From IMG/VR virus record IMGVR_UViG_3300048839_001305, positions 1-62,994 of that record: 62,994 bases of DNA; one strand, written 5' to 3'. This stretch comes from a virus. Taxonomy: Duplodnaviria; Caudoviricetes. The translations under genes and the position numbers were made by a program. How positions within the stretch are numbered: position 1 is the first letter of the stretch; each line of letters opens with the position of its first letter. Positions 1 to 62,994 of the stretch are shown here, in pieces. Under the pieces are notes generated by a model. The model worked only from the letters and a program-made list of their open reading frames with translations, made no database searches and was not told where the DNA came from.

Positions 1-45
1 TGGACGTGACGACCGAGGCGGCCGTGGCCGATGGTGAGGTGACCG

Positions 46-414
46 ATGGCGAGTAACCCGTTTGGCGAGTACGTCTGGGGCCGCGCGGCGGCCGAGGTCT
101 TCGGCGTGGCCGACGCCCCCGGCGTGTGGCGGGCCATCGCCCGCCACGGCGCGGAGTACCCCGGCAAGCTGGAGGTGGTCGAGATGGGCCGTCGCAAGAT
201 GGTGCCGCGCGACCAGCTGGAGCGCTTCACCGCCTGGTACAACGCCGGGCCGGGTCAGTACGGTGGCAAGCGCAAGCCGGCGGGCGAGGTGGGCGACGGG
301 CAGACCGAGACGGCCGCGCCCCTCGCGCCGGCCACGACGAAGGAGAAGGCGGCCGTCACCGACGCGCGGCGGGCCAGCCTGGCCCGGCAGATCGCGCGGT
401 TGACGGGGATGTAA
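46..414 (+). CDS. Hypothetical protein, possible excisionase-like HTH
   Basis: GAGGTG SD before ATG; GRRKMVPRDQLERF resembles the end of a MerR/Xis-type HTH. Confidence 0.55.
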   Translation: MASNPFGEYVWGRAAAEVFGVADAPGVWRAIARHGAEYPGKLEVVEMGRRKMVPRDQLERFTAWYNAGPGQYGGKRKPAGEVGDGQTETAAPLAPATTKEKAAVTDARRASLARQIARLTGM

Positions 415-422
415 GCAGGCGA

Positions 423-444
423 CCGCCCGTGGTTGCGGCGGCCG
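423..444 (+). repeat. 22-bp intergenic hairpin repeat, copy 1
   Basis: CCGCCCGTGGTTGCGGCGGCCG, identical to 1082-1103. Confidence 0.9.
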
Positions 445-470
445 GAGTCAGTTGGTTCAGGAGTGTACCC

Positions 471-1073
471 ATGACAAAGAAGGACAGAGTAACCCCTCTC
501 CAGGCCGCCCGGCAGTATGCGGTCGAGCACCCGGAGTACGAAGGGCGCATCGAGGTGGCGGTGCTGCGACCGAAGGGCCGGGGCGGCTGGGGCGTGATGA
601 AGCAAAGCGTCACCGCCTGGGCGCGGGACGGCCAGGCGGTGCTGGCCAGGCGCGCGCGCATCTACGACGAACAGGCGCGCCGCAAGGTCTGGGGGCCGTG
701 GAACGGTCACTGCGTGGTCTGCGGCCGTGTGTATCTGGTTTCGTCCGTGGATTACGTTTACCGCGCCGACGAGCGGGCCGGGCAGCCGCTTGGCCCGGAG
801 AACGTCGCGGAGCGCGAGCGTTTCGTGCGCCAGTGGGGCAGCTATCTGCCCACGCTCAAGGAGCAGGGGCAGGGGGAGCCGGTGTACGCCCAACTGTGCT
901 CCATCGACAACGTCTGCGCCACGTGCGCCGAGGCGCTGGGCATGAGCGCCCGGACGTGTTGGCCGCGGGGGCAGGAAGTAAACGAGATCGAGTGCCGGCC
1001 GGCCGGGTTCGCCCCGAAGCCCGCGCCGCCCGTGGTCTACATCGACTTGACCAAGAACGAGACGAACGAGTAG
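471..1073 (+). CDS. Hypothetical protein with two CxxC motifs
   Basis: AGGAG SD before ATG 471; CVVC and CATC. Confidence 0.7.
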   Translation: MTKKDRVTPLQAARQYAVEHPEYEGRIEVAVLRPKGRGGWGVMKQSVTAWARDGQAVLARRARIYDEQARRKVWGPWNGHCVVCGRVYLVSSVDYVYRADERAGQPLGPENVAERERFVRQWGSYLPTLKEQGQGEPVYAQLCSIDNVCATCAEALGMSARTCWPRGQEVNEIECRPAGFAPKPAPPVVYIDLTKNETNE

Positions 1074-1081
1074 AGACACGG

Positions 1082-1103
1082 CCGCCCGTGGTTGCGGCGG
1101 CCG
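1082..1103 (+). repeat. 22-bp intergenic hairpin repeat, copy 2
   Basis: Identical to 423-444; GGCCGCC...GGCGGCC stem. Confidence 0.9.
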
Positions 1104-1124
1104 AAAGGACGAAAGGGAACTGCG

Positions 1125-2009
1125 ATGACGACAGAGACGATGACCAACGAGACAACCAGGCTGGAAGAGTTGCTGGCGAAGGCCCGCGCGACGCGCGAAG
1201 CCCGGCGGCAACAGCAGGAGGCCGAGAAAGCGGCCGAGCAGGCCGAGTGGCAGCAGCCATTTGGCGAGGCCGTGGCCCGGGCGCGGGCCATCGTGGAACC
1301 GGCGCTGGGCGAGTGCGCCACCGAAGAGTACGACGGCAGCTACAGGCGCCTCCTCGTCATCCCCCGCGTCTGGAAGGGGCTGGTGACGTTCTACATGGAG
1401 ACGGGAAACGGCGGCATGTGGAAGCTTGCCGGCGCGAAAGCGACCTGCTACCTCGCCGGGCCGGATGAGTGGGAGTTGAGCGGCCCGCTGGCGTGGCTGG
1501 CGGCGATGGACGACCTGTTCCAGGAGCGGCGCAAAACTGCCCTGGAGTGTCGTACCGCGATCATGGACGCGACGCGCCACGAGACGGTCGCCCGCGAAAC
1601 CCACGCTCAACTGCTCGCGCTGGACGAGACACGGGCCGAAGAGTGGGACGCGCTACTCGCCGCGGCCCATGACCGCATCGCCGCCCGCGCGGCGGCCATG
1701 GACGCCTACGTCCAGGCGCTGGGCGAGTGGCGGTACAAGTACGAAGAGACCCTGGCGGACGACATCGAGCCGACCATCACCGATGGGGAGTACGAGTGGC
1801 ACAAGGTCTGGGCCGGACCGGAGCCGAAGCCGGGCTTGAACCTGGCGACGATCATGGAGTGGCGCTCGTCGCCGCTCCTGGTCGAGAGCAACTGGCGCGA
1901 GGAGCGCGGCCGTCCGGTGGCCTGCGCGATGGTCGAGGCGCTGGCCGACGAGCTGGCCGAGTATGCCGAGATGCTGACGGTCGGGAGGGGACATGAACAA
2001 CCGGGCTAA
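1125..2009 (+). CDS. Hypothetical protein, paralog of 2202-3302
   Basis: AGGGA SD; shared blocks IVEPALGEC and EEWDALL...DAYVQALGEWR. Confidence 0.75.
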   Translation: MTTETMTNETTRLEELLAKARATREARRQQQEAEKAAEQAEWQQPFGEAVARARAIVEPALGECATEEYDGSYRRLLVIPRVWKGLVTFYMETGNGGMWKLAGAKATCYLAGPDEWELSGPLAWLAAMDDLFQERRKTALECRTAIMDATRHETVARETHAQLLALDETRAEEWDALLAAAHDRIAARAAAMDAYVQALGEWRYKYEETLADDIEPTITDGEYEWHKVWAGPEPKPGLNLATIMEWRSSPLLVESNWREERGRPVACAMVEALADELAEYAEMLTVGRGHEQPG

Positions 2010-2175
2010 CTGGTATCTGTATGGCCTGTCCGGCGGCATGGCCCTGATGCTGGTGGCGATAGTGGCGACGCGCTACCCGGCGGCGTGGGCGGCGTTTGCC
2101 CCGCTGAGCTTCGCGCTCAGCCTGGCCGCCGGCCGCGCGGCGCGCGAGGATGGCGTCGCCGCATTGCCGAGTTGA
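1993..2175 (+). CDS. Small membrane protein
   Basis: GGAGGG SD; two hydrophobic stretches. Confidence 0.65.
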   Translation: MNNRANWYLYGLSGGMALMLVAIVATRYPAAWAAFAPLSFALSLAAGRAAREDGVAALPS

Positions 2176-2201
2176 GTCAATAGGTCAACAGGAGTAACCC
2201 C

Positions 2202-3302
2202 ATGTCAACAGCAACATTACCTGACAAGTTCGACGAGCTGGCCGCCCGCGTGGCGGCCGATGATGCCGAGCGGGAGCGAGCGCGGCGCGCGGAGTTGGCC
2301 GTCGAGCAGGTGCAGCAGGATGCGCTGCTCGCCACCGCCCGCGAGATTGTCGAGTCTGCCCTTGGCCCATGCGACGTCGTGCGCGAGTGGGGGTGGACTA
2401 ACCGTTTCCTCGTCAAACCCGTGGTTTGGCGAGGGGTGGTCGAGTTCTCTATCTGGGCGTATGACGGCCGGTGGTATTGTGGCAGGCACGGCCAGGATTC
2501 CGTGCCTGCTGACTGGGAAAATCTTGACGCGGCTCGGTTTCTAGTCCGGTTGCAGCGGAGCTTTGAAACTCGGTTGGCGCAGGACATCGGTTACGGAGTC
2601 GACCGTCTGACCGCGGCCCGCAGCCACGCCGCGGCGGCCGAGGCGCTGGCGGCACTCCTCAAGCTCGCCCCGGAGCGGGCGGACGAGTGGAACGCGCTGG
2701 CCGAGGAAGTCCGCGCCGGCATCGCCCAGCGCGAAGCGGCCGTGGACGCCTACATCGCCGCGCTGGGCGATTGGCGCGCAAAACGCCAGGGGTCACAAGA
2801 GTTCAATAAGGAGTTGCTGGCCGAGGCCCAGGCGCGGCTGGACAGGGAGTTTGAGCGCTGCGAGGCCAGCGTCTTCTACCGCGCCGTGGATGAGGATGGC
2901 GTCAACTGCATCCATGATAGCCGCATCTGGCTGCTCGACGCCGAAGATGCCCACGGCTATGCCGAACTCGGCGACGGCTACTACCGCGTGTTCGACAGCG
3001 GCCGCATCGAGGTGCGAAAGCTCTTCAACGTGGCCTGGATCGGCGCGCCTGTTCGCCAGCGGCTGATGGAGGCGGGCTATGGGCCGTGGCGGGCCACTGT
3101 CTACTTCGATGACATTGGCGAGAAGCTCTACGCCCTGCCGTGGGATGTAGAAGAAGCCCATCGCCTGCTGGACGACCGGCTGGAGCCGCTGGCGGAGGAG
3201 CCAGACCCCTACGACTTCGGCCTTGACGGCAACTGGACGGCCGCCGAGCGCGACCGCATCGAGGCCGCCGGACACACGGTTCGTTCCGACGAGCCGTTCT
3301 AG
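2202..3302 (+). CDS. Hypothetical protein, paralog of 1125-2009
   Basis: AGGAG SD; IVESALGPC and DEWNAL...DAYIAALGDWR. Confidence 0.8.
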   Translation: MSTATLPDKFDELAARVAADDAERERARRAELAVEQVQQDALLATAREIVESALGPCDVVREWGWTNRFLVKPVVWRGVVEFSIWAYDGRWYCGRHGQDSVPADWENLDAARFLVRLQRSFETRLAQDIGYGVDRLTAARSHAAAAEALAALLKLAPERADEWNALAEEVRAGIAQREAAVDAYIAALGDWRAKRQGSQEFNKELLAEAQARLDREFERCEASVFYRAVDEDGVNCIHDSRIWLLDAEDAHGYAELGDGYYRVFDSGRIEVRKLFNVAWIGAPVRQRLMEAGYGPWRATVYFDDIGEKLYALPWDVEEAHRLLDDRLEPLAEEPDPYDFGLDGNWTAAERDRIEAAGHTVRSDEPF

Positions 3303-3406
3303 CGGAGAGGGAAGCATTAGCCCCCGGCCGTCGGAAGCGACCGGGGGCCGGGCGGGGGTAGAGCCTCCCGCCTGTGTCGCAGTATACAACAAGTTGAGGT
3401 AGAGCA

Positions 3407-3589
3407 ATGAATCCGTATGTGGTGTGGTTCTTGATTCTGATCGCCGTCTTCCCCCTGACCGGCTTCCTGCTGGTGACGGTGGGCCAGCCGGTACGGCCGT
3501 TGGGCCATCTACTCAAGGCATCGGGTTTTTGGACGCTGGTGGTGTGGGTCGTGCTGGCGGCCGTCTTCGTCTGGGGGGCCGCGCAATGA
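3407..3589 (+). CDS. Small membrane protein
   Basis: GAGGT SD; two TM-like segments. Confidence 0.7.
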   Translation: MNPYVVWFLILIAVFPLTGFLLVTVGQPVRPLGHLLKASGFWTLVVWVVLAAVFVWGAAQ

Positions 3590-3807
3590 CGCAACAGACC
3601 GAGCGCGTCCGCAACGCCATCAACGGCCTTCTGAGGCGCAACCGCCGCACGGAGGGTGTCGAGGTCGAGGAAATGTACATGAGCCGGGAACTGTTCGTCG
3701 CCCGGCTGCGGCAGCCCAAGATCATCGAGGGCCGGTACATCGACGTAGACAAGACGGTGGACATGGCCGACCTGTTTGAGATGCATGACGCGGAGGCGGG
3801 GCGTTAG
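3586..3807 (+). CDS. Hypothetical protein
   Basis: ATGA overlap with the upstream gene. Confidence 0.65.
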   Translation: MTQQTERVRNAINGLLRRNRRTEGVEVEEMYMSRELFVARLRQPKIIEGRYIDVDKTVDMADLFEMHDAEAGR

Positions 3808-3938
3808 GCCCCACGCCACTTGCCGGGGAAGGCCCGCTGCCCGGCCCGTGACGGGGGCAACGATGGAACCGACCTCTACGCCGGGATAGGCCCCGGCACC
3901 GTCGGCCGGGCCGCACAGGTCGAGCGAGGGAACGAGCA

Positions 3939-4151
3939 ATGGACAACGTGAAGCAACTAAGAAAGTCACTATCGAAGGCCGAGGCCACCTTGCGCCGGGC
4001 GCAGGCGGCGTACTCGACGTGCCTCCTGGCGAGCGACCACGCCGGCTGCGCGGCCGAGCAGGACACGCTGGCCCGCGCCGAGCGCGAGGTCAATGCCCTG
4101 CGGCACAAGATGGCCGAGGCCGAACGCCAGGCCGGGCGGAGGATGGCCTGA
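3939..4151 (+). CDS. Small coiled-coil protein
   Basis: GAGGG SD; heptad-like sequence. Confidence 0.65.
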   Translation: MDNVKQLRKSLSKAEATLRRAQAAYSTCLLASDHAGCAAEQDTLARAEREVNALRHKMAEAERQAGRRMA

Positions 4152-4543
4152 TGGACACGAGCAACGTCTGCGCCCGCTGCGCCGGGCCGGGGGCCAACAC
4201 CTACTCCGGCGACGAGTGGACGCACTATTACATGGGTGACTGCATCGAGCATCTACGCCGCCGCGCCGAGGCGGCCGAGCTTTCGGCAAGCCGCAACCGG
4301 GGAGCGCTGTGGGACGAGCACCAAAGACTCCAGGCGGCCGAGGCGAAGGTGGCCGAGTTGGAAGACAAGCTCGCCCGGCAAACGTTTGTGACGGACCGAC
4401 GGCCGCCGGAGGGCGAGCCGGTCGAGGTGCTGCTCGTCGCCCAATGGGAGCCGCGAATTGTGCCGGAGGCTCGCGGCCGTTGGCGCGACCGGCGATACGA
4501 GACGCTGAGCGGCGTACTGGGCTGGCGGCCCAAACAGGAGTAA
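4151..4543 (+). CDS. Zn-finger/coiled-coil protein with DUF551-like tail
   Basis: TGATG coupling; CARC..H..C; ends VLGWRPK. Confidence 0.6.
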   Translation: MDTSNVCARCAGPGANTYSGDEWTHYYMGDCIEHLRRRAEAAELSASRNRGALWDEHQRLQAAEAKVAELEDKLARQTFVTDRRPPEGEPVEVLLVAQWEPRIVPEARGRWRDRRYETLSGVLGWRPKQE

Positions 4544-4550
4544 TGACGCC

Positions 4551-4970
4551 ATGACCAAGAAAATCTACGATGAATTGACGGAAGACCAGTTATCTGTTCT
4601 CTACAAAGCGCGTTTTATGCAGGACTACCCTGACAGGTCTCTTCTGTTCCGGCGAATATTCAAGCTCGACGACGCGCTGAAAGAGGCCCGCACCTGGCAT
4701 CCCATGACGGAACCCCCACCCTCCAGCGAGCCGGCTTACCTTGTGGCCGCCTGGAGCGGCGACGAGTGGTATTACACCACGGCCTATTGGCACAAGTACC
4801 ACGACCTGATCGACGATGAGGAAAGCGTCGGCCGGTTTATGACCGGCGAGTATGAGTGGTTCCAATTCGAGGGCCAAGAACCCTATCCGTTCGACGCATC
4901 CAGATACTCGCTCTGGCGCGCGATCCACAACGAACCGCCGCCGCCCAACCCGACCGAGTACGTGCGATGA
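4551..4970 (+). CDS. DUF551-like protein
   Basis: WHPMTEPP...YLV...WRAI...PP pattern. Confidence 0.55.
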   Translation: MTKKIYDELTEDQLSVLYKARFMQDYPDRSLLFRRIFKLDDALKEARTWHPMTEPPPSSEPAYLVAAWSGDEWYYTTAYWHKYHDLIDDEESVGRFMTGEYEWFQFEGQEPYPFDASRYSLWRAIHNEPPPPNPTEYVR

Positions 4971-5182
4971 CCCGCCAAACCCGCCCTTCGTACACACGGT
5001 CGCGGCCAAAGGCCGAACGTTGCGGGAAATGCGGCAAGATGACGCCGTTGGACAAGCTCTATTGCCAGAAAAGCGCCGATGACCTCTTTCTCGTAACCGA
5101 ACCGGCGGTTTGCGTGGAGTGCCTTCAGGTGATAGAGGCCGCGCAGCGGGTGGCCACGGCGGAGGAGACGGAGACACCATGA
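4967..5182 (+). CDS. Small Zn-finger protein
   Basis: CGKC and CVEC; ATGA coupling at both ends. Confidence 0.65.
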   Translation: MTRQTRPSYTRSRPKAERCGKCGKMTPLDKLYCQKSADDLFLVTEPAVCVECLQVIEAAQRVATAEETETP

Positions 5183-6195
5183 GATGGTATGACGTGAATA
5201 TCGCTGGTCGCTATGAGGGTAAGCCGCGCGAGGTCAACGAGACCGTGCAGGCCCGCAACGAGGAGCTGGCGGTGAAGAAGGCCGTGGCGGCCGAGCTTGA
5301 CCGCCCTGACTGGAGCGAAATTGTGTGGGACTTCTCCGACGGCGGGCGGATGGTTATCACCGTTCAGGATGACGAGGATGGTTATAAGACGCTCAAGACC
5401 AAGCACACCTCGCTGTACGATCTGGTCACCGAAGTGACCGACGGAGCGCGACTGTCGCGGCTGGCCGGCGCGCCGGAGTTGCCGGGCCTGTCGGATGGCT
5501 CCGCGGCCGAAGGCAACGCCGCCTCGCCCCGGCGTCTACCATCCCGCTTCTTCCGGGTGACGTTGCGCGGCGAGACGCCCGACGGCTACCAAGTGTCACA
5601 CGCCTCGACGTACCGGGCGTGGACGCATGATGGAGCATTGGTCAGGGCGATGGAAGCGGCGCTCGACGTTCGGCCCGGCGACGGCCGTTGGGTCAAGGGC
5701 TTCGCCGGCCCGGCGCTTAGCCCGCGCCTGAAGCACGGCCAGTTGTTTCTGGAGCTTATCGGCCCACCCGGCCCGAAGCGCGGCCTGACGGTGAAGGGCA
5801 GCACGCTATGGGACATCGTGGAGGAGGTCAGCCCGCCGTCATGGGCCACGCCGGACGCCGCACCTGACGCCTACCAGCGGCAAGTGCTGGCGACGTGGGG
5901 CGCGGCCGGCGGCTCCTTCACCGCGCAGCTCCTTCCCGCCGTGCTGGGCCTGGTTGGCGAGGCAGGCGAGGTGGCCGACCTTATCAAGAAGCAACTTTTC
6001 AAGCCGGGCACGGTGCGCGACAACGCGGCCGTCATTGATGAACTGGCCGACGTGGCCTACTACCTGGCCGTCTTGGCGTCGCTCTACGGGGTGACGTTCG
6101 ACGGGCTGTTCGCTCATCTGGCCGGGAAGCTGGCCGGTGGGCACGGCTGGGTAAACCCGTCGAATTCGACGGGTTTGGAGGTGGGTCATGAGTGA
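5179..6195 (+). CDS. MazG-like nucleotide pyrophosphohydrolase with duplicated N-terminal domain
   Basis: C-terminal LGLVGEAGEVADLIKK...DELADVAYYL MazG motif. Confidence 0.85.
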   Translation: MRWYDVNIAGRYEGKPREVNETVQARNEELAVKKAVAAELDRPDWSEIVWDFSDGGRMVITVQDDEDGYKTLKTKHTSLYDLVTEVTDGARLSRLAGAPELPGLSDGSAAEGNAASPRRLPSRFFRVTLRGETPDGYQVSHASTYRAWTHDGALVRAMEAALDVRPGDGRWVKGFAGPALSPRLKHGQLFLELIGPPGPKRGLTVKGSTLWDIVEEVSPPSWATPDAAPDAYQRQVLATWGAAGGSFTAQLLPAVLGLVGEAGEVADLIKKQLFKPGTVRDNAAVIDELADVAYYLAVLASLYGVTFDGLFAHLAGKLAGGHGWVNPSNSTGLEVGHE

Positions 6196-6520
6196 GTTGA
6201 AAAAGCCCCGGCCCAAAACCAGACGGGCTTACGACTACAACGAGTGCCGGGACTGGCTCGAAGTCAAGTACGGCTATGACGAGCGTGACTATGCCCGCAG
6301 GTATGACGATGGCGGCCATGACGCAACCGCTCCCTACCGGGACTTCTGGCACTTTGTCCTCGACATGGAGCAGGTTCATAACGGTTGCTACATCACCATA
6401 AAGGAGGATTGGCTGGAGGATGCGGAGCCGTGGCAACAGGAGATCGTCAACCACTACCTCAGGCACTTCGGGCGCGTTGTTGACGGTATCCGTCAGGCCG
6501 CGTTCTGGGTAGAGTGGTAA
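6188..6520 (+). CDS. Hypothetical protein
   Basis: GGAGG SD; overlaps the upstream stop. Confidence 0.75.
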   Translation: MSELKKPRPKTRRAYDYNECRDWLEVKYGYDERDYARRYDDGGHDATAPYRDFWHFVLDMEQVHNGCYITIKEDWLEDAEPWQQEIVNHYLRHFGRVVDGIRQAAFWVEW

Positions 6521-6556
6521 CAGTCACAAGGCCGACAACCGACAACGGAGAAATCA

Positions 6557-7168
6557 ATGACTAGTGACAATTTCAAACATCCCTACATGGCCGTCGCTTG
6601 CCCCTCCTGCGGGGCAAAGGCCGGCGGCTGGTGCAAGCGGCCGTCGGGCCACAGCGGGCCGTTCGTGGCCTTCCACGCGGCGCGGCGGAAGGCGGCCGAG
6701 GAGGCCGCAACTCAGGCCGAGGGGCAGGGGGAGAGCGTCGCCCTCGTCACCCAGACCGTGCCCGGTACGCTGTCCTGGGCAGTGGAAACCCATATCCGCG
6801 TCAAGGCGGAGCAGCGCGAGGCGCTGTGCTTCGTCCGGTTAGGCGACTTCTACGAGACGTTCAACGACGACGCCATCCTGACGGCCGCGGCGCTAGACGT
6901 GGTATTGACCAGCCGGCCGTTGGGGCAGGGGCAGCGTATGCCCATGACCGGCTTTCCCGCGCACGCCGGCGAGAACTACTTCGCCCGGCTGCTGGCTGCG
7001 GGTCACAAACTGGCGGTGATCGAGCCGGACGGGGCGGCGCGGACGCTGACGGCGGCCGTGGCGACTGTATCCGAGACGGTTGAAGCCGAGCCACTGGTGC
7101 TGTTCCTGTCTGTGCCGAAAGAAGCCATTGCCGGCCGCGGCGTGCCGGTGCAACTGGCGTTGTTTTAG
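6557..7168 (+). CDS. Zn-finger fused to stand-alone MutS domain I (mismatch recognition)
   Basis: CPSCGA..WC..H..H; FVRLGDFYETFNDDA..AAALDVVLTSR..PMTGFPAHA matches the MutS N-terminus; C-terminal QLALF. Confidence 0.85.
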   Translation: MTSDNFKHPYMAVACPSCGAKAGGWCKRPSGHSGPFVAFHAARRKAAEEAATQAEGQGESVALVTQTVPGTLSWAVETHIRVKAEQREALCFVRLGDFYETFNDDAILTAAALDVVLTSRPLGQGQRMPMTGFPAHAGENYFARLLAAGHKLAVIEPDGAARTLTAAVATVSETVEAEPLVLFLSVPKEAIAGRGVPVQLALF

Positions 7169-7190
7169 GAATTTAGAGAGACGCGAGGGA

Positions 7191-7880
7191 ATGATGGCAC
7201 GCCAAAGCGACATAGCGTTGCAGCGCCAACTGAGAGAACGGTTGGTCGCAGCAGGGTACGAGAGACCATTGGATATTCGATATATCCGGCACGAGAACGG
7301 TAAACACCTTGATGCCGCTGTGTTCTATCGCGGCACTGCCCCGGTAGCCATTTTCACTACTGACGGCGAAACCTGGAGCCGGCAGAGCGATTCGGCCGCC
7401 GGACTGGAGCTTAGCGCAGGAGAACAGCCGGCACCATCGCGAGGTGAGAGTCGGGCGCCCCATGAACCCATCGAGCGCGTAGCCGATGCGTTCATGGGCA
7501 TCCATGCGCTAATTGGCGATCTGATTAAGAGGCTGACACACCTCGATGAGCAGAGTGAGGGCGCGGCGCTTTCGGCCTCACTCACCGTCACACGCTTCGG
7601 AGGCGTTCCGGTGCTGGTGGATAAGAGCTTTACCCCGGAGCGCGATTTGGCGTGGCGCAGCACCGAACACACTCCGCTGTGGAGTCTGTATTGGCGCGAG
7701 CCAGTAGCCGCCGGATGCGACTCAGTGTCCTGGTTCGTCTCGCTTGACAAGGGCGCGGACGGCCCACTGCACCTGCACGTGCGCCGGGTGCGCGACCGTG
7801 GGCGAAGGGCAGTCACGGACTGGATGATCGAGGTGGACGGGCTAGAAGAAGTCGCGGCCGACCAGGGACAAACATCATGA
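7191..7880 (+). CDS. Hypothetical protein
   Basis: GAGG SD; lower GC; coupled to the ParB start. Confidence 0.65.
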   Translation: MMARQSDIALQRQLRERLVAAGYERPLDIRYIRHENGKHLDAAVFYRGTAPVAIFTTDGETWSRQSDSAAGLELSAGEQPAPSRGESRAPHEPIERVADAFMGIHALIGDLIKRLTHLDEQSEGAALSASLTVTRFGGVPVLVDKSFTPERDLAWRSTEHTPLWSLYWREPVAAGCDSVSWFVSLDKGADGPLHLHVRRVRDRGRRAVTDWMIEVDGLEEVAADQGQTS

Positions 7881-8932
7881 GTAACACACAACCAATTCAG
7901 CCGCAGGCCATCGAGGCCGAAGGGGCCATTGAGGCCCTCCATATCCCCGTCGCGCTCATCGACCGCGACCCGGCCCAGCCGCGCACCCACTTCGATGAGG
8001 CGGCGCTGGCGGCGTTGGCCGAGAGCATCCGGCAGCACGGCGTCATCCAGCCCATCGAGGTTGAAGAGACGCCCGACGGCCGCTACCGCATTCACCACGG
8101 CGAGCGGCGCTGGCGGGCGTCGAAGTTGGCCGGGCGGGAAACCATCCCGGCCGTCGTCGCCCCGGCGCGCGCGGCCGATGAACGGCTGGTGCGCCAGGCG
8201 CTGGAGAACCTCCACCGCGAAGACCTCAACCCCATCGACGAGGCCCGCGTCTACCAGGGTCTCATCGACCACGGCTGGGCGCGGCTGCGCATCGCCCGCG
8301 AGACGGGCAAGTCGCTACCGACCATCAACGGCCGGCTGGCGTGGCTGAAGCTGGAGCCGGAGGTTCAGCGCCTCGTGGCCCTGGGCCATCTGTCCAAGGA
8401 CGGCCGCCTGGCCGAGAAGCTCTACGTCCTCCCGCCGGAGGCCCGCGTGCCGCTGGCCGGGAAGCTGGCACGGCACGGGCTGGGGTTGCAGGCGTCCCTG
8501 CGGGCGTGCGACCGGGCGGCCGAGGAGATCGCCCGCAAGGCCGAGGCGCTGGAGGAGGGCCGCCGGCACCACGCCGACCGCGCCGCTGGCGTGCCCAGAG
8601 CCAATGGGGCGTTGGGGACGGGCGACCCGCCCGGCCGCAACGGTATGGCCCATCCTGTGCCGCTGGTGGCCTACGGGGCGGGCGGCCGTCGGGCGGTGAC
8701 GGCGACCATCGGCGCGGCGGCCGAGGCCATGTGCCGGCAGTGCGCGGTGCGCCCGGCCGGGGCCGACGTCATCCCGGCGTGGGAGATCGTCGAGCGGGCG
8801 GCGGCCGAGACGTGCGCCGCCTGCGTCAGGCGCGACGGCCCGCCCATCCCCAGGGTGTGCGAACTGTGCCAGGGGGCGGCGCTGTTGGGGCGGCTGGTGG
8901 GGGCGGTGAAGGCGCAGGAGGCGGCGGAGTAA
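7877..8932 (+). CDS. ParB/Spo0J-family protein with Cys-rich C-terminus
   Basis: QPRTHFD..LAESIRQHGVIQPI..HGERRWRA..ENLHREDLNPIDEA. Confidence 0.92.
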   Translation: MSNTQPIQPQAIEAEGAIEALHIPVALIDRDPAQPRTHFDEAALAALAESIRQHGVIQPIEVEETPDGRYRIHHGERRWRASKLAGRETIPAVVAPARAADERLVRQALENLHREDLNPIDEARVYQGLIDHGWARLRIARETGKSLPTINGRLAWLKLEPEVQRLVALGHLSKDGRLAEKLYVLPPEARVPLAGKLARHGLGLQASLRACDRAAEEIARKAEALEEGRRHHADRAAGVPRANGALGTGDPPGRNGMAHPVPLVAYGAGGRRAVTATIGAAAEAMCRQCAVRPAGADVIPAWEIVERAAAETCAACVRRDGPPIPRVCELCQGAALLGRLVGAVKAQEAAE

Positions 8933-8935
8933 CAC

Positions 8936-10090
8936 ATGAAACAGGTGTCCCTCTTCGACGACCAGCGCCTGACTTTGAACGGCGCGATTGAACTCAGTCT
9001 GGCGAGTCTGGAAGAGTACGGCCGCCGCTACCGGCATTGGGCCGTGGCCTACTCCGGCGGCAAAGACTCCTCAGCCACGGTTGCGTTTGTGGCCTGGGCT
9101 ATTAAGTCCGACAAGGTTGAGCGGCCGGACTCACTCACCATCCTCTACGCCGACACGCGCCAGGAGTACCCGCCGCTGCACGCCACGGCCGTGCAGGTGT
9201 TGGCCGCCCTGCGGCGCGACGGATTCGACAGCCGCGTCGTGCAGCCGGCGCTGGACGACCGCTTCTACGTCTACATGCTTGGCTACGGCGTGCCGCCGCC
9301 GTCGAACCGCTTCCGCTGGTGTACACCAAAGCTGAAGATCGAGCCGATGGAGCAGGCGTTGGAAGCGCGTCGCGCCGAGACGGGCGAGAAGTTCCTGATG
9401 ATCAACGGCGTGCGGCTGGGCGAGAGCGCGGCCCGCGACCAGCGCATCGCCCTCTCCTGTTCCAAGGACTCAGGCGAGTGCGGCCAGGGCTGGTTTCAGG
9501 TTCGGCCGCCGGACGCGGCCGGGGACACGCTCGCGCCGCTCCTCCACTGGCGTCTGTGCCACGTCTACGACTGGCTCTACTTCGAGAACGGCCGTCACGG
9601 CTACCCGGAAGTGGCCGGGATTGCCGACGTGTACGGCGACGACGAGGTGCGCACCGGCTGCATCGGTTGCCCGCTGGCCAGCCGTGACACCGCGCTGGAG
9701 AACCTCGTCCGCCGGCCGGAGTGGGCGCACCTGCGCCCGCTCCTAGAACTCAAGGGCATGTTCCGCGAGATGAAGCGGGCCGAGTGGCGCAAGCGCAAGG
9801 CCGAGCCGGAGCGCCGCCAGGATGGGGGATGGTCCAAGAACGGCCAGCGCAAGGGGCCGCTGACGATGGCCGCCCGCGCCCACTGGCTGGACAAGGTGCT
9901 CGACGTGCAGCGCCGCTCCGGCGTCGATCTTATCAACGCTGAGGAGGAGGCGCGCATCCGCGAGATGTGGGCACTGGACATGTGGCCGCGCAAGTGGTCG
10001 GCGGCCGACATCGACGCCGACGAGCTGATCGACCGCATCTCGTCCGTCGGCGGCGACCTGGTGGTGCAGCCGGTGATGGTGAAGCCGTGA
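8936..10090 (+). CDS. PAPS reductase family protein, DndC-like
   Basis: PP-loop SGGKDS, FRWCTPKLKIEP, GVRLGES, RTGCIGC, C-terminal GPLTMAAR...LINAEEEARIREMW. Confidence 0.88.
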   Translation: MKQVSLFDDQRLTLNGAIELSLASLEEYGRRYRHWAVAYSGGKDSSATVAFVAWAIKSDKVERPDSLTILYADTRQEYPPLHATAVQVLAALRRDGFDSRVVQPALDDRFYVYMLGYGVPPPSNRFRWCTPKLKIEPMEQALEARRAETGEKFLMINGVRLGESAARDQRIALSCSKDSGECGQGWFQVRPPDAAGDTLAPLLHWRLCHVYDWLYFENGRHGYPEVAGIADVYGDDEVRTGCIGCPLASRDTALENLVRRPEWAHLRPLLELKGMFREMKRAEWRKRKAEPERRQDGGWSKNGQRKGPLTMAARAHWLDKVLDVQRRSGVDLINAEEEARIREMWALDMWPRKWSAADIDADELIDRISSVGGDLVVQPVMVKP

Positions 10091-10114
10091 GTGACTTCGA
10101 CTGGGAGGCCACCG

Positions 10115-10396
10115 ATGACCGAGAGTGAGATGGCGGCCGTCATCGACCGGGCCGTGCGCTACGCCGTGCGCGGCGAGGCCAACCGGCGGCCGTATCTTTT
10201 GGACGACGAGACGGTCGCCCGCGCCCACGCGAGCCACATGGCCGGGCTGAACCTGCAATGCCTGGGGCGGCACTACGGCGTGCGGGCGGGCTACCTGGGA
10301 AGACGGTTCCGCGAGCTGGGCCTGCCGGTGCGCAACTATACGAGCAAGCGGGCGCGGGCCGCGGCGCTGGCGGCCGAGGAGGAAGGTGAGAGATGA
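10115..10396 (+). CDS. Small HTH-like protein
   Basis: GGAGG SD; GLNLQCLGRHYGVRAGYLGRRF. Confidence 0.6.
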   Translation: MTESEMAAVIDRAVRYAVRGEANRRPYLLDDETVARAHASHMAGLNLQCLGRHYGVRAGYLGRRFRELGLPVRNYTSKRARAAALAAEEEGER

Positions 10397-10818
10397 CCGA
10401 CATTATCAGCCGCGCGGTTGGCCGGCTGCGGCCGGCGCGCATCATTCGGGCCGAGAGGATGCTCGACCTGCGGTTCTTCGTGGGGCTGGCGCTGCTGCTG
10501 GCGGCCAAGGGGCTGGCCACGCTGGTGGGCACGCTCGGCCCGGTCGCGCTGGTGGCGTGCGGCGTACTGGCGCTGGCGGCCGTCCTGCTCTGGTTCTACC
10601 GGCCGGCGGTTATCACCGCCTACATCCCCTTCGAGCACTACCCGTGGGATGAGGAGATCGTCATGGCGCGAGTGGCCGAGACGTTGACCTGCCTGTGCTG
10701 CCTGCGCCGGCTCGACCGCCCCGGCCATCTGGAGGTGACGCGCTGCCGCTGCGGCACGGTCTACGGCACGGCCGGCGCGGCGCTGTACGTGAAGTGGGCC
10801 GGCGGCCGGGAGGGTTAG
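10393..10818 (+). CDS. Membrane protein with C-terminal Zn ribbon
   Basis: Two TM segments; CLCC and CRCG. Confidence 0.65.
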   Translation: MTDIISRAVGRLRPARIIRAERMLDLRFFVGLALLLAAKGLATLVGTLGPVALVACGVLALAAVLLWFYRPAVITAYIPFEHYPWDEEIVMARVAETLTCLCCLRRLDRPGHLEVTRCRCGTVYGTAGAALYVKWAGGREG

Positions 10819-10858
10819 ACCATGTGCAAAGTGGCGCATCTGCGCCAGGAGGACAGGC

Positions 10859-11431
10859 GTGAGTAGTGTATATGCTATCTGGAACTATCAGACGAAAGAG
10901 GTCGATTTCCTGCATGAGTTGCCATCGGACTATGTGGATTACATTTCGCCCGACTCTGTGATCCGCCACGAAAAATACGTCGCCCAGGGCGACTCGCCTA
11001 TCGAGGCAGCGGCGAAGGTGTGGAGCGCGGGCAACGCGGCCCACGAGCAAGACCAGGCGATACTCGCTCAGATCGAAGCCGGCCGGAGGATGGGCGAAGC
11101 GCTGGGGGTGCTCAAGCCAGACGTGCCGCCGCAACCGCGGCCGAACGTCACGAACGACGCAGCGATGAACGACACCGGTTGCCTGTGGGTGGCGCTGATG
11201 ATTATCGGGTTGAGCGCCCTCTTCCTCGCCGCAATACTGTCCCTGAACGCCGCCTGGCCGTGGCTGGAGCGCGTGGGGTCGCTGGTCTACGGCTGGGTAG
11301 TGGGCCACGCCGCGGCCGGCGCCGTCGCCGCGGCCGGCGCCGTCGCCGCGGCCGGCGCCGTCGCCGCGACCACGACGGCGACGGCCGCCTTTGGGCTGGC
11401 GTGGTGGTTGGACGAACGGGACCGGCGATGA
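10859..11431 (+). CDS. Membrane protein
   Basis: AGGAGG SD; hydrophobic C-terminal half. Confidence 0.7.
   Translation: MSSVYAIWNYQTKEVDFLHELPSDYVDYISPDSVIRHEKYVAQGDSPIEAAAKVWSAGNAAHEQDQAILAQIEAGRRMGEALGVLKPDVPPQPRPNVTNDAAMNDTGCLWVALMIIGLSALFLAAILSLNAAWPWLERVGSLVYGWVVGHAAAGAVAAAGAVAAAGAVAATTTATAAFGLAWWLDERDRR
11309..11368 (+). repeat. 18-bp tandem repeat x3 (AAAGAV)
   Basis: GCCGCGGCCGGCGCCGTC three times plus a partial copy. Confidence 0.9.
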
Positions 11432-11604
11432 GCGCCACCGGCTACCCCTATGTCTACGTCTGGGGCAATAACGAGAAGCGCGTCACGCTGCGCGGCCGTC
11501 GTTGCCGGGTGGTGACCCGTGGGACGCTCAACAGCGCCCTAGTGGAGTTTGAGGGCGGGCAGCGGGAGATCATCTCGCGCAATGCCCTGCGGAGGGTTAG
11601 ATGA
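11428..11604 (+). CDS. Small hypothetical phage protein
   Basis: ATGA coupling; WGNNEKR..GRRCRV..NSALVEFE..SRNALR. Confidence 0.7.
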   Translation: MSATGYPYVYVWGNNEKRVTLRGRRCRVVTRGTLNSALVEFEGGQREIISRNALRRVR

Positions 11605-11885
11605 ACATCATTCAGATCATCCGACAGCGCATCGAGCGTCGTCGTCGTCGTCTGGCGGCGCTGGACATGCTCATGCGTGTGATCGAACGAGAGGCGCTCA
11701 ACGCGCTGCGGGAGGACAATCCGTCCCTAGCCCGGCTCATCGAGCAGGCATCCGGCAGCGGCGCGAGTTATCGAGAGATCATCGGCATGGTGGGGGCCAC
11801 GCGGCACGCATCCACTATGAGCGTCGAGACGCGCGCCGCCATCCGCGCCGCCATGCGGCAGACGAGGGAGGCGGCCGGTGAGTGA
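11601..11885 (+). CDS. Hypothetical protein
   Basis: GGAGG SD; ATGA coupling. Confidence 0.65.
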   Translation: MNIIQIIRQRIERRRRRLAALDMLMRVIEREALNALREDNPSLARLIEQASGSGASYREIIGMVGATRHASTMSVETRAAIRAAMRQTREAAGE

Positions 11886-13125
11886 CACGACGTTCGACCT
11901 GGACGCGCTGCTGGATGAGGTCGTGCTGCACGCGGCCGTCGCCGGTGGGCGCGATCCGGCGCTGGTGGCTGCCGGGTTCGGCGCGTCGCGGACGGTGGCC
12001 GCCGCGGCCGTCGCCGGTGGCCCTCCTGCGCGGCGCGGGCCGTCCAGCGCCAACCGCTGGACGGCCGCGGAGCGGGCGTTCCTGGAGGCGTGGGCCGGGG
12101 AGCTGGGCGACAGGGAGATCGCCCGGCGGCTGGGGCGGTCGGAGGCGGCCGTGCGCGTCCGACGCGTCCGCCGGGGCCTGCGCGGGCCGATGGTCTACGC
12201 CGACTACCTGACGGCCCAGGACATGGCCCGCGCCCTGGGGGTGGACGTGAAGTCGATCTGCACCCTCATCGAGCGGGGGCTTCTGCCGGCCGAGATCGCT
12301 CCGCTGCCGCAGCGCAAGGTGTGGCGCATGAGGCGGTCGGCGTTCGTGGCCTGGGCGGTGAACCCGCTGCACTGGCCCTACTTCTACCGCGTGGTGCGCG
12401 CCCCGGAGCGCATCCGCGACGAAGCCCTGCGACGGCTCATCGTGCGCCGCGCGGCGGCGTGGGGCGACGCGTGGTGGACGACGGGCGAGGTCGCCGCCTA
12501 CCACGGCGTGAGCGACCGCGTGGTCAACCGCCGCATCCTCGCCGGGCGGCTGGCGGCCGTGCGCTGGAGCAACTGGATGGTGCGCCGCTCGGACGCCACG
12601 TCGCCGGCGACGCGCTTTTTCGGCGGCAAGGGCGGCGCGATGCTGGACCTGTACGGCACGCCGCGCGGCGATGCCTTCCTGGTGCTGGCCGCGGCGGTGG
12701 GGATACCCGACGCCCAGATCGGCCGCATGGCCGGGCGCGAGGGCAACAGCGCGATGCGTATCCGGCTCGACGCCCTCCACCGCGCCGGGTACATCCCCTG
12801 GCTCATCCACGCCTACGAACTGCCGGTGGCGTACCGGCCGACCGACGGCGCGCTGTGGGCTGACTGGCGGCCGCTGGCCCACCGCTTCCCGCGGCTGGCG
12901 CGGGCGTGGGCGCGGTGGGAGGCGGGTGAGCTGCGGCGGCGCGACGAGCGGAGCGAGCGCAACCTGGTCAACGGCGTGCTGCGGGCGGCCGTGGCCTGGC
13001 ACATGGGCGAGGCGGGCGCGGCGCTGGTCGGCCGGCTGGTGCGTTGCGATAGGGCGGCCGAGGCCGAGGCGTGGGGGTTGTGGGAAGGGTGGGCGGCGGC
13101 CGAGTTACCGCCGCCGGGAGGGTGA
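11878..13125 (+). CDS. Multi-HTH DNA-binding protein
   Basis: RWTAAERAFL..EIARRLGRS; LTAQDMARALGV; WTTGEVAAYHGV; DAQIGRMAG. Confidence 0.75.
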   Translation: MSDTTFDLDALLDEVVLHAAVAGGRDPALVAAGFGASRTVAAAAVAGGPPARRGPSSANRWTAAERAFLEAWAGELGDREIARRLGRSEAAVRVRRVRRGLRGPMVYADYLTAQDMARALGVDVKSICTLIERGLLPAEIAPLPQRKVWRMRRSAFVAWAVNPLHWPYFYRVVRAPERIRDEALRRLIVRRAAAWGDAWWTTGEVAAYHGVSDRVVNRRILAGRLAAVRWSNWMVRRSDATSPATRFFGGKGGAMLDLYGTPRGDAFLVLAAAVGIPDAQIGRMAGREGNSAMRIRLDALHRAGYIPWLIHAYELPVAYRPTDGALWADWRPLAHRFPRLARAWARWEAGELRRRDERSERNLVNGVLRAAVAWHMGEAGAALVGRLVRCDRAAEAEAWGLWEGWAAAELPPPGG

Positions 13126-13126
13126 C

Positions 13127-13234
13127 ATGATTGAAAGCGAGTTTGTGCTTCTCTTGGGCGGGTTAGTGGTTATCCTATTTCTGGCCGTCGTCGTGCTGGA
13201 AAGCATCGCCGAGCGGCCGCCGGGCAAGAGGTGA
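13127..13234 (+). CDS. Small single-TM peptide
   Basis: GGAGGG SD; one hydrophobic segment. Confidence 0.55.
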   Translation: MIESEFVLLLGGLVVILFLAVVVLESIAERPPGKR

Positions 13235-13316
13235 GGGCAGAAGTGGCCGTCGCCCTACTAGACCCGCCGGTTCCCCCTTCGTCTTTCCCCGGTCAAAATC
13301 CCGACAAAATCCATAA

Positions 13317-13372
13317 GACATAAACCGGCGGCCGTCTACCGGCCGCCGGTCGCCTGTGGTAAAATTTATGTC
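13317..13372 (+). promoter_or_regulatory. Extended -10 promoter with hairpin and flanking inverted repeat
   Basis: TGTGGTAAAAT at 13355-13365; hairpin ACCGGCGGCCG-N5-CGGCCGCCGGT; GACATAAA...TTTATGTC. Confidence 0.5.
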
Positions 13373-13472
13373 AATCGGCGGCCCTGGCGGCGGCCGATGG
13401 CGGCGGGGTGTCCGTCGCCGAAGCAGTCGCGGGAGTGGTTCCCCGCGACGGTAGACAGACGGAGTGTATGCC

Positions 13473-14093
13473 ATGTCAGCAACGCGAATTGGTTCTATCC
13501 GCGTCCCCATTGCGGTCAGCGTCGGCCTGCGCGACGGCGAGTACCGCTGGTGGGCGGTCATGCCCCGGTGGGGCGCGCCCCCGGATACCCCCTGGGCCAC
13601 GGCCGCGCCGGCCCTGCCGCCGGGCGGCCGCATCTACCGCGAGGCGTCGGGGTATCTGGCAGATTCACCCTGCTTTCTGGTGGGCGACCGCTCGCGTGGC
13701 CGGGAGACGCCGGAGGCGGCGGCGGCCGAGGCGCTGCGGCGCGAGCTGGTCATCGGCCCCATCGCCGACGGCATCGCCCGCGCCCACCCCGGCCGGGCGG
13801 CGGTGTTCTTTATGGACGGCAACCGCCCGGAACTCCACTGGGTGTGGCGGCCCGACCCGACGACCCGCCCGGAGAACCTGAACCCGTGGGAGCGGCAGGC
13901 CGTCGCCGCGACGGCCGTCTACCGGCGCTTCTCGGTCATCCTGAAGGATTTGGACGACTGCCGCACCTGGATTGTCGAGGCCGTGACCGGTGGGGTGGGG
14001 ATCGTGCGGCTGGCCCGCGAGCCGGAGGGGGCGTCCACCCGCTGGCTGGCCCGCGCCGGCGGCAAGCAACTCCTGATGGGGAGGGTTCTGTGA
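13473..14093 (+). CDS. Hypothetical protein
   Basis: GGAG SD before ATG 13473. Confidence 0.6.
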   Translation: MSATRIGSIRVPIAVSVGLRDGEYRWWAVMPRWGAPPDTPWATAAPALPPGGRIYREASGYLADSPCFLVGDRSRGRETPEAAAAEALRRELVIGPIADGIARAHPGRAAVFFMDGNRPELHWVWRPDPTTRPENLNPWERQAVAATAVYRRFSVILKDLDDCRTWIVEAVTGGVGIVRLAREPEGASTRWLARAGGKQLLMGRVL

Positions 14094-14704
14094 GCGCCGT
14101 TGACCTCATCCCCCAGCCGAGCGGCCCCGGTTACTGGTGGGTCGCCGCCGACCGCGATCCCGGCCTGGGACAGCGCCTGAGCGGTCACGTCTTCGCCGCC
14201 GGTTCCCTGTGGGTCGCTTCCGGGCCGCAGGTGCGCCTGGTGGAAGCGGCGCTGGCCACGCCCTACGCCACACCGCGCGAGGCGGCCGAGGCGGCGTGGC
14301 TGCGCGAGGGACTGGTGCGCCCGGCGCTGGCTCCCCTCGTCTACGGTCTGCCCGGCCGGTCGCTGCGCGTCATCGACGGCAACGCCTACACCGCCGCGCC
14401 GGAGCGCTGGAACGGCGAGTGGGCCGACGCCCTCGACCGCGGCCGGCGCGTCATGCTGGGCGCGGAGGCGACGGAGGCGGCGTACCTGGCCCGCTACGAG
14501 ACCGGGGCCGCGCCGTGGCAGTCGGCGGCCGTGGCCTTCTGCCGCGCCTTCCCGCGCCTGTGGCTGGTGGTGGGCGAAGGGCCGGAGGGCTGCCACGTCC
14601 GCCTGCGCGGGGAGTACGTCGAGTACCTGCACCACGTCGGGGTGCGCGAGTATACCTACCTGTCGCGCGACGGCGCGACGGTCGTGCTGGTCGAGATTGA
14701 CTGA
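14090..14704 (+). CDS. Hypothetical protein
   Basis: GTGA overlap and GGAGGG SD. Confidence 0.6.
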   Translation: MSAVDLIPQPSGPGYWWVAADRDPGLGQRLSGHVFAAGSLWVASGPQVRLVEAALATPYATPREAAEAAWLREGLVRPALAPLVYGLPGRSLRVIDGNAYTAAPERWNGEWADALDRGRRVMLGAEATEAAYLARYETGAAPWQSAAVAFCRAFPRLWLVVGEGPEGCHVRLRGEYVEYLHHVGVREYTYLSRDGATVVLVEID

Positions 14705-14720
14705 GCCTTTGCCCGTTGTC

Positions 14721-14748
14721 GTTGAGATTCGTCCCAAGATGGTACAAT
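14721..14748 (+). promoter_or_regulatory. Promoter containing the TCTCAAC box (reverse orientation)
   Basis: GTTGAGATTCGT...TGGTACAAT, then GGAGG SD. Confidence 0.65.
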
Positions 14749-14761
14749 ACGGAGGTATCCC

Positions 14762-15208
14762 ATGTCACAACCACACCTGACAACGCTGACCCTTTCCCAG
14801 ACGGTGGCCCGGCTGGATGAATGCCACGCCCGGCTGTCGGCCGCCCGCGCGGCGCTGCTGACGGCCGAGACGGCTGCACTCGCGGCGCGGTTCAACGTCG
14901 AGACGGCCGAGGGCCGGTTGGCCGCGGCCCTGCTTCTGGCCCAGGCCGACGCGCCGGGCACAAACGAGACGCAGCGCAAGGCCGCCGCCCACGCCGCCAC
15001 GGCCGCCCAGCGCGAGACGGTGGCCGAGCAGCGAACGGCGCTGCTGGCGGCCGAGGTCGAACTGGCGCGGGCCAAGACCAGCCTGCGGCTGGCCGACGAC
15101 GAGCGCCGGGGGGTCGAGACCATCCTCGCCCTGTGGCGGGATGGCCTGCTACCGGCCGGCGGCCCGGAGCGCGTGGCGCTGACGACCGACGAGGACATCC
15201 CCTTCTAG
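14762..15208 (+). CDS. Coiled-coil protein with SSB-like acidic tail
   Basis: Ala-rich helical body; ends DEDIPF. Confidence 0.75.
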   Translation: MSQPHLTTLTLSQTVARLDECHARLSAARAALLTAETAALAARFNVETAEGRLAAALLLAQADAPGTNETQRKAAAHAATAAQRETVAEQRTALLAAEVELARAKTSLRLADDERRGVETILALWRDGLLPAGGPERVALTTDEDIPF

Positions 15209-15267
15209 GGCGTGTATCGGCGGGGTGGGGCGGACGGCCGCCCCCTCCGCCGCAGAGGAGTATCACC

Positions 15268-15591
15268 ATGCCCCGCGAGATAGTCCCCATCCCCCTGGCC
15301 GAGGGCCAGACCGACGAGCGTCCCGGACACTACTACGTCAGCGCCATTGACGGCCGCCGCTGGGCGCTCTTGTACGGCCCCCTCGAGCGCCACGCCGACG
15401 CGGTGGCGGCCGTGGAGACGGCGCGGCGGGTGGCCGTGGACGCCGACGCCCGCGCCTGGTTCTATGCCTTCGGGACGGCCCGCGTCGCGCCCGAAGACCC
15501 AGCGCCCACCGGCGTGCTCAACCACCTGCTGCCGCCCATCGGGGCGGAACCGCCGGACGCGGAGGAAACAACCTATGTCCCTCTTGACTGA
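15268..15591 (+). CDS. Hypothetical protein
   Basis: GAGGAG SD before ATG 15268. Confidence 0.7.
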   Translation: MPREIVPIPLAEGQTDERPGHYYVSAIDGRRWALLYGPLERHADAVAAVETARRVAVDADARAWFYAFGTARVAPEDPAPTGVLNHLLPPIGAEPPDAEETTYVPLD

Positions 15592-15880
15592 CGAAGACCG
15601 GGCGGCGCTGCCCGCCTTCTACGCCACCGAGAACGACGGCGACGCGGTCGTGGTGCGCGCCCGTCTGTGGTTGCCGGGCACGTACTGGGAGTGGTTCATC
15701 ATCGAGTACGACGGCGCGGACGTGGCGTTCGGCCTGGTTAGCGGCCACGACATCGAAATGGGCTACATCTGGCTGCCGGAGTTGGAGGAGCTGGGCCGGG
15801 TTGTGCGCGATCCGGGCTGGCGGCCGACGCCCCTGGGCGTCGTGCGGGCCAGCGTGGAAGCCCGGCGCAACCCCGACTAG
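15575..15880 (+). CDS. DUF2958-family protein
   Basis: LPAFYATE..WEWFIIEYD..FGLVSG..EMGYIWLPEL..RD..WRP. Confidence 0.8.
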   Translation: MSLLTDEDRAALPAFYATENDGDAVVVRARLWLPGTYWEWFIIEYDGADVAFGLVSGHDIEMGYIWLPELEELGRVVRDPGWRPTPLGVVRASVEARRNPD

Positions 15881-15927
15881 CCCCGCCCTTCTTCACCACC
15901 AGTTCACGCGAGTTTCGGCCGCCCCCC

Positions 15928-15982
15928 TAGACAACGGGGGGCGGTCTGTGTTACAATGCAGGAAATCGGGACGAGTCTCAAC
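15928..15982 (+). promoter_or_regulatory. Sigma70-type promoter followed by TCTCAAC box
   Basis: TAGACA-18-TACAAT with TG extension; ACGAGTCTCAAC at 15971-15982. Confidence 0.6.
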
Positions 15983-16127
15983 CATTGACCGGCAAAAGCC
16001 ACTAAAGTGGCCATCCGGCGGCAGACCGTCGCAACGAGTATCAACAGGAAACGTACTGGTAGGGGCCACGGCCCCGCGAGAAGGCGGCCGGACTGGTTAT
16101 CCGGCTGGGCGTCAGGAGTGTATTTCA

Positions 16128-16370
16128 GTGTCATTCTCTCTCTTTGCCGTCGAATCCACAGCGTGTGGCGCGGACGCCGTTTTCACCGACGGCCGTCGCG
16201 TGGCCCTGTCATGGCAGGAGGCGGCGCGGATTTTAGTGGCGGCCATGCGCTGCTCGGCGCGGGTACTGCCCGCGGCGCGGCCGGCGTGGTACTTCCTGGA
16301 GCCGAACGACTACGGGCGGCTGCTGGAGGTGGGCGCGGACACCGGCGAGTTCTTAAGAGGAGGCGCGTGA
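16128..16370 (+). CDS. Hypothetical protein
   Basis: AGGAG SD before GTG. Confidence 0.55.
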   Translation: MSFSLFAVESTACGADAVFTDGRRVALSWQEAARILVAAMRCSARVLPAARPAWYFLEPNDYGRLLEVGADTGEFLRGGA

Positions 16371-16597
16371 TGCAAGGCGTTCTGTGGCAGGTAGACAAGT
16401 CCGACGCGGCGCTGCCGGCGGCCGAGCAGGTGCGCCGGGCCATCGCCGCCGTCGCCGCGCGGCACGGCCGGCGGCCGTCGTTCGTGCAGGTGCGTCCCGG
16501 CGCGTGGCCGGAGGAGATCGACGGCGCGCGCGTCATCCCCACGCCGCGCATGAGTTACCCCGGCCTGATGCTGGTGGGGTGGGGAGAGGCGTCGTGA
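16370..16597 (+). CDS. Small hypothetical protein
   Basis: GGAGG SD; GVLW..RRAIAA...HGRRP..V.V.P resembles a family recalled from Anaerolineae. Confidence 0.6.
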   Translation: MQGVLWQVDKSDAALPAAEQVRRAIAAVAARHGRRPSFVQVRPGAWPEEIDGARVIPTPRMSYPGLMLVGWGEAS

Positions 16598-16737
16598 GCG
16601 ATTACGAGTACGACTATCCCCCGCCGCCGCGTGGTTCGCGCGGGGCATTGACGGCGGCCGTGGCCCTGGGCGCGGCCTTACTGGTGGCCGGGCTGGGCTG
16701 CGCCGTGGCGCGGCTCATCGCCCTGGCGGTGTGGTGA
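16594..16737 (+). CDS. Small membrane peptide
   Basis: GTGA coupling; one TM segment. Confidence 0.5.
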   Translation: MSDYEYDYPPPPRGSRGALTAAVALGAALLVAGLGCAVARLIALAVW

Positions 16738-16742
16738 AACCC

Positions 16743-17228
16743 ATGAGACAGGTACTTGCGGACGTAACGCCGCGCACCATTATTCTCTTGCCCGACGGCC
16801 GCGTCGGCTTCTACGCCTATCGCTACGTGGCCGACGACGGCCGGGCGCTCGGTCACGTGCTGGTGCAGACGACGCCCGGCGCGATCGAGGAAGTAGACGT
16901 GGACGCACTGGCGACGGTGGATGTCGTCTGGTGCGACCGCCAGGCCCAGGAGGCCCTATGGCAGCGGCTCGTGGCCGAGGGGTGCGAGACGCTGACCCGG
17001 CTGGGCGGCCGTTACCAGATCGCCCCGGATACGTGCGTGTGGCTGGACGCGGGGCCGCTGGCGCTGCGTATCGAGCGTCACGCGGTGGGCGTGGACGTAG
17101 CCGCCTTTGGCGGCAACGTGAGCGTAGCCGCTTTCAGCGACAGCGTGGACGTAGCCGTCTTCAACCGCGACGAGACGGCCGCCGGGCAACCCCTGCGGGC
17201 GCTGCACGTCTTGTACGAGGAGGTGTAG
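16743..17228 (+). CDS. Hypothetical protein with 9-aa internal repeats
   Basis: VDVAAFGGN/VSVAAFSDS/VDVAVFN. Confidence 0.65.
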   Translation: MRQVLADVTPRTIILLPDGRVGFYAYRYVADDGRALGHVLVQTTPGAIEEVDVDALATVDVVWCDRQAQEALWQRLVAEGCETLTRLGGRYQIAPDTCVWLDAGPLALRIERHAVGVDVAAFGGNVSVAAFSDSVDVAVFNRDETAAGQPLRALHVLYEEV

Positions 17229-17229
17229 G

Positions 17230-18192
17230 GTGGCGCGCCAACACAGCAACGGCGACGCCGCGTTTCATGGGATGCAGGTGGCAACCGATGCGCCGGCCCG
17301 CCCGGCCCTTAGATATCACGGGAGCAAGCACCTGCTCATGCCGTGGACGCTGGCCCATCTGCCGGCCGACCACGACGTGTACGTATCCGGCTTCTCCGGG
17401 TCGTTTGCCGACATTTTGCGGAAGCCGAAGTCGCTCATCGAGGTGGCCAACGATCTGGACGAGGACGTGATGAACTATTTCCAGGTCTTGCGTTCGCGCA
17501 AGGCGGAGCTGGTCGAGCAGATCAAATACACTCCTTTCCACGTGGGGGAGTATCGCCGGGCGCAGGAACCGGCGATTGATCCCCTGGAGCGGGCGCGTCG
17601 TTTCTACGTCCGGTCGTACATGGCGATTGCCGGGCCGACGGCTCAATGGAACACCGGTTGGCGTCGCCAGAAGGTCTTCAGCCGCGGCCGGACGGGTCGG
17701 AAGATGATGGTTCCGGCGTCGGTAACGTTTTACAACCTGGCCCATTTCGACGCCATTGCCGAACGTCTTCAGGGCGTGACGTTCGAGATGATGCCCGCCC
17801 TCGATCTGGTCAAGCTTTACGACAACCCGCGGACACTTTTCTACCTCGACCCACCGTACCACCCCGACACGCGCTCCAAGTGGGCGACGAAGGCGTACCG
17901 GCACGAGATGACGGCCGCCGACCACGAAACGATGCTGGAACAGCTTAACCGTTGCGTCGGGATGGTGGCCCTGGCCGGCTACCGTTGCCCGCTGTACGAC
18001 GAGGCGTTGACCCGCTGGGCGCGCTATGACCGCCGCTCGCGGGTCAACAGCAACGGTCATCGTACTGAATCGCTGTGGCTCAACCCGGCGGCCGAGTGGT
18101 CGCTGCGCCATCGCGGGCTACCCCTGTTCCGGTCTCTTTTTGCCGCCGATGGTTGCGATCCGTTGCCATTGGGCACGGACGAGGAGGAGTGA
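17230..18192 (+). CDS. D12-class N6-adenine DNA methyltransferase
   Basis: LRYHGSK, EVANDLD, FYLDPPY, RTESLWLN. Confidence 0.93.
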   Translation: MARQHSNGDAAFHGMQVATDAPARPALRYHGSKHLLMPWTLAHLPADHDVYVSGFSGSFADILRKPKSLIEVANDLDEDVMNYFQVLRSRKAELVEQIKYTPFHVGEYRRAQEPAIDPLERARRFYVRSYMAIAGPTAQWNTGWRRQKVFSRGRTGRKMMVPASVTFYNLAHFDAIAERLQGVTFEMMPALDLVKLYDNPRTLFYLDPPYHPDTRSKWATKAYRHEMTAADHETMLEQLNRCVGMVALAGYRCPLYDEALTRWARYDRRSRVNSNGHRTESLWLNPAAEWSLRHRGLPLFRSLFAADGCDPLPLGTDEEE

Positions 18193-18545
18193 TGCACGCG
18201 CAAGCCCAGACAACCGCTACCCAACTATCGCTGTTCGCGGCCGTGGTCGAGCCGGAGTACGCCCGCGAGATGACCATCACGGAGCGCTTCGAGGCGTTCC
18301 ACGCCGCCAACCCCCACGTGGCCGCGCTTCTGGCGGATATGGCCCTGGCCCTGCGGCACGGCGGCCGTACCCACTACGGCATCAAGGCGCTGGTGGAGGT
18401 GCTGCGCTTTCAGTACGCCGTCCAGACGCGGGGGGATGCGTTCAAGATCAACAACGACTTCACCGCCCACTACGCCCGCCTGCTCATGCGTGAGCACCCG
18501 GAGCTGGAAGGGTTCTTCGAGACGCGGGAAATCCGCGCTTCGTGA
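18192..18545 (+). CDS. Conserved phage hypothetical protein
   Basis: FEAFHAANPHV...KINNDFTAHYAR...FFETR; N-terminal QLSLF. Confidence 0.75.
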   Translation: MHAQAQTTATQLSLFAAVVEPEYAREMTITERFEAFHAANPHVAALLADMALALRHGGRTHYGIKALVEVLRFQYAVQTRGDAFKINNDFTAHYARLLMREHPELEGFFETREIRAS

Positions 18546-18556
18546 CGGAGGTAGGT

Positions 18557-18829
18557 ATGAACTTCAAGGACTTAGCGGCCCACATCCCCTTAGTCAGGCC
18601 CCGCCCGGCGGCGACGGCGGCCGAGCAGGCCGAGTTGCGCCGGCGCATCCTGCGCGGTCAGTTGCGGGGCGACACGGCTGCGGCGGCGACCGTCGCCGGT
18701 GACTTGGTGGCCCGGTGTATGGCCCTGCGCGACCGGGATGAGGAGCTGGACGATGTGGCCCTGGTGGCCGCCGCGCGCGAGGCCCACGAGTTGCGCTGCA
18801 AGCTGGAAGGGCTGGAGGCCGCGCTGTGA
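18557..18829 (+). CDS. Hypothetical protein
   Basis: GGAGG SD. Confidence 0.6.
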   Translation: MNFKDLAAHIPLVRPRPAATAAEQAELRRRILRGQLRGDTAAAATVAGDLVARCMALRDRDEELDDVALVAAAREAHELRCKLEGLEAAL

Positions 18830-19488
18830 ATCCCGCCCAGTTCATTCAGCAGGACAGCGGCGAGTTTGAGTGGTACACGCCGCTGGACATCATCGAGGTC
18901 GTGCAAGCGGTTCTGTATCCGGGGATCGACCTCGACCCGGCCTCCTCGACCGTTGCCAACGCGGTAGTGAAGGCCAAGAAGTACTACACCTATGAGGATG
19001 ACGGATTGACCCTGCCGTGGGAGGGCCGGGTATGGCTCAACCCGCCGTTTTCCGAGGTGGCCCGCTTTGTTGACAAGCTGCTGCTGGAGTACGAGATCGG
19101 CCGCGTGACCGAGGCGTGCGTCATCACCTTCGCCTCGCTGGACACGGCCTGGGCGCGACGCCTGGCGGCCTTCCCGCGCTGGTATCCCAAAGGGCGCGTG
19201 AACTACAGCCCCCTGTGGGAGGAGCGCCGGACGCCCATCCAGGCCCTGCCGGGCATGGCCGACCAGGTCAACACCGGCGACCGCAACGACCGCAACCGCC
19301 CGTCCTCGCCACCCAAAGGATCGATGGTCACTTACATCGGCCCGAATGAGCGCGTGGCCCACTTTGCCCAAACCTTCACCAGTCGTCTGGGTGGGTGGGT
19401 GGACGTGCCCTGGGAGTGGCACAAGCGCCGCATGACCTCCGAGGGGCTGACGGCGGCCGTCACGGGAATGTGGGGGCTGGGTCGATGA
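18826..19488 (+). CDS. Phage N6-adenine DNA methyltransferase (phage Dam-like)
   Basis: EWYTP, DLDPAS, DDGL..W.GRVWLNPPFS. Confidence 0.9.
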   Translation: MNPAQFIQQDSGEFEWYTPLDIIEVVQAVLYPGIDLDPASSTVANAVVKAKKYYTYEDDGLTLPWEGRVWLNPPFSEVARFVDKLLLEYEIGRVTEACVITFASLDTAWARRLAAFPRWYPKGRVNYSPLWEERRTPIQALPGMADQVNTGDRNDRNRPSSPPKGSMVTYIGPNERVAHFAQTFTSRLGGWVDVPWEWHKRRMTSEGLTAAVTGMWGLGR

Positions 19489-19949
19489 GAACGTGGACGA
19501 CGGCCGACGGCGTGCGGCATTGGGCCGACGAAGGGTATCAGGCGGCGCTCATCCCGATGGCCGCCCACGGCAAGGCCCGGCCGCGGGTGACGGTCAAAGG
19601 CACTTACATGCCGCAGTCCTATACCGAGGCCCGCGAATCGCTGATGCAGTTCTTCGGTTCGGTGACGCTGCGCCTCCCCGTATCCGTCAAGGTGACGGTT
19701 GCCCGGCGCACCCCGTCGTCGTGGCCGAAGGCCAGGCGCGCGGCGGCCGTGTGGACGCCGTGCCCGGTCAAGCCCGACGCCGACAACATCGCCGGCTGGG
19801 TGCTGGACAGTTTGTTTGCCGAGGACTCGGCCGTCGTCTGGGTCGAGTGTCTGAAAGTCTGGGGGCCGCGCGATCTCCTCAAGGTTGAGGTCTGGGAGGT
19901 CTGCGCCGACGAGGCGGCCGTGGGGCCGCATGAGATGGCGTTTGAGTAG
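19485..19949 (+). CDS. rusA: RusA-family Holliday junction resolvase
   Basis: GKARPRV, KPDADNI...LDSL..EDSAV. Confidence 0.85.
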   Translation: MRTWTTADGVRHWADEGYQAALIPMAAHGKARPRVTVKGTYMPQSYTEARESLMQFFGSVTLRLPVSVKVTVARRTPSSWPKARRAAAVWTPCPVKPDADNIAGWVLDSLFAEDSAVVWVECLKVWGPRDLLKVEVWEVCADEAAVGPHEMAFE

Positions 19950-19970
19950 TAGGTAGTGTGGAGGATTGCC

Positions 19971-20357
19971 ATGTGCATCAGTTCGACGTTCCAAGCGCTC
20001 AATGACCTGGTGAAGCCGGGCGGCCGCATCGTCTACAACGGTACGACCAACCGCTACGAGCTGCACCCGGTCGAGCGGACGGTGGGGAAGGGCGTGTTCG
20101 CCGTTCTCTTTGACCGCGAGTGCATCGCCCGCGCACCGGGTGAGGCGGCCGTCTACGTCATCACCGACAAGGGGCGGGCGCAGTGGGAGCGCGCGCCGGA
20201 GGCTGTCAGCATCTCCGGGGTATGCGACAACTGCGACGTCAACACCCAGGTGCGCCCCAAGCGGCTGGGGCCGGAGTGCCTGTACCTGTGCGGCCGTTGC
20301 GTCGCGAAACTGGCGGAGGAAGTCAGTGGCCTCAAAGCGTCACCAGCGGCGGCGTAG
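19971..20357 (+). CDS. Hypothetical protein with C-terminal Zn finger
   Basis: GGAGG SD; CDNC and CGRC. Confidence 0.65.
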   Translation: MCISSTFQALNDLVKPGGRIVYNGTTNRYELHPVERTVGKGVFAVLFDRECIARAPGEAAVYVITDKGRAQWERAPEAVSISGVCDNCDVNTQVRPKRLGPECLYLCGRCVAKLAEEVSGLKASPAAA

Positions 20358-20547
20358 TTGCGAGGGCAAGGCCGCCCACGCCACCCGCGAGGGAGCCATT
20401 ATCGCCGTGGGCAAGCTCCGCAAGTCCCACTTCGGCGGGACGTGGGCGGCCTACCACTGCCGGTGGTGCGGCCGGTGGCACGTCGGGCGGCCGACGGCGC
20501 GACAGCGCCAGGCCACGCGCGACCGCCGGGCGGCGGCGGCCGAGTGA
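20326..20547 (+). CDS. Small basic Zn-finger protein
   Basis: SCEGK...AYHCRWCGRWHVG; GGAGG SD. Confidence 0.65.
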   Translation: MASKRHQRRRSCEGKAAHATREGAIIAVGKLRKSHFGGTWAAYHCRWCGRWHVGRPTARQRQATRDRRAAAAE

Positions 20548-20554
20548 GAGGAGT

Positions 20555-21004
20555 ATGACCGAATTACTGAGCATCAAGGAGGTCGCCGCCGCGGCCGGTC
20601 TGAGCCGGCAGGCGGTGGAGAAGGCCATCCGCGCCGGTCGCCTGACACCCTCGGCGCGGGAAGGCGCACGCTTGCGCTTCACGCAAGCCGACGTGGACGA
20701 GTGGCTGGCGCGGCGGTGCGCGGGAGCCGACCGCAAGCCGCGCCGCGCCCGGCCGCGCGCCACCCAGACCGACGCGCTCTACGCCTGCATCGTGGCCTAC
20801 AAGCGCGAGACGGGCGGCCGCTCGCCGACCCAGGCCGAGCTGGTCGCCCGGTCGGGACTGGGGTCGAAAACGGCTATCCAGCGCTGGTTGGAGCAGCTGG
20901 CGGAGGACGGCCGCGTCGTTCTGGATGACGGCGCGCGGAGCATCGGCATCCCCGGCGAGCGCTGGCTTGCGCCGGGGGAGTGTGTGGAGGGATGCAGTGG
21001 GTAA
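20555..21004 (+). CDS. Regulator: excisionase-type HTH fused to LexA-like DNA-binding domain
   Basis: LLSIKEVAAAAGLSRQAV..IRAGRL; IVAYKRETGGRSPTQAELV..GLGSKTAIQRWLEQL. Confidence 0.8.
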   Translation: MTELLSIKEVAAAAGLSRQAVEKAIRAGRLTPSAREGARLRFTQADVDEWLARRCAGADRKPRRARPRATQTDALYACIVAYKRETGGRSPTQAELVARSGLGSKTAIQRWLEQLAEDGRVVLDDGARSIGIPGERWLAPGECVEGCSG

Positions 21005-21251
21005 GAAACAGCAACACGCGGATCAGGAAATATTCATCGGCCCGCTGCCCAGGGGGGCCGCGCGGCAGGAAGTCCACGTCAACCCGCCCGGTGGGCGGCC
21101 GCCGTCCTCAACGCCCCACTACGCCGCGGGCACGGAACGGATGGGCGTCTTTGGCCTGCTGCTGCTGCTCATTGTGCTGGCGGTCTGCGCCTTTCTGGTC
21201 ATCTCCGCCTGCGGGATGGCCTCGGCGCTTACGGCCGGGTCGATCTGGTAG
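20997..21251 (+). CDS. Small membrane protein
   Basis: GGAGG SD; C-terminal TM segment. Confidence 0.55.
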   Translation: MGKKQQHADQEIFIGPLPRGAARQEVHVNPPGGRPPSSTPHYAAGTERMGVFGLLLLLIVLAVCAFLVISACGMASALTAGSIW

Positions 21252-21260
21252 GGAGGAGCC

Positions 21261-21938
21261 ATGCCCATCAATGTGACTGCGATCACGCACGATGAGGAGC
21301 AGGCGACCTGGGCGGCCCTGCTGACCGGCGCGAGCGAAGATGTTGACCAGTTGCGGCGGCAGGTGACGGCGCTAACCGAGACGCTGGCCAAGATGAAACG
21401 CTATGTCGTGCAGCTACACCGCGCCGCGGAAGAAGTAGATGACGGCCAATGCCAGTGCGCGACCTGCAAGGCGTCGCGGGCGCTAAGGAGGCTGTACGCC
21501 CTGCCGGGCTTGCCCGACGCCAGCCGGGCCGATCTGGACGCGCTCAGCGCCGCCCTGGACGTTCTGATTGAAGACGGCTTTGCCGCGTGGGACAGAGCGA
21601 ACGACATTGCCACGGCCCTCGGCCTGGACTGGCAAACGGCAACGCGACAGAGCATCCTCGACGCGATCAGGGAAAACCGCGACCGTGTGGCCGAACTGCA
21701 AGCGGCGGCCGAGGTACTGCCGCCTAGTGCGCCGGGCGACCGCCGCTTCCGGCCAATGGCGGAGCGACCGACGGAGAACGGCCAGGCGTGCGAGGTCATT
21801 CTTAACGCCAGTTACGTTCACAGCAACCACCCGGACGACGAGGACGCGCCGGGCTACTGGATCGGGGAGCGCCTGTCGGTCTACGACGATCTGGTTCTGG
21901 CGTGGCGTCCTAAGTCCCTGCCGGCGGTGGAGCCATGA
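21261..21938 (+). CDS. Coiled-coil protein with DUF551-like tail
   Basis: GGAGG SD; ends VLAWRPK like 4151-4543. Confidence 0.7.
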   Translation: MPINVTAITHDEEQATWAALLTGASEDVDQLRRQVTALTETLAKMKRYVVQLHRAAEEVDDGQCQCATCKASRALRRLYALPGLPDASRADLDALSAALDVLIEDGFAAWDRANDIATALGLDWQTATRQSILDAIRENRDRVAELQAAAEVLPPSAPGDRRFRPMAERPTENGQACEVILNASYVHSNHPDDEDAPGYWIGERLSVYDDLVLAWRPKSLPAVEP

Positions 21939-22300
21939 TCTTCGAGACCCTGAACGAGTCTAACGAGCGCGGCGAACTGCTGCTGGTCGAGCACGGCATG
22001 TGCCACTACCACGTGCGCCGCGACGGGCAGTTGACCATCCGGGAGATCATCGTCCAGCGCGACCACCAGGGACAGGGCGTCGGCCGCCTGCTGCTGAACC
22101 TGCTCAAGAAGAAAGCGCGGGCGGCCGGGGCGACGAGTCTCTTCGCCAAGTGCCCGGCGGAACTGCCGGCCAACGGCTGGTACGCGGCAATGGGCTTTGC
22201 GCTGGATGGTACGGAGACGACGCGCTCCGGGCGAACACTCAATCTGTGGCGGTTGCAGCTATCCGGGCCGGCGGCCGTCACGCCAACAACAGGAGAGTAA
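21935..22300 (+). CDS. GNAT acetyltransferase
   Basis: Acetyl-CoA motif HQGQGVGRLL; AKCP..LPANGWYAAMGF. Confidence 0.88.
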   Translation: MIFETLNESNERGELLLVEHGMCHYHVRRDGQLTIREIIVQRDHQGQGVGRLLLNLLKKKARAAGATSLFAKCPAELPANGWYAAMGFALDGTETTRSGRTLNLWRLQLSGPAAVTPTTGE

Positions 22301-22434
22301 TGATGTTTGGTGAAGCAAGTTTCTTGGTCGAGTTCTTTTTCTGCCTGGCCCCCGGCACGCTGGCCGTTCTGGCCGCGGGGGTGTGGGGCGCGCGGCGCGT
22401 CGCGAACGGCCGCCGGGCGGGCCGGGGCCGGTAG
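22300..22434 (+). CDS. Small membrane peptide
   Basis: TAATG coupling; AGGAG SD. Confidence 0.5.
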   Translation: MMFGEASFLVEFFFCLAPGTLAVLAAGVWGARRVANGRRAGRGR

Positions 22435-22472
22435 ACGGTCGCGACGAGAACGATAACGAACGGAGGATAACA

Positions 22473-22775
22473 GTGGAACCTTTGTCAGATGAACGAGCGG
22501 CCGAGTTGGAGCAGACGGATCGTGCGCAGTGGGCGGAGCAAGCGCCGTACATTGCCGACTTTTTCACCGCGCGCGAGTTGCGCCTCGTTCGCAACTGCGT
22601 CGAGTATCGAGACGGCGACCCGGCCGGCCTGCCGGGTCACAACCTGATGCTGCTGGTAGCGAAGCTGGCGACGAACGACGGCTGGACGCAGGGCGAGCGC
22701 CTGGACGAGCTGATCGAGATGGCCGAGCGCAATGAGGCTGAGCAAGCCGTCAGGGTAGAGGCACGCTATGGGTAG
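22473..22775 (+). CDS. Hypothetical protein
   Basis: GGAGG SD; DPAGLPGHNLMLLVAKL. Confidence 0.7.
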   Translation: MEPLSDERAAELEQTDRAQWAEQAPYIADFFTARELRLVRNCVEYRDGDPAGLPGHNLMLLVAKLATNDGWTQGERLDELIEMAERNEAEQAVRVEARYG

Positions 22776-23340
22776 TCAGACAGTCACCATCCGTCGTGCC
22801 GACGGAACCGAGATCGTGGTAGACGCCGAGGACGCGCTCATCACCGCCGGGCTGACGGCGGCCGACTACTACCTGATGCAGGCCGAGAATGAGGCGCTGC
22901 GCGGCCGGGTGGAGAAGCTGAAGGACGAGCTGGCCGAGTTGAAGCACCCGGCCGACGAGCCGGAGACAGGTGCGCCGCCGGACGAGCTGTGGCTCCAGTG
23001 GTACGGCGACGACGAGGACAACTACCTGTGGCCGGCCGACGCCGACCGGGCGGGCGTGACGTGGTGCCGCCACCGGGTCTGGCCCCTCGACGTGCGCTAC
23101 ATCCGGGCCGAGGCCGGCAAGATGACCGACCACCCCGACGACGCGAATGGTCGCGCTTTTCTGATCGACGGCGTGATGGGGCGCATCATGACCTTTCGGT
23201 CGCGCCTGGCTCAGCTGGAGTGGCTATGTGGTCAGGAGGATGTAACGGCCGAGAGACTGGAGGAAGCCGGGGCGCTGCTGCGCAGACAGATAACGGAGTT
23301 CGACAGTTTGGGTGACGCCTACCGGGCGGCGAGCGACTAG
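22768..23340 (+). CDS. Hypothetical protein
   Basis: Overlap coupling; APPDELWLQW..VTWC...DVRYIRA. Confidence 0.7.
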   Translation: MGSQTVTIRRADGTEIVVDAEDALITAGLTAADYYLMQAENEALRGRVEKLKDELAELKHPADEPETGAPPDELWLQWYGDDEDNYLWPADADRAGVTWCRHRVWPLDVRYIRAEAGKMTDHPDDANGRAFLIDGVMGRIMTFRSRLAQLEWLCGQEDVTAERLEEAGALLRRQITEFDSLGDAYRAASD

Positions 23341-23380
23341 ACGACCGCCCGCCCGACGGCCACGTAAGAGAGAGTGAACG

Positions 23381-23671
23381 ATGACCTACATCACCAGCCG
23401 CGGGCACGTCAGCGTGCCTGAAGACCTGTGGAGCGACATTCTGGCTTCGCTAGGCCGACTCGCTTCCGCGAACAAGTTTCTCATCGAGAGCGAGGGGCCG
23501 CGCTGCACGCCAGACGAGGCGATGCTTCTCTTGACGGTGCAGGCATTGGACGGCCAGACACTTCAGCGCGCCCGCGAGTTGGACGCCCGTCACCGCGAGG
23601 CTCTGTACGAAGCTGGGCGCTCGACCCGCGAGCAGATCGAGCGCGGTGGCGGCGGGCAGCCCTACAACTAG
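23381..23671 (+). CDS. Hypothetical protein
   Basis: ORF converging on the minus-strand pair. Confidence 0.55.
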   Translation: MTYITSRGHVSVPEDLWSDILASLGRLASANKFLIESEGPRCTPDEAMLLLTVQALDGQTLQRARELDARHREALYEAGRSTREQIERGGGGQPYN

Positions 23672-24303
23672 GTCGCGGCCGTCTCGCGCTCCAGCACGGC
23701 CAGCATATGCACCATCTTCAGCTCGCGCCCGGTCGGATAGGACTCGAACAGGCGCACGGTGTAGCCGCCCAGGGCGGCCGTGGCGTCCATGAGTTCGCGA
23801 CAGATGCGCGTCGGGTACTCGCGCCACACGGCGTGGTTGCCGTAGCGGGCAACGAACGGCTCCAGCCGCTCGGTCTGCCAGGCGGAGCCGCCCTGGGCCT
23901 TGAAGCGCAGGCCGTCATTGACCACCACCACCATCCGCGCCGCGAAGGGCCGGGTCGAGCCGAAGTAGGCGTCGAGGGTGTCCCAGGCCGAGCCGTAGGG
24001 ATCAACGTCCAGGTAGTTGAAGGTCAGGTGACGCCCGGCCCCGGCGGCCAGGGCCATCTCCACGTCGGCTTCGTAGACGCTCCACGTCGGCCGCTGCGCC
24101 GCCAGCAGCACCGCCTTGTCCGGGTCGGTCTCAAAGACCGCGCCGTCCTCCACGTGGGTGTACACCGAGGCGAAGACGTCACCCCGGCCGCCGTGGGTTT
24201 CGCAGATGATCGGCGTCTCGCCGAGGGCGGCCAGGGCCGTCTGGCGGAGCATCACCTTCTGGCTCAGGGTCAGGTTGTCCAGCTTGGGCGGTCTGTCGCT
24301 CAT
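23668..24303 (-). CDS. SAM-dependent methyltransferase-like protein
   Basis: ICETHGGRG motif-I-like loop; FNYLDVDPYGS; GAGGAG SD. Confidence 0.7.
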   Translation of the reverse strand: MSDRPPKLDNLTLSQKVMLRQTALAALGETPIICETHGGRGDVFASVYTHVEDGAVFETDPDKAVLLAAQRPTWSVYEADVEMALAAGAGRHLTFNYLDVDPYGSAWDTLDAYFGSTRPFAARMVVVVNDGLRFKAQGGSAWQTERLEPFVARYGNHAVWREYPTRICRELMDATAALGGYTVRLFESYPTGRELKMVHMLAVLERETAAT

Positions 24304-24306
24304 AGC

Positions 24307-25005
24307 TTACTCCTCTTCCCCGGCGGTCGCCGCGGACTTGGCCGCGGCCGTCTCGCCCTGCGTCCGAAGGTAGTGGGAGCAGATCGCCCCCAGGGCGGCG
24401 GCGCGGTTCTTCAGCCCGGTGGCCTTCAGCGCCCGCTCAACGGCGTCCAGGTCGTCGCCGATGGCAATCGTCACCTTGACCGAGGGGGCCAGGCGGAAGC
24501 CGTCATAGACGCCCTCACGGGCCGGTTTGGCCGACGGGTCGCCCAGGGCGCGCTTGGCGATCTCCACCTGGGCGTCGATCTGCCCGCGCAATCGCTCGCG
24601 CGCCGACTGCACCTTCTCGTTTTCGACCTTCATCTGTTCCAGCAGGGCGTTCAGGGCCAGGGCGTTGGTCTCGGCCCATCCCCCGATGGCGTCGTGGAAG
24701 GCCAGTTCCTCGTCGGCTTCCTCGTCGGTGAGGTCGAGGATGACGCAGGGCCAGAACAAATCCGGGTCGGTCGCCTTGCGCAGGTGGCCGTCGATGATGA
24801 CCAGTCGCCCGTCGGCGCGGGCCGAGGGGTAGACCTTCAGCACGTCGGTGATGCCAACCGTCTCCAGGCGGCCGTCGAGCGCCTCGCGTTGGTAGAGCGG
24901 GTGAATGCGCCAGTTGCCGTCATGGTCCAGCAGATCGCCGGCGCGGATGAGCCGCATCTCCACGACGCGGTTGCGAACGGTCTTGGGGTTGAGTCGTGTG
25001 TCCAT
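24307..25005 (-). CDS. ParB N-terminal domain protein
   Basis: NWRIHP..Q..AL..L..VG...IIDGHLR; AAGGGG SD before ATG 25005. Confidence 0.75.
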   Translation of the reverse strand: MDTRLNPKTVRNRVVEMRLIRAGDLLDHDGNWRIHPLYQREALDGRLETVGITDVLKVYPSARADGRLVIIDGHLRKATDPDLFWPCVILDLTDEEADEELAFHDAIGGWAETNALALNALLEQMKVENEKVQSARERLRGQIDAQVEIAKRALGDPSAKPAREGVYDGFRLAPSVKVTIAIGDDLDAVERALKATGLKNRAAALGAICSHYLRTQGETAAAKSAATAGEEE

Positions 25006-25012
25006 GCCCCTT

Positions 25013-25053
25013 ATTCTAGCATATTGCAACGAATCTCAACCATGTGCTACAAT
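25013..25053. promoter_or_regulatory. Overlapping divergent promoters containing the TCTCAAC box
   Basis: + strand TTGCAA-18-TACAAT (TG-extended); - strand TTGAGA-15-TAGAAT (TG-extended). Confidence 0.65.
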
Positions 25054-25119
25054 AACGGCTATTGTTGTCAAGTGCAGGCGGCATAGCGCGGATACACGTT
25101 CCGCCAGGGTGAGTGCATC

Positions 25120-25506
25120 GTGGATGAATCCCAACCAGACCGGGAAGCATCGACCGGCGCGTTACCTGACGCGACCGGGGATGGGCTGGGCGTGCTGGGC
25201 ACGCTCATGGAAATTGCCCACCGGCAGGGGGCGCAGGCCGAGCGCCAGGCGCAGGCCGAGCGCCAGATGACCGCCCAGGAGGCGCGTCTGGCGCAGCTGG
25301 AAGAGACGGCCGTGCGCCGCGTCGAGGCGTTGGGCCAGGAGAACGCCACCCTGCGCGAGACGCTGATGCTGGCCAACGGCGTTCTGGGGGAGATTCTGGC
25401 GGCGTGCCGGCGGCACGGCTGGTCGGAAGCGGCCGGCCCGGGCGCGCTGGAGTGGCTGGATCACGTCCTGGCCTACGGCGCGGCGGGATGGCCGTCGGTA
25501 AACTAG
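25120..25506 (+). CDS. Coiled-coil hypothetical protein
   Basis: ORF downstream of the promoter. Confidence 0.6.
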   Translation: MDESQPDREASTGALPDATGDGLGVLGTLMEIAHRQGAQAERQAQAERQMTAQEARLAQLEETAVRRVEALGQENATLRETLMLANGVLGEILAACRRHGWSEAAGPGALEWLDHVLAYGAAGWPSVN

Positions 25507-25508
25507 CA

Positions 25509-25952
25509 ATGCCGCCCCACACCACCCAAGCCAGTGTCAAATCGTGGAAGACCTGCCCGCGCTGCGGGCTGATGGTCTACAAGTCATCCCGCGCCGATCA
25601 CGACCGGCGCTGCCTGCTGGTTGCCGCCCACTACGGGTCGGCGGCCCGGATGGTGGCCCTGTTCCGGGACAGCGAGACGTTGACCGCCGCGGCCCTGGCC
25701 CGCCGCGCCGTGGGGGTGGGGATGCACTTCGTCACCGATCTGCTCGTGGCCGGCGGCGTGAGTTATGAGGAGATCGACGCCCGCGCCGCGGTCAAGACGC
25801 CGCGCGAGCCGCACCCCCACTGCCGTCGCTGCGAAGTGGCTCTCGACGCCCGTGGGGTACGGCCGTCACCGGATGACCCGACGCTGTGCGCCTGGTGCGC
25901 GGCTGAACTGGCGGTCGAGGACAGGGCAGGGAGGGCGACTTGCGCGCGATAG
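25509..25952 (+). CDS. Zn-finger protein
   Basis: CPRC..H..C, CRRC, CAWC. Confidence 0.65.
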   Translation: MPPHTTQASVKSWKTCPRCGLMVYKSSRADHDRRCLLVAAHYGSAARMVALFRDSETLTAAALARRAVGVGMHFVTDLLVAGGVSYEEIDARAAVKTPREPHPHCRRCEVALDARGVRPSPDDPTLCAWCAAELAVEDRAGRATCAR

Positions 25953-26276
25953 AACATTTATGCGATACTGCCGGTGCAGTTCCCTCCAGAGGGGCGGCCG
26001 TGTTCTTCCCTCACACCGGTTCACAGACAGACCGGCGGCCGCCCCTATCCTCCTTCACCCGTCGCCCACCGGCCGCGCCCGCCGACCACGCGCCCCGTGG
26101 GCACTCCGGTACTGGTTCGCATAGACAACGCATGAAACATATCCCACACTTTTATCTTCCTCAAGCACAATTCAACCTCACCGGCGGATCACCGGCGACA
26201 CCGGAGCGCACGGCCGCGACATCACGCTGCGCGGGGATGACATCGACCGCGCCGCCGGAGAGGGGAGAGTGACACG

Positions 26277-26495
26277 ATGAACGCCGCGCAGCGTGTATGT
26301 GTAATGGCCTGGGGCAGCGTCCTGGCCGCGCCCTGGGCGGCCGTGGCCACGGCCGTACTGGTGGGCACGCTGGCCGGTTTCTATCATCAGGGGCAGGTAG
26401 TGGTTGCCCGCCGCGAGGCGCTGGCGGCCGTGGAACGGGAGATGGCCCGGCGGCGCGCCAACGTGCGCGGGCCGTTCATCCGGCGGAACGAGTAG
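26277..26495 (+). CDS. Small membrane protein
   Basis: GGAG SD; hydrophobic N-terminal half. Confidence 0.5.
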   Translation: MNAAQRVCVMAWGSVLAAPWAAVATAVLVGTLAGFYHQGQVVVARREALAAVEREMARRRANVRGPFIRRNE

Positions 26496-26507
26496 GGGGT
26501 AGGGGAG

Positions 26508-27242
26508 ATGTTGACCGGGGAGCAGGTAGAGGCAATCGAGCGCCGCGCGGAGGCGTGGGTAGCCGGGCTGACGCTGGCCGACGACGACGCCTTTCACACG
26601 GCCGTCGAGGTGCAGTTAAACCGGCTGACGCTGCCGCCGCTGGACAAGCGACGGACAACGGCGCTGGCGCTGGCCGAGGTGGGGCTGACCGAGGCGTCGC
26701 GGGAGGGGGTCTTCCGGCGCAAGGACACCATCTCGCGCCGCATCTTCTACGGTGGGGACAGGAACTGGTATCACGGCGAGGAGTTCCGGGACGTACTGGA
26801 ACACCTCATTGCCCTGCACAGGCGCTGGTCGGCCGGCGCCACGGCGCGGAAAGCGGCGGCCGAGTTCAACGACAAGGTAGACAAGCTGCGGGCGGCCGAG
26901 CACGACATCGGCCGGCAGATGTTCATGATGGCGCTCCAGATGGTCGGCTCGCCGCTGTGGGAGGTGGAGGTCACCGACGCCGAGGGGCGCGAGGTGACGT
27001 GGAAGCCGGCGCGGTGGACGATGGCCGACCTGCCGCGCATTGCCGACGCGGCGTCGAAGCTGACGCGCCTGTCGCTGGGCATGGCCCCCGGCGGCCGTCA
27101 GGAAGTGGCCGTCATGGACTGGACGCAGCATCTACCCGACGGCATCACCCCGGCGCAGGCCGAGGCGGCGATGGAGAGCTGGGCGCGGACACTGGCGGCC
27201 GGGACGGCGGCGGCCGAAGGGGATGAGGACGATGACGAGTAA
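26508..27242 (+). CDS. Putative terminase small subunit
   Basis: Helical; KPARWTMAD..R..ASKLTRLSLG pattern recalled from TerS proteins; not adjacent to TerL. Confidence 0.5.
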   Translation: MLTGEQVEAIERRAEAWVAGLTLADDDAFHTAVEVQLNRLTLPPLDKRRTTALALAEVGLTEASREGVFRRKDTISRRIFYGGDRNWYHGEEFRDVLEHLIALHRRWSAGATARKAAAEFNDKVDKLRAAEHDIGRQMFMMALQMVGSPLWEVEVTDAEGREVTWKPARWTMADLPRIADAASKLTRLSLGMAPGGRQEVAVMDWTQHLPDGITPAQAEAAMESWARTLAAGTAAAEGDEDDDE

Positions 27243-27648
27243 GCGTTGGTGCGACAAGTGCAAGATCGAGATACCGCCGTGGGAACCGGCGACCCACCAT
27301 CGCTGGTCGGAGTATTACGACACGTGGGAGCACGCAGACTGCGTCGCGTCACTCAAGACGTATCTCCAGGACGCCCAAAACGCCAAGACTGACGCGGATG
27401 CCCGCAACGCCCGGCTCGTGCAGCAGGTGGAAGCGTTGACCGACGACCTGGCCGACGCCCGCGCCATCCTTGACCTGGCCGAGAAGGCCGCGGCCGTCTG
27501 GGAGCCGGTGGCCGAGATAATGACGGAGTACCACAAGGCGGCGGCCGTCTACGAACGGGCAGCCAAGATTGTTGAGGCGTGTCGCCCATTCGCTGGTGCC
27601 GAGGCGGAGAAGGGCTGGGTGACCACCAGCACGGCCGACGGCGGATGA
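27232..27648 (+). CDS. Zn-finger/coiled-coil protein
   Basis: CDKC...HADC followed by coiled coil. Confidence 0.65.
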   Translation: MTSKRWCDKCKIEIPPWEPATHHRWSEYYDTWEHADCVASLKTYLQDAQNAKTDADARNARLVQQVEALTDDLADARAILDLAEKAAAVWEPVAEIMTEYHKAAAVYERAAKIVEACRPFAGAEAEKGWVTTSTADGG

Positions 27649-28190
27649 CACGCACGCGGGACTGGCGACGACACCAACGGGAACGCATCCGACGCAGGCG
27701 GGCGCACTATTTCACGGTGCGCTGGGCGCATGAGTTGGGCGACCCTCGGCTCATCGACATTGCCTCCGAACATCCGCAGATATGTTCGTGTGACTTCTGT
27801 CAGAACCACTACCCGCGCGGTAAGTCGCCGGTGGAGTTGCGAGCACCGGGCGCGCCCGCACCACCGTCCGCCTCCGCTCTATCCGAGGAGGCAGCCTTTT
27901 TGGATTCGCCCGACGTGGATACGGACATTGATTGGGACGATGAGGAAGAAGACCTGCTTTATGACGAGATGATGCCGCGCGTCGTCTACGGCCGGAAGAC
28001 CATCAGCGCGTCGGTAGTATACGTGGAGCCGCGCTTCGCATTCCGCGACGAGGAAGAGGTAGACCTGCTGGACGACGAGAGGTTGCCACGGGTTGCCTAC
28101 GGCCGAGAAACATTGAACCTGCCTGTGGTGTACGTGGAGCCACGCTTCGCATTATTCCGCGACGAGGAAGAGGAGATAGACCCAACATGA
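27645..28190 (+). CDS. Arg-rich/Cys protein with duplicated acidic C-terminal repeat
   Basis: CSCDFCQN; two copies of DLL.DE..PRV.YGR.T....VVYVEPRFA. Confidence 0.65.
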   Translation: MTRTRDWRRHQRERIRRRRAHYFTVRWAHELGDPRLIDIASEHPQICSCDFCQNHYPRGKSPVELRAPGAPAPPSASALSEEAAFLDSPDVDTDIDWDDEEEDLLYDEMMPRVVYGRKTISASVVYVEPRFAFRDEEEVDLLDDERLPRVAYGRETLNLPVVYVEPRFALFRDEEEEIDPT

Positions 28191-28906
28191 GACAGCAATG
28201 GAATAGGGAGAAGGCCACGGAGGTCATCGTCTACCTGGTCGAACGGGTAAAGCCGCGGTCGGGCCATACCAAGTCGCGGGCCGTCCTGGAGATCGTCTAC
28301 CAGGCGGACAAGCTGCACCTAGAGCGGTACAGCCGCACGATTACCGGCGATAGCTACGCCGCTGCCCGGAGCGGGATGTACCCGGTTCACACCAACGATC
28401 TGCTCTACGCCGACGACAGCGACGCCTTCCAGTTCGGTGAGAAAGGCGAGCTTGCGGCACGACGGGCGGCCGATCTGATGGAACTGAGCAAGACAGATGT
28501 CGAGTGTCTGGATGAGACGCTGGATCACTACCGCCGCACGAACCACCGCCAGTGGCGGGCCGGAGTGATGGACTGGACGTGGCGCGATGCCACTTACCAC
28601 GGCGCGCTGTTCCGGGATGGGCACCGTCATGATGTCCATCGGGTCCCGCTGCTCGGCGTTATCCTGGGGCTGCCCAATGCCGAGAATATCATTCGGAATA
28701 TCTACGTTACGGGCACTGGGTCGTTGGATGATCCGCCAGAGCCGGCGACATTGGGCGAGGCGCTGAAGCAGATCGGCCGCTGGGGCGAGATCATAGGTGG
28801 CTGCATCGAGCGAGGGGAGCCGATACCGCCGGAAGCTCTTTTTGTATCTCTCCGTGAGCTGACGGCCGCGGCGGTTGGTGGCGCGGGCGGTGGGGGAGTT
28901 GGTTAG
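28187..28906 (+). CDS. Panacea/SocA (DUF4065)-like antitoxin-domain protein
   Basis: KATEVIVYL..IVYQADKLHLERYSRTITGDSYAA...G.YP; ELSKTDVECLDE. Confidence 0.75.
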   Translation: MRQQWNREKATEVIVYLVERVKPRSGHTKSRAVLEIVYQADKLHLERYSRTITGDSYAAARSGMYPVHTNDLLYADDSDAFQFGEKGELAARRAADLMELSKTDVECLDETLDHYRRTNHRQWRAGVMDWTWRDATYHGALFRDGHRHDVHRVPLLGVILGLPNAENIIRNIYVTGTGSLDDPPEPATLGEALKQIGRWGEIIGGCIERGEPIPPEALFVSLRELTAAAVGGAGGGGVG

Positions 28907-28934
28907 AGAGCTTAGTGGGCAATGGAGGACGGGC

Positions 28935-29183
28935 ATGCGTGAGATGAATCGTTACGAGGGCGAGGTCTACATTACAAAGCCAGGCTACCTGACAGAAAGC
29001 GAGGTTCGCCTCAGCGCGATTGACGATTATCGGCTGACGGACGGGGGAGACCTTATTGTCACGTCGGTCAACGATGACGAATCCATTCGTCAGGTGTGGT
29101 TATTTGCGCGGGGGGCGTGGATTCGCGCGAAGATGGTGGATGTTGGCGCGCAAACGGGGGATGAGCCGTTGGAGGCAGTATGA
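28935..29183 (+). CDS. Hypothetical protein
   Basis: GGAGG SD. Confidence 0.6.
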   Translation: MREMNRYEGEVYITKPGYLTESEVRLSAIDDYRLTDGGDLIVTSVNDDESIRQVWLFARGAWIRAKMVDVGAQTGDEPLEAV

Positions 29184-29476
29184 GCTACCTTACCGACTTA
29201 CCAGGCCCCGGTTATCCGGCCAGTTCAGCGACCTGGCCTTCTTCGGTCACATACGTGGCCCTCATTTGCCCGCGCTGCGGGGCCAACCACCGGCTGGAGC
29301 AGTGCCCGCAGGTCAAGGCCATCGAGTACCACGAGGACGGCCGCACCATCCGGCGTGTCGAGTTTTTCGACGGGACGGGCGCGCGGCCGTTGGAGATGAC
29401 AATTAGCGTCGGCCCTACGTTGTCAGAAGGAGCCGTGGTTGTGCACCAGGCGTGGCGTATTGGCCGGAATTGTTGA
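29180..29476 (+). CDS. Small Zn-knuckle protein
   Basis: CPRCG..H....CPQVKAIEY. Confidence 0.65.
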   Translation: MSYLTDLPGPGYPASSATWPSSVTYVALICPRCGANHRLEQCPQVKAIEYHEDGRTIRRVEFFDGTGARPLEMTISVGPTLSEGAVVVHQAWRIGRNC

Positions 29477-29498
29477 CCGAGGAAGAGGAACGGAAAGA

Positions 29499-30140
29499 GT
29501 GATTACCTATCCCAAGATCGAGACCCTGTACGACCGCGATCCGCGCACCTTCAAGGTGCTGCCGGACACGTTGCGCCACCCGGAGTTTGCGCTGATCGCC
29601 CGCTGGCGACTGACCGAGAAGATCGACGGCACGAACATCCGCGTAGGGCTGTCGCCCGACGGCCGCGTGACGTTCGGCGGGCGCACGGACAAGGCCGAGA
29701 TTCCACCCCACCTGCTGACCTACCTGACCGCGACCTTCCCGTCCGAGCGCGTGGCCGCCGCCTTCGACCCCGGCGCGGAGGTGGTGCTGTTCGGCGAGGG
29801 GTACGGCGAGAAGATACAAAGCGGCGGCGACTACCGAACGGGCGTGAGCTTCCGGCTGTTCGACGTGCGCGTGGGCGACTGGTGGCTGAACGCGGCCGAC
29901 GTTGACGACGTGGCCGCCAAGCTAGGCATCCAGACAGCCCCCTGTCTTCAGCGGGACATCATGTTCGTGCGCTATCCCGCGTCGGCCGAGGAACTGCGCG
30001 ATCTGTTGCCGGAGAGCATCGTCGCCGGGGAAGAGGGTCGCGGCCGGCCGGCCGAGGGCATCATCGCCCGCACCGACCCACTGCTGTTCATGCGCGACGG
30101 CCGCCGGGTGATGTGGAAGTTGAAGTTCAAGGACTTCTAG
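29499..30140 (+). CDS. RNA ligase (Rnl2-like nucleotidyltransferase domain)
   Basis: YPKIET, TEKIDGTN (motif I), FGEGYG, FRLFDV, EGII, WKLK. Confidence 0.88.
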   Translation: MITYPKIETLYDRDPRTFKVLPDTLRHPEFALIARWRLTEKIDGTNIRVGLSPDGRVTFGGRTDKAEIPPHLLTYLTATFPSERVAAAFDPGAEVVLFGEGYGEKIQSGGDYRTGVSFRLFDVRVGDWWLNAADVDDVAAKLGIQTAPCLQRDIMFVRYPASAEELRDLLPESIVAGEEGRGRPAEGIIARTDPLLFMRDGRRVMWKLKFKDF

Positions 30141-30141
30141 T

Positions 30142-30615
30142 ATGGACAGTTCAGTCTTCTTCCGTAGCGACTTCTACCGGCAGGCCGATGAGCTGTCGGC
30201 CGCGCTGGTGCGCGTTGAGGCGGCGTGGGCTGACCGCTTCCAGCCGAGTTGGATGATCTTCATCGCCTCGCCGTCGCTGGTGTGGGCGGAGATCGGACAA
30301 AGGTTTTACAAAGATTTCGCCGAAGGGTACGCGGCTGGGATAGAGGGGGGCCACCGCGATTATGCCTACTGGCTCCAGATCACACAGAAGTGGCAGGCGC
30401 GGCCGTGGTTCAACCGTCTGCCGCGGGTGGCGCAGCACGTGATCCTGACCGGGCAGCAGGTGGCCGACGGCCGCTTGAGCGCCGGCGCGGGCCTGTGGCG
30501 CGAGGTTAGTCGGCCGTGGTGGGCGGTGCGCCGGCGGTGGCTCGTTTGGCGGTTCGAGGTGCGCCTAGGGTGGTACATGCGAGAGATCGACGCGGAGGAC
30601 GACGAAGATGTTTGA
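30142..30615 (+). CDS. Hypothetical protein
   Basis: Fills the gap in the operon. Confidence 0.6.
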   Translation: MDSSVFFRSDFYRQADELSAALVRVEAAWADRFQPSWMIFIASPSLVWAEIGQRFYKDFAEGYAAGIEGGHRDYAYWLQITQKWQARPWFNRLPRVAQHVILTGQQVADGRLSAGAGLWREVSRPWWAVRRRWLVWRFEVRLGWYMREIDAEDDEDV

Positions 30616-31129
30616 GTATTATCGGAACGTGCTGAAGGCCGCCCTGGGTATGGAGACGCGCGCGGCCGACATCTCCGGCCTGGTGGGCGAGGTCGTGCAG
30701 GGCATTGAGCAGGCGTTTGATAGTGGGGAGGTGACGGCCGTCTACTTCATCACCGACCGGGCCATCTGGCGGATGTACCACGACCAGGCGTGCAGCGAGT
30801 CGGTTTATCTGGAAGACGTGAACGGCGATCTGGCCGGGCTAATTGGGCAGCGCATCGTGGCCGCCGAGGAGTCGAGCAGCGACAACCACGACGACCCCCG
30901 CGCCCGTTCGTCGGAGACATGGACATTCTACAAGTTGGCGGCCGAGAACGGGGTCTACGTCACCCTGCGCTGGTGGGGTTCCAGCAACGGCTACTACTCC
31001 GAAGACGTGGACGTGGAGCGATACCCCCCAGAGTGCATCCGCGCCCCGATCAAGGCGAACGACGGCCCCAGCAACCACCGGAAGTTGAAGCGGTTGTGGC
31101 GGCAGTATGGGGGAGGGAAGGCGGCGTGA
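30608..31129 (+). CDS. Conserved phage protein
   Basis: MYHDQ.C.ESVYLED..GDL..TWTFYKL..RWWGSSNGYYSE. Confidence 0.8.
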   Translation: MFEYYRNVLKAALGMETRAADISGLVGEVVQGIEQAFDSGEVTAVYFITDRAIWRMYHDQACSESVYLEDVNGDLAGLIGQRIVAAEESSSDNHDDPRARSSETWTFYKLAAENGVYVTLRWWGSSNGYYSEDVDVERYPPECIRAPIKANDGPSNHRKLKRLWRQYGGGKAA

Positions 31130-31407
31130 AACGACTTACCCTGCGGGACATCACTTTCATCACCGAAGACGACCGCGAAGTGCGCCTGGCCGACACGGCC
31201 GACGTGACCCTGGGCGCGGGCGACGCGCCAAACACGGTGCTAACCATCGAGGCGCTAATACAGGGCTTCAGCGTCGGCTTCACCCTGCCGCCCTGCGCCT
31301 GGGCCTGGGTGGAGTACGTGGCGAAAAGCATCATGGCCGATGCGGAGGCTGCGAGAGAAGCCCGCGCCGCGGCCGAGGAGGATACCTGTGGCCAGAATGA
31401 GATTTGA
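31126..31407 (+). CDS. Hypothetical protein
   Basis: GTGA coupling. Confidence 0.55.
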   Translation: MKRLTLRDITFITEDDREVRLADTADVTLGAGDAPNTVLTIEALIQGFSVGFTLPPCAWAWVEYVAKSIMADAEAAREARAAAEEDTCGQNEI

Positions 31408-31870
31408 TCCCCCCGTCATCCGCGAGATTGCCGTCACGGCCGCCGGGGACGAGGGACTGGAGATCGGCCGCGTGTACCGGGCCCACGCCGAACTGGACGG
31501 GCGGCGCTACACGCTCGACGCCCGTCTGACGGCCGAGCCGCCCGGCGATCCGGTCGAGCCGGACGACGAGTTAACCCGGACGGCCGACGAGGAAGGCGTG
31601 AGCCTGCTGTTGCGCGTTATCGAATACCTGATGGACGAGTTGAAGGAAATGGGTGAGCTGCACCGGCGTGTGGCGCGTCTGGAGGGCCAACAGGCGGCCG
31701 AGCGGGCGCGGCGCGAAATAACGATCAGGCCGCCCGTAGAGACGATGGGGCCGTGGGGCGCGGCCGATCTTCAGCCGACCCCGGCGCGGCCGGGTTTCTA
31801 CACCGAACACTGGCCGGGTGACGTCACCATCTCCGGCGCGGCCGTGAGCGGCAACGACGAAGAAGAGTAG
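31397..31870 (+). CDS. Hypothetical protein
   Basis: GGAGG upstream; start may be GTG 31388. Confidence 0.6.
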   Translation: MRFDPPVIREIAVTAAGDEGLEIGRVYRAHAELDGRRYTLDARLTAEPPGDPVEPDDELTRTADEEGVSLLLRVIEYLMDELKEMGELHRRVARLEGQQAAERARREITIRPPVETMGPWGAADLQPTPARPGFYTEHWPGDVTISGAAVSGNDEEE

Positions 31871-31905
31871 GTAGCAGCGGAGAAGCGCTTGAGGGTGGGT
31901 GAAAA

Positions 31906-32115
31906 ATGAAAATCGGATTGCGACAAGACGGGATTGACACCTACTTGATGGTCGAGACGGCCGACGGACATCAGTACGAAGCGAGTCTGTTCGGTCTGCT
32001 GATAGGTTCCCTTCTCACTACATTGGGATTATTGGTGCTGATGATGGTACCACTGCTGGTGGTGGCGGTATATGGGGCAATCCGGGAAGCACTGTTTCTC
32101 CCCAGTTGCTACTGA
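31906..32115 (+). CDS. Small membrane protein
   Basis: Long hydrophobic segment; lower GC. Confidence 0.6.
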   Translation: MKIGLRQDGIDTYLMVETADGHQYEASLFGLLIGSLLTTLGLLVLMMVPLLVVAVYGAIREALFLPSCY

Positions 32116-32209
32116 TACCGATCGCTTGCTGTGGCGGTCAAGCCTGATGTAGAAGTCGAAAAGGAGTAGACGTAGACGGTCGCGCCATGCGGCGCGACGA
32201 AGGAGCAGT

Positions 32210-33118
32210 ATGAGCAAAGAACAGATCGATGTGGCGGCCGACTCGACCCAGGCCGAGAGATTGACCGAGTGGCGACAGACGCGGGTCGAGCCGCCCGTTA
32301 CTCATATGGCGTACGACTTGCGCACGAGCAGGCGGCCGGACAACCGCTTTATCACCGACGCCGTGGACAGCGACGCGGCGGCCGGGGTCGGCCCGGCGTC
32401 GGACGACGCGCCACGCGCGGCGTCGGGCACGATTCGGGTTCTCGTGGCGGCCGTGCAGCGGCTCTCCGAGGAGAACATGGCCCTGGCCGATGAGGTGGCC
32501 CACCTCCGCCGGCAGGGGCAGGGCGTCACCATCTTCGGCGGCTTCAACCCGGAAGGGCTGGAGACGTTGAGCAGGGCGGAGTACAAGAGGCTGCTGTATG
32601 GCTACTTCCCGGATGTTGCTTCGAGCGCGCGGGAAAATGATGGCAGCCGCGGGCTGGAGTCGATTGCCGACCCGGAGGCATGGGGCAACCCGGAGGCGTT
32701 CGAGGCGTTCCGGGCCGAGATGAAGACGCGGGCGGAAGCCCACCGCGCCGAGGTGGAGGCCGAGTATCAGGCGGCCGTGGATGGACACGTGGCGGTTCCC
32801 GTCACGGCGGAGAACGAGATAGACGTCTATTTTGACGAGGACGTAAGGCGGTGGGGCGCGCAGGCCGCGGGTGTCTCGCCGCTCATGGCGTTTGGCCTGG
32901 GCGATAGTGACCGGGAAGCGGCGGCCGGGCTCTTCACGTTGTTGCGCACCATCGCTAAGCTGCGCCAGGTGTATCTGGATGAAGGCTATCCCACGCGAGT
33001 GCTTGACCGCGTGGCCGATCTGGTGGCGCGGGAAGACGAGCTGATGACCACGCTATTCTTGCGTCTCGACGCGGACGACACGGCGGCCGACTACCGGCCG
33101 GGGGTGGGCGCGGGATGA
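32210..33118 (+). CDS. Hypothetical protein
   Basis: AAGGAG SD. Confidence 0.7.
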   Translation: MSKEQIDVAADSTQAERLTEWRQTRVEPPVTHMAYDLRTSRRPDNRFITDAVDSDAAAGVGPASDDAPRAASGTIRVLVAAVQRLSEENMALADEVAHLRRQGQGVTIFGGFNPEGLETLSRAEYKRLLYGYFPDVASSARENDGSRGLESIADPEAWGNPEAFEAFRAEMKTRAEAHRAEVEAEYQAAVDGHVAVPVTAENEIDVYFDEDVRRWGAQAAGVSPLMAFGLGDSDREAAAGLFTLLRTIAKLRQVYLDEGYPTRVLDRVADLVAREDELMTTLFLRLDADDTAADYRPGVGAG

Positions 33119-33366
33119 CGACCGGAGCCAAGCGTCAATTTCACCCCAAGAAGGCCAAGCGCGTCACCGCCGCCCAGCACCAGCTGGCCCAGTCGGTGGC
33201 CTCGCTGGTGGCCGCGGCGGCGGGCAAGCTCCTGCGCGACCGCTACGGCTGGACGACCGAGGACGCGGCGACCTTCATAGACGAACTGCCGGCGGCCGTG
33301 ACCGAGATGAGCACCACCATCAACGGCGTCTTCGATGAGGCGCGGGCCACGGGGCGGAGCAGATAG
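33115..33366 (+). CDS. Small hypothetical protein, similar to 36237-36440
   Basis: LLRDRYGWTTEDAA. Confidence 0.65.
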   Translation: MTTGAKRQFHPKKAKRVTAAQHQLAQSVASLVAAAAGKLLRDRYGWTTEDAATFIDELPAAVTEMSTTINGVFDEARATGRSR

Positions 33367-33370
33367 CCGA

Positions 33371-33619
33371 ATGCCCAGACAGATGACCATCGTCCAATGG
33401 TTGCGTCGCGCGACCACAACGGCCGCGAAGTTGGCTGTGGGGTGCTGGTTGTGGGTAGCGCTTGTGATGGCCTGGGGAGTGCTGATGGCCCTGTGCGAAC
33501 GAATTGGCGTAGACCCAGGCGCATTGGTTGTTCTTTGGCTACCGGCCGGGTTGATCGTCCTGGCGTTCGTGCTGTCCGGGCTGTCGGTGGTGATGGAGCG
33601 TCGGGCGACACGAAAATAG
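33371..33619 (+). CDS. Small two-TM protein
   Basis: Two hydrophobic segments. Confidence 0.6.
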   Translation: MPRQMTIVQWLRRATTTAAKLAVGCWLWVALVMAWGVLMALCERIGVDPGALVVLWLPAGLIVLAFVLSGLSVVMERRATRK

Positions 33620-33665
33620 ACGTGAATGTAACGGTAGACGGCCGCCACCGGCCGGGGAGTATCGG

Positions 33666-34139
33666 ATGAACGACAACGGGCCGGCCCTGACCGGCGAGCA
33701 GATGGAAGAAGTCCTGCAAGTGGCGATGGCCCCGTGGGACGCCCGCTCGTGGGACAACCTGAGCGAGATGTACCCGCACACGGCCGACGCGCTGGCTTTC
33801 GCGGTGCGCCACGGCGGGCTGACGGCCAAAGGCGTGCGCGACTACTGCGACCAGTGGGGGTATCTGCCGGAGACGGCCAACTGGCTGCGCCAGTGCGTGC
33901 TGCACCTCCACAGGGTGCAGGCGGCGGACGAAGAGGCCGAGGAAGCGGCGGCCGAAGCGCCGCGCCGGGGCCGCCCCATCGCCGACGAGCCGGGGCAGGG
34001 GGGCCGACGCGTCGTCGACGGTCTGAGCGCGGCCAGGGTAGCCACCTCGCGCCACCGGCTTGAGGAGGCGGCCGACAGCCGCGTGGCCGTCGGTGTGGGC
34101 TTCATCAACTACCTCGCGCCCGACAACCCCGCGGAGTAA
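33666..34139 (+). CDS. Hypothetical protein
   Basis: GGGAG SD; immediately upstream of TerL. Confidence 0.65.
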   Translation: MNDNGPALTGEQMEEVLQVAMAPWDARSWDNLSEMYPHTADALAFAVRHGGLTAKGVRDYCDQWGYLPETANWLRQCVLHLHRVQAADEEAEEAAAEAPRRGRPIADEPGQGGRRVVDGLSAARVATSRHRLEEAADSRVAVGVGFINYLAPDNPAE

Positions 34140-34147
34140 GGGCCACC

Positions 34148-35734
34148 GTGGGAGGAGGATTGGAGCGGCTGGCCGACCCGACGGCGTGGCGCGACCGGGC
34201 GGCCTTCGAGCAGTTCCGCGTGGCCATGGCGCTGCGCGCGGCCGAGTTGCAGCGGACGACCGGGCGGCGCGACATGCCGGCCTTCGGCCGCTGGCTGAAG
34301 CAGGCCAGCCCGGAGTGGCCGTGGCACTACCGCCACCTGAAGGTTATTCGCAAGTACCTCAATCGGGTGGAGGCCGGGGAGATACAGCGCCTCATGATCT
34401 CCCTGCACCCGCGCTCCTTCAAGTCCCAGATGGTCACGGTGCGCTATCCGGCCTACGTGCTGGAGCGCGACCCGCTGACGCGCATCATCGTCGGCAGTTA
34501 CAACCAGGAGCTGGCCGAGTCCTTCTCCCTGGAGACGCGGCGCATCGTGGCCGAGCGCGGCGTGGCCCTCAATCCCAAGCGACAGAAGGTCAATGAGTGG
34601 CTGACGGCCGCCGGCGGCGGGCTGAAGGCGGTCGGCGTAGGTTCCGGCGTGACCGGGCGCGGCGGAAATCTCATTTTGATAGATGATCCGGTGCAGTCCT
34701 ATGAGCAGGCCCACAGTCGCGCCTACCGCGAACGGGTGTGGAACTGGTGGCGGACTGACCTCTTCTCGCGTCTGGAGCCGCACCCGCGTGACGGCCGCCC
34801 GCCGGCGGTCATCCTGATCATGACCCGCTGGGCGGAAGACGACCTCGCCGGGCGCATCCTGGCCGGTGAGGATGGCGAGCAGTGGCACGTGCTGCGCATT
34901 CCGGCCCTGGCCGAGACCCAGGCCGAGCGCGACGACTACAACGCCGGGATCGGACGGCCGCCGGGCGAGGCCGACCCGCTGGGCCGGGCACCGGGCGAGG
35001 CGATGAACCCGGAGCGGTTCGATGTCAAGCAGCTGGAGGCGATCCGGGTCGGCGGCGGGCTTATGTCGTTCATGGCCCTCTACCAGCAGCGGCCGAGCGC
35101 CCCGGAGGGGGACATGTTCCGCCGCGAGTGGTTCGAGGTGGTCAGCGCCGAGGCGTTCGCCGCGCTCACCGCGCCGGGCACGTCGCGGGCGGCCGTGCGT
35201 TACTGGGACAAGGCCGGGTCCAAGTCGGCCGGCAGCGCCTACACCGCTGGGGTGCTCATGGCCCGCGTCGGCGGGGACACCTACGTCGCGCACCTGGTCA
35301 TGGGCAAGTGGACGGCCCCGGAGCGCGAGCGCGTCATCCGGCAGACGGCCGCCGCCGACTTCGCCGCGTGGGGGTATGACGTGGAGACGGTGGTCGAACA
35401 GGAACCCGGCTCAGGCGGCAAGGAGTCGGCCGACAACACCGTGGACGCGCTGTCGGGCATGGGCTACCGCGTCGCCGCCGACCGGCCCACCGGCGACAAG
35501 ACGCTGCGCGCCGAACCGCTGGCCGCGGCCGCCTCGGTCGGCCGGGTGAAGCTGGTCGAGGGGCCGTGGAACCGGGACTACCTGGATATTCTGGCGGCCT
35601 TCCCCGGTGGCGCGGTCAAGGACGCCGTGGACGCCTCGTCGGGCGCGTTCATCCGGTTGACCCAGGTCGAGCGCGGCCGGCCGGCGGCGGGGCAGGCCAC
35701 GGTCACGAGCGCCAGTGACATCTTCGATGACTAG
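34148..35734 (+). CDS. terL: Terminase large subunit
   Basis: ISLHPRSFKS Walker A variant, TGRGG, LILIDDP Walker B, MTRW, YQQRP, RYWDKA, EQEPGSGGK, DAVDA. Confidence 0.95.
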   Translation: MGGGLERLADPTAWRDRAAFEQFRVAMALRAAELQRTTGRRDMPAFGRWLKQASPEWPWHYRHLKVIRKYLNRVEAGEIQRLMISLHPRSFKSQMVTVRYPAYVLERDPLTRIIVGSYNQELAESFSLETRRIVAERGVALNPKRQKVNEWLTAAGGGLKAVGVGSGVTGRGGNLILIDDPVQSYEQAHSRAYRERVWNWWRTDLFSRLEPHPRDGRPPAVILIMTRWAEDDLAGRILAGEDGEQWHVLRIPALAETQAERDDYNAGIGRPPGEADPLGRAPGEAMNPERFDVKQLEAIRVGGGLMSFMALYQQRPSAPEGDMFRREWFEVVSAEAFAALTAPGTSRAAVRYWDKAGSKSAGSAYTAGVLMARVGGDTYVAHLVMGKWTAPERERVIRQTAAADFAAWGYDVETVVEQEPGSGGKESADNTVDALSGMGYRVAADRPTGDKTLRAEPLAAAASVGRVKLVEGPWNRDYLDILAAFPGGAVKDAVDASSGAFIRLTQVERGRPAAGQATVTSASDIFDD

Positions 35735-35757
35735 CCGAGGAGCAGGTTAGGGGAGCT

Positions 35758-35979
35758 ATGACACGCAAGAAGACGGCCGCCGAGCAACCGCCCGCCGAGC
35801 GACGGGCCGCGGCCCTCCGGGCGGCGCGGGAGGAGCTGGCCGCGCTGGCGGTGGAGCTGGAGGCGCGTTACGGCGCGACCGAGGGCCGCGGCGACCCGGC
35901 GGCCGAGGCCGAGGCGCTGGCCTTGCAGGGGCTGGTCGATGCCCTGCGGGCGCTGCGGGCCGGGCCGGGGTTGCTGTAG
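35758..35979 (+). CDS. Small hypothetical protein
   Basis: GGGGAG SD. Confidence 0.6.
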   Translation: MTRKKTAAEQPPAERRAAALRAAREELAALAVELEARYGATEGRGDPAAEAEALALQGLVDALRALRAGPGLL

Positions 35980-35981
35980 GG

Positions 35982-36203
35982 ATGCTGGACGATGACTTGT
36001 CCCGCCAGGCCGTGCCGGTCAGCCGGCCGGTCGACCGACCCACGGCCGCCGCGCCGCGCCCGGAAGGGCGGGCCGAACGGGCGGAGAAGTTCAAGCGGCG
36101 CGTGATGGGTCTGGCCGCCGGGCGGTGGGAGGTCATCCTCACCGTGGACGAGCATGGGGTCATTGACTGGTCGTTCCGGCCCTTCGGCAAGGTGGAGAGG
36201 TAA
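35982..36203 (+). CDS. Small hypothetical protein
   Basis: Operon position. Confidence 0.6.
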   Translation: MLDDDLSRQAVPVSRPVDRPTAAAPRPEGRAERAEKFKRRVMGLAAGRWEVILTVDEHGVIDWSFRPFGKVER

Positions 36204-36236
36204 CGGCCGCCGCGCGGCCGGGGGAAAGGGGAGACA

Positions 36237-36440
36237 GTGACGCAGATGCACACACAGAAGAGTGATCCGGCCCGCGCCGCGCTGGTGCGCGGGCTGGCGG
36301 TGCTGTACCGGGCGGCCGTGCTGGAAGTCCTCATGACCCGTTACCGCTGGTCGGCCGAGACGGCCGCCCGCGCCGCCGACGACATCGAGCGGGCGGTCAT
36401 CCGTGCCCGCGCCGCCCCGCCTCCCCAGACCCCGCCCTAG
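36237..36440 (+). CDS. Small hypothetical protein, similar to 33115-33366
   Basis: VLMTRYRWSAETAA. Confidence 0.6.
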   Translation: MTQMHTQKSDPARAALVRGLAVLYRAAVLEVLMTRYRWSAETAARAADDIERAVIRARAAPPPQTPP

Positions 36441-36470
36441 ACCCCGCGCCGGACGGCCGTCGCCCGCTGG

Positions 36471-36533
36471 CAACCAATCTCAACGAATTGAGTATATCTA
36501 CCTATTTACATCTGTTACGCAATCGCTTATACT
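36471..36533 (+). promoter_or_regulatory. TCTCAAC box plus sigma70 promoter
   Basis: CAACCAATCTCAACGAAT at 36471-36488; TTTACA(36505)-17-TATACT(36528). Confidence 0.8.
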
Positions 36534-36538
36534 ATCCT

Positions 36539-36562
36539 TGTGATTGGCGGCGGGGATAACCC
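36539..36562 (+). repeat. Inverted repeat, left arm
   Basis: TGTGATTGGCGGCGGGGATAACCC complementary to 37041-37063 (15 bp perfect core). Confidence 0.9.
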
Positions 36563-36599
36563 AAAGCAACCGGTTAAAAACCACATAGGAGTGATACCC

Positions 36600-37037
36600 A
36601 TGTCTAACACGCCATTCCAGACTGTTATCGGGATGCTGCGGCGGGCGGCGGCTTTTGACAAGCTCCCCCCACAGCAGCAGGCGGCCCTGCGGGCGCAGGT
36701 GAGCCGTCTGAGCAAGACGACCACTGACCCGCAGATCGCTGAGGTGCTGACCCAGATTCGGGCCACCATCGGTGAGGCCGAACGCAAGGACACCGGCGGG
36801 ATGACCGTCGAGGACTTGTTGGACGAGCACCGCGCCGGGTACGCCCACTACGATCCGCGCCGCCGGGCCGCTTTCAAGAGCCGCATGACCCGGCTGGCGA
36901 AAGCCGCCGAAGAAGACGGCGACGCGGACGCGGTGGCAACGTTGACGGCGCTGGCGGACGAAATCCGGGCCTCTGAGGAATCGGAGGCGCGGGAAGAAAT
37001 CCGCAAGCTGGCTGAGGCGCTGCGGAGCGCCAACTAA
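36600..37037 (+). CDS. All-helical protein with two internal repeats, monocistronic
   Basis: AGGAG SD; FDKLPPQQQAALRAQVSRL vs YAHYDPRRRAAFKSRMTRL. Confidence 0.8.
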   Translation: MSNTPFQTVIGMLRRAAAFDKLPPQQQAALRAQVSRLSKTTTDPQIAEVLTQIRATIGEAERKDTGGMTVEDLLDEHRAGYAHYDPRRRAAFKSRMTRLAKAAEEDGDADAVATLTALADEIRASEESEAREEIRKLAEALRSAN

Positions 37038-37040
37038 GTA

Positions 37041-37063
37041 GGGTATCACCGCCGCCAATCACA
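37041..37063 (+). repeat. Inverted repeat, right arm
   Basis: GGGTATCACCGCCGCCAATCACA. Confidence 0.9.
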
Positions 37064-37066
37064 GCC

Positions 37067-37091
37067 GGGGCCGCCGCAGGGCGGCCCCTTT
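37067..37091 (+). terminator. Intrinsic terminator
   Basis: GGGGCCGCC-GCAG-GGCGGCCCC then TTT (short U tract). Confidence 0.6.
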
Positions 37092-37297
37092 GGTGGGCCG
37101 GATAGATAGCTGGTGGGGCGGGCGCGGGCCGACGCGGGCGGCGCGGCAGACGAGTGACAGACGGCCGTCAGGTGGGGACGAACGGCCGCCGGCCGGATGC
37201 CGGATTGCGCCCCGGGCCGGACGCTGGCCGACGCGGCCGTGGCCGGTCGACGTGGGTGGGACTTTTTACCCGCCTCGCCGACGGCCGCCGGGCCTTC

Positions 37298-37348
37298 TCT
37301 CAACCAGTCTCAACGAATATTTGACGCCGATAGCGGAATTCCTATAAT
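37298..37348 (+). promoter_or_regulatory. Late-operon promoter with tandem TCTCAAC boxes
   Basis: TCTCAACCAG-TCTCAACGAA, then TTGACG(37321)-16-TATAAT(37343). Confidence 0.8.
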
Positions 37349-37423
37349 CCGGGGCAGACAAACGAATAACACGCGGCCGGGCCACCATACCCGGTGACGC
37401 GCCAGGAACCGGATAACGACCAC

Positions 37424-37464
37424 GCGGCGCACCCTTCACACGAGGGGTGCGCCGCTTTTCGTTT
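37424..37464 (+). terminator. Leader terminator/attenuator before the capsid gene
   Basis: 14-bp stem GCGGCGCACCCTTC/GAGGGGTGCGCCGC followed by TTTTCGTTT. Confidence 0.75.
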
Positions 37465-37478
37465 GGGGCAGGGGCAGT

Positions 37479-39800
37479 ATGAGCAAGACGAACAAGCAGA
37501 CCCGATTCAGGGAAGTGCAGGGCGAAGTCGCCCTGCTGGAGCAGGCCGGTGAGGCGGCCGCCGGGCCGCGCCGCATCCGTGGCGTGGGGGCGGTGGCCGA
37601 CGCGGTCAACCAGAATCGCCGTTTGTACCCGGCCGACGTGCTCCGCGAGGCAGTCCGCATGGCGCAAGCCAAGCTCACTCGCTCGCTCAGCCAGGGCAAC
37701 ATCCTCGGAGAAGCCGACCATCCGCCGTATGGGCCGCGCGTACTGGAAACGGTCGTCAAGTGGGAGGCCATCACCTTCAACGAGACGACCCGCGCCGTGG
37801 AGGTGGAGGGGACCATTATCCCCACCGACGCGGGCCGGAACGTGCTGACGCTCATGGAGGCCGGTGTCTTCCCCGGACTGTCGCTCAGAGGGCATGGCGA
37901 TAGCCAGTACGACATCGAGAAAGATATTGAGACCGTGACGCGCCTTGAGTTGATCGGGTTCGACCTGGTCTTTGAGCCGTCCTTCGAGGACGCCGGGGTC
38001 ACGGCGCTGGAACACAAACAACATCAGGAGAGGGGAGAGCCAACGATGGAACCGAAGAACGAAGATAAGGGCGTCGTGGACGCCAAGCTGGCGGCCGAGG
38101 TGCAAGAGCAGAGCCGCCGGCGCGAGGACGCCGAGAAGGCGCTGGCCGAAGCCAAGCGCCGCGAGGAAGAGCAGGCGGCCGAGGTCAAGCGGCTGGCCGA
38201 TGAGAAGGGCAAGCTGGAAGAGGCCGCCCGCGCCCGCGCCGTGGCCGACGCCATCGCCGTTGAGACGGCCGCGCTGCCCTACGACGCCGTTGTGGTCGCC
38301 CGCATCCGCGAGGCGGCCGAGGGCGCGGGTCTGGCCGACGCCGACGCCGTCCGCAAGTTCGTGGCCGGCGAGCGGGCGCGTGTGGACGCGCTGGCCGAGG
38401 CGCTCAAGCGCGAGGCCGAGAAGGCGGCCGAGGCCAAGCGGATCGAGGAAGAGAAGGCCGAGGCTGACCGCCGCGCCGAGGCGCGGGGCTTCAAGGTCAA
38501 CGGCCCGGTCATCGAGACGGCCGCCGGTGTGCCGGAGTACGCCACCTACAGCCACGAGCTGCGCGAGCAGTTGCGCGTGCGCGGTCTGGGCACCGAGTAC
38601 GACGCCGCCAAGGGCCAGAGCCGCGCCGAGACGCTGGCGCGCAAGATGCTGGAGGCGTTCGACAAGCAGTATCAGCGCCAGCTCATCGCCGAGCAGGCCG
38701 CCCTGCGCGAGGCTACGGCCACGTCCGACCTGAACCTGCCGACGCAGATCAGCCGGGCCATCATCGCCGAAGCCGTGCCGGAGATCGTCGCCGCCAACGT
38801 CTTTGACTTTGGTCTGATCGACGGCTCGCCGACGCGGGTGTGGTTCGAGGCGTATGCCGGTGAGTCCGGCTCCGCGCCGGCCGTCACCGATGAGGTCGTC
38901 GCCGCCGACCACGATGCGTGGGTCGCCCTGGCCAACAAGCACCTGCGCCGCAGCCCGGCCCCGGTCGTCACCAACTCGGCCGGCTCCACGACCTACACGG
39001 AGTGGACGGACTACATGATCGACCACGCCGACGGCCGTCTGTACGCCTTCTCGACCGGCACGATCACCGACGCCCAGTCCCTCAAGATCGACTACACCTA
39101 CGACAAGGTCGCCGTGGGCGAGGGTGGGGCCATCCAGCGCGGCAAGGGCACGCTGGCCTACCAGGACGTGTCGGTCGCCGCCAAGCGCCTGGCCGGCCTG
39201 GTCAACGACGAGGCCGTCGCCTTCGGCCAGTCGCAGCTCGGTTGGGACCCGGTGACGCGGGTCGTCTCGATGCTCATCCGTGAGCTGCGCGAGATGATCG
39301 ACAACGCCGTCTTCTCCAAGGCCATCGCCGCATCGGTGCAGTCGGGTAACTTCGGCGGCTTGTGGATGGCCGCCTCCGACACCGAGTCCGACCTGGTGAA
39401 GCAGATGGGCATCGCCAAGGTAGCCGTCGAGAACGACTACTACATGCCGCGCTACTTCGTCATGTCCAAGACCAACGCCGACCGTCTGTCCAACTGGACG
39501 GGTCTGACGCGCGAGGGCTTCCCCGATGCGCTGCTGGGCGCGGCCGGGTTCGCCAATATGCAGGTCAAGGGTCTGCCCATCTTCTCGACCACGGCCATGC
39601 CCGACACCCACATCCTGGTTGTCCACCCCGAACTGGTGCAGCACCGGGTGCTGTCCTCGCGGCCGATGTCGCTCAAGGGGCCGTTCCAGTACCGCGACAC
39701 CAACGGCAACCTGGTGGCGGCTCAGGAGTGGTACATCGAAGAGTACAACGGGCAGTGGGCATTCATCAACAACAAGGGCGGCTACGTCCGCGTCGCCTAG
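37479..39800 (+). CDS. Prohead protease-scaffold-major capsid polyprotein
   Basis: N-terminal NQNRRLYP, LGEADHP, GLSLRG.G, FDLVFEPS (T4 gp21-like protease); central coiled coil; C-terminal HK97-type capsid region. Confidence 0.88.
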   Translation: MSKTNKQTRFREVQGEVALLEQAGEAAAGPRRIRGVGAVADAVNQNRRLYPADVLREAVRMAQAKLTRSLSQGNILGEADHPPYGPRVLETVVKWEAITFNETTRAVEVEGTIIPTDAGRNVLTLMEAGVFPGLSLRGHGDSQYDIEKDIETVTRLELIGFDLVFEPSFEDAGVTALEHKQHQERGEPTMEPKNEDKGVVDAKLAAEVQEQSRRREDAEKALAEAKRREEEQAAEVKRLADEKGKLEEAARARAVADAIAVETAALPYDAVVVARIREAAEGAGLADADAVRKFVAGERARVDALAEALKREAEKAAEAKRIEEEKAEADRRAEARGFKVNGPVIETAAGVPEYATYSHELREQLRVRGLGTEYDAAKGQSRAETLARKMLEAFDKQYQRQLIAEQAALREATATSDLNLPTQISRAIIAEAVPEIVAANVFDFGLIDGSPTRVWFEAYAGESGSAPAVTDEVVAADHDAWVALANKHLRRSPAPVVTNSAGSTTYTEWTDYMIDHADGRLYAFSTGTITDAQSLKIDYTYDKVAVGEGGAIQRGKGTLAYQDVSVAAKRLAGLVNDEAVAFGQSQLGWDPVTRVVSMLIRELREMIDNAVFSKAIAASVQSGNFGGLWMAASDTESDLVKQMGIAKVAVENDYYMPRYFVMSKTNADRLSNWTGLTREGFPDALLGAAGFANMQVKGLPIFSTTAMPDTHILVVHPELVQHRVLSSRPMSLKGPFQYRDTNGNLVAAQEWYIEEYNGQWAFINNKGGYVRVA

Positions 39801-39822
39801 TCCGGTTCTGAGGATGTAAGTC

Positions 39823-39861
39823 AGGGGCGGGTAGTCGCGCGGGCGGCCGCCCGCCCCTTTA
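39823..39861 (+). terminator. Hairpin after the capsid gene
   Basis: AGGGGCGGG...CCCGCCCCT then TT. Confidence 0.5.
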
Positions 39862-39874
39862 AGGGATAACCACC

Positions 39875-40225
39875 ATGAGTAACGCAGTTGTGGAACTAAT
39901 CAGCCCCTTCGAGGGTCGCCTGAACGAGGGCAAGGTCGCCACGGCGGCCCTGGCCGACGCGGCCGTGACCAAGCCCAAGCTGGGGACGGGCTTCCTGAAG
40001 ATGGCCCTGGTCAACGGGGCCGCGGCCGGTAACGTCACCGTGACGGGCATCGCCACGGCCGACGCGCTCATCGGCGTCCTGCACCTGCCGGACGCGGGCG
40101 CAATCGACGCCATGGCCGACCTGACGAGCGAGTTTTCCATCACCGCCGCCAACACCATCAACAACACCGGCGGTACGGCTTCGACCAACGGCAAGCTGCT
40201 GATCTTCTACCAGGATCGCGCCTAG
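39875..40225 (+). CDS. Putative capsid decoration protein, paralog 1
   Basis: Follows capsid; similar to 40259-40543. Confidence 0.6.
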   Translation: MSNAVVELISPFEGRLNEGKVATAALADAAVTKPKLGTGFLKMALVNGAAAGNVTVTGIATADALIGVLHLPDAGAIDAMADLTSEFSITAANTINNTGGTASTNGKLLIFYQDRA

Positions 40226-40258
40226 CGATCCGCCCAGCCAGAACACAGGGAGAGATAC

Positions 40259-40543
40259 ATGAGCGTGGAACGTACATCTTTCACCCGGCCGATCACCGCC
40301 CCCGGTTACACCCGGGTGGCCGTTGTGCCCGGTGGCCCGCCCGGCCCCGTCCCCGTCCCCGGCATCAAGCTGACCGAGGCGCTGGTGGGCGTCGTCTACT
40401 ACCCCGGCGCGGGCACGATGGTGACGGACGTCATCGACCTGACGGGACAGTTCACCATCTCGGCCGACGGGACCATCAGCAACAACGGCGGGGCGGACAC
40501 CTCGGCCGGCAAGCTGCTGCTGGTGATCCAGGATCGTTCCTAG
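40259..40543 (+). CDS. Putative capsid decoration protein, paralog 2
   Basis: DLTGQFTISADGTISNNGG..GKLL...QDRS. Confidence 0.6.
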   Translation: MSVERTSFTRPITAPGYTRVAVVPGGPPGPVPVPGIKLTEALVGVVYYPGAGTMVTDVIDLTGQFTISADGTISNNGGADTSAGKLLLVIQDRS

Positions 40544-40553
40544 CGGATACGCC

Positions 40554-40931
40554 ATGCTCGTCACGGCCGTCAACCGGACAAACGAACCCGTGCTGGTGGG
40601 AGCGTACTTCCTTCTGCCGGGGGAGGGGCGGCGCGTCACCCTTGGCGACTACATCCAGGCCCGCGCCGTGCATGGCGCGGGCCTGGATTCGGCCGACGCC
40701 CCGGCGGCGGCCGTGGTGCTGGCCGAGCCGGAACTGGACGCCGACCTGGAGACGGCGGCCGATGAGCCGGATGAGTACTCGCTCGACGTACTGGACGGCG
40801 ACGTGGGCGAGCGCGATCTGTGGGCCATGACGCGGGCGGAGCTGGCCGAACTGGCCCGAACGCACGGGCTTGTGCCCGGCCGCCGCACCAAGCGGGAGCT
40901 AATCGAGGCGCTGCATGAGTACGCTGACTGA
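40554..40931 (+). CDS. Head-region protein with C-terminal HeH/Rho-N-like motif
   Basis: LWAMTRAELAELARTHGL..TKRELIEAL. Confidence 0.7.
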   Translation: MLVTAVNRTNEPVLVGAYFLLPGEGRRVTLGDYIQARAVHGAGLDSADAPAAAVVLAEPELDADLETAADEPDEYSLDVLDGDVGERDLWAMTRAELAELARTHGLVPGRRTKRELIEALHEYAD

Positions 40932-41577
40932 ACTGGTCGCCCAACTGGCCGCGCTTGTGCCCGCCCAATCCGGCGCGCCGTCCACAGCTCAGTACCAGCA
41001 GGCGGTGCGCGCGGCGGTGGGTGACTTCGGCTATCGCGTGCCGCGTACGCTCTATGGGTCGCTGGCGGTGGTGGCCGGGACGGCCGCCTACGCCCTGCCC
41101 GACGGGTTCCAGCGCCTCATTCAACTGGAAGCACTCGGCGGCGAGACCACCCGCGACGCGGGCGGCTTTCTGGTGGCCTTCGACACGGCCGCCGCGCTCG
41201 CCGAGCGCCACGTCATCTCCGGGGGCACTATCACCTTCTACCCCACGCCGGTCTACACGCTGGCCCGCGCCCTGTGGTATGCCGCCGGGTATCCCTACGT
41301 CGCCCTGTCGGACACCTTCGACGGTCTGACGGTCGCGACCGAACAGGTGGTCATGCTCCGCGCCCAGGCCAACGCCCTGCGGGTGCTGTCGAGCGCCACG
41401 GCCGCCGGGCGAGGCATGAGCTACCGCATCGGCGACGTGGCGGTGGACCGCGCCGTGACCCAGCCCCACGCCCAGGCGGCGGAGGAGCTGGACGCGGCCT
41501 ACGCCGACGCCTGCCGGTCGCTGGTCGGGTTCATCGGCGCGCGCGGCGCGCCGGCCGGCTGGGAGGCGCTGCGATGA
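40915..41577 (+). CDS. Head-tail adaptor
   Basis: Position; AYALPDGF; SYRIGDVAVD. Confidence 0.65.
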   Translation: MSTLTELVAQLAALVPAQSGAPSTAQYQQAVRAAVGDFGYRVPRTLYGSLAVVAGTAAYALPDGFQRLIQLEALGGETTRDAGGFLVAFDTAAALAERHVISGGTITFYPTPVYTLARALWYAAGYPYVALSDTFDGLTVATEQVVMLRAQANALRVLSSATAAGRGMSYRIGDVAVDRAVTQPHAQAAEELDAAYADACRSLVGFIGARGAPAGWEALR

Positions 41578-41900
41578 TCCTGAGCGCGGCCGACCTGGAC
41601 ATCATCGCCACCGACATTCAGGCCATCATTGCCGAACGGCCGCTCGCGGTCGCCTTCCGGCGGGGCGGGCTGGCGCTCGCGGCCCAGACGGTGCGCGTGG
41701 TGGCTGCGCGCGGGGCGACCACGGCGCGGGGCGAGGCCACGGCCGCGGCCCGCTGGCCGCTGGTTGTGCTGGGGCCGCCGGCGCTGGACATTGAGATCGG
41801 CGACCGCTTCAACGGCTACAACGGGGAGCTTATCGAGGTGAAGAGCGTCCACAACGACCGACGCGCCTTCACCCAGGCCGGAGCCGACCTGGCGCAGTAG
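41574..41900 (+). CDS. Head closure protein
   Basis: Position; LDIEIGDRF. Confidence 0.6.
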   Translation: MILSAADLDIIATDIQAIIAERPLAVAFRRGGLALAAQTVRVVAARGATTARGEATAAARWPLVVLGPPALDIEIGDRFNGYNGELIEVKSVHNDRRAFTQAGADLAQ

Positions 41901-41907
41901 GGGAGCT

Positions 41908-43356
41908 ATGGGACTTCTGGATCGCTTCCGCCGTAACCCGACCGCCGTGGCCGAGACGCCGCACAACACGTCGCGCGAGACGGTTCCCCCGGCGCGGCCG
42001 TCGGAACTGGTCGAGCGCTTCGGCGTTGAGCGCGGGCGGCACGAGACCGTGCGCAAGGCGCGGGAGATGTACGGCCGCGACCCGCGCATCCAGGGGATGA
42101 TCCGCACGCTGGCCCGTGACGCGGCCAAGAACGGATTCACCGTCACCGTCGCCGAGGGGCCGCGGGCCGAGGAGGCTCAGGCGGCCATCGACGCCCTGGT
42201 GCGCCGGCTGCACCTGAAGCGCAAGCTCGACGACTACGGCCGCATGGCGATGCGTGACGGCGATCTCTTCCTGGAGCCGGGCGTGTCGGCGGCGCGGGAG
42301 ATTGTGGAGTTGACGCGCAAGCCGACCTTGCAGATGGTGCGCCTCTCCGATGAGTTCGACCGCTTTCCCGACCCGGTGCAGGCGTTCGCCTGGACGGACG
42401 CGGCCTCGGCCGCCGCCGGTTCCGTCGGCCGCGACGCGGTCACGTTCCCGGAGTTCCTGATGATCCACGCCCGCTGGAACCACGACTCCGAGAGTCGCTA
42501 CGGCAGCCCGGAATTCGCCGCCGCCGTGGGGGCCTGGAAGCGGGCCAGTGAGGGCGAACTTGACGTGGCTATCGGCCGCAAGACGCGCTCCGGCGTGAGC
42601 TACGTCCACAACCTGGTGGGGGCGTCGGAAGCCGACATCGCCGCCTACAAGAACGCCAACCAGGCGGCGCTGGACAAGCCCTTCGCCGCCCGCGCCGACT
42701 ACTTCATCAACTTCGACGGGGGCATCTCCCAACTCCAGGGGGACAGCAACCTGGGCGAGATTCGGGACGTGGAACACCACATCCAGACGATGACGGCCGC
42801 CAGCCCCGTACCGCTGGAACTGGTGGCCTACGGGGCCAACCTCAACCGCGACGTGCTGCAAGAGAAGAAGCGCCAGTACGACGAGGGTATCGCCGCCGCG
42901 CAGGGCTGGATGGCCGACCAGATCATCGAGCCGCTTATCGAGCGGCAACTGTTGCTGGCGGGCATCCTGCCGGAGAACGTCGAATACGCCATCGGCTGGC
43001 CGGCCAAGCGCGTCCTGACCCCCGCCGACATGCAGGCCCTGGCCGTGGCCGTGGCCCAGATGCGCGCCGGCGGCTGGTCGGACGCGGCCGTCTGGGCGCT
43101 CGTCGAGCGCTATCTGCCGGAGGACGTGACATTGGAGACGCTGTTCAGCGGCCCGCCCGTCGCGCCGCCGGCCGCCCCGGACAATGAAGCCGACGAGGAG
43201 GACGCGGACGACGACGAGGGGGACGACGACGGCGTAGATGACGCCACGACCGAGGCGACCGTGCCGGCGCGGCTGTATGCCGAGACGATGGGCGCGGTCA
43301 ACCGGCTCGTCGGCCGTCTGGACATGGTGATGTGGGAGGACGACGATGGCGCTTAG
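41908..43356 (+). CDS. Portal protein
   Basis: 482 aa; REMYGRDPRI, RDGDLFLE, MIHARW...YGSP; directly upstream of MuF. Confidence 0.8.
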   Translation: MGLLDRFRRNPTAVAETPHNTSRETVPPARPSELVERFGVERGRHETVRKAREMYGRDPRIQGMIRTLARDAAKNGFTVTVAEGPRAEEAQAAIDALVRRLHLKRKLDDYGRMAMRDGDLFLEPGVSAAREIVELTRKPTLQMVRLSDEFDRFPDPVQAFAWTDAASAAAGSVGRDAVTFPEFLMIHARWNHDSESRYGSPEFAAAVGAWKRASEGELDVAIGRKTRSGVSYVHNLVGASEADIAAYKNANQAALDKPFAARADYFINFDGGISQLQGDSNLGEIRDVEHHIQTMTAASPVPLELVAYGANLNRDVLQEKKRQYDEGIAAAQGWMADQIIEPLIERQLLLAGILPENVEYAIGWPAKRVLTPADMQALAVAVAQMRAGGWSDAAVWALVERYLPEDVTLETLFSGPPVAPPAAPDNEADEEDADDDEGDDDGVDDATTEATVPARLYAETMGAVNRLVGRLDMVMWEDDDGA

Positions 43357-45184
43357 CCTGGCGCTGCCCACCGTCACGCAGGCCACCCACCCGACCCGCG
43401 CCGCGCGGGTGCGCCGGGCGCTGCGACTCTTTGTCGAAGAGACGGCCGCGCCGCGCCGCGCGGCGGCCGTGGACGCGCTGGAGCGCGAGACGGCCGGGCG
43501 CGTGGCCAAGTGGTTCGTCTTTCAGGGCCAGGTCGCGGTGCGCGTGCTGGGGGCGGAGATGGGGCCGCGACTGGACGCCTCCGCCCGGCGCGAGAGCCGT
43601 CTGCGCGAGGACATCTCCTGGGAGGAGTGGGACTACCTCTTGAACGGCGTGTTCATGGGCAACCACCCCGGCGGGATGCTGGCCCTGCGCGACATCATCA
43701 GCGACGGCCGCGCGACCGCCTACGCGCGCGGGGCGGAAGAGACGCTGGCCGGGACGGGGCTGGGGGTGCGCTTCGCCGTGGGTAGCCCCGCGGCCGTGGC
43801 CCACGCCCGCGCCGTCGCCGCCGCCCAGGTAACGCGCATCAACGACACCACCCGTGACCAGTTGCGGACGCTCATCACCCAGGCGGTCGAGAACGGCTGG
43901 TCGTGGAACCGCACGGCCGAGGCCATCACCGAGCGCTACAAGGACTTCGCCGGCGCGCCCCTCTTCCCGTCGCGCACCTTCCGCAGCCGGGCGGAGATGG
44001 TCGCCGCTTACGAGATTGGCGACGCCTACGAGGCCGGAAGCGAGGCCCAGGCGCTGGCGCTGGCGGCCGAGGGCGTGACGATGGAGAAGTCGTGGCTCGA
44101 CGCCGGGGACGCGCGGGTGCGTCCGGCCCACCGGGCCAACGCCGCCGCGGGCTGGATTCCCCTGGACGCCACTTTCCCCGACGGGTCGCGGCGCTCGCCG
44201 ACCGACGCCGGTTGCCGCTGCGCCGTCGCCTACCGCGCGCGCGAGGCCGTCCCCGGCGACGACGCGACCGGCGCGGGCGGCCCGGATGCGGCGGCCGTGG
44301 CCCTGGCCCCCATTGATTCGTTGTCGATGCGACCGGAGTACATCGGCCGCGGTGTGGCCGAGTCGGTCTTCCAATCCGACGCCTCGGAACGGGCGCGGCA
44401 ACGGGCGATGAAGCTGTCGGCCCGCTGGGACCGCTACACGCGGCTGGGGGACGCGGCGCTCGATCTGGACTTGCAGATCGCGCTGGCCATTGAGGGCAAA
44501 CAGCCGGAAGAGCGGATCGTGGCGCTGGAGAAGCAGTTGAAGCGGACGGCAATTTTGCGGCGCAAGGCGTATGACCACTACCACGCCGGGGCGCGCGCGG
44601 CGCTGGCCCTGCCGGAGGCGCGACGTTCGACCTTCACCGCCACCGTGACCCTCGCCGGTCGCTCACAGACGGCCGCGCGCGAGGTGCTGGACGAGGTGCG
44701 GCAGATGGTGTCGGCCACGACGCTGCCCGGCGACGTGCGCGTGCGCGTGGCCAGGACGCTGGACAGTGAACGCGCCTACGCCACCGGCAGCAACGTCTTC
44801 CTGACCGGCAGCCCCTATGAACACATGGGGTCGTCCCTGTTCCACGAGATGGGGCACGTCATCGAGGACAACAACGAGATGGTGTCGGAACTGGCCTGGG
44901 CCTTCCACCGCCGCCGCACGCGCGGCGAATCGCCGGTGGCCCTCAACGAACTGGCCGAGTACCCCACCTACGACGCGGCCGAGTTGACCTGGCGGGACGA
45001 ATTCATCGACCCCTACATGGGCAAGGTCTACACGACCGGCGCGACGGAGATCGTCTCGACCGGCCTCCAGTACATGCGCCACAGCCCGGAGGATTTGGCC
45101 GCGCGCGACCCGGACTACTTCCATTTCATGTACCACCTGCTGCGCGGCGATCTGGACTATCTGGCCGAGAGGATGAGCCAGTGA
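43346..45184 (+). CDS. MuF/gp7 minor head protein fused to HEXXH metallopeptidase
   Basis: INDTTRDQLR, KSWLDAGDARVRPAH, GCRC; C-terminal LFHEMGHVIE, YMGKVY, TEIVSTG. Confidence 0.85.
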   Translation: MALSLALPTVTQATHPTRAARVRRALRLFVEETAAPRRAAAVDALERETAGRVAKWFVFQGQVAVRVLGAEMGPRLDASARRESRLREDISWEEWDYLLNGVFMGNHPGGMLALRDIISDGRATAYARGAEETLAGTGLGVRFAVGSPAAVAHARAVAAAQVTRINDTTRDQLRTLITQAVENGWSWNRTAEAITERYKDFAGAPLFPSRTFRSRAEMVAAYEIGDAYEAGSEAQALALAAEGVTMEKSWLDAGDARVRPAHRANAAAGWIPLDATFPDGSRRSPTDAGCRCAVAYRAREAVPGDDATGAGGPDAAAVALAPIDSLSMRPEYIGRGVAESVFQSDASERARQRAMKLSARWDRYTRLGDAALDLDLQIALAIEGKQPEERIVALEKQLKRTAILRRKAYDHYHAGARAALALPEARRSTFTATVTLAGRSQTAAREVLDEVRQMVSATTLPGDVRVRVARTLDSERAYATGSNVFLTGSPYEHMGSSLFHEMGHVIEDNNEMVSELAWAFHRRRTRGESPVALNELAEYPTYDAAELTWRDEFIDPYMGKVYTTGATEIVSTGLQYMRHSPEDLAARDPDYFHFMYHLLRGDLDYLAERMSQ

Positions 45185-45441
45185 GCGCCGACATCTACCT
45201 GAACGGCCGCCGGGCCACCGTCGAGCACGGCGTCTGGTCGGTCGAGGGCGACGACGCGGCGGCGCGGGCCTGGACGCGACTGCTGGGCGACATGACCCCG
45301 CCGGCGGGCGTTTCGCCCACGGTGGGGCGGCCGGACGTGTGGCTGGCCCGCCGGGCGGTCGATTGGCTGGGCCGCGCGGGCCAGCGGGCGGCGCTGGTTT
45401 ACGTCAGCGCCGAACAGTACGAGCCGGGGAGGGTCTACTGA
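45181..45441 (+). CDS. Small protein after MuF fusion, candidate immunity protein
   Basis: GTGA coupling with the toxin-like gene; function inferred from position. Confidence 0.5.
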   Translation: MSADIYLNGRRATVEHGVWSVEGDDAAARAWTRLLGDMTPPAGVSPTVGRPDVWLARRAVDWLGRAGQRAALVYVSAEQYEPGRVY

Positions 45442-45800
45442 TGGGTGACGTCAGCTTCACCTGGGACAAGTCGCCGGCCGACATCGGCCGCGCCGTCGAG
45501 CGCTTCAGCCACCTGGCGGGGACGCGCGTCGAGCAGGCGGCGCGGGCCGAGGCGGCCTCGTCGGCGGCCGACATGAAGCGCGAGCGGCCGTGGCGGGACA
45601 TCACCGGCAACGCCCGGCGCGGTCTGCGCGGTGAGGTCGAGACGAGCGGCTGGCGCATCTCGCTCTACCTCATCCACTCGGCCGAGTACGGGCGCAATCT
45701 TGAACTGGGCCACGCCGGGCGCTACGCGGTCATCGTGCCGACGCTGCACGGCAAGACCATCCCGCGCCTGCGGCGACGGCTCCAGGGGGTGATGAAGTGA
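45441..45800 (+). CDS. HK97 gp10-like tail completion protein
   Basis: PWRDITGNARRGL..HSAEYG..LE. Confidence 0.75.
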   Translation: MGDVSFTWDKSPADIGRAVERFSHLAGTRVEQAARAEAASSAADMKRERPWRDITGNARRGLRGEVETSGWRISLYLIHSAEYGRNLELGHAGRYAVIVPTLHGKTIPRLRRRLQGVMK

Positions 45801-46213
45801 CGCCGACGGCCGCCGTTCACGCCGTTCTGTCGGCCGACGCGACGCTGGTCGCGCTTCTGCCGGGCGGGGTGTGGTCGGGTCTGCCGGAGATAACCCGGCA
45901 ACTCGCGCCGGGGGCGTTTGACGCCAACGGCGAGTTACAGACCTGCGCCCTGGTCAAGTCGGACGGGGAGCGTGACGCCGGGCCGCGTCGCATCGCCGGG
46001 GCGCAACTGGTCAACGTGTGGGTCTACGACCGCGCGAGCGACGGGCGGGTCGAGGAAGTGCTGACCCGCGTTCACGAACTGCTGCACCGGCGGCCGCTGG
46101 GCAACCAGATGTGGGAGGCGTCGCGCTTCGCTGCCACCTGGGGCTGGCGCGAAGAGGCGCTCTCGGCGCGCGGCGGGGTCGGCCGCTATGAGGTTCACGT
46201 CTACCGGGGGTAG
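45797..46213 (+). CDS. Tail terminator-like protein
   Basis: VHAVLSADATLVALL; position. Confidence 0.65.
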   Translation: MTPTAAVHAVLSADATLVALLPGGVWSGLPEITRQLAPGAFDANGELQTCALVKSDGERDAGPRRIAGAQLVNVWVYDRASDGRVEEVLTRVHELLHRRPLGNQMWEASRFAATWGWREEALSARGGVGRYEVHVYRG

Positions 46214-46265
46214 CGGTTTACCCGGTGCGGTTGAAATTCGTCCCACTGGGACAAGGGAGTGAGAG

Positions 46266-46601
46266 ATGGCACGACAGACAAAGACGGTTGAGAAGACAGT
46301 CAACACCGGGCTTGTCGCTACCTACGCCGCGGCCCACGCCGACGGCCATGCGGCCACGTGGCACCGGGACATGGTCTACCACGTGAAGCAGGGGGTCGGC
46401 GCGCGGGTGGCGACCATCGCCGTGGGCAAGACCTTCGAGGGGCGGGCCATTACCGCCCTGACGGTCAACATCGCCCAGAACACGGAAGTGTTTATCGGCC
46501 CGTTCCACCCGGACTACGTGCAGGCCGACGGCACGGTGTGGATCACCTTCGACGCCACGACCAACACCACGCTGGCGGCGCTGCGGACGGGGGTGGCCTG
46601 A
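46266..46601 (+). CDS. Small beta-rich virion protein
   Basis: FIGPF...Y..DGTVWI; position. Confidence 0.6.
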   Translation: MARQTKTVEKTVNTGLVATYAAAHADGHAATWHRDMVYHVKQGVGARVATIAVGKTFEGRAITALTVNIAQNTEVFIGPFHPDYVQADGTVWITFDATTNTTLAALRTGVA

Positions 46602-47029
46602 TGAACGAGACGGTCAAGATCGCCATGCGGCCGGGGATGTACCGGCGCGTGCTGGGCGAGTACGTGTGGGCAGAGGCCAACGGCTTCAAGGCGGACGTGG
46701 ACATCCCCACGGCGGCCGAACTGCTGACCTATCCCGGCGGCGGTTACTGGCTGGGCGAACGGCCGCGGCCGGCGGCGCTCAAGGCGCTGGCCGAGGCCAT
46801 GAACATCGACCCCAGGAACCTGGTGCTGCCGGCCGAGGAGAAGGCGGCCGAGCGCACGCTCGACCAGGTGACGGGCGGCAAGTGGGCCATGCAGCTGTCG
46901 GAGCATGGCATCCGGCGGCCGGAGCAGCTGGCGGCGCTGGACGCGGCCGGACAAGAACAGCTGGCCACGGTGTCGGGCGCAAGCCTTGACGAGGTGCGGG
47001 CCTGGGTGCAGCAGGCCAAACAGGAGTAG
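46601..47029 (+). CDS. Tail-region protein with HhH-like C-terminus
   Basis: LSEHGIRRPEQLAALD...WVQQAK. Confidence 0.6.
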   Translation: MNETVKIAMRPGMYRRVLGEYVWAEANGFKADVDIPTAAELLTYPGGGYWLGERPRPAALKALAEAMNIDPRNLVLPAEEKAAERTLDQVTGGKWAMQLSEHGIRRPEQLAALDAAGQEQLATVSGASLDEVRAWVQQAKQE

Positions 47030-47089
47030 TGGGACTTTAGCCCGCAGGGGCTTCAGCCACAAGGGGTAAAGCCCCAAGGGGAGCAAGAG

Positions 47090-47620
47090 ATGGCAAACAA
47101 GACCTATGGCAAGTTCACCCGCGGCCTGCGTGATATCAAGATCACCAACGCCGCGGGCACGGTGCAGGAAGACCTGGACGCGGCGGTGACGTTCACCTTC
47201 AAGCCGACCGTTTCGACGGCCGTCCTGCGCGGCGATGACGTGGAAAAGGTGCGCTACACCTCGGTTTCCGGTGGTGAAGGCACGCTGTCGGCCGGCGGTT
47301 ACTCGTCGGCCGCCCTGGCGATCATGCTGGGCGTCACCCTGACGGTGGCCGGTTCTTCGCCCAATGAGACGACGACGATGGACATCCCGGAAGGGCTGGT
47401 CTTGCCGTCGTTCAAGATTTACGGCATGGCCTACGACAAGAGCGGTGGGGCCAAGCAGGTGCTTCTGGGCAACTGCACCCTGACCGAGCTGCCGGAAATC
47501 TCCTTCCAGGACGAGGAGTTCTACGTCACCAACCTCAACGTGGGGGTGTCGGCCGATTCCAACGGCCGCATCGCCCGCTACATCCAGCAGGAGACGGCCG
47601 CGGCGCTGCCGACGAGCTAG
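47090..47620 (+). CDS. Major tail (tube) protein
   Basis: GLRDIK, LRGDD; upstream of chaperone and tape measure. Confidence 0.8.
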   Translation: MANKTYGKFTRGLRDIKITNAAGTVQEDLDAAVTFTFKPTVSTAVLRGDDVEKVRYTSVSGGEGTLSAGGYSSAALAIMLGVTLTVAGSSPNETTTMDIPEGLVLPSFKIYGMAYDKSGGAKQVLLGNCTLTELPEISFQDEEFYVTNLNVGVSADSNGRIARYIQQETAAALPTS

Positions 47621-47688
47621 GCCGCTGAACCGGGCCAGGGGAGGGGGCGGACGGCCGCCCTCTCCCCACCGGACGCGAGGGAGAACAC

Positions 47689-48111
47689 ATGAGCAAGCGC
47701 AGCACGAGCAAGTATCTGGCCCAGTGGCAGGCGCGCCGCGCGCCGCGCACGCTGGAGTTGAGCGACGGCCTGATGGTCGATCTCCGGCCGGTGGACATCA
47801 CGACCCTGATGTTCAGCGGCTCCATCCCCATGCCGCTGATGCGCGAGGTGATGGAGATGAAGCCGGCGGCCGACGGGGAGTACGACCCCAACGACGTGGC
47901 CGTGATGATGCCGCTCATCGACGCGGTGGTGCTGGCGACCGTCATCGACCCGCCGCTTTCGCCCGATGGGGCCGAGGGGACGCTACCGCTGGATGCGATC
48001 TGGTTCGTGGACAAGATGTCCATCTACCGGGAGGTGAGCAAACCGGCAACGGCGCTCCAGCCTTTTCGTCAACAACCGGACGGAGATGAGGCTCCTGTAT
48101 CTGGTGGCTAA
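47689..48111 (+). CDS. Tail assembly chaperone (G-like)
   Basis: Between tail tube and tape measure; ends LQPFRQ. Confidence 0.8.
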   Translation: MSKRSTSKYLAQWQARRAPRTLELSDGLMVDLRPVDITTLMFSGSIPMPLMREVMEMKPAADGEYDPNDVAVMMPLIDAVVLATVIDPPLSPDGAEGTLPLDAIWFVDKMSIYREVSKPATALQPFRQQPDGDEAPVSGG

Positions 48112-48265
48112 GACCTTCGGCGGGCGGCCGAGCGACTACGTCGGCGTGCGCGACAAGTGGGCCGCCTACCAACTGGACGCGGCCGTGCTGATGGCGTCGC
48201 TGGGCGATGAGGACGAGGACGGGGCCGGGCCGGTCAGCTCTAACTGGGACGATATAGCAGGGTAG
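48065..48265 (+). CDS. Chaperone extension (T-like), probably reached by +1 frameshift
   Basis: +1 frame FVNNRTEMRLLYLVAKTFGGRPSDY...AYQLDAAV, ending TAG 48265. Confidence 0.7.
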   Translation, partial: FVNNRTEMRLLYLVAKTFGGRPSDYVGVRDKWAAYQLDAAVLMASLGDEDEDGAGPVSSNWDDIAG

Positions 48266-48292
48266 CAGAGTAGCGAACGGGAGCCGTAACGG

Positions 48293-51200
48293 ATGACCTC
48301 AATCTCGCTCGGCAGCGCGTCGGCAAAAGTCGATCTGGACGTCAGTGGCCTCCGGCGGGGTGTCACCGAAGCCCAGAAGGCTTTAGGCACGCTCCAGAAC
48401 ACGGCCAAGATGGCCTTCGGCGCGGTGGGGCTGGGGGCGGGGGCCGGGTTCGCCCTGGCCGTTAAGTCGGCCGTGGACATGAACGCCACGCTGGAGACCA
48501 CGCGCCTCCAGTTCGAGACGCTCATGGGGTCGGCCGATGAGGCGCGCGAACACGTCGCGGACTTGTTCGACTTCGCCAAGCGCACCCCTTTTGAGACAGG
48601 GCCGATCATCCAGGCGTCGCGGCAGATGCGGGTCTTCGGCGGTGACGCCCTGGACACCGAAGAGAACCTGACGCGCGTCGGCGACACGGCCGCGGCCATC
48701 GGCGCGCCGATTGAGGACATCTCCTTCTGGGTCGGCCGGGCCTACGCCGCCATTCAGGGCGGGCAGCCGTTCGGCGAGGCGGCCCAGAACCTCATGCAGC
48801 TGGGCGCGGTCAGCCCCCAGGTCGTGGCCGAGATGAACCGCCTGCGCGACGCGGGCGCGTCGGCCGACGAGATTTTCGCCGTCTTCCAGACCCACATGGA
48901 CGGCTTCTCCGGGGCGATGGAGAAGCAGTCGCGCACCTGGTCGGGCCTGATGGCCACCATCTCCGACTCGGTGAAGATGGCCCTGGCCGACGCGCTGCTA
49001 CCCTTCTTCGAGGGGGCCAAGTCCGGGCTGGAGCAGATCGTCGCCATTCTGGACGACCCGGACACGCAAGCCGCGATTGCCGACTTCGCCGCGCGGCTAT
49101 CGGAGATGATGGCCGTCATCATCCCCCTGGCGATTGAGCATGGCCCGGCGCTCGTCAAGGTCATGGGGGCGCTGATGGCCGTCCTGGGCGCGGTCACGGT
49201 CGTCAACAAGGCCGTCAAGGGCTACCTGGCCCTGAAGGCGGTCATTTCGGGCGTGGCGGCCTTCTTCGGCCTGACGGCCACGGCCGGCACGGCCGCCGCC
49301 GCGGGCACGGCCGCCGCCGGAGCCGCGGCCACCGGGGCCACGGCCGCCGTGGGCGGTCTGAGCGGCGTGCTGGCGGCCCTGACCGGCCCCATCGGCCTGG
49401 TCATCGCCGCCGTGGGCCTGCTGGCGGTGGCCTGGAACAAGAACTGGTTCGGCATCCGCGACCGGACGGCCGAGGCCGTAGCCAAGGTGCGGGAGATCAT
49501 CGACAGGGGGATGGCCCTGCTGCGCGGCCTGTGGGACAAGCACGGCGCGGGGATTCTGGCCGCCTGGCAGAAGATTTGGGCGGCCGTCACCCTCTACTTC
49601 CGCACGACCTGGGAGAACATCCAGTCGATCTTCAAGATTTTCGCCGCCATCTTCCGGGGGGATTGGGAAGAGGTCGGCCGCCAGGTGCGCCAGATTTGGG
49701 AGCGCACACTCCACATGCTGGTGACGGTCTTTACCAACCTGTGGGACGCGCTACGCCCGGCGCTGGCCTCGCTGGCGGCCAAGATCGTCGCCTGGTGGCT
49801 CGGCATTGACTGGGGCGACCTGGGACGCAAGGCGGCGCGGGGCATTGCCGAGGGGCTGGCCTCAAGCGACTTCGAGCGCGGCTTCGGCGGGTATGAGTCG
49901 GGGCAGCGGGTGCGCGAGGCGTTCCTGTCCGGCTGGCGTGACGCGGCCGAGGATGACAGCTGGGCCGATTGGGCGGCCAAGGAGGCCGAACAGGTCGCCG
50001 AGCGACAGGCCGCCGCCATCCAGCAGGGGGCGGAGACGGCCGATAGGGCCATGCTGGCCTACGCCGAAGGTTACGGCGAGGTGACCCAGGCGGCGGGGTT
50101 GACCGTGTCCCAACTGGCCCGCGTTCGCTCGGAGATAGGCCAGACCGGCGACGGCATGAAGCTGGCGGCCGACCGGTCGGACAAGTTCGCCGCGGGCATG
50201 GACTCGCTGACGGCCGCCGCGACGCGCAACAAGACGGCCATTGATGAGGCCGCCGCCGCCGCCCAGCGGTACGCCGCCGCCTTTGCCGGGGTGCAGGCCG
50301 ACTACGTGACCGAGCGGCCCAAAGCCGAAGACCCCCTCGTAACCCCGGAGCGCACCGTCACGGTGACGACGCAAATCAGCGGGCCGACCGAGGAGCAGCG
50401 GGCGCTGGCCGAACGGTACACGGCCGAGTTGGACAAGCTACGCGAGAGCTACGTTGAGCTGACCAGCGGCGTCGGCACGTTCGGCATGGAGCAGGAGAAG
50501 CTCGACGAGAAGATCGCCGAGACGGCCGGGGAGATCGCCCACTACGAAGGGCTGCTGGCCGGACTGCCGGCGGCGGTCAATGAGGTATCGACTAGCCAGC
50601 AGGGGCTTAAGGTCAACGTAGACGCGGTGCATCAGGGCATCTACGACCAGCTGGTGCAGATGAACGCCGCGCCGGAGGTCATTACCGCCTACGCCGTAGC
50701 CACGGGCATCATGACCACGGCCCAGGCCGAGGCCGCTCTACAGGCGGCGGCGGTCAAGGTCAAGATCGAGGAGCTGGGCACCAAGATCGCCGAGGGCATG
50801 CCCATCGACAAGGCCCTGGCCGACCTCGACGCCTTTATCTCCAAGATCGAGGGGGGCGCGGTTCCGGCGGCCCAGACGATGGCCAACGACGTGCCCCTGG
50901 CGCTGGCTCCCATGTCGGAGGAGATGTCCACCCAGGCCACGGCCGCCGGTGAGGCCGTGCCGGACAACATCGCCGGCGGCATTACCGACAACCTGGAGAC
51001 GGCGACAGAGGCAGCGACAGAGGCGGCCGACGCCGTGACCCAGGCCGTGCGCGACGCCCACGGCATCGAAGGGGAGTCGTCTTCGGTCTTCGCCGACATC
51101 GGCGCGCAGGACATCACCGGCCTCATCGAAGGCGCCGAAGGGCTGGAGGGCGACGCGGTGGACACGATGGAGGGCATCGGCCAGTCCACGGTCGACGCCT

Positions 51201-52300
51201 GGGACCCGACCATCAGCGCGGCCGAGGGCATCGGCGTGGCCATCATGGACGGCATCATCGCCGGGATCGAATCGCGGCGCGGGGCGCTGAATTCCACAAT
51301 GGAATCCGTGTCAGCCGAGGCCATCCGCGTAACCGAAGGGGCCAACGAGATCGCCTCTCCCTCGCGGCTGTATATGAACATCGGCCAGGAGATCATCGCC
51401 GGTATCGTGGCCGGGCTGGACGCCGAGCAGGACACCCTCTACGGCAAGCTGACCGACATAGCCAACACCCTCTACGGCATCGGCAACCGCGTCTTCGGGC
51501 TGCAAGCCGACGCCCTGGGGGCCGACATCGACGCGACCATCGACCGGATGACGGCCGCCTTCGACGCGTTGCGGCAGACGTTCGGCGACACGGTGGTGGA
51601 CAACCTGCTGAACATGTCGGAGAGCAACCGGGCCTTCTTCGTCGCCTGGCTGCGCGGGTCGTCGGCTTACCAGAACAACGTCGAGGTGCAGCGGAATCTG
51701 GACGAGGTCATCCGGCTGGCGAACGAGCGCAACGCGCTGGAGCAGGAGTACATCCGGCAACAGGATGAGCTGGCGGCGCTGGAAGCGGAGCGGTCGCGGC
51801 TCGACTTCCTCCAGACGCAGGTCGAGCTACTTGACCTCATCCGCGAGAACAACCTGGGCGCGGACATTCTCGACGGCCTGACGCTGGGGCTGGACGCCTC
51901 CATGACCGACATTCTGGCGGCCATGACCGAGGCCACGCGGCAACTGGTGGAGCGGGCCAACGACGAACTTGAGATCGCCTCGCCGTCGGCCGTCTTCCGG
52001 CGCATCGGCGAGCGGGTGATGGAAGGGCTGGCCGGTGGCTTGTCCCAGACCCGCGACGTGCAGGCGCAGATCGCCGAGACGACGCGGCACATGACCGCGC
52101 TGGGCCTGGCCGACACGCGGGCGCTGGAAGGGCGCTTGCAGGCCGGGCTGAACCGGACGATCCGGGTCGAGGCGCAGGGGTTGAACCCCACACAGCACGT
52201 CGCCATCTACGGCGGCTACAACGTCGAGGTGCAGGGGCGGCCGACCACCGACCCGCTGCGCGATCTGTGGCAGGCCAATCTGCCTTATCAGCGGGGGTAA
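48293..52300 (+). CDS. Tape measure protein
   Basis: 1335 aa; FAKRTPFE tape-measure domain; W-spaced repeats; IASPS motifs. Confidence 0.95.
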   Translation: MTSISLGSASAKVDLDVSGLRRGVTEAQKALGTLQNTAKMAFGAVGLGAGAGFALAVKSAVDMNATLETTRLQFETLMGSADEAREHVADLFDFAKRTPFETGPIIQASRQMRVFGGDALDTEENLTRVGDTAAAIGAPIEDISFWVGRAYAAIQGGQPFGEAAQNLMQLGAVSPQVVAEMNRLRDAGASADEIFAVFQTHMDGFSGAMEKQSRTWSGLMATISDSVKMALADALLPFFEGAKSGLEQIVAILDDPDTQAAIADFAARLSEMMAVIIPLAIEHGPALVKVMGALMAVLGAVTVVNKAVKGYLALKAVISGVAAFFGLTATAGTAAAAGTAAAGAAATGATAAVGGLSGVLAALTGPIGLVIAAVGLLAVAWNKNWFGIRDRTAEAVAKVREIIDRGMALLRGLWDKHGAGILAAWQKIWAAVTLYFRTTWENIQSIFKIFAAIFRGDWEEVGRQVRQIWERTLHMLVTVFTNLWDALRPALASLAAKIVAWWLGIDWGDLGRKAARGIAEGLASSDFERGFGGYESGQRVREAFLSGWRDAAEDDSWADWAAKEAEQVAERQAAAIQQGAETADRAMLAYAEGYGEVTQAAGLTVSQLARVRSEIGQTGDGMKLAADRSDKFAAGMDSLTAAATRNKTAIDEAAAAAQRYAAAFAGVQADYVTERPKAEDPLVTPERTVTVTTQISGPTEEQRALAERYTAELDKLRESYVELTSGVGTFGMEQEKLDEKIAETAGEIAHYEGLLAGLPAAVNEVSTSQQGLKVNVDAVHQGIYDQLVQMNAAPEVITAYAVATGIMTTAQAEAALQAAAVKVKIEELGTKIAEGMPIDKALADLDAFISKIEGGAVPAAQTMANDVPLALAPMSEEMSTQATAAGEAVPDNIAGGITDNLETATEAATEAADAVTQAVRDAHGIEGESSSVFADIGAQDITGLIEGAEGLEGDAVDTMEGIGQSTVDAWDPTISAAEGIGVAIMDGIIAGIESRRGALNSTMESVSAEAIRVTEGANEIASPSRLYMNIGQEIIAGIVAGLDAEQDTLYGKLTDIANTLYGIGNRVFGLQADALGADIDATIDRMTAAFDALRQTFGDTVVDNLLNMSESNRAFFVAWLRGSSAYQNNVEVQRNLDEVIRLANERNALEQEYIRQQDELAALEAERSRLDFLQTQVELLDLIRENNLGADILDGLTLGLDASMTDILAAMTEATRQLVERANDELEIASPSAVFRRIGERVMEGLAGGLSQTRDVQAQIAETTRHMTALGLADTRALEGRLQAGLNRTIRVEAQGLNPTQHVAIYGGYNVEVQGRPTTDPLRDLWQANLPYQRG

Positions 52301-52303
52301 GGG

Positions 52304-62576: not shown

Positions 62577-62873
62577 ATGGAGAACAATCTGTTGACGATG
62601 GGCGCGGGTATGCTGTTGTCGCTGGCCTTCGGCTACCTGCCCGGGCTGCGCGGCTGGTATGAGCGCCAGGACAGCCAGCGCAAGGCGCTGGTCATGCTGG
62701 CGGCGCTGGCGGCGACGGTCGTGGTCATTCTGGTCGGGTCGTGCTACCTGCGCTACGCCTGGATTACCTGTGACGAGGCCGGGTGGAAGCTCCTGGCGTC
62801 GATGTTCCTGTACGCGCTGCTGGCCAACCAGGGCACGTACCAGATCACCAGGCATTTCAAGCAGGCGGCTTAA
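62577..62873 (+). CDS. Putative holin (3 TM)
   Basis: AAGGAG SD; LLSLAFGYLPGLRGWY; ALLANQGTY; three TM segments. Confidence 0.7.
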   Translation: MENNLLTMGAGMLLSLAFGYLPGLRGWYERQDSQRKALVMLAALAATVVVILVGSCYLRYAWITCDEAGWKLLASMFLYALLANQGTYQITRHFKQAA

Positions 62874-62936
62874 CGCGCCCTGGGGTAGCGGGGTTCGGGT
62901 GAACGGACTGGGCGCGGAGTACTGGCACAACCCGGC

Positions 62937-62953
62937 GGGGGGGGGGGGGGGGG
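62937..62953 (+). repeat. G17 homopolymer
   Basis: Directly visible near the window end. Confidence 0.85.
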
Positions 62954-62994
62954 TGCCGGCCCGGCCGCCCCCGACCCGTCCCAATATAACAAAC

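Follow-up and report, generated by a model that had tools for sequence, protein, structure and literature searches.

Among the described proteins, those nearest in sequence to the phage enzyme analysed here are DndC, which is the sulfurtransferase of the DndABCDE system of DNA phosphorothioation, and SspD, both of which act on DNA. In DndC three cysteines coordinate a 4Fe-4S cluster, as described in PMC10853773, and a distinct cysteine dyad is presented as unique to this protein (PMC10853773, PMC12839542). SspD and BrxP are the PAPS-reductase components of the SspABCD and type 4 BREX systems. The same fold and the same Pfam domain (PF01507) are found in CysH and APS reductase (TIGR00434), and a PAPS-reductase-superfamily protein standing beside a ParB-superfamily protein is also seen in the IbrA/IbrB-type pair (PAPS_reduct plus DUF3440, with a ParB-like partner), which has been listed in phage genomes (PMC4490671). 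The fold is shared as well with the [4Fe-4S] PP-loop thiolases TtuA, NcsA and LarE, which act on tRNA or on a cofactor.

The gene of interest is located at 8936–10090 (+ strand) of a viral record from IMG/VR; the window referred to below is the whole stretch that was analysed, 62,994 nucleotides long. It encodes a stand-alone DndC-like PP-loop protein of 384 residues, and we are confident that it is a member of PHROG 12882, belonging to the sister group of true DndC and carried in a single-gene movable cassette. It adds one member to a family that is already known but uncharacterised.

The DndC-like protein and its family

The profile of PHROG 12882 matches the protein over its full length (E 9.2e-124, residues 8–382 on positions 9–403 of 404). 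This family bears the label 'moron, auxiliary metabolic gene', and its members are usually annotated as 'PAPS reductase' or 'DndC'. Pfam detects a PAPS_reduct domain and nothing else (2.1e-8, 34.8 bits with a cut-off of 22.5); the DndC model TIGR03183 is matched at 2e-33 and 116 bits (105.6 bits in a six-frame search) along profile positions 13–364 of 447, that is, well beyond the PAPS_reduct domain. With the PADLOC profiles the best value corresponds to DndC (3.3e-38), and the matches to BrxP (1.1e-14) and SspD (1.2e-10) are weak. A sequence search of the PDB gave nothing meaningful, the best match being a transketolase with an E value of 0.19.

The resemblance to DndC (TIGR03183, NF005316) includes the SGGKDS motif, the cysteines of the RWC and GCxxC motifs, and a homology that continues into the C-terminal GP...helical region. 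Nevertheless, the protein is not a DndC equivalog, since its 116 bits are below the TIGR03183 cut-off of 290.4; with both models it reaches 116–127 bits versus cut-offs of 290 and 536. True DndCs were found in 82 of 301 cyanobacterial genomes, with 586–740 bits, and the family members in these bacteria reach 130–137 bits. The phage enzyme is also about 150 residues shorter than DndC and has invariant cysteines of its own, C175, C182 and C208. With SspD and BrxP it shares the PP-loop, RWC and GCxxC; however, it obtains 39.6 bits where true SspD proteins obtain 306–452.

The family is very large and spans many phyla: more than 5668 near-length homologues were recovered at E<=1e-5 among 8000 scored, and clustering at 50% identity (E<=1e-3) produced 2493 clusters. 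The closest protein relatives (P0001–P0004) are 95–86% identical to the protein encoded here, and the best match of the metagenome scan (L282) is 88% identical, on a 1.8-kb contig and with a different N-terminus. In a tree obtained by a quick method, in which the key branches are not starred and from which BrxP, L197 and L204 were left out (no ORF of the last two passed the filter), DndC and the family formed one clade (SH-aLRT 93). Within it, true DndC was closed at a support of 100, with the phage enzyme outside, and 32 of the 33 family rows were grouped in a phage/prophage clade (support 91) that is sister to true DndC. The rows of CysH (used as outgroup), SspD (a separate long-branch clade, support 99) and the IbrA-like proteins were all placed outside; the DUF3440 proteins formed a distant clade on a branch of 3.16, and the phage enzyme has no DUF3440 match. 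The earlier note on this DNA had proposed a DndC-like enzyme, to be checked by phylogeny; profile scores and tree both show that it is DndC-like rather than CysH-like, and that it also stands apart from SspD and IbrA.

Active-site residues and fold

The PP-loop motif SGGKDS (residues 40–45; 9053–9070, + strand) is invariant in the 83 aligned sequences, and was present in 33/33 family rows versus 0/6 rows of CysH. Cys129, in the RWCT motif (9320–9322, +), is invariant and aligns with Cys146 of Salmonella DndC; RWC was found in 17/17 DndC and 6/6 SspD rows, but in none of the 5 IbrA-like or 6 CysH rows. Similarly, the invariant GC(242)xxC(245) motif (9659–9670, +) aligns with Cys280 and Cys283 of Salmonella DndC, and it occurs in all the DndC (17) and SspD (6) rows, in 0/5 IbrA-like rows and in one of the six CysH rows. 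These alignments equate C129, C242 and C245 with C146, C280 and C283, and the three are candidate ligands of a 4Fe-4S cluster.

The other three conserved cysteines are peculiar to the family. Two of them are located in the loop SC(175)....EC(182)GQGW (9458–9481, +), where C175, E181, C182, G183, G185 and W186 are invariant and where Salmonella DndC has no aligned cysteine; the segment 173–180 appears to be flexible, given that its pLDDT is below 50 in the AF2 model. The third, Cys208 (HWRxC; 9557–9559, +), is invariant and occupies a column in which Salmonella DndC has an Asp. Conversely, C262 and C273 of Salmonella DndC, to which we assign the dyad, have no aligned cysteine in the family, whose C175 and C182 lie elsewhere, before a conserved Trp motif. 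Altogether, the six cysteines and SGGKDS are invariant in 83–86 aligned family sequences that are 44–95% identical. The DndC-like elements listed in the earlier note (FYVYMLGYGVPPP..FRWCT.KLKI.P, RTGCIGC and GPLT..AR..) were recognised in the translation, and they are not due to chance because they correspond to columns conserved in 83–86 relatives.

The AF2 model of the protein (pLDDT 87.6, pTM 0.86) was used for a fold search, which identified a PP-loop ATP pyrophosphatase (Z 11–13.4) over residues about 5–252; the C-terminal 130 residues fall outside this region, and the comparison did not include any DndC-type structure. The tied top matches include the [4Fe-4S] tRNA thiolase NcsA (Z 12.7), APS reductase, TtuA and LarE. 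For TtuA, NcsA and LarE the similarity (Z 10–12.7) extends over residues about 1–247, and the chemistry that may be proposed for the phage enzyme, a three-cysteine cluster together with ATP adenylation, would be analogous; however, the identity is 11–15% and there are no accessory domains in common.

Genomic neighbourhood and the ParB gene

The notion that this is an orphan gene, raised in the earlier note, holds within the window and also beside the relatives. A six-frame search of the window at E<=0.01 did not detect DndD (TIGR03185), class-V aminotransferases/cysteine desulfurases (PF00266) or DndE (TIGR03184), the last being a weak negative as the DndE control was silent in every control genome. 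Thus, in contrast to DndC, the enzyme has no DndD, DndE, DndB or DndA nearby (with the same reservation for DndE) and is not part of a DndD/DndE operon; unlike SspD and BrxP, it has no SspB/C or BREX genes among the window ORFs. With PADLOC, the matches obtained among 70 other ORFs of the window were to methyltransferase models, mad1 and PD-Lambda-5_B, and none was to a Dnd, Ssp or BREX model. Since the record is estimated to be about 80% complete, Dnd or Ssp genes outside the window are not fully excluded. Dnd partner families were likewise not seen among the top families listed for 235 immediate neighbours of family members (163 viral and 72 bacterial ORFs).

The window does encode a D12-class N6-adenine DNA methyltransferase (17230–18192, +; PF02086, 1.3e-15) and a Dam-family DNA methyltransferase (18826–19488, +; PF05869, 6.6e-12), both over the cut-off. 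In viral loci, methyltransferases are the commonest immediate neighbours of the family, with 29 of 163 adjacent ORFs versus 12 of 150 distal ORFs of the same loci, taken as the longest ORF per zone (Fisher p=0.012); this enrichment is only about 2.5-fold, and a protein matching two methyltransferase families may count twice. The same pattern was observed in cultured phages; those that encode a homologue include Rhizobium phage RR1-A, Thermus phage Tsatsa and Microcystis phage Mae-JY29.

Directly upstream of the enzyme gene is a ParB ORF (7877–8932, +) of 351 residues, with a CTPase-type N-terminal domain that carries the GERRxRA box, an HTH, a long helix and a Cys-rich C-terminal tail. Pfam detects ParB_N (1e-25, residues 21–112) and HTH_ParB (3.4e-10), the match to TIGR00180 (2.1e-38, 131.9 bits with a cut-off of 58.45) places it in the ParB/Spo0J family, and its best solved relatives in a PDB sequence search are Spo0J, ParB and Noc (1e-31 to 1e-22). 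All the residues of the box (G75, E76, R77, R78, R80 and A81) are the same in each of 42 tail-type relatives. As in the chromosomal ParB, Spo0J and Noc proteins, there is an N-terminal CTP-binding domain with the GERRxRA box followed by an HTH; however, where those proteins usually have a C-terminal dimerisation domain, this ParB has a conserved tail of ~65 residues with three CxxC pairs, and in alignments the chromosomal ParBs cover only the N-terminal ~45–60% of the query. The tail (8708–8911, +) contains the pairs C286/C289, C313/C316 and C328/C331, in addition to P300 and W302, and its six cysteines are invariant in 42/42 aligned tail-type ParBs; the tail may bind a metal. In the AF2 model (mean pLDDT 81.3), helices are predicted at 301–350 (pLDDT about 74–84), and confidence is low at 244–292. 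Of the 33 families of the window, 25 were listed, and none of these 25 is a ParA family. A scan with the parS consensus (<=3 mismatches) yielded 2 matches, one of them on the ParB/enzyme junction, which were considered to be due to chance because 11 of 100 shuffled sequences do equally well.

The two genes are separated by a 3-bp spacer, as was pointed out in the earlier note: the ParB stop codon (TAA, 8930–8932) is followed by CAC (8933–8935, +) and by the ATG of the enzyme gene at 8936, on the same strand, with a GGAG sequence 8–9 nt upstream. No terminator-like site was found on the + strand from 7160 to 12599, so that co-transcription of both genes is plausible; a scan for sigma-70-like promoters in the region 4000–14000 gave 0 sites. 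The window is 95% identical through the ParB gene, up to window position 8924, to the sister phage L089, in which the enzyme gene is missing, and the sequence at the right-hand junction, TGAGTGACTTCGAC (10088–10101, +), is the same 14 nt that in L089 directly follow the ParB gene (6063–6076). The enzyme gene is, in consequence, a movable single-gene cassette placed exactly between ParB and the next gene. The ParB gene stands apart from it: it is conserved in this phage lineage and has no need of the enzyme.

Possible functions of the enzyme

Given that the two genes are contiguous, it could be argued that they make up a dedicated module: ParB would load on phage DNA and bring the DndC-like enzyme there, by recruitment or delivery, and the Cys tail of ParB might pass on sulfur or a metal. 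The 3-bp gap with the ribosome-binding site inside the 3' end of the ParB gene, the lack of a terminator-like site between the genes, and the fact that the ParB superfamily also includes DndB of the Dnd systems (PMC10853773) are in line with this idea, although tight gene packing is general in phages. ParB-like ORFs do recur near family members, at a low frequency: they were detected near 8 of 245 loci (5/85 viral or phage, 1/80 genomic and 2/80 metagenomic), being directly upstream in L034, one of the five viral or phage cases, and in the metagenomic loci 2.3 kb upstream (L300, a tail-type ParB) or directly downstream (L297). However, no ParB could be detected in the flanks of the other 237 loci, nor was one matched in the 468 bp available upstream of the gene in the 88%-identical L282, and the 4 kb around each of 59 ParB-centred viral loci, 5 of them with the Cys tail, contained no member of the family. 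Moreover, the sister phage (genome G001) encodes a ParB that is 93% identical in amino acid sequence and has the same tail, with 0 matches to the enzyme in its 100 kb. The functional coupling with a Cys-tailed ParB that the earlier note had suggested is not supported by these data; a dedicated module is highly unlikely, and the pairing looks accidental rather than functional. It differs from the IbrA/IbrB pair in this partner too, given that here it is a CTPase ParB of the Spo0J/Noc type. The earlier note had also considered a decoy, or an interference with host Dnd defence. In a broader form of this idea, the enzyme would modify nothing and would act as a decoy or an inhibitor by titrating the Dnd, Ssp or BREX-4 components of the host, or the host desulfurase. 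An orphan homologue of a defence-system enzyme on a phage would fit such a role, but we regard it as very improbable because neither the PP-loop nor any of the six cysteines varies, which is what an active enzyme should show; the conservation of all catalytic-type residues among relatives of 44–95% identity would be unusual in a decoy. In addition, its target, true DndC, is missing from the eight carrier genomes (0/4 host genomes and 0/4 cyanobacterial genomes with a family member), and the family is spread over many phyla.

A different view is implicit in the PHROG label and in many phage papers, where these genes are assumed to be auxiliary metabolic genes, in this case a CysH-like PAPS/APS reductase boosting sulfate assimilation by the host. 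The Pfam domain, the presence of APS reductase among the top fold matches, and the ECG tripeptide, common to 33/33 family rows and 6/6 CysH rows, could be taken in its favour. Yet the ECG of CysH is in the C-terminal tail, and that of the family is in an internal loop (residues 181–183); the cysH model TIGR00434 does not appear among the NCBIfam matches, and SGGKDS, kept throughout the family, is absent from the six CysH rows, which fall outside the clade of DndC and the family. The genomic context is different as well, since the gene is found among replication and DNA-modification genes and is in some cases fused to DNA methyltransferases, and the metabolic role is therefore extremely unlikely. 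That the target is RNA or a free nucleotide, as for a tRNA thiolase, a lysidine-type enzyme or an enzyme producing a modified dNTP precursor, is unlikely but deserves more weight: among the nearest folds of solved structure are those of the tRNA thiolases NcsA and TtuA and of ThiI, TilS and QueC, no DNA-binding domain was identified (the C-terminal 130 residues are barely covered by the fold search), and a MazG-like pyrophosphatase is encoded 2.7 kb upstream. Against it, the nearest sequence relatives have DNA as their substrate, and the fusions and adjacencies involve DNA methyltransferases, not tRNA or nucleotide-synthesis genes.

We favour a reading in which a mobile gene encodes a stand-alone, sulfurtransferase-like enzyme, dependent on ATP and on Fe-S, with phage DNA as its probable target. 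The intact PP-loop would bind ATP and adenylate the nucleic-acid substrate; C129, C242 and C245, common to DndC and SspD, would hold a [4Fe-4S] cluster; and C175 and C182, in the flexible loop, together with C208, would receive sulfur, as persulfide, from a cysteine desulfurase of the host and relay it. The likeliest substrate would be the phage's own DNA, which may be marked early in infection alongside the action of the phage DNA methyltransferases, possibly as a means to escape from host restriction; the product could be a phosphorothioate, a thio-base or something else. A putative DNA sulfur modification that uses the host desulfurase is a reasonable proposal, and the methyltransferases found as neighbours and fusion partners speak for a link to DNA. 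To our knowledge, no phosphorothioation system works without an ATPase and partners that handle DNA (DndD/E, SspB/C), and their absence here counts against a DNA-sulfur mechanism; the PP-loop fold is found, besides, in enzymes whose chemistry does not involve sulfur, as in amidation or the formation of lysidine. This mechanism, considered for the enzyme by itself, is put forward tentatively; for the whole explanation, in which the identity of the family member and its cassette is combined with it, the chances seem to be evenly balanced.

This locus alone changes little: it adds a further copy to a phage family that is already common, and the pairing with ParB is not conserved. The family as a whole is a different matter. 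Thousands of phage and prophage 'PAPS reductase' genes have been counted as auxiliary genes of sulfur metabolism; by tree and motifs they are DndC-like PP-loop/Fe-S enzymes linked to methyltransferases, and for this reason the metabolic inferences drawn from them are probably wrong. No experiment on any family member was found in our literature search, and the papers retrieved treat such genes as metabolic or leave their role open. A stand-alone sister of DndC with six invariant cysteines is a concrete candidate, easy to put to the test, for a nucleic-acid modification of phages not described so far, and would offer a minimal system for DndC-type chemistry without DndD/E. A bolder and more doubtful proposal is that a single polypeptide, with the host cysteine desulfurase as its only helper, equips phage DNA with phosphorothioates or a thio-base, sequence targeting being provided by an adjacent or fused DNA methyltransferase; if true, this would be a new class of DNA modification by which phages counter restriction, widespread but concealed by the label 'PAPS reductase' or metabolic gene. 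Fusions to methyltransferases were found in only 2 of 19 long homologues, namely P0393, with a C5 methyltransferase and all six cysteines kept, and P0392, with an N6/N4 methyltransferase. In another protein, P0394, the family member is fused to an amidoligase.

A stand-alone sister of DndC

The DndC-like enzyme (ORF2, 384 residues) is encoded on the plus strand at 8936-10090, after a ParB gene (ORF1, plus strand, 7877-8932, 351 residues) from which it is separated by only three bases, CAC; a GGAG is present just 5' of the ORF2 ATG. The window, a viral record of IMG/VR with 62,994 bp, is estimated to be approx. 80% complete, has a G+C content of approx. 68%, and carries nearly all its genes on the plus strand, where no terminator-like site was detected in 7160-12599. 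The DndC-like motifs and the 3-bp gap from which the earlier note started were all found. Likewise, its claim that the window has no dnd or ssp partners held: six-frame searches revealed no DndD, DndE or class-V aminotransferase, the result for DndE being weak because the DndE control was silent, and PADLOC detected no Dnd or Ssp models among the 70 other window ORFs, its matches there being methyltransferase models, mad1 and PD-Lambda-5_B.

ORF2 contains a PAPS_reduct domain (2.1e-8), but it aligns much better with the DndC profile TIGR03183 (2e-33, profile positions 13-364) and with the PADLOC DndC model (3.3e-38), and more weakly with SspD (1.2e-10) and BrxP (1.1e-14). Nevertheless, it is not a DndC equivalog, as its TIGR03183 score of 116 bits lies below the cut-off for that model (290.4). 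DndC scores are bimodal in 301 cyanobacterial genomes, where 82 true DndCs score 586-740 bits and four relatives of ORF2 score 130-137. The full length of ORF2 matches PHROG 12882 (E 9.2e-124), which is annotated as 'phosphoadenosine phosphosulfate reductase'. The enzyme belongs to a known and widespread phage family, with DndC as its sister group. More than 5668 homologues of near-complete length were obtained at E<=1e-5 (8000 candidates scored), and a full profile search gave 2493 family clusters at 50% identity with E<=1e-3, and 343 with E<=1e-30. Copies with 36-50% identity occur in the cultured phages Mae-JY29 of Microcystis, D14A, Dobby and phiC725A of Pseudomonas, RR1-A of Rhizobium and Tsatsa of Thermus. 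The nearest bacterial copies (63-70%) belong to Chloroflexota MAGs (Caldilineaceae, Aggregatilinea, Anaerolineae), which suggests that Chloroflexota is the host phylum of this phage; many copies at 50-53% are found in Cyanobacteria and other phyla.

A maximum likelihood tree (quick IQ-TREE method, SH-aLRT support) was rooted on CysH and included 67 proteins: 33 of the family, 17 DndC, 6 SspD, 5 IbrA-like (PAPS_reduct plus DUF3440) and 6 CysH; BrxP was left out, as were loci L197 and L204, in which no ORF passed the filter. DndC and the family formed one clade (support 93), within which true DndC was closed (support 100) and 32 of the 33 family sequences grouped together (support 91); the exception, from Thermus phage Tsatsa, sided with DndC (support 88). 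Separate long branches were occupied by SspD and by the IbrA-like proteins. Since CysH is apart from DndC and the family, the clustering with CysH-type enzymes that the earlier note had set against its own proposal is absent. The RWC and GCxxC motifs are present in all DndC (17/17), SspD (6/6) and family (33/33) sequences and in none of the five IbrA-like proteins; for CysH the counts are 0/6 and 1/6, respectively. SGG[KV]DS was found in 14/17 DndC, 5/6 SspD, 33/33 family, 5/5 IbrA-like and 0/6 CysH proteins. The tripeptide ECG (window 9476-9484, residues 181-183) is common to the family (33/33) and CysH (6/6) and missing from the 28 DndC (0/17), SspD (0/6) and IbrA-like (0/5) rows; in the family it is predicted to lie in an internal, flexible, low-confidence loop and not in a C-terminal tail.

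Among the 83-86 family sequences compared, no variation was seen in SGGKDS (residues 40-45) or in six cysteines: C129 (RWCT), C175 and C182 (SC....ECGQGW), C208 (HWRxC), and C242 and C245 (GCxxC). Comparative studies present DndC as a PP-loop enzyme in which three cysteines carry a 4Fe-4S centre and which also has a distinct cysteine dyad (PMC10853773, PMC12839542). The true DndC of a Salmonella dndBCDE cluster has cysteines at positions 82, 146, 262, 273, 280 and 283, of which C146, C280 and C283 align with C129, C242 and C245 of the family; no other cysteines pair up. Judged by this alignment, the family retains the PP-loop and would retain the three cluster-type cysteines, whereas the dyad of DndC appears to be replaced by a trio of its own. 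In the AF2 model of the enzyme (pLDDT 87.6, pTM 0.86; loop 173-180 disordered), residues ~5-252 adopt a PP-loop ATP-pyrophosphatase fold according to Foldseek and VIA-align, and the last 130 residues are barely covered. The top matches are tied (Z 11-13.4) and comprise the PAPS domain of FAD synthase, CysD, APS reductase, GMP synthetase and NcsA, a [4Fe-4S] tRNA thiolase; a PDB sequence search with the enzyme returned no DndC-type structure for comparison.

Genomic neighbours and possible function

The Pfam families of the ORFs immediately adjoining family members were determined in 85 viral or phage loci. DNA methyltransferases were upstream in 16 of 82 cases (9 N6_N4, 6 C5, 1 D12) and downstream in 13 of 81 (7 C5, 3 Dam, 2 D12, 1 N6_N4), as compared with 12 of 150 among the longest ORFs at distances of 2-5 kb within these loci; hence they are commoner in adjacent positions (odds ratio 2.5, Fisher p=0.012), in a count where proteins that match two methyltransferase families would be scored twice. 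The same adjacency was seen in cultured phages, and two of the 19 longer homologues are methyltransferase fusions: P0393, a complete family member with its six cysteines, with a C5 DNA methyltransferase, and P0392 with an N6/N4 methyltransferase. In the window, D12 and Dam-family methyltransferases are encoded 7-9 kb downstream of the enzyme.

The earlier note proposed a module that modifies DNA with sulfur or interferes, as a decoy, with host Dnd defence. The PP-loop would support an ATP-dependent adenylation, C129, C242 and C245 would hold a [4Fe-4S] cluster, and a host desulfurase could feed a persulfide relay through C175, C182 and C208. DNA would be the substrate, since the closest relatives work on it and DNA methyltransferases are the partners. 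To our knowledge, the known phosphorothioation requires DndD/E- or SspB/C-type partners, which are absent here. DNA modification by the family is plausible, and merits bench work at the family level. A decoy is unlikely, considering that SGGKDS and the six cysteines are invariant and that true DndC is absent from all eight genomes considered, i.e., the 4 of 4 host genomes checked and four cyanobacterial genomes with a family member. The literature searched contained no functional test of the family; genes of this type are listed there as metabolic (PMC5463345, PMC11318856) or flagged, without a test, as possibly DndC-like (PMC8092301, PMC12429752).

Bacterial copies have varied neighbours, and no Dnd partners were present among the top families listed for 72 such loci. 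In 11 of these 72, all cyanobacterial (L113, L115, L117, L119 and L122 among them), an ORF of ~700 residues with HNH_repeat lies upstream on the minus strand, in divergent orientation, and may be a conserved partner of the family in Cyanobacteria. DUF5131 (phage Gp37/Gp68 family; e.g., L092:4856-6001) was observed in 6 of the 163 ORFs next to viral family members, in 6 of the 150 distal ORFs of viral loci, and beside 2 of 72 bacterial copies, including the closest Caldilineaceae copy. Another of the longer homologues, P0394 (1028 residues), joins a family-like PAPS_reduct domain to Amidoligase_2 (2.6e-42), a hint that some relatives may carry out a non-sulfur ligation chemistry.

The enzyme gene and its ParB neighbour

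ORF1 is a ParB of the Spo0J/Noc type (ParB_N 1e-25, HTH_ParB 3.4e-10, TIGR00180 131.9 bits) with an invariant GERRxRA box, and among solved proteins Spo0J, ParB and Noc are closest to it. Its sub-family comprises ~45 proteins, in which a Cys tail takes the place of the usual C-terminal (dimerisation) domain. This tail (8708-8911) contains three CxxC pairs, invariant in 42 of 42 aligned relatives, plus P300 and W302, and AF2 predicts helices in it with moderate confidence. A parS-like 16-mer with three mismatches to the consensus coincides exactly with the ParB/enzyme junction (8928-8943); however, it is within chance, as 11 of 100 shuffles give two matches.

The functional coupling of enzyme and ParB that the earlier note envisaged was not sustained. 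A sister phage (G001; 100,464 bp, 89% complete) shares 95% DNA identity with window 5179-8924, up to the 3' end of parB, and its ParB is 93% identical with the same tail; its entire record contains nothing that matches the enzyme (0/1 at E<=0.01). Because the tail is kept in a phage without the enzyme, its role does not depend on the latter. The 14 nt TGAGTGACTTCGAC that follow the enzyme coding sequence (window 10088-10101) follow parB in the sister phage (L089 6063-6076); therefore, the enzyme gene is an exact single-gene indel, and behaves as a cassette. With a ParB HMM made from 120 homologues, ParB-like ORFs were found flanking 5 of 85 viral or phage family loci (directly upstream only in L034), 1 of 80 bacterial and 2 of 80 metagenome loci. 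Conversely, none of 59 ParB-centred viral loci, five of them Cys-tailed, had a family member within 4 kb (tblastn and family HMM), and in L282, which encodes an 88%-identical relative of the enzyme, the upstream sequence differs. Enzyme and ParB are thus not a module, and their pairing is incidental; a loose functional link may exist, since a residual association of ~3% persists.

The slot that the enzyme gene occupies in the window is filled in the sister phage, directly after parB (L089 6063-7300), by a second copy, 66% identical, of a 415-residue ORF of the window (11878-13125), a case of mosaic exchange at gene boundaries. Upstream of parB, a protein of 203 residues (6557-7168) carries a phage zinc finger (PF24623, 1.2e-9) and, of MutS, only domain I (1.4e-19), an isolated mismatch-recognition domain without ATPase. 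Further upstream, a protein of 361 residues (5110-6195) resembles MazG-like pyrophosphatases (PF03819 3.8e-5, phrog_229 6.5e-16) only in its C-terminus, beyond the N-terminal 250 residues, and the 3' end of its gene contains a perfect 24-nt palindrome, AAACCCGTCGAATTCGACGGGTTT (6153-6176).

Follow-up and report, generated by a model that had tools for sequence, protein, structure and literature searches.

Few bacterial mRNAs, namely hbs, icaR and some toxin messages, have been shown to base-pair their own two ends. As described in the passages cited here, a 14-bp interaction linking the 5' UTR with the 3' UTR of Bacillus subtilis hbs (HU), located just upstream of the terminator, restricts RNase cleavage, and the effect of the pairing on nuclease access was proven with compensatory mutants (Braun, Durand, Condon 2017, PMC5737220). 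The Staphylococcus aureus icaR message is described as carrying a 3' UTR motif that pairs with its own ribosome-binding site (RBS), blocks initiation and makes an RNase III substrate (Ruiz de los Mozos et al. 2013, PMC3868564). For the type I toxin mRNAs, the corresponding passages report a tac/fbi closure and a metastable 5' structure in hok (PMC9841398) and, in Helicobacter pylori aapA1, an mRNA closed 5' to 3' with its RBS sequestered (PMC5416894).

We examined a gene in a 63-kb high-GC IMG/VR contig from an uncultured phage (62,994 bases; hereafter the window), whose transcript is predicted to pair its two ends. The sequence-only reading of this DNA had not recognised the arrangement; as far as the passages cited above go, 5'/3'-UTR pairing is published for all four of these messages, and the comparison that had been drawn with the type I toxin mRNAs hok and AapA1 fits as a description of how the RNA may work. 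We found no phage mRNA with paired ends in a full-text literature search, and no end-to-end mRNA pairing in phage morons in the literature searched. Morons are independent promoter-gene-terminator units in the late operons of lambdoid phages (HK97, HK022).

The transcription unit and its product

The stand-alone unit sits between the terminase gene (34148-35734) and the prohead-protease gene (37479-39800), belongs to the + strand gene row, and contains its own promoter, a gene for a 145-aa orphan protein and a GC-rich hairpin. Its features are the following:

36471-36488, + strand: 18-nt motif upstream of promoter P1, with two direct CAACNAAT repeats 10 bp apart
36505-36533, + strand: promoter P1, TTTACA (36505-36510), 17-nt spacer and TATACT (36528-36533), 10/12 consensus matches
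36539-36562, + strand: 5' arm of the long-range helix, beginning with the predicted +1 (inverted repeat, fold, covariation)
36570-36576, + strand: CCGGUUA, candidate partner in a metastable 5' hairpin, pairing with 36541-36548 of the 5' arm when the 5' UTR is folded alone
36588-36599, + strand: ribosome-binding region, SD GGAG (36588-36591) and spacer GUGAUACCC (36591-36599), complementary to 37041-37049
36600-37037, + strand: gene of the 145-aa orphan protein, ATG at 36600, N-terminus conserved from this ATG
37041-37063, + strand: 3' arm, its outer part (37049/50-37063) pairing with the 5' end (inverted repeat, fold, covariation)
37067-37091, + strand: G+C-rich hairpin, presumed terminator, 9 bp with loop GCAG, then TTT

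The near-consensus promoter sequence that had been proposed (TTTACA-17-TATACT) is present as described. P1 and a site at 37321 were the two best + strand promoter sites near the structural genes, and three more sites scoring 9-10/12 were found elsewhere in the 63 kb. Both P1 hexamers are identical in the homologous loci L002 and L004 despite a diverged spacer, and the first hexamer of L005 is TTGCCA. The 18-nt motif is common to P1 and the next promoter (second copy at 37301-37318), with 2 matches in the 62,994 bases (2 matches were reached in 0 of 100 shuffles), and related motifs were present at both promoters in L002/L003, L004 and L005. The transcript is predicted to start at about 36540; G36540 is the seventh base past the -10 hexamer and is invariant in the four loci. 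Of the sequencing runs considered, three wastewater runs labelled RNA-Seq are probably DNA, and four runs matched the region in short contig pieces that showed neither ends nor joints.

Directly 3' of the 3' arm we recovered the hairpin that had been called a terminator (GGGGCCGCC-GCAG-GGCGGCCCC at 37067-37088); its U tract is poor, with only TTT after it, and because this T run is short the hairpin is missing from the terminator-scan list. The hairpin-bearing downstream stretches reached -24 to -28 kcal/mol, with different sequences in L004 and L005.

The unit was present in every syntenic relative found, and the gene family occurs in a different gene context in the distant homolog L007. The G+C content was 0.59-0.63 at the promoter and in the unit's 5' part, 0.67-0.69 in the remaining gene and 0.71-0.79 in the flanks. 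The likeness to morons lies in an own promoter and hairpin terminator (both predicted signals) inside a conserved gene module, between conserved structural genes; the G+C content below that of the flanks and the family's other context may add to it. We lean towards regarding it as an autonomous ('moron-like') phage transcription unit, a judgement made jointly with the reading of its mRNA as self-closing.

The 145-aa gene had a dN/dS of 0.16-0.33 in six pairwise comparisons. The AlphaFold2 model of its product consists of six helices (pLDDT 86), and the two three-helix halves were homologous according to hhalign (probability 97.9%, E 3.6e-13, 55 columns), in agreement with the two helical repeats claimed earlier; BLASTP between the halves gave no match. 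The protein is hydrophilic and acidic (GRAVY -0.61, pI 5.8), and a search of 1.84 billion proteins yielded 40 representatives of its family at E <= 0.001. In Pfam nothing was above threshold; DUF3106, found in 5 of 42 members, was the sole match beneath it, and neither PHROGs nor NCBIfam matched the 145-aa protein. PADLOC assigned 0 families to the window protein and gave six unrelated single-member matches among its 42 relatives. Foldseek against PDB and BFVD returned nothing at E <= 0.001, the ESM Atlas nothing usable, and a PDB profile search a partial best match to a nucleotidyltransferase (E 0.0017). In tblastn against 50,697 GenBank phages, the window protein and P0014 were both without a match, as was the unit's region in blastn. 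No Rfam family was found in 36300-37600 (top match E 0.99), and no integrase among the 37 long ORFs scanned. A lysogenic or defence gene had been among the proposals made for it; the protein is hydrophilic, of 145 aa and without a PADLOC, PHROG or above-threshold Pfam family, the consensus scan showed no antisense promoter inside the transcript and the ORF scan no integrase, and the proposal is thus not supported.

Two other candidates were rejected. A longer ORF that would start in frame at the upstream GTG 36540 was ruled out because the 5' UTR of L002 has an in-frame TAA. For a Q-like antiterminator role, with the gene just upstream of a promoter-leader-terminator arrangement, no evidence was found, and L007 is without such a leader.

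Predicted pairing of the 5' end with the 3' end

The end complementarity that had been noticed was recovered in both its parts, a perfect 15-nt core and a helix of about 22 bp. The inverted repeat (36539-36561 with 37041-37063) comprises 23 nt with 91% complementarity, its core TGTGATTGGCGGCGG occurs in the window in these two places only, and the helix is predicted to have 20-22 bp and -37 to -43 kcal/mol. The 3' arm occupies the 3' UTR gap from the stop codon to the terminator hairpin and ends 3 nt before the hairpin. As in hbs, a 5' UTR and a 3' UTR are complementary just upstream of the terminator, and the gene is small (highly expressed in hbs) with a strong SD. According to the passages on hbs, its 14 bp are within the 5' UTR and follow two hairpins, whereas the 20-22 bp of the phage helix start from the predicted first base; moreover, part of the phage 3' arm can also mask the RBS (predicted), and the phage gene is an orphan known from sequence.

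Folding, which the sequence-only reading had proposed as a check, gave a minimum-energy structure of 36539-37095 that joins both ends (z = -7.7; 0 of 100 shuffles equally stable). In full-length folds of all four distinct loci the outer 12-13 bp had a pairing probability of about 1.0, in a class of RNA (560 nt, G+C-rich) for which energy models are unreliable. Duplexfold on the 78-nt and 63-nt flanks discriminated weakly in this G+C-rich sequence, and arm-only and alignment-based tests were used instead.

Complementarity of this kind could be a functionless product of chance or hitch-hiking in G+C-rich DNA. Elsewhere in the 63-kb window there are 12 inverted pairs of 14 nt, lying 100-3000 nt apart and all G+C-rich, and the invariant core of the helix, GCGGCGG/CCGCCGC, is itself G+C-rich and of low complexity. 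Because these 12 pairs exist, the length of the repeat alone is not decisive; its position and conservation are. None of the 12 extends, and a perfect inverted repeat of 15 nt was reached in 0 of 2000 dinucleotide shuffles of 36471-37091 (largest 14). Six double changes in two lineages and a constant geometry also argue against chance, which we find scarcely credible.

The double changes were found in alignment A5 (window, L002, L004 and L005; 23 pairs, 90 cells), in which 93.3% of the cells were paired and 6 of the 23 pairs were changed on both sides, in the separate lineages L004 and L005. The helix score was matched by 0 of 500 shuffles, a type of control that overstates significance when sequences are related, and the helix-bearing set consists of four distinct sequences from close relatives (71-92% protein identity). 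Slid controls on the same alignment gave 34-58% paired cells and 0-2 double changes. The helix was kept in 4/4 distinct close homolog loci with both ends readable, always with the first paired base at the predicted +1 and the end of the 3' arm at stop+26, followed by the hairpin. The search for covarying arms around homologs that had been suggested was thus positive, and the objection that homologs might lack flanking complementarity applies to L007 (41% identity) and not to the four close loci. No long-range match was found in L007, where 97 of 300 shuffles were as good; the fold of its 5' UTR gives a local hairpin from about +1, which would fit a need for a paired 5' end. The sequence of L006 (53% identity) stops before its 3' UTR. 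These homologous loci are those among the matches listed in a metagenome scan, in which the homologs P0002, P0004 and P0006-P0010 (51-74% identity) were not included as DNA; an IMG/VR search with alignment A4 gave no further loci, and the gene family was found in 1 of 401 genomes of the phylum of L007, namely L007's own.

Two sites recognised by a single protein would likewise be expected to change in concert, and the repeat might work at the DNA level. Its arms could be the terminal inverted repeats of a small mobile cassette, mark the crossover points of an invertible segment or serve a single protein as a pair of operators. They open with TGTGA and close with TCACA, resembling many transposon ends, and the lower G+C content around the unit than in its flanks would agree with a role as DNA. 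However, there is no target-site duplication beside the arms, L005 differs in precisely their outermost bases, an 'element' so bounded would exclude the promoter and terminator, all five assemblies share one orientation, and the 37 ORFs scanned yielded neither a recombinase nor a transposase. Among the IMG/VR matches listed, two inverted copies of the 15-mer were found only on the L002 contig, and the other matches (at least 121 on about 120 loci) were single, unrelated and coding. A MITE or IS-like element was rejected on these grounds (no duplication, no other paired copies among the matches listed, variable outermost bases). Finally, mismatched cells on the + strand were 3-5 G-U against 1 A-C, a tolerance for G-U that does not extend to A-C, and a third RNA partner is compatible with the 5' arm as well; the mismatch pattern, with few cells behind it, points to RNA rather than DNA, and a role as DNA seems to us very doubtful.

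The evidence from these alignments supports the view that the 5'-3' pairing is a selected feature. Most likely the helix is selected for closing the message, and would control its stability and translation.

The ribosome-binding site and a candidate local 5' hairpin

The 3' arm segment nearest the stop codon, GGGTATCAC (37041-37049), may have either 36555-36562 or the SD-AUG spacer as its partner. Its complementarity to GTGATACCC (36591-36599), which spans the last G of the SD GGAG through the base preceding the ATG, is perfect. The masking duplex covers this spacer and 1-3 SD bases, less than the whole SD. Its predicted energies were -16.7 (window), -20.0 (L002) and -16.0 kcal/mol (L005), equalled by 0, 0 and 1 of 1000 shuffles, respectively; masking is absent in L004, where 333 of 1000 shuffles were as good. 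Two pairs covary across the three lineages with the complementarity: the pair at stop+10 is C-G in the window, U-A in L002 and A-U in L005, and that at stop+11 is A-U in the window and L002 and U-A in L005. The predicted masking probability was 0.38 in the window, 1.0 in L002 and 0 in L004 and L005. Judged by the energies, L002 would have the masked state as its ground state; in the window this state would be isoenergetic, in L005 it would be minor, and L004 would lack it. In the window and L002 it would let the 5' arm and the SD-AUG spacer abut on the 3' arm, in about 24 contiguous pairs. Of the RBS masking claimed earlier, the perfect complementarity thus stands, with covarying pairs in 3/4 lineages, but the state is predicted to be populated in 2/4 loci.

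The icaR message has a 3' UTR segment complementary to its own RBS region, and the phage message may resemble it, with a complementarity of this kind that is significant in 3/4 lineages. In the passages on icaR, the segment is an anti-SD, UCCCCUG, within a long 3' UTR, and the 5' terminus is not clamped, whereas the phage pairing involves the spacer and 1-3 SD bases, lies 4-13 bases after the stop codon and varies among lineages.

The 5' arm may have a further partner in CCGGUUA, with which it would form a local hairpin of 7 bp that can hold it in the nascent RNA (predicted). All 27 cells of this hairpin were paired (27/27), with no double change and two one-sided changes that turn G-U or U-G into A-U or C-G. 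The 5'-arm substitutions of L005 (G>A and U>C), which are matched in the 3' arm, are still compatible with the unchanged local partner CGGUUA.

This predicted layout of 5'-3' closure, lineage-variable RBS masking and candidate nascent local 5' hairpin parallels that of hok and AapA1, in which, as described, an extreme 5' element and a 3' element close the stable full-length mRNA, the RBS is sequestered when closed, and the 5' element of the nascent RNA pairs with the region just downstream. The message might therefore be that of a silenced toxin or defence gene in the type I toxin-antitoxin manner, kept inert by the 5'-3' lock and activated by 3' processing, with a protein that is harmful or excludes phages; the self-contained unit and its different gene context in L007 would suit such a role. 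However, the passages cited for hok and aapA1 describe toxic peptides of <50 aa, an antisense RNA antitoxin and activation by 3' trimming. Type I toxins are hydrophobic and under about 60 aa, and the phage product, a soluble protein of 145 aa with six helices, is unlike a short membrane peptide. A consensus scan, which reaches canonical promoters and leaves non-canonical ones outside its scope, found no minus-strand promoter-like site within 36540-37091, and the sole such site nearby (36518 to 36491) is directed away from the transcript. In the phage, moreover, a stable hairpin lies 3' of the lock and would block 3' trimming, L004 lacks the masking and L005 has a weak one, and the window protein is without a PADLOC match. 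We consider a silenced toxin or defence message quite improbable.

A proposed course of events for the message

On balance we favour the explanation that the mRNA of this autonomous phage unit closes on itself, in a 5'/3'-UTR panhandle that would hide its 5' end; in the best reading of the ribosome-site pairing, a lineage-variable RBS-masking state would accompany the panhandle. In the nascent RNA, the 5' end would first be held in the weak local hairpin with CCGGUUA, and because the ribosome site would be free at this point, translation is proposed to start during transcription. Once transcribed, the 3' arm would form the stronger long-range helix and displace the local hairpin. This helix would leave no free 5' bases, and the adjoining terminator hairpin would cap the 3' end; the message is therefore proposed to be shielded from nucleases that enter from an end (those of RNase J, RNase E or pyrophosphohydrolase type would be shut out) and long-lived. 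Finally, the 9-10 stop-proximal bases of the 3' arm could switch to the SD-AUG spacer, giving a closed state with the RBS masked. Since this segment lies 4-13 bases past the stop codon, a terminating ribosome should open it, and the balance of the two states would thus depend on ongoing translation.

In an alternative that is compatible with a real helix, and differs only in its consequence, RNase III would cleave the helix. This could be a negative control (icaR-like decay, with less protein), or the helix could be a processing stalk of the kind found around 16S and 23S rRNA, by which the message would be cut from read-through transcripts and receive defined ends. A nearly perfect duplex of 20-22 bp is of the length class of RNase III substrates, the masked state of the window and L002 would offer about 24 contiguous pairs, and read-through transcripts are plausible since the gene lies within a + strand gene row. 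There is also the precedent of icaR, where 5'/3' pairing is described as feeding RNase III (PMC3868564). Nevertheless, a cleavage site needs no exact +1 start, yet this start is kept in 4/4 loci, the strong promoter and SD favour high output over self-destruction, and the local 5' hairpin of L007 fits end protection better. We regard an RNase III target as unlikely, though the most serious of the alternatives.

The panhandle reading can be carried further, to a bistable translation-sensing switch on a closed-loop phage mRNA, which we put forward as a speculation with a rather low probability. The outer 13-15 bp would clamp the 5' end permanently, and the 9-10 bases behind the stop codon would toggle between the inner clamp (RBS open) and the SD-AUG spacer (RBS shut), with the stop codon brought beside the start codon. 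A terminating ribosome would have to melt the toggle segment, and the start site would therefore re-open. If this were true, messages under translation would remain active, and those standing idle would be locked in a dormant form that is proof against nucleases.

With its own promoter and terminator, the phage gene offers a clean covariation-backed example of end pairing, in which the helix starts at the predicted first base. The competing RBS pairing varies in strength among close relatives and provides a natural allelic series, suited to tests of the interplay of 5'-end sequestration, termination near the lock and initiation, and the element would make a small module with which to adjust the lifetime and output of mRNAs in high-GC hosts.

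In a bolder variant of the switch speculation, host RNase III would cut the stalk and a phage RNA ligase of the Rnl2 family would join the ends, giving a circular mRNA. A gene of this ligase family is present in the window (29439-30140).

Complementary ends of the orphan gene's transcript

We analysed the 145-aa orphan gene as a unit on the + strand, which comprises:

36505-36533, + strand: promoter, TTTACA-17-TATACT
36539-36561, + strand: 5' arm
36600-37037, + strand: the gene
37041-37063, + strand: 3' arm, just after the stop codon
37067-37088, + strand: 9-bp G+C hairpin, starting 3 nt after the 3' arm and followed only by TTT

The promoter proposed in the sequence-only reading was confirmed and matches the consensus at 10 of 12 positions. 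The complementary ends were likewise recovered: the arms form a 23-nt inverted repeat (91% complementarity) with a perfect 15-nt core, of which the window holds just these two copies. When the 621-nt region was shuffled 2000 times (dinucleotide shuffling), no perfect inverted repeat of 15 nt arose, but the length of the repeat alone is unconvincing, because the rest of the phage has 12 more inverted pairs of 14 nt, all G+C-rich and none extending further (0/12). The folding of the full predicted transcript bore the idea out, with paired ends (z = -7.7). The hairpin expected after the 3' arm is present, though our terminator scan omits it since just TTT stands behind it.

We compared the window with homologous loci, namely L002 and L003 (92% protein identity to the window, and identical to each other at the locus), L004 (73%), L005 (71%), L006 (53%; contig ends within the gene) and L007 (41%; contig of an Ardenticatenaceae MAG). 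Synteny with the window is common to L002/L003, L004 and L005. The window, L002, L004 and L005 were aligned from the -10 hexamer past the hairpin, omitting L003 (duplicate), L006 (no 3' end) and L007 (without arms). Covarying arms were found in this alignment: counting each pair in each sequence as one cell, the 23-pair helix had 93.3% of 90 cells paired, and both sides had changed in 6 pairs, in two separate lineages (G-C to A-U, U-A to C-G and U-A to G-U in L005; A-U to C-G, U-A to G-C and C-G to G-C in L004). Shuffling never attained any of the five measures (0/500), a significance that is overstated for kin, the sequences being few (four) and related. When the partner was slid by 1–3 columns, pairing was only 34–58%, with 0–2 double changes. 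Partition-function folds of the full transcripts gave the outer helix a probability of about 1.0 in all four loci, and the arm-only duplexes (20–22 pairs) ranged from -36.7 to -43.0 kcal/mol. These duplexes begin at the predicted +1, a G present in all four loci as the 7th base past the -10 hexamer, and the 3' arm ends 26 bases after the stop codon in 4/4 loci, followed by a hairpin of locus-specific sequence. The complementarity, conservation, covariation and geometry of the helix can be read directly from the aligned sequences, and the RNA helix is probably a selected feature.

Several points favour a + strand RNA helix over a DNA element. The helix extends from the predicted first base to just before the terminator, with promoter and terminator outside; the cells without Watson-Crick pairs are mainly G-U (3 robust, up to 5) versus one A-C; the unit has the same orientation in all five assemblies, with no recombinase seen among the 37 long window ORFs scanned; and a third partner for the 5' arm exists within the 5' UTR. 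This partner is CCGGUUA (36570-36576), with which the 5' arm pairs when the 5' UTR is folded alone. All 27 cells of the 7-bp local helix are intact. L005 has two substitutions in the 5' arm; opposite the unchanged local partner they replace G-U by A-U and U-G by C-G, and the 3' arm of L005 has changed in step with them. The local hairpin is compatible with these data rather than proven, since it has no double changes. A mobile element was also considered and rejected (no target duplication; outermost arm bases vary). Among the matches listed by an IMG/VR scan with the 15-mer (121 matches, about 120 loci), L002's own contig was the sole one with paired copies.

Predicted masking of the ribosome site and the proposed mechanism

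The first bases of the 3' arm, GGGTATCAC (37041-37049), are exactly complementary to GTGATACCC (36591-36599), which begins with the final base of the SD and ends immediately before the ATG. The resulting masking duplex is strongest in L002 (-20.0 kcal/mol; 0/1000 shuffles as good), followed by the window (-16.7 kcal/mol; 0/1000) and L005 (-16.0 kcal/mol; 1/1000), and was not found in L004 (-8.5 kcal/mol; 333/1000). This helix also covaries, as seen from the pairs formed by the 10th base after the stop codon (C-G in the window, U-A in L002, A-U in L005) and the 11th (A-U, A-U and U-A). It is no by-product of the first helix, since the 10th base of L005 is bulged in the continuous helix and paired in the masking one. 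The predicted balance differs among the four loci: in the window, masked and open states are separated by no more than 0.2 kcal/mol (P = 0.38 masked); in L002 the masked state is the predicted ground state (P = 1.0); in L005 it lies 4.7 kcal/mol above the predicted ground; and L004 lacks it. The alternative pairing described in the sequence-only reading is therefore real (it covaries in the window, L002 and L005) yet lineage-variable. Judged from these loci, the conserved core is the end-to-end clamp, and masking varies between lineages. A local hairpin at 36583-36603 (ACAU..GG / CC..AUGU) can also join two SD bases to the spacer and the AUG to bases upstream of it; the hairpin has a pairing probability of about 0.3, and the terminator scan lists a minus-strand terminator-like site there. 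In the fold model, this hairpin would be a third way of occluding the start site.

Published work describes three comparable mRNAs. In B. subtilis hbs, a 14-bp pairing of the 5' UTR with sequence just upstream of the terminator restricts RNase Y cleavage, which was established with compensatory mutants (PMC5737220); the icaR mRNA of S. aureus has a motif in its 3' UTR that binds the SD region, so that initiation is blocked and RNase III fed (PMC3868564); and in hok, the tac/fbi stem joins the 5' and 3' UTRs, and the 5' element takes up a metastable structure in nascent RNA (PMC9841398). By analogy, the unit would work like the hbs, icaR and hok mRNAs. It is a case of 5'/3'-UTR pairing, a known kind, here in a phage orphan gene and with an unusually complete three-partner layout; no phage example was found in the full-text literature searched. 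The earlier interpretation is partly supported. The unit is not a type I toxin system: it encodes a large, soluble protein, and a consensus scan gave no antisense promoter.

We slightly favour, as a whole, a closed, end-protected mRNA, in which a local 5' hairpin would form during RNA synthesis, the long-range helix would displace it when the 3' arm emerges, and whether the ribosome site is open or masked would then be a translation-sensitive choice. The parts that we infer are the transcript ends, in vivo folding, a shielding of the message against end-dependent nucleases, and whatever a terminating ribosome may do. RNase III cleavage of a duplex of this length is a serious rival and could coexist with end protection. 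That the helix begins at the predicted +1 is our main reason for preferring end protection to an RNase III site alone or an anti-SD.

The orphan protein and its surroundings

The ORF from the ATG at 36600 encodes 145 aa, with an N-terminus conserved among relatives; gene callers elsewhere place the start at Met12 (as in P0001), and an upstream in-frame start was excluded by a stop codon in L002. The gene is under purifying selection (dN/dS 0.16–0.33 in six pairwise comparisons of four loci). Searched exhaustively with a profile, a set of 1.84 billion representative proteins yielded 40 at E <= 0.001, mostly of 122–172 aa (273 for the weakest match, E 2.8e-4). The protein model has six helices (pLDDT 86), and the two helical repeats noticed earlier were substantiated by halves that are homologous to each other (hhalign 97.9%, E 3.6e-13). 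No name was obtained from family, fold or defence libraries.

The window record is linear (estimated completeness 80%, IMG/VR) and represents a tailed phage of high GC, whose long ORFs almost all lie on the + strand. Its recognisable genes include ParB, a PAPS-reductase-like protein, two DNA methyltransferases, Mu-F-like and tape-measure genes, and:

28187-28906: protein with SocA/Panacea antitoxin-like domain (E 4e-7), adjoining the RNA ligase
29439-30140: RNA ligase, Pfam PF09414 (E 1e-15)
34148-35734: large terminase
37479-39800: 773-aa protein with N-terminal prohead-protease domain (Peptidase_S77)
41908-43356: portal

The RNA ligase is of interest to a hypothetical mRNA end joining. No integrase was found among the 37 long ORFs scanned. 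The order terminase, small ORFs, 773-aa protease gene, portal, Mu-F-like is unusual. Three small ORFs (73, 73 and 67 aa) at 35758-36440, between terminase and unit, had no Pfam or PHROG match, and in L005 at least the first and second are conserved. The 773-aa protein has a charged, coiled-coil-like middle and an Ig-like segment (residues 464–545) matching tail-tube/Ig models; its C-terminal half, without a match among PDB sequences, Pfam or NCBIfam models, is probably scaffold plus capsid, named by none of the libraries. Phage morons are promoter-gene-terminator units, and ours resembles one in this layout and in a G+C of 0.59–0.63 at its promoter and 5' part versus 0.71–0.79 in the flanks.

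Further elements flank the unit:

36471-36488 and 37301-37318: 18-nt motif, upstream of both promoters
37092-37300: G+C-rich spacer from the hairpin to the second promoter
37115-37140 and 37214-37239: 26-nt direct repeat in the spacer
37321-37478: region starting with a second strong promoter, TTGACG-16-TATAAT (11/12), then a conserved leader of about 105 nt
about 37372-37402: hairpin of the leader
37424-37464: terminator-like hairpin plus TTTTCGTTT in the leader

The leader ends 20 nt before the prohead-protease ATG, is conserved in L003, L004 and L005 with double changes in 4 out of 33 predicted pairs, and belongs to no Rfam family; its layout recalls conditional termination before head genes in the style of lambda pR'-tR' or HK022 put. 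The motif, CAACCARTCTCAACGAAT, consists of two CAACNAAT repeats 10 bp apart, with no third copy in 63 kb; it abuts the -35 at the second promoter, whereas 16 nt separate the two at the first. Its copies within each relative are more alike than between phages (AACCATTTGG twice in L005), which suggests binding by one phage-specific DNA-binding factor. No other part of the locus varies as much as the spacer, which is longer, with other repeats, in L002/L003 and has different repeats again in L005.

The distant homolog L007 has a different setting, with three tandem units that each begin with a near-identical consensus promoter (TTGACA..GTAACTGTATGGTAYAAT; 2813-2884, 3579-3650 and 4246-4279). Unit 1 carries the homolog of the 145-aa gene, unit 2 encodes a SWIM zinc-finger protein, and a 21-nt tandem repeat is present in 3 copies at 4328-4396. 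No 5'-3' complementarity was found in L007 (97/300 shuffles as good; no inverted repeat). Its 5' UTR has a 7+7-bp local hairpin beginning one base into the folded stretch (z only -1.6), a single case, in line with the notion that what counts is the pairing of the 5' terminus.
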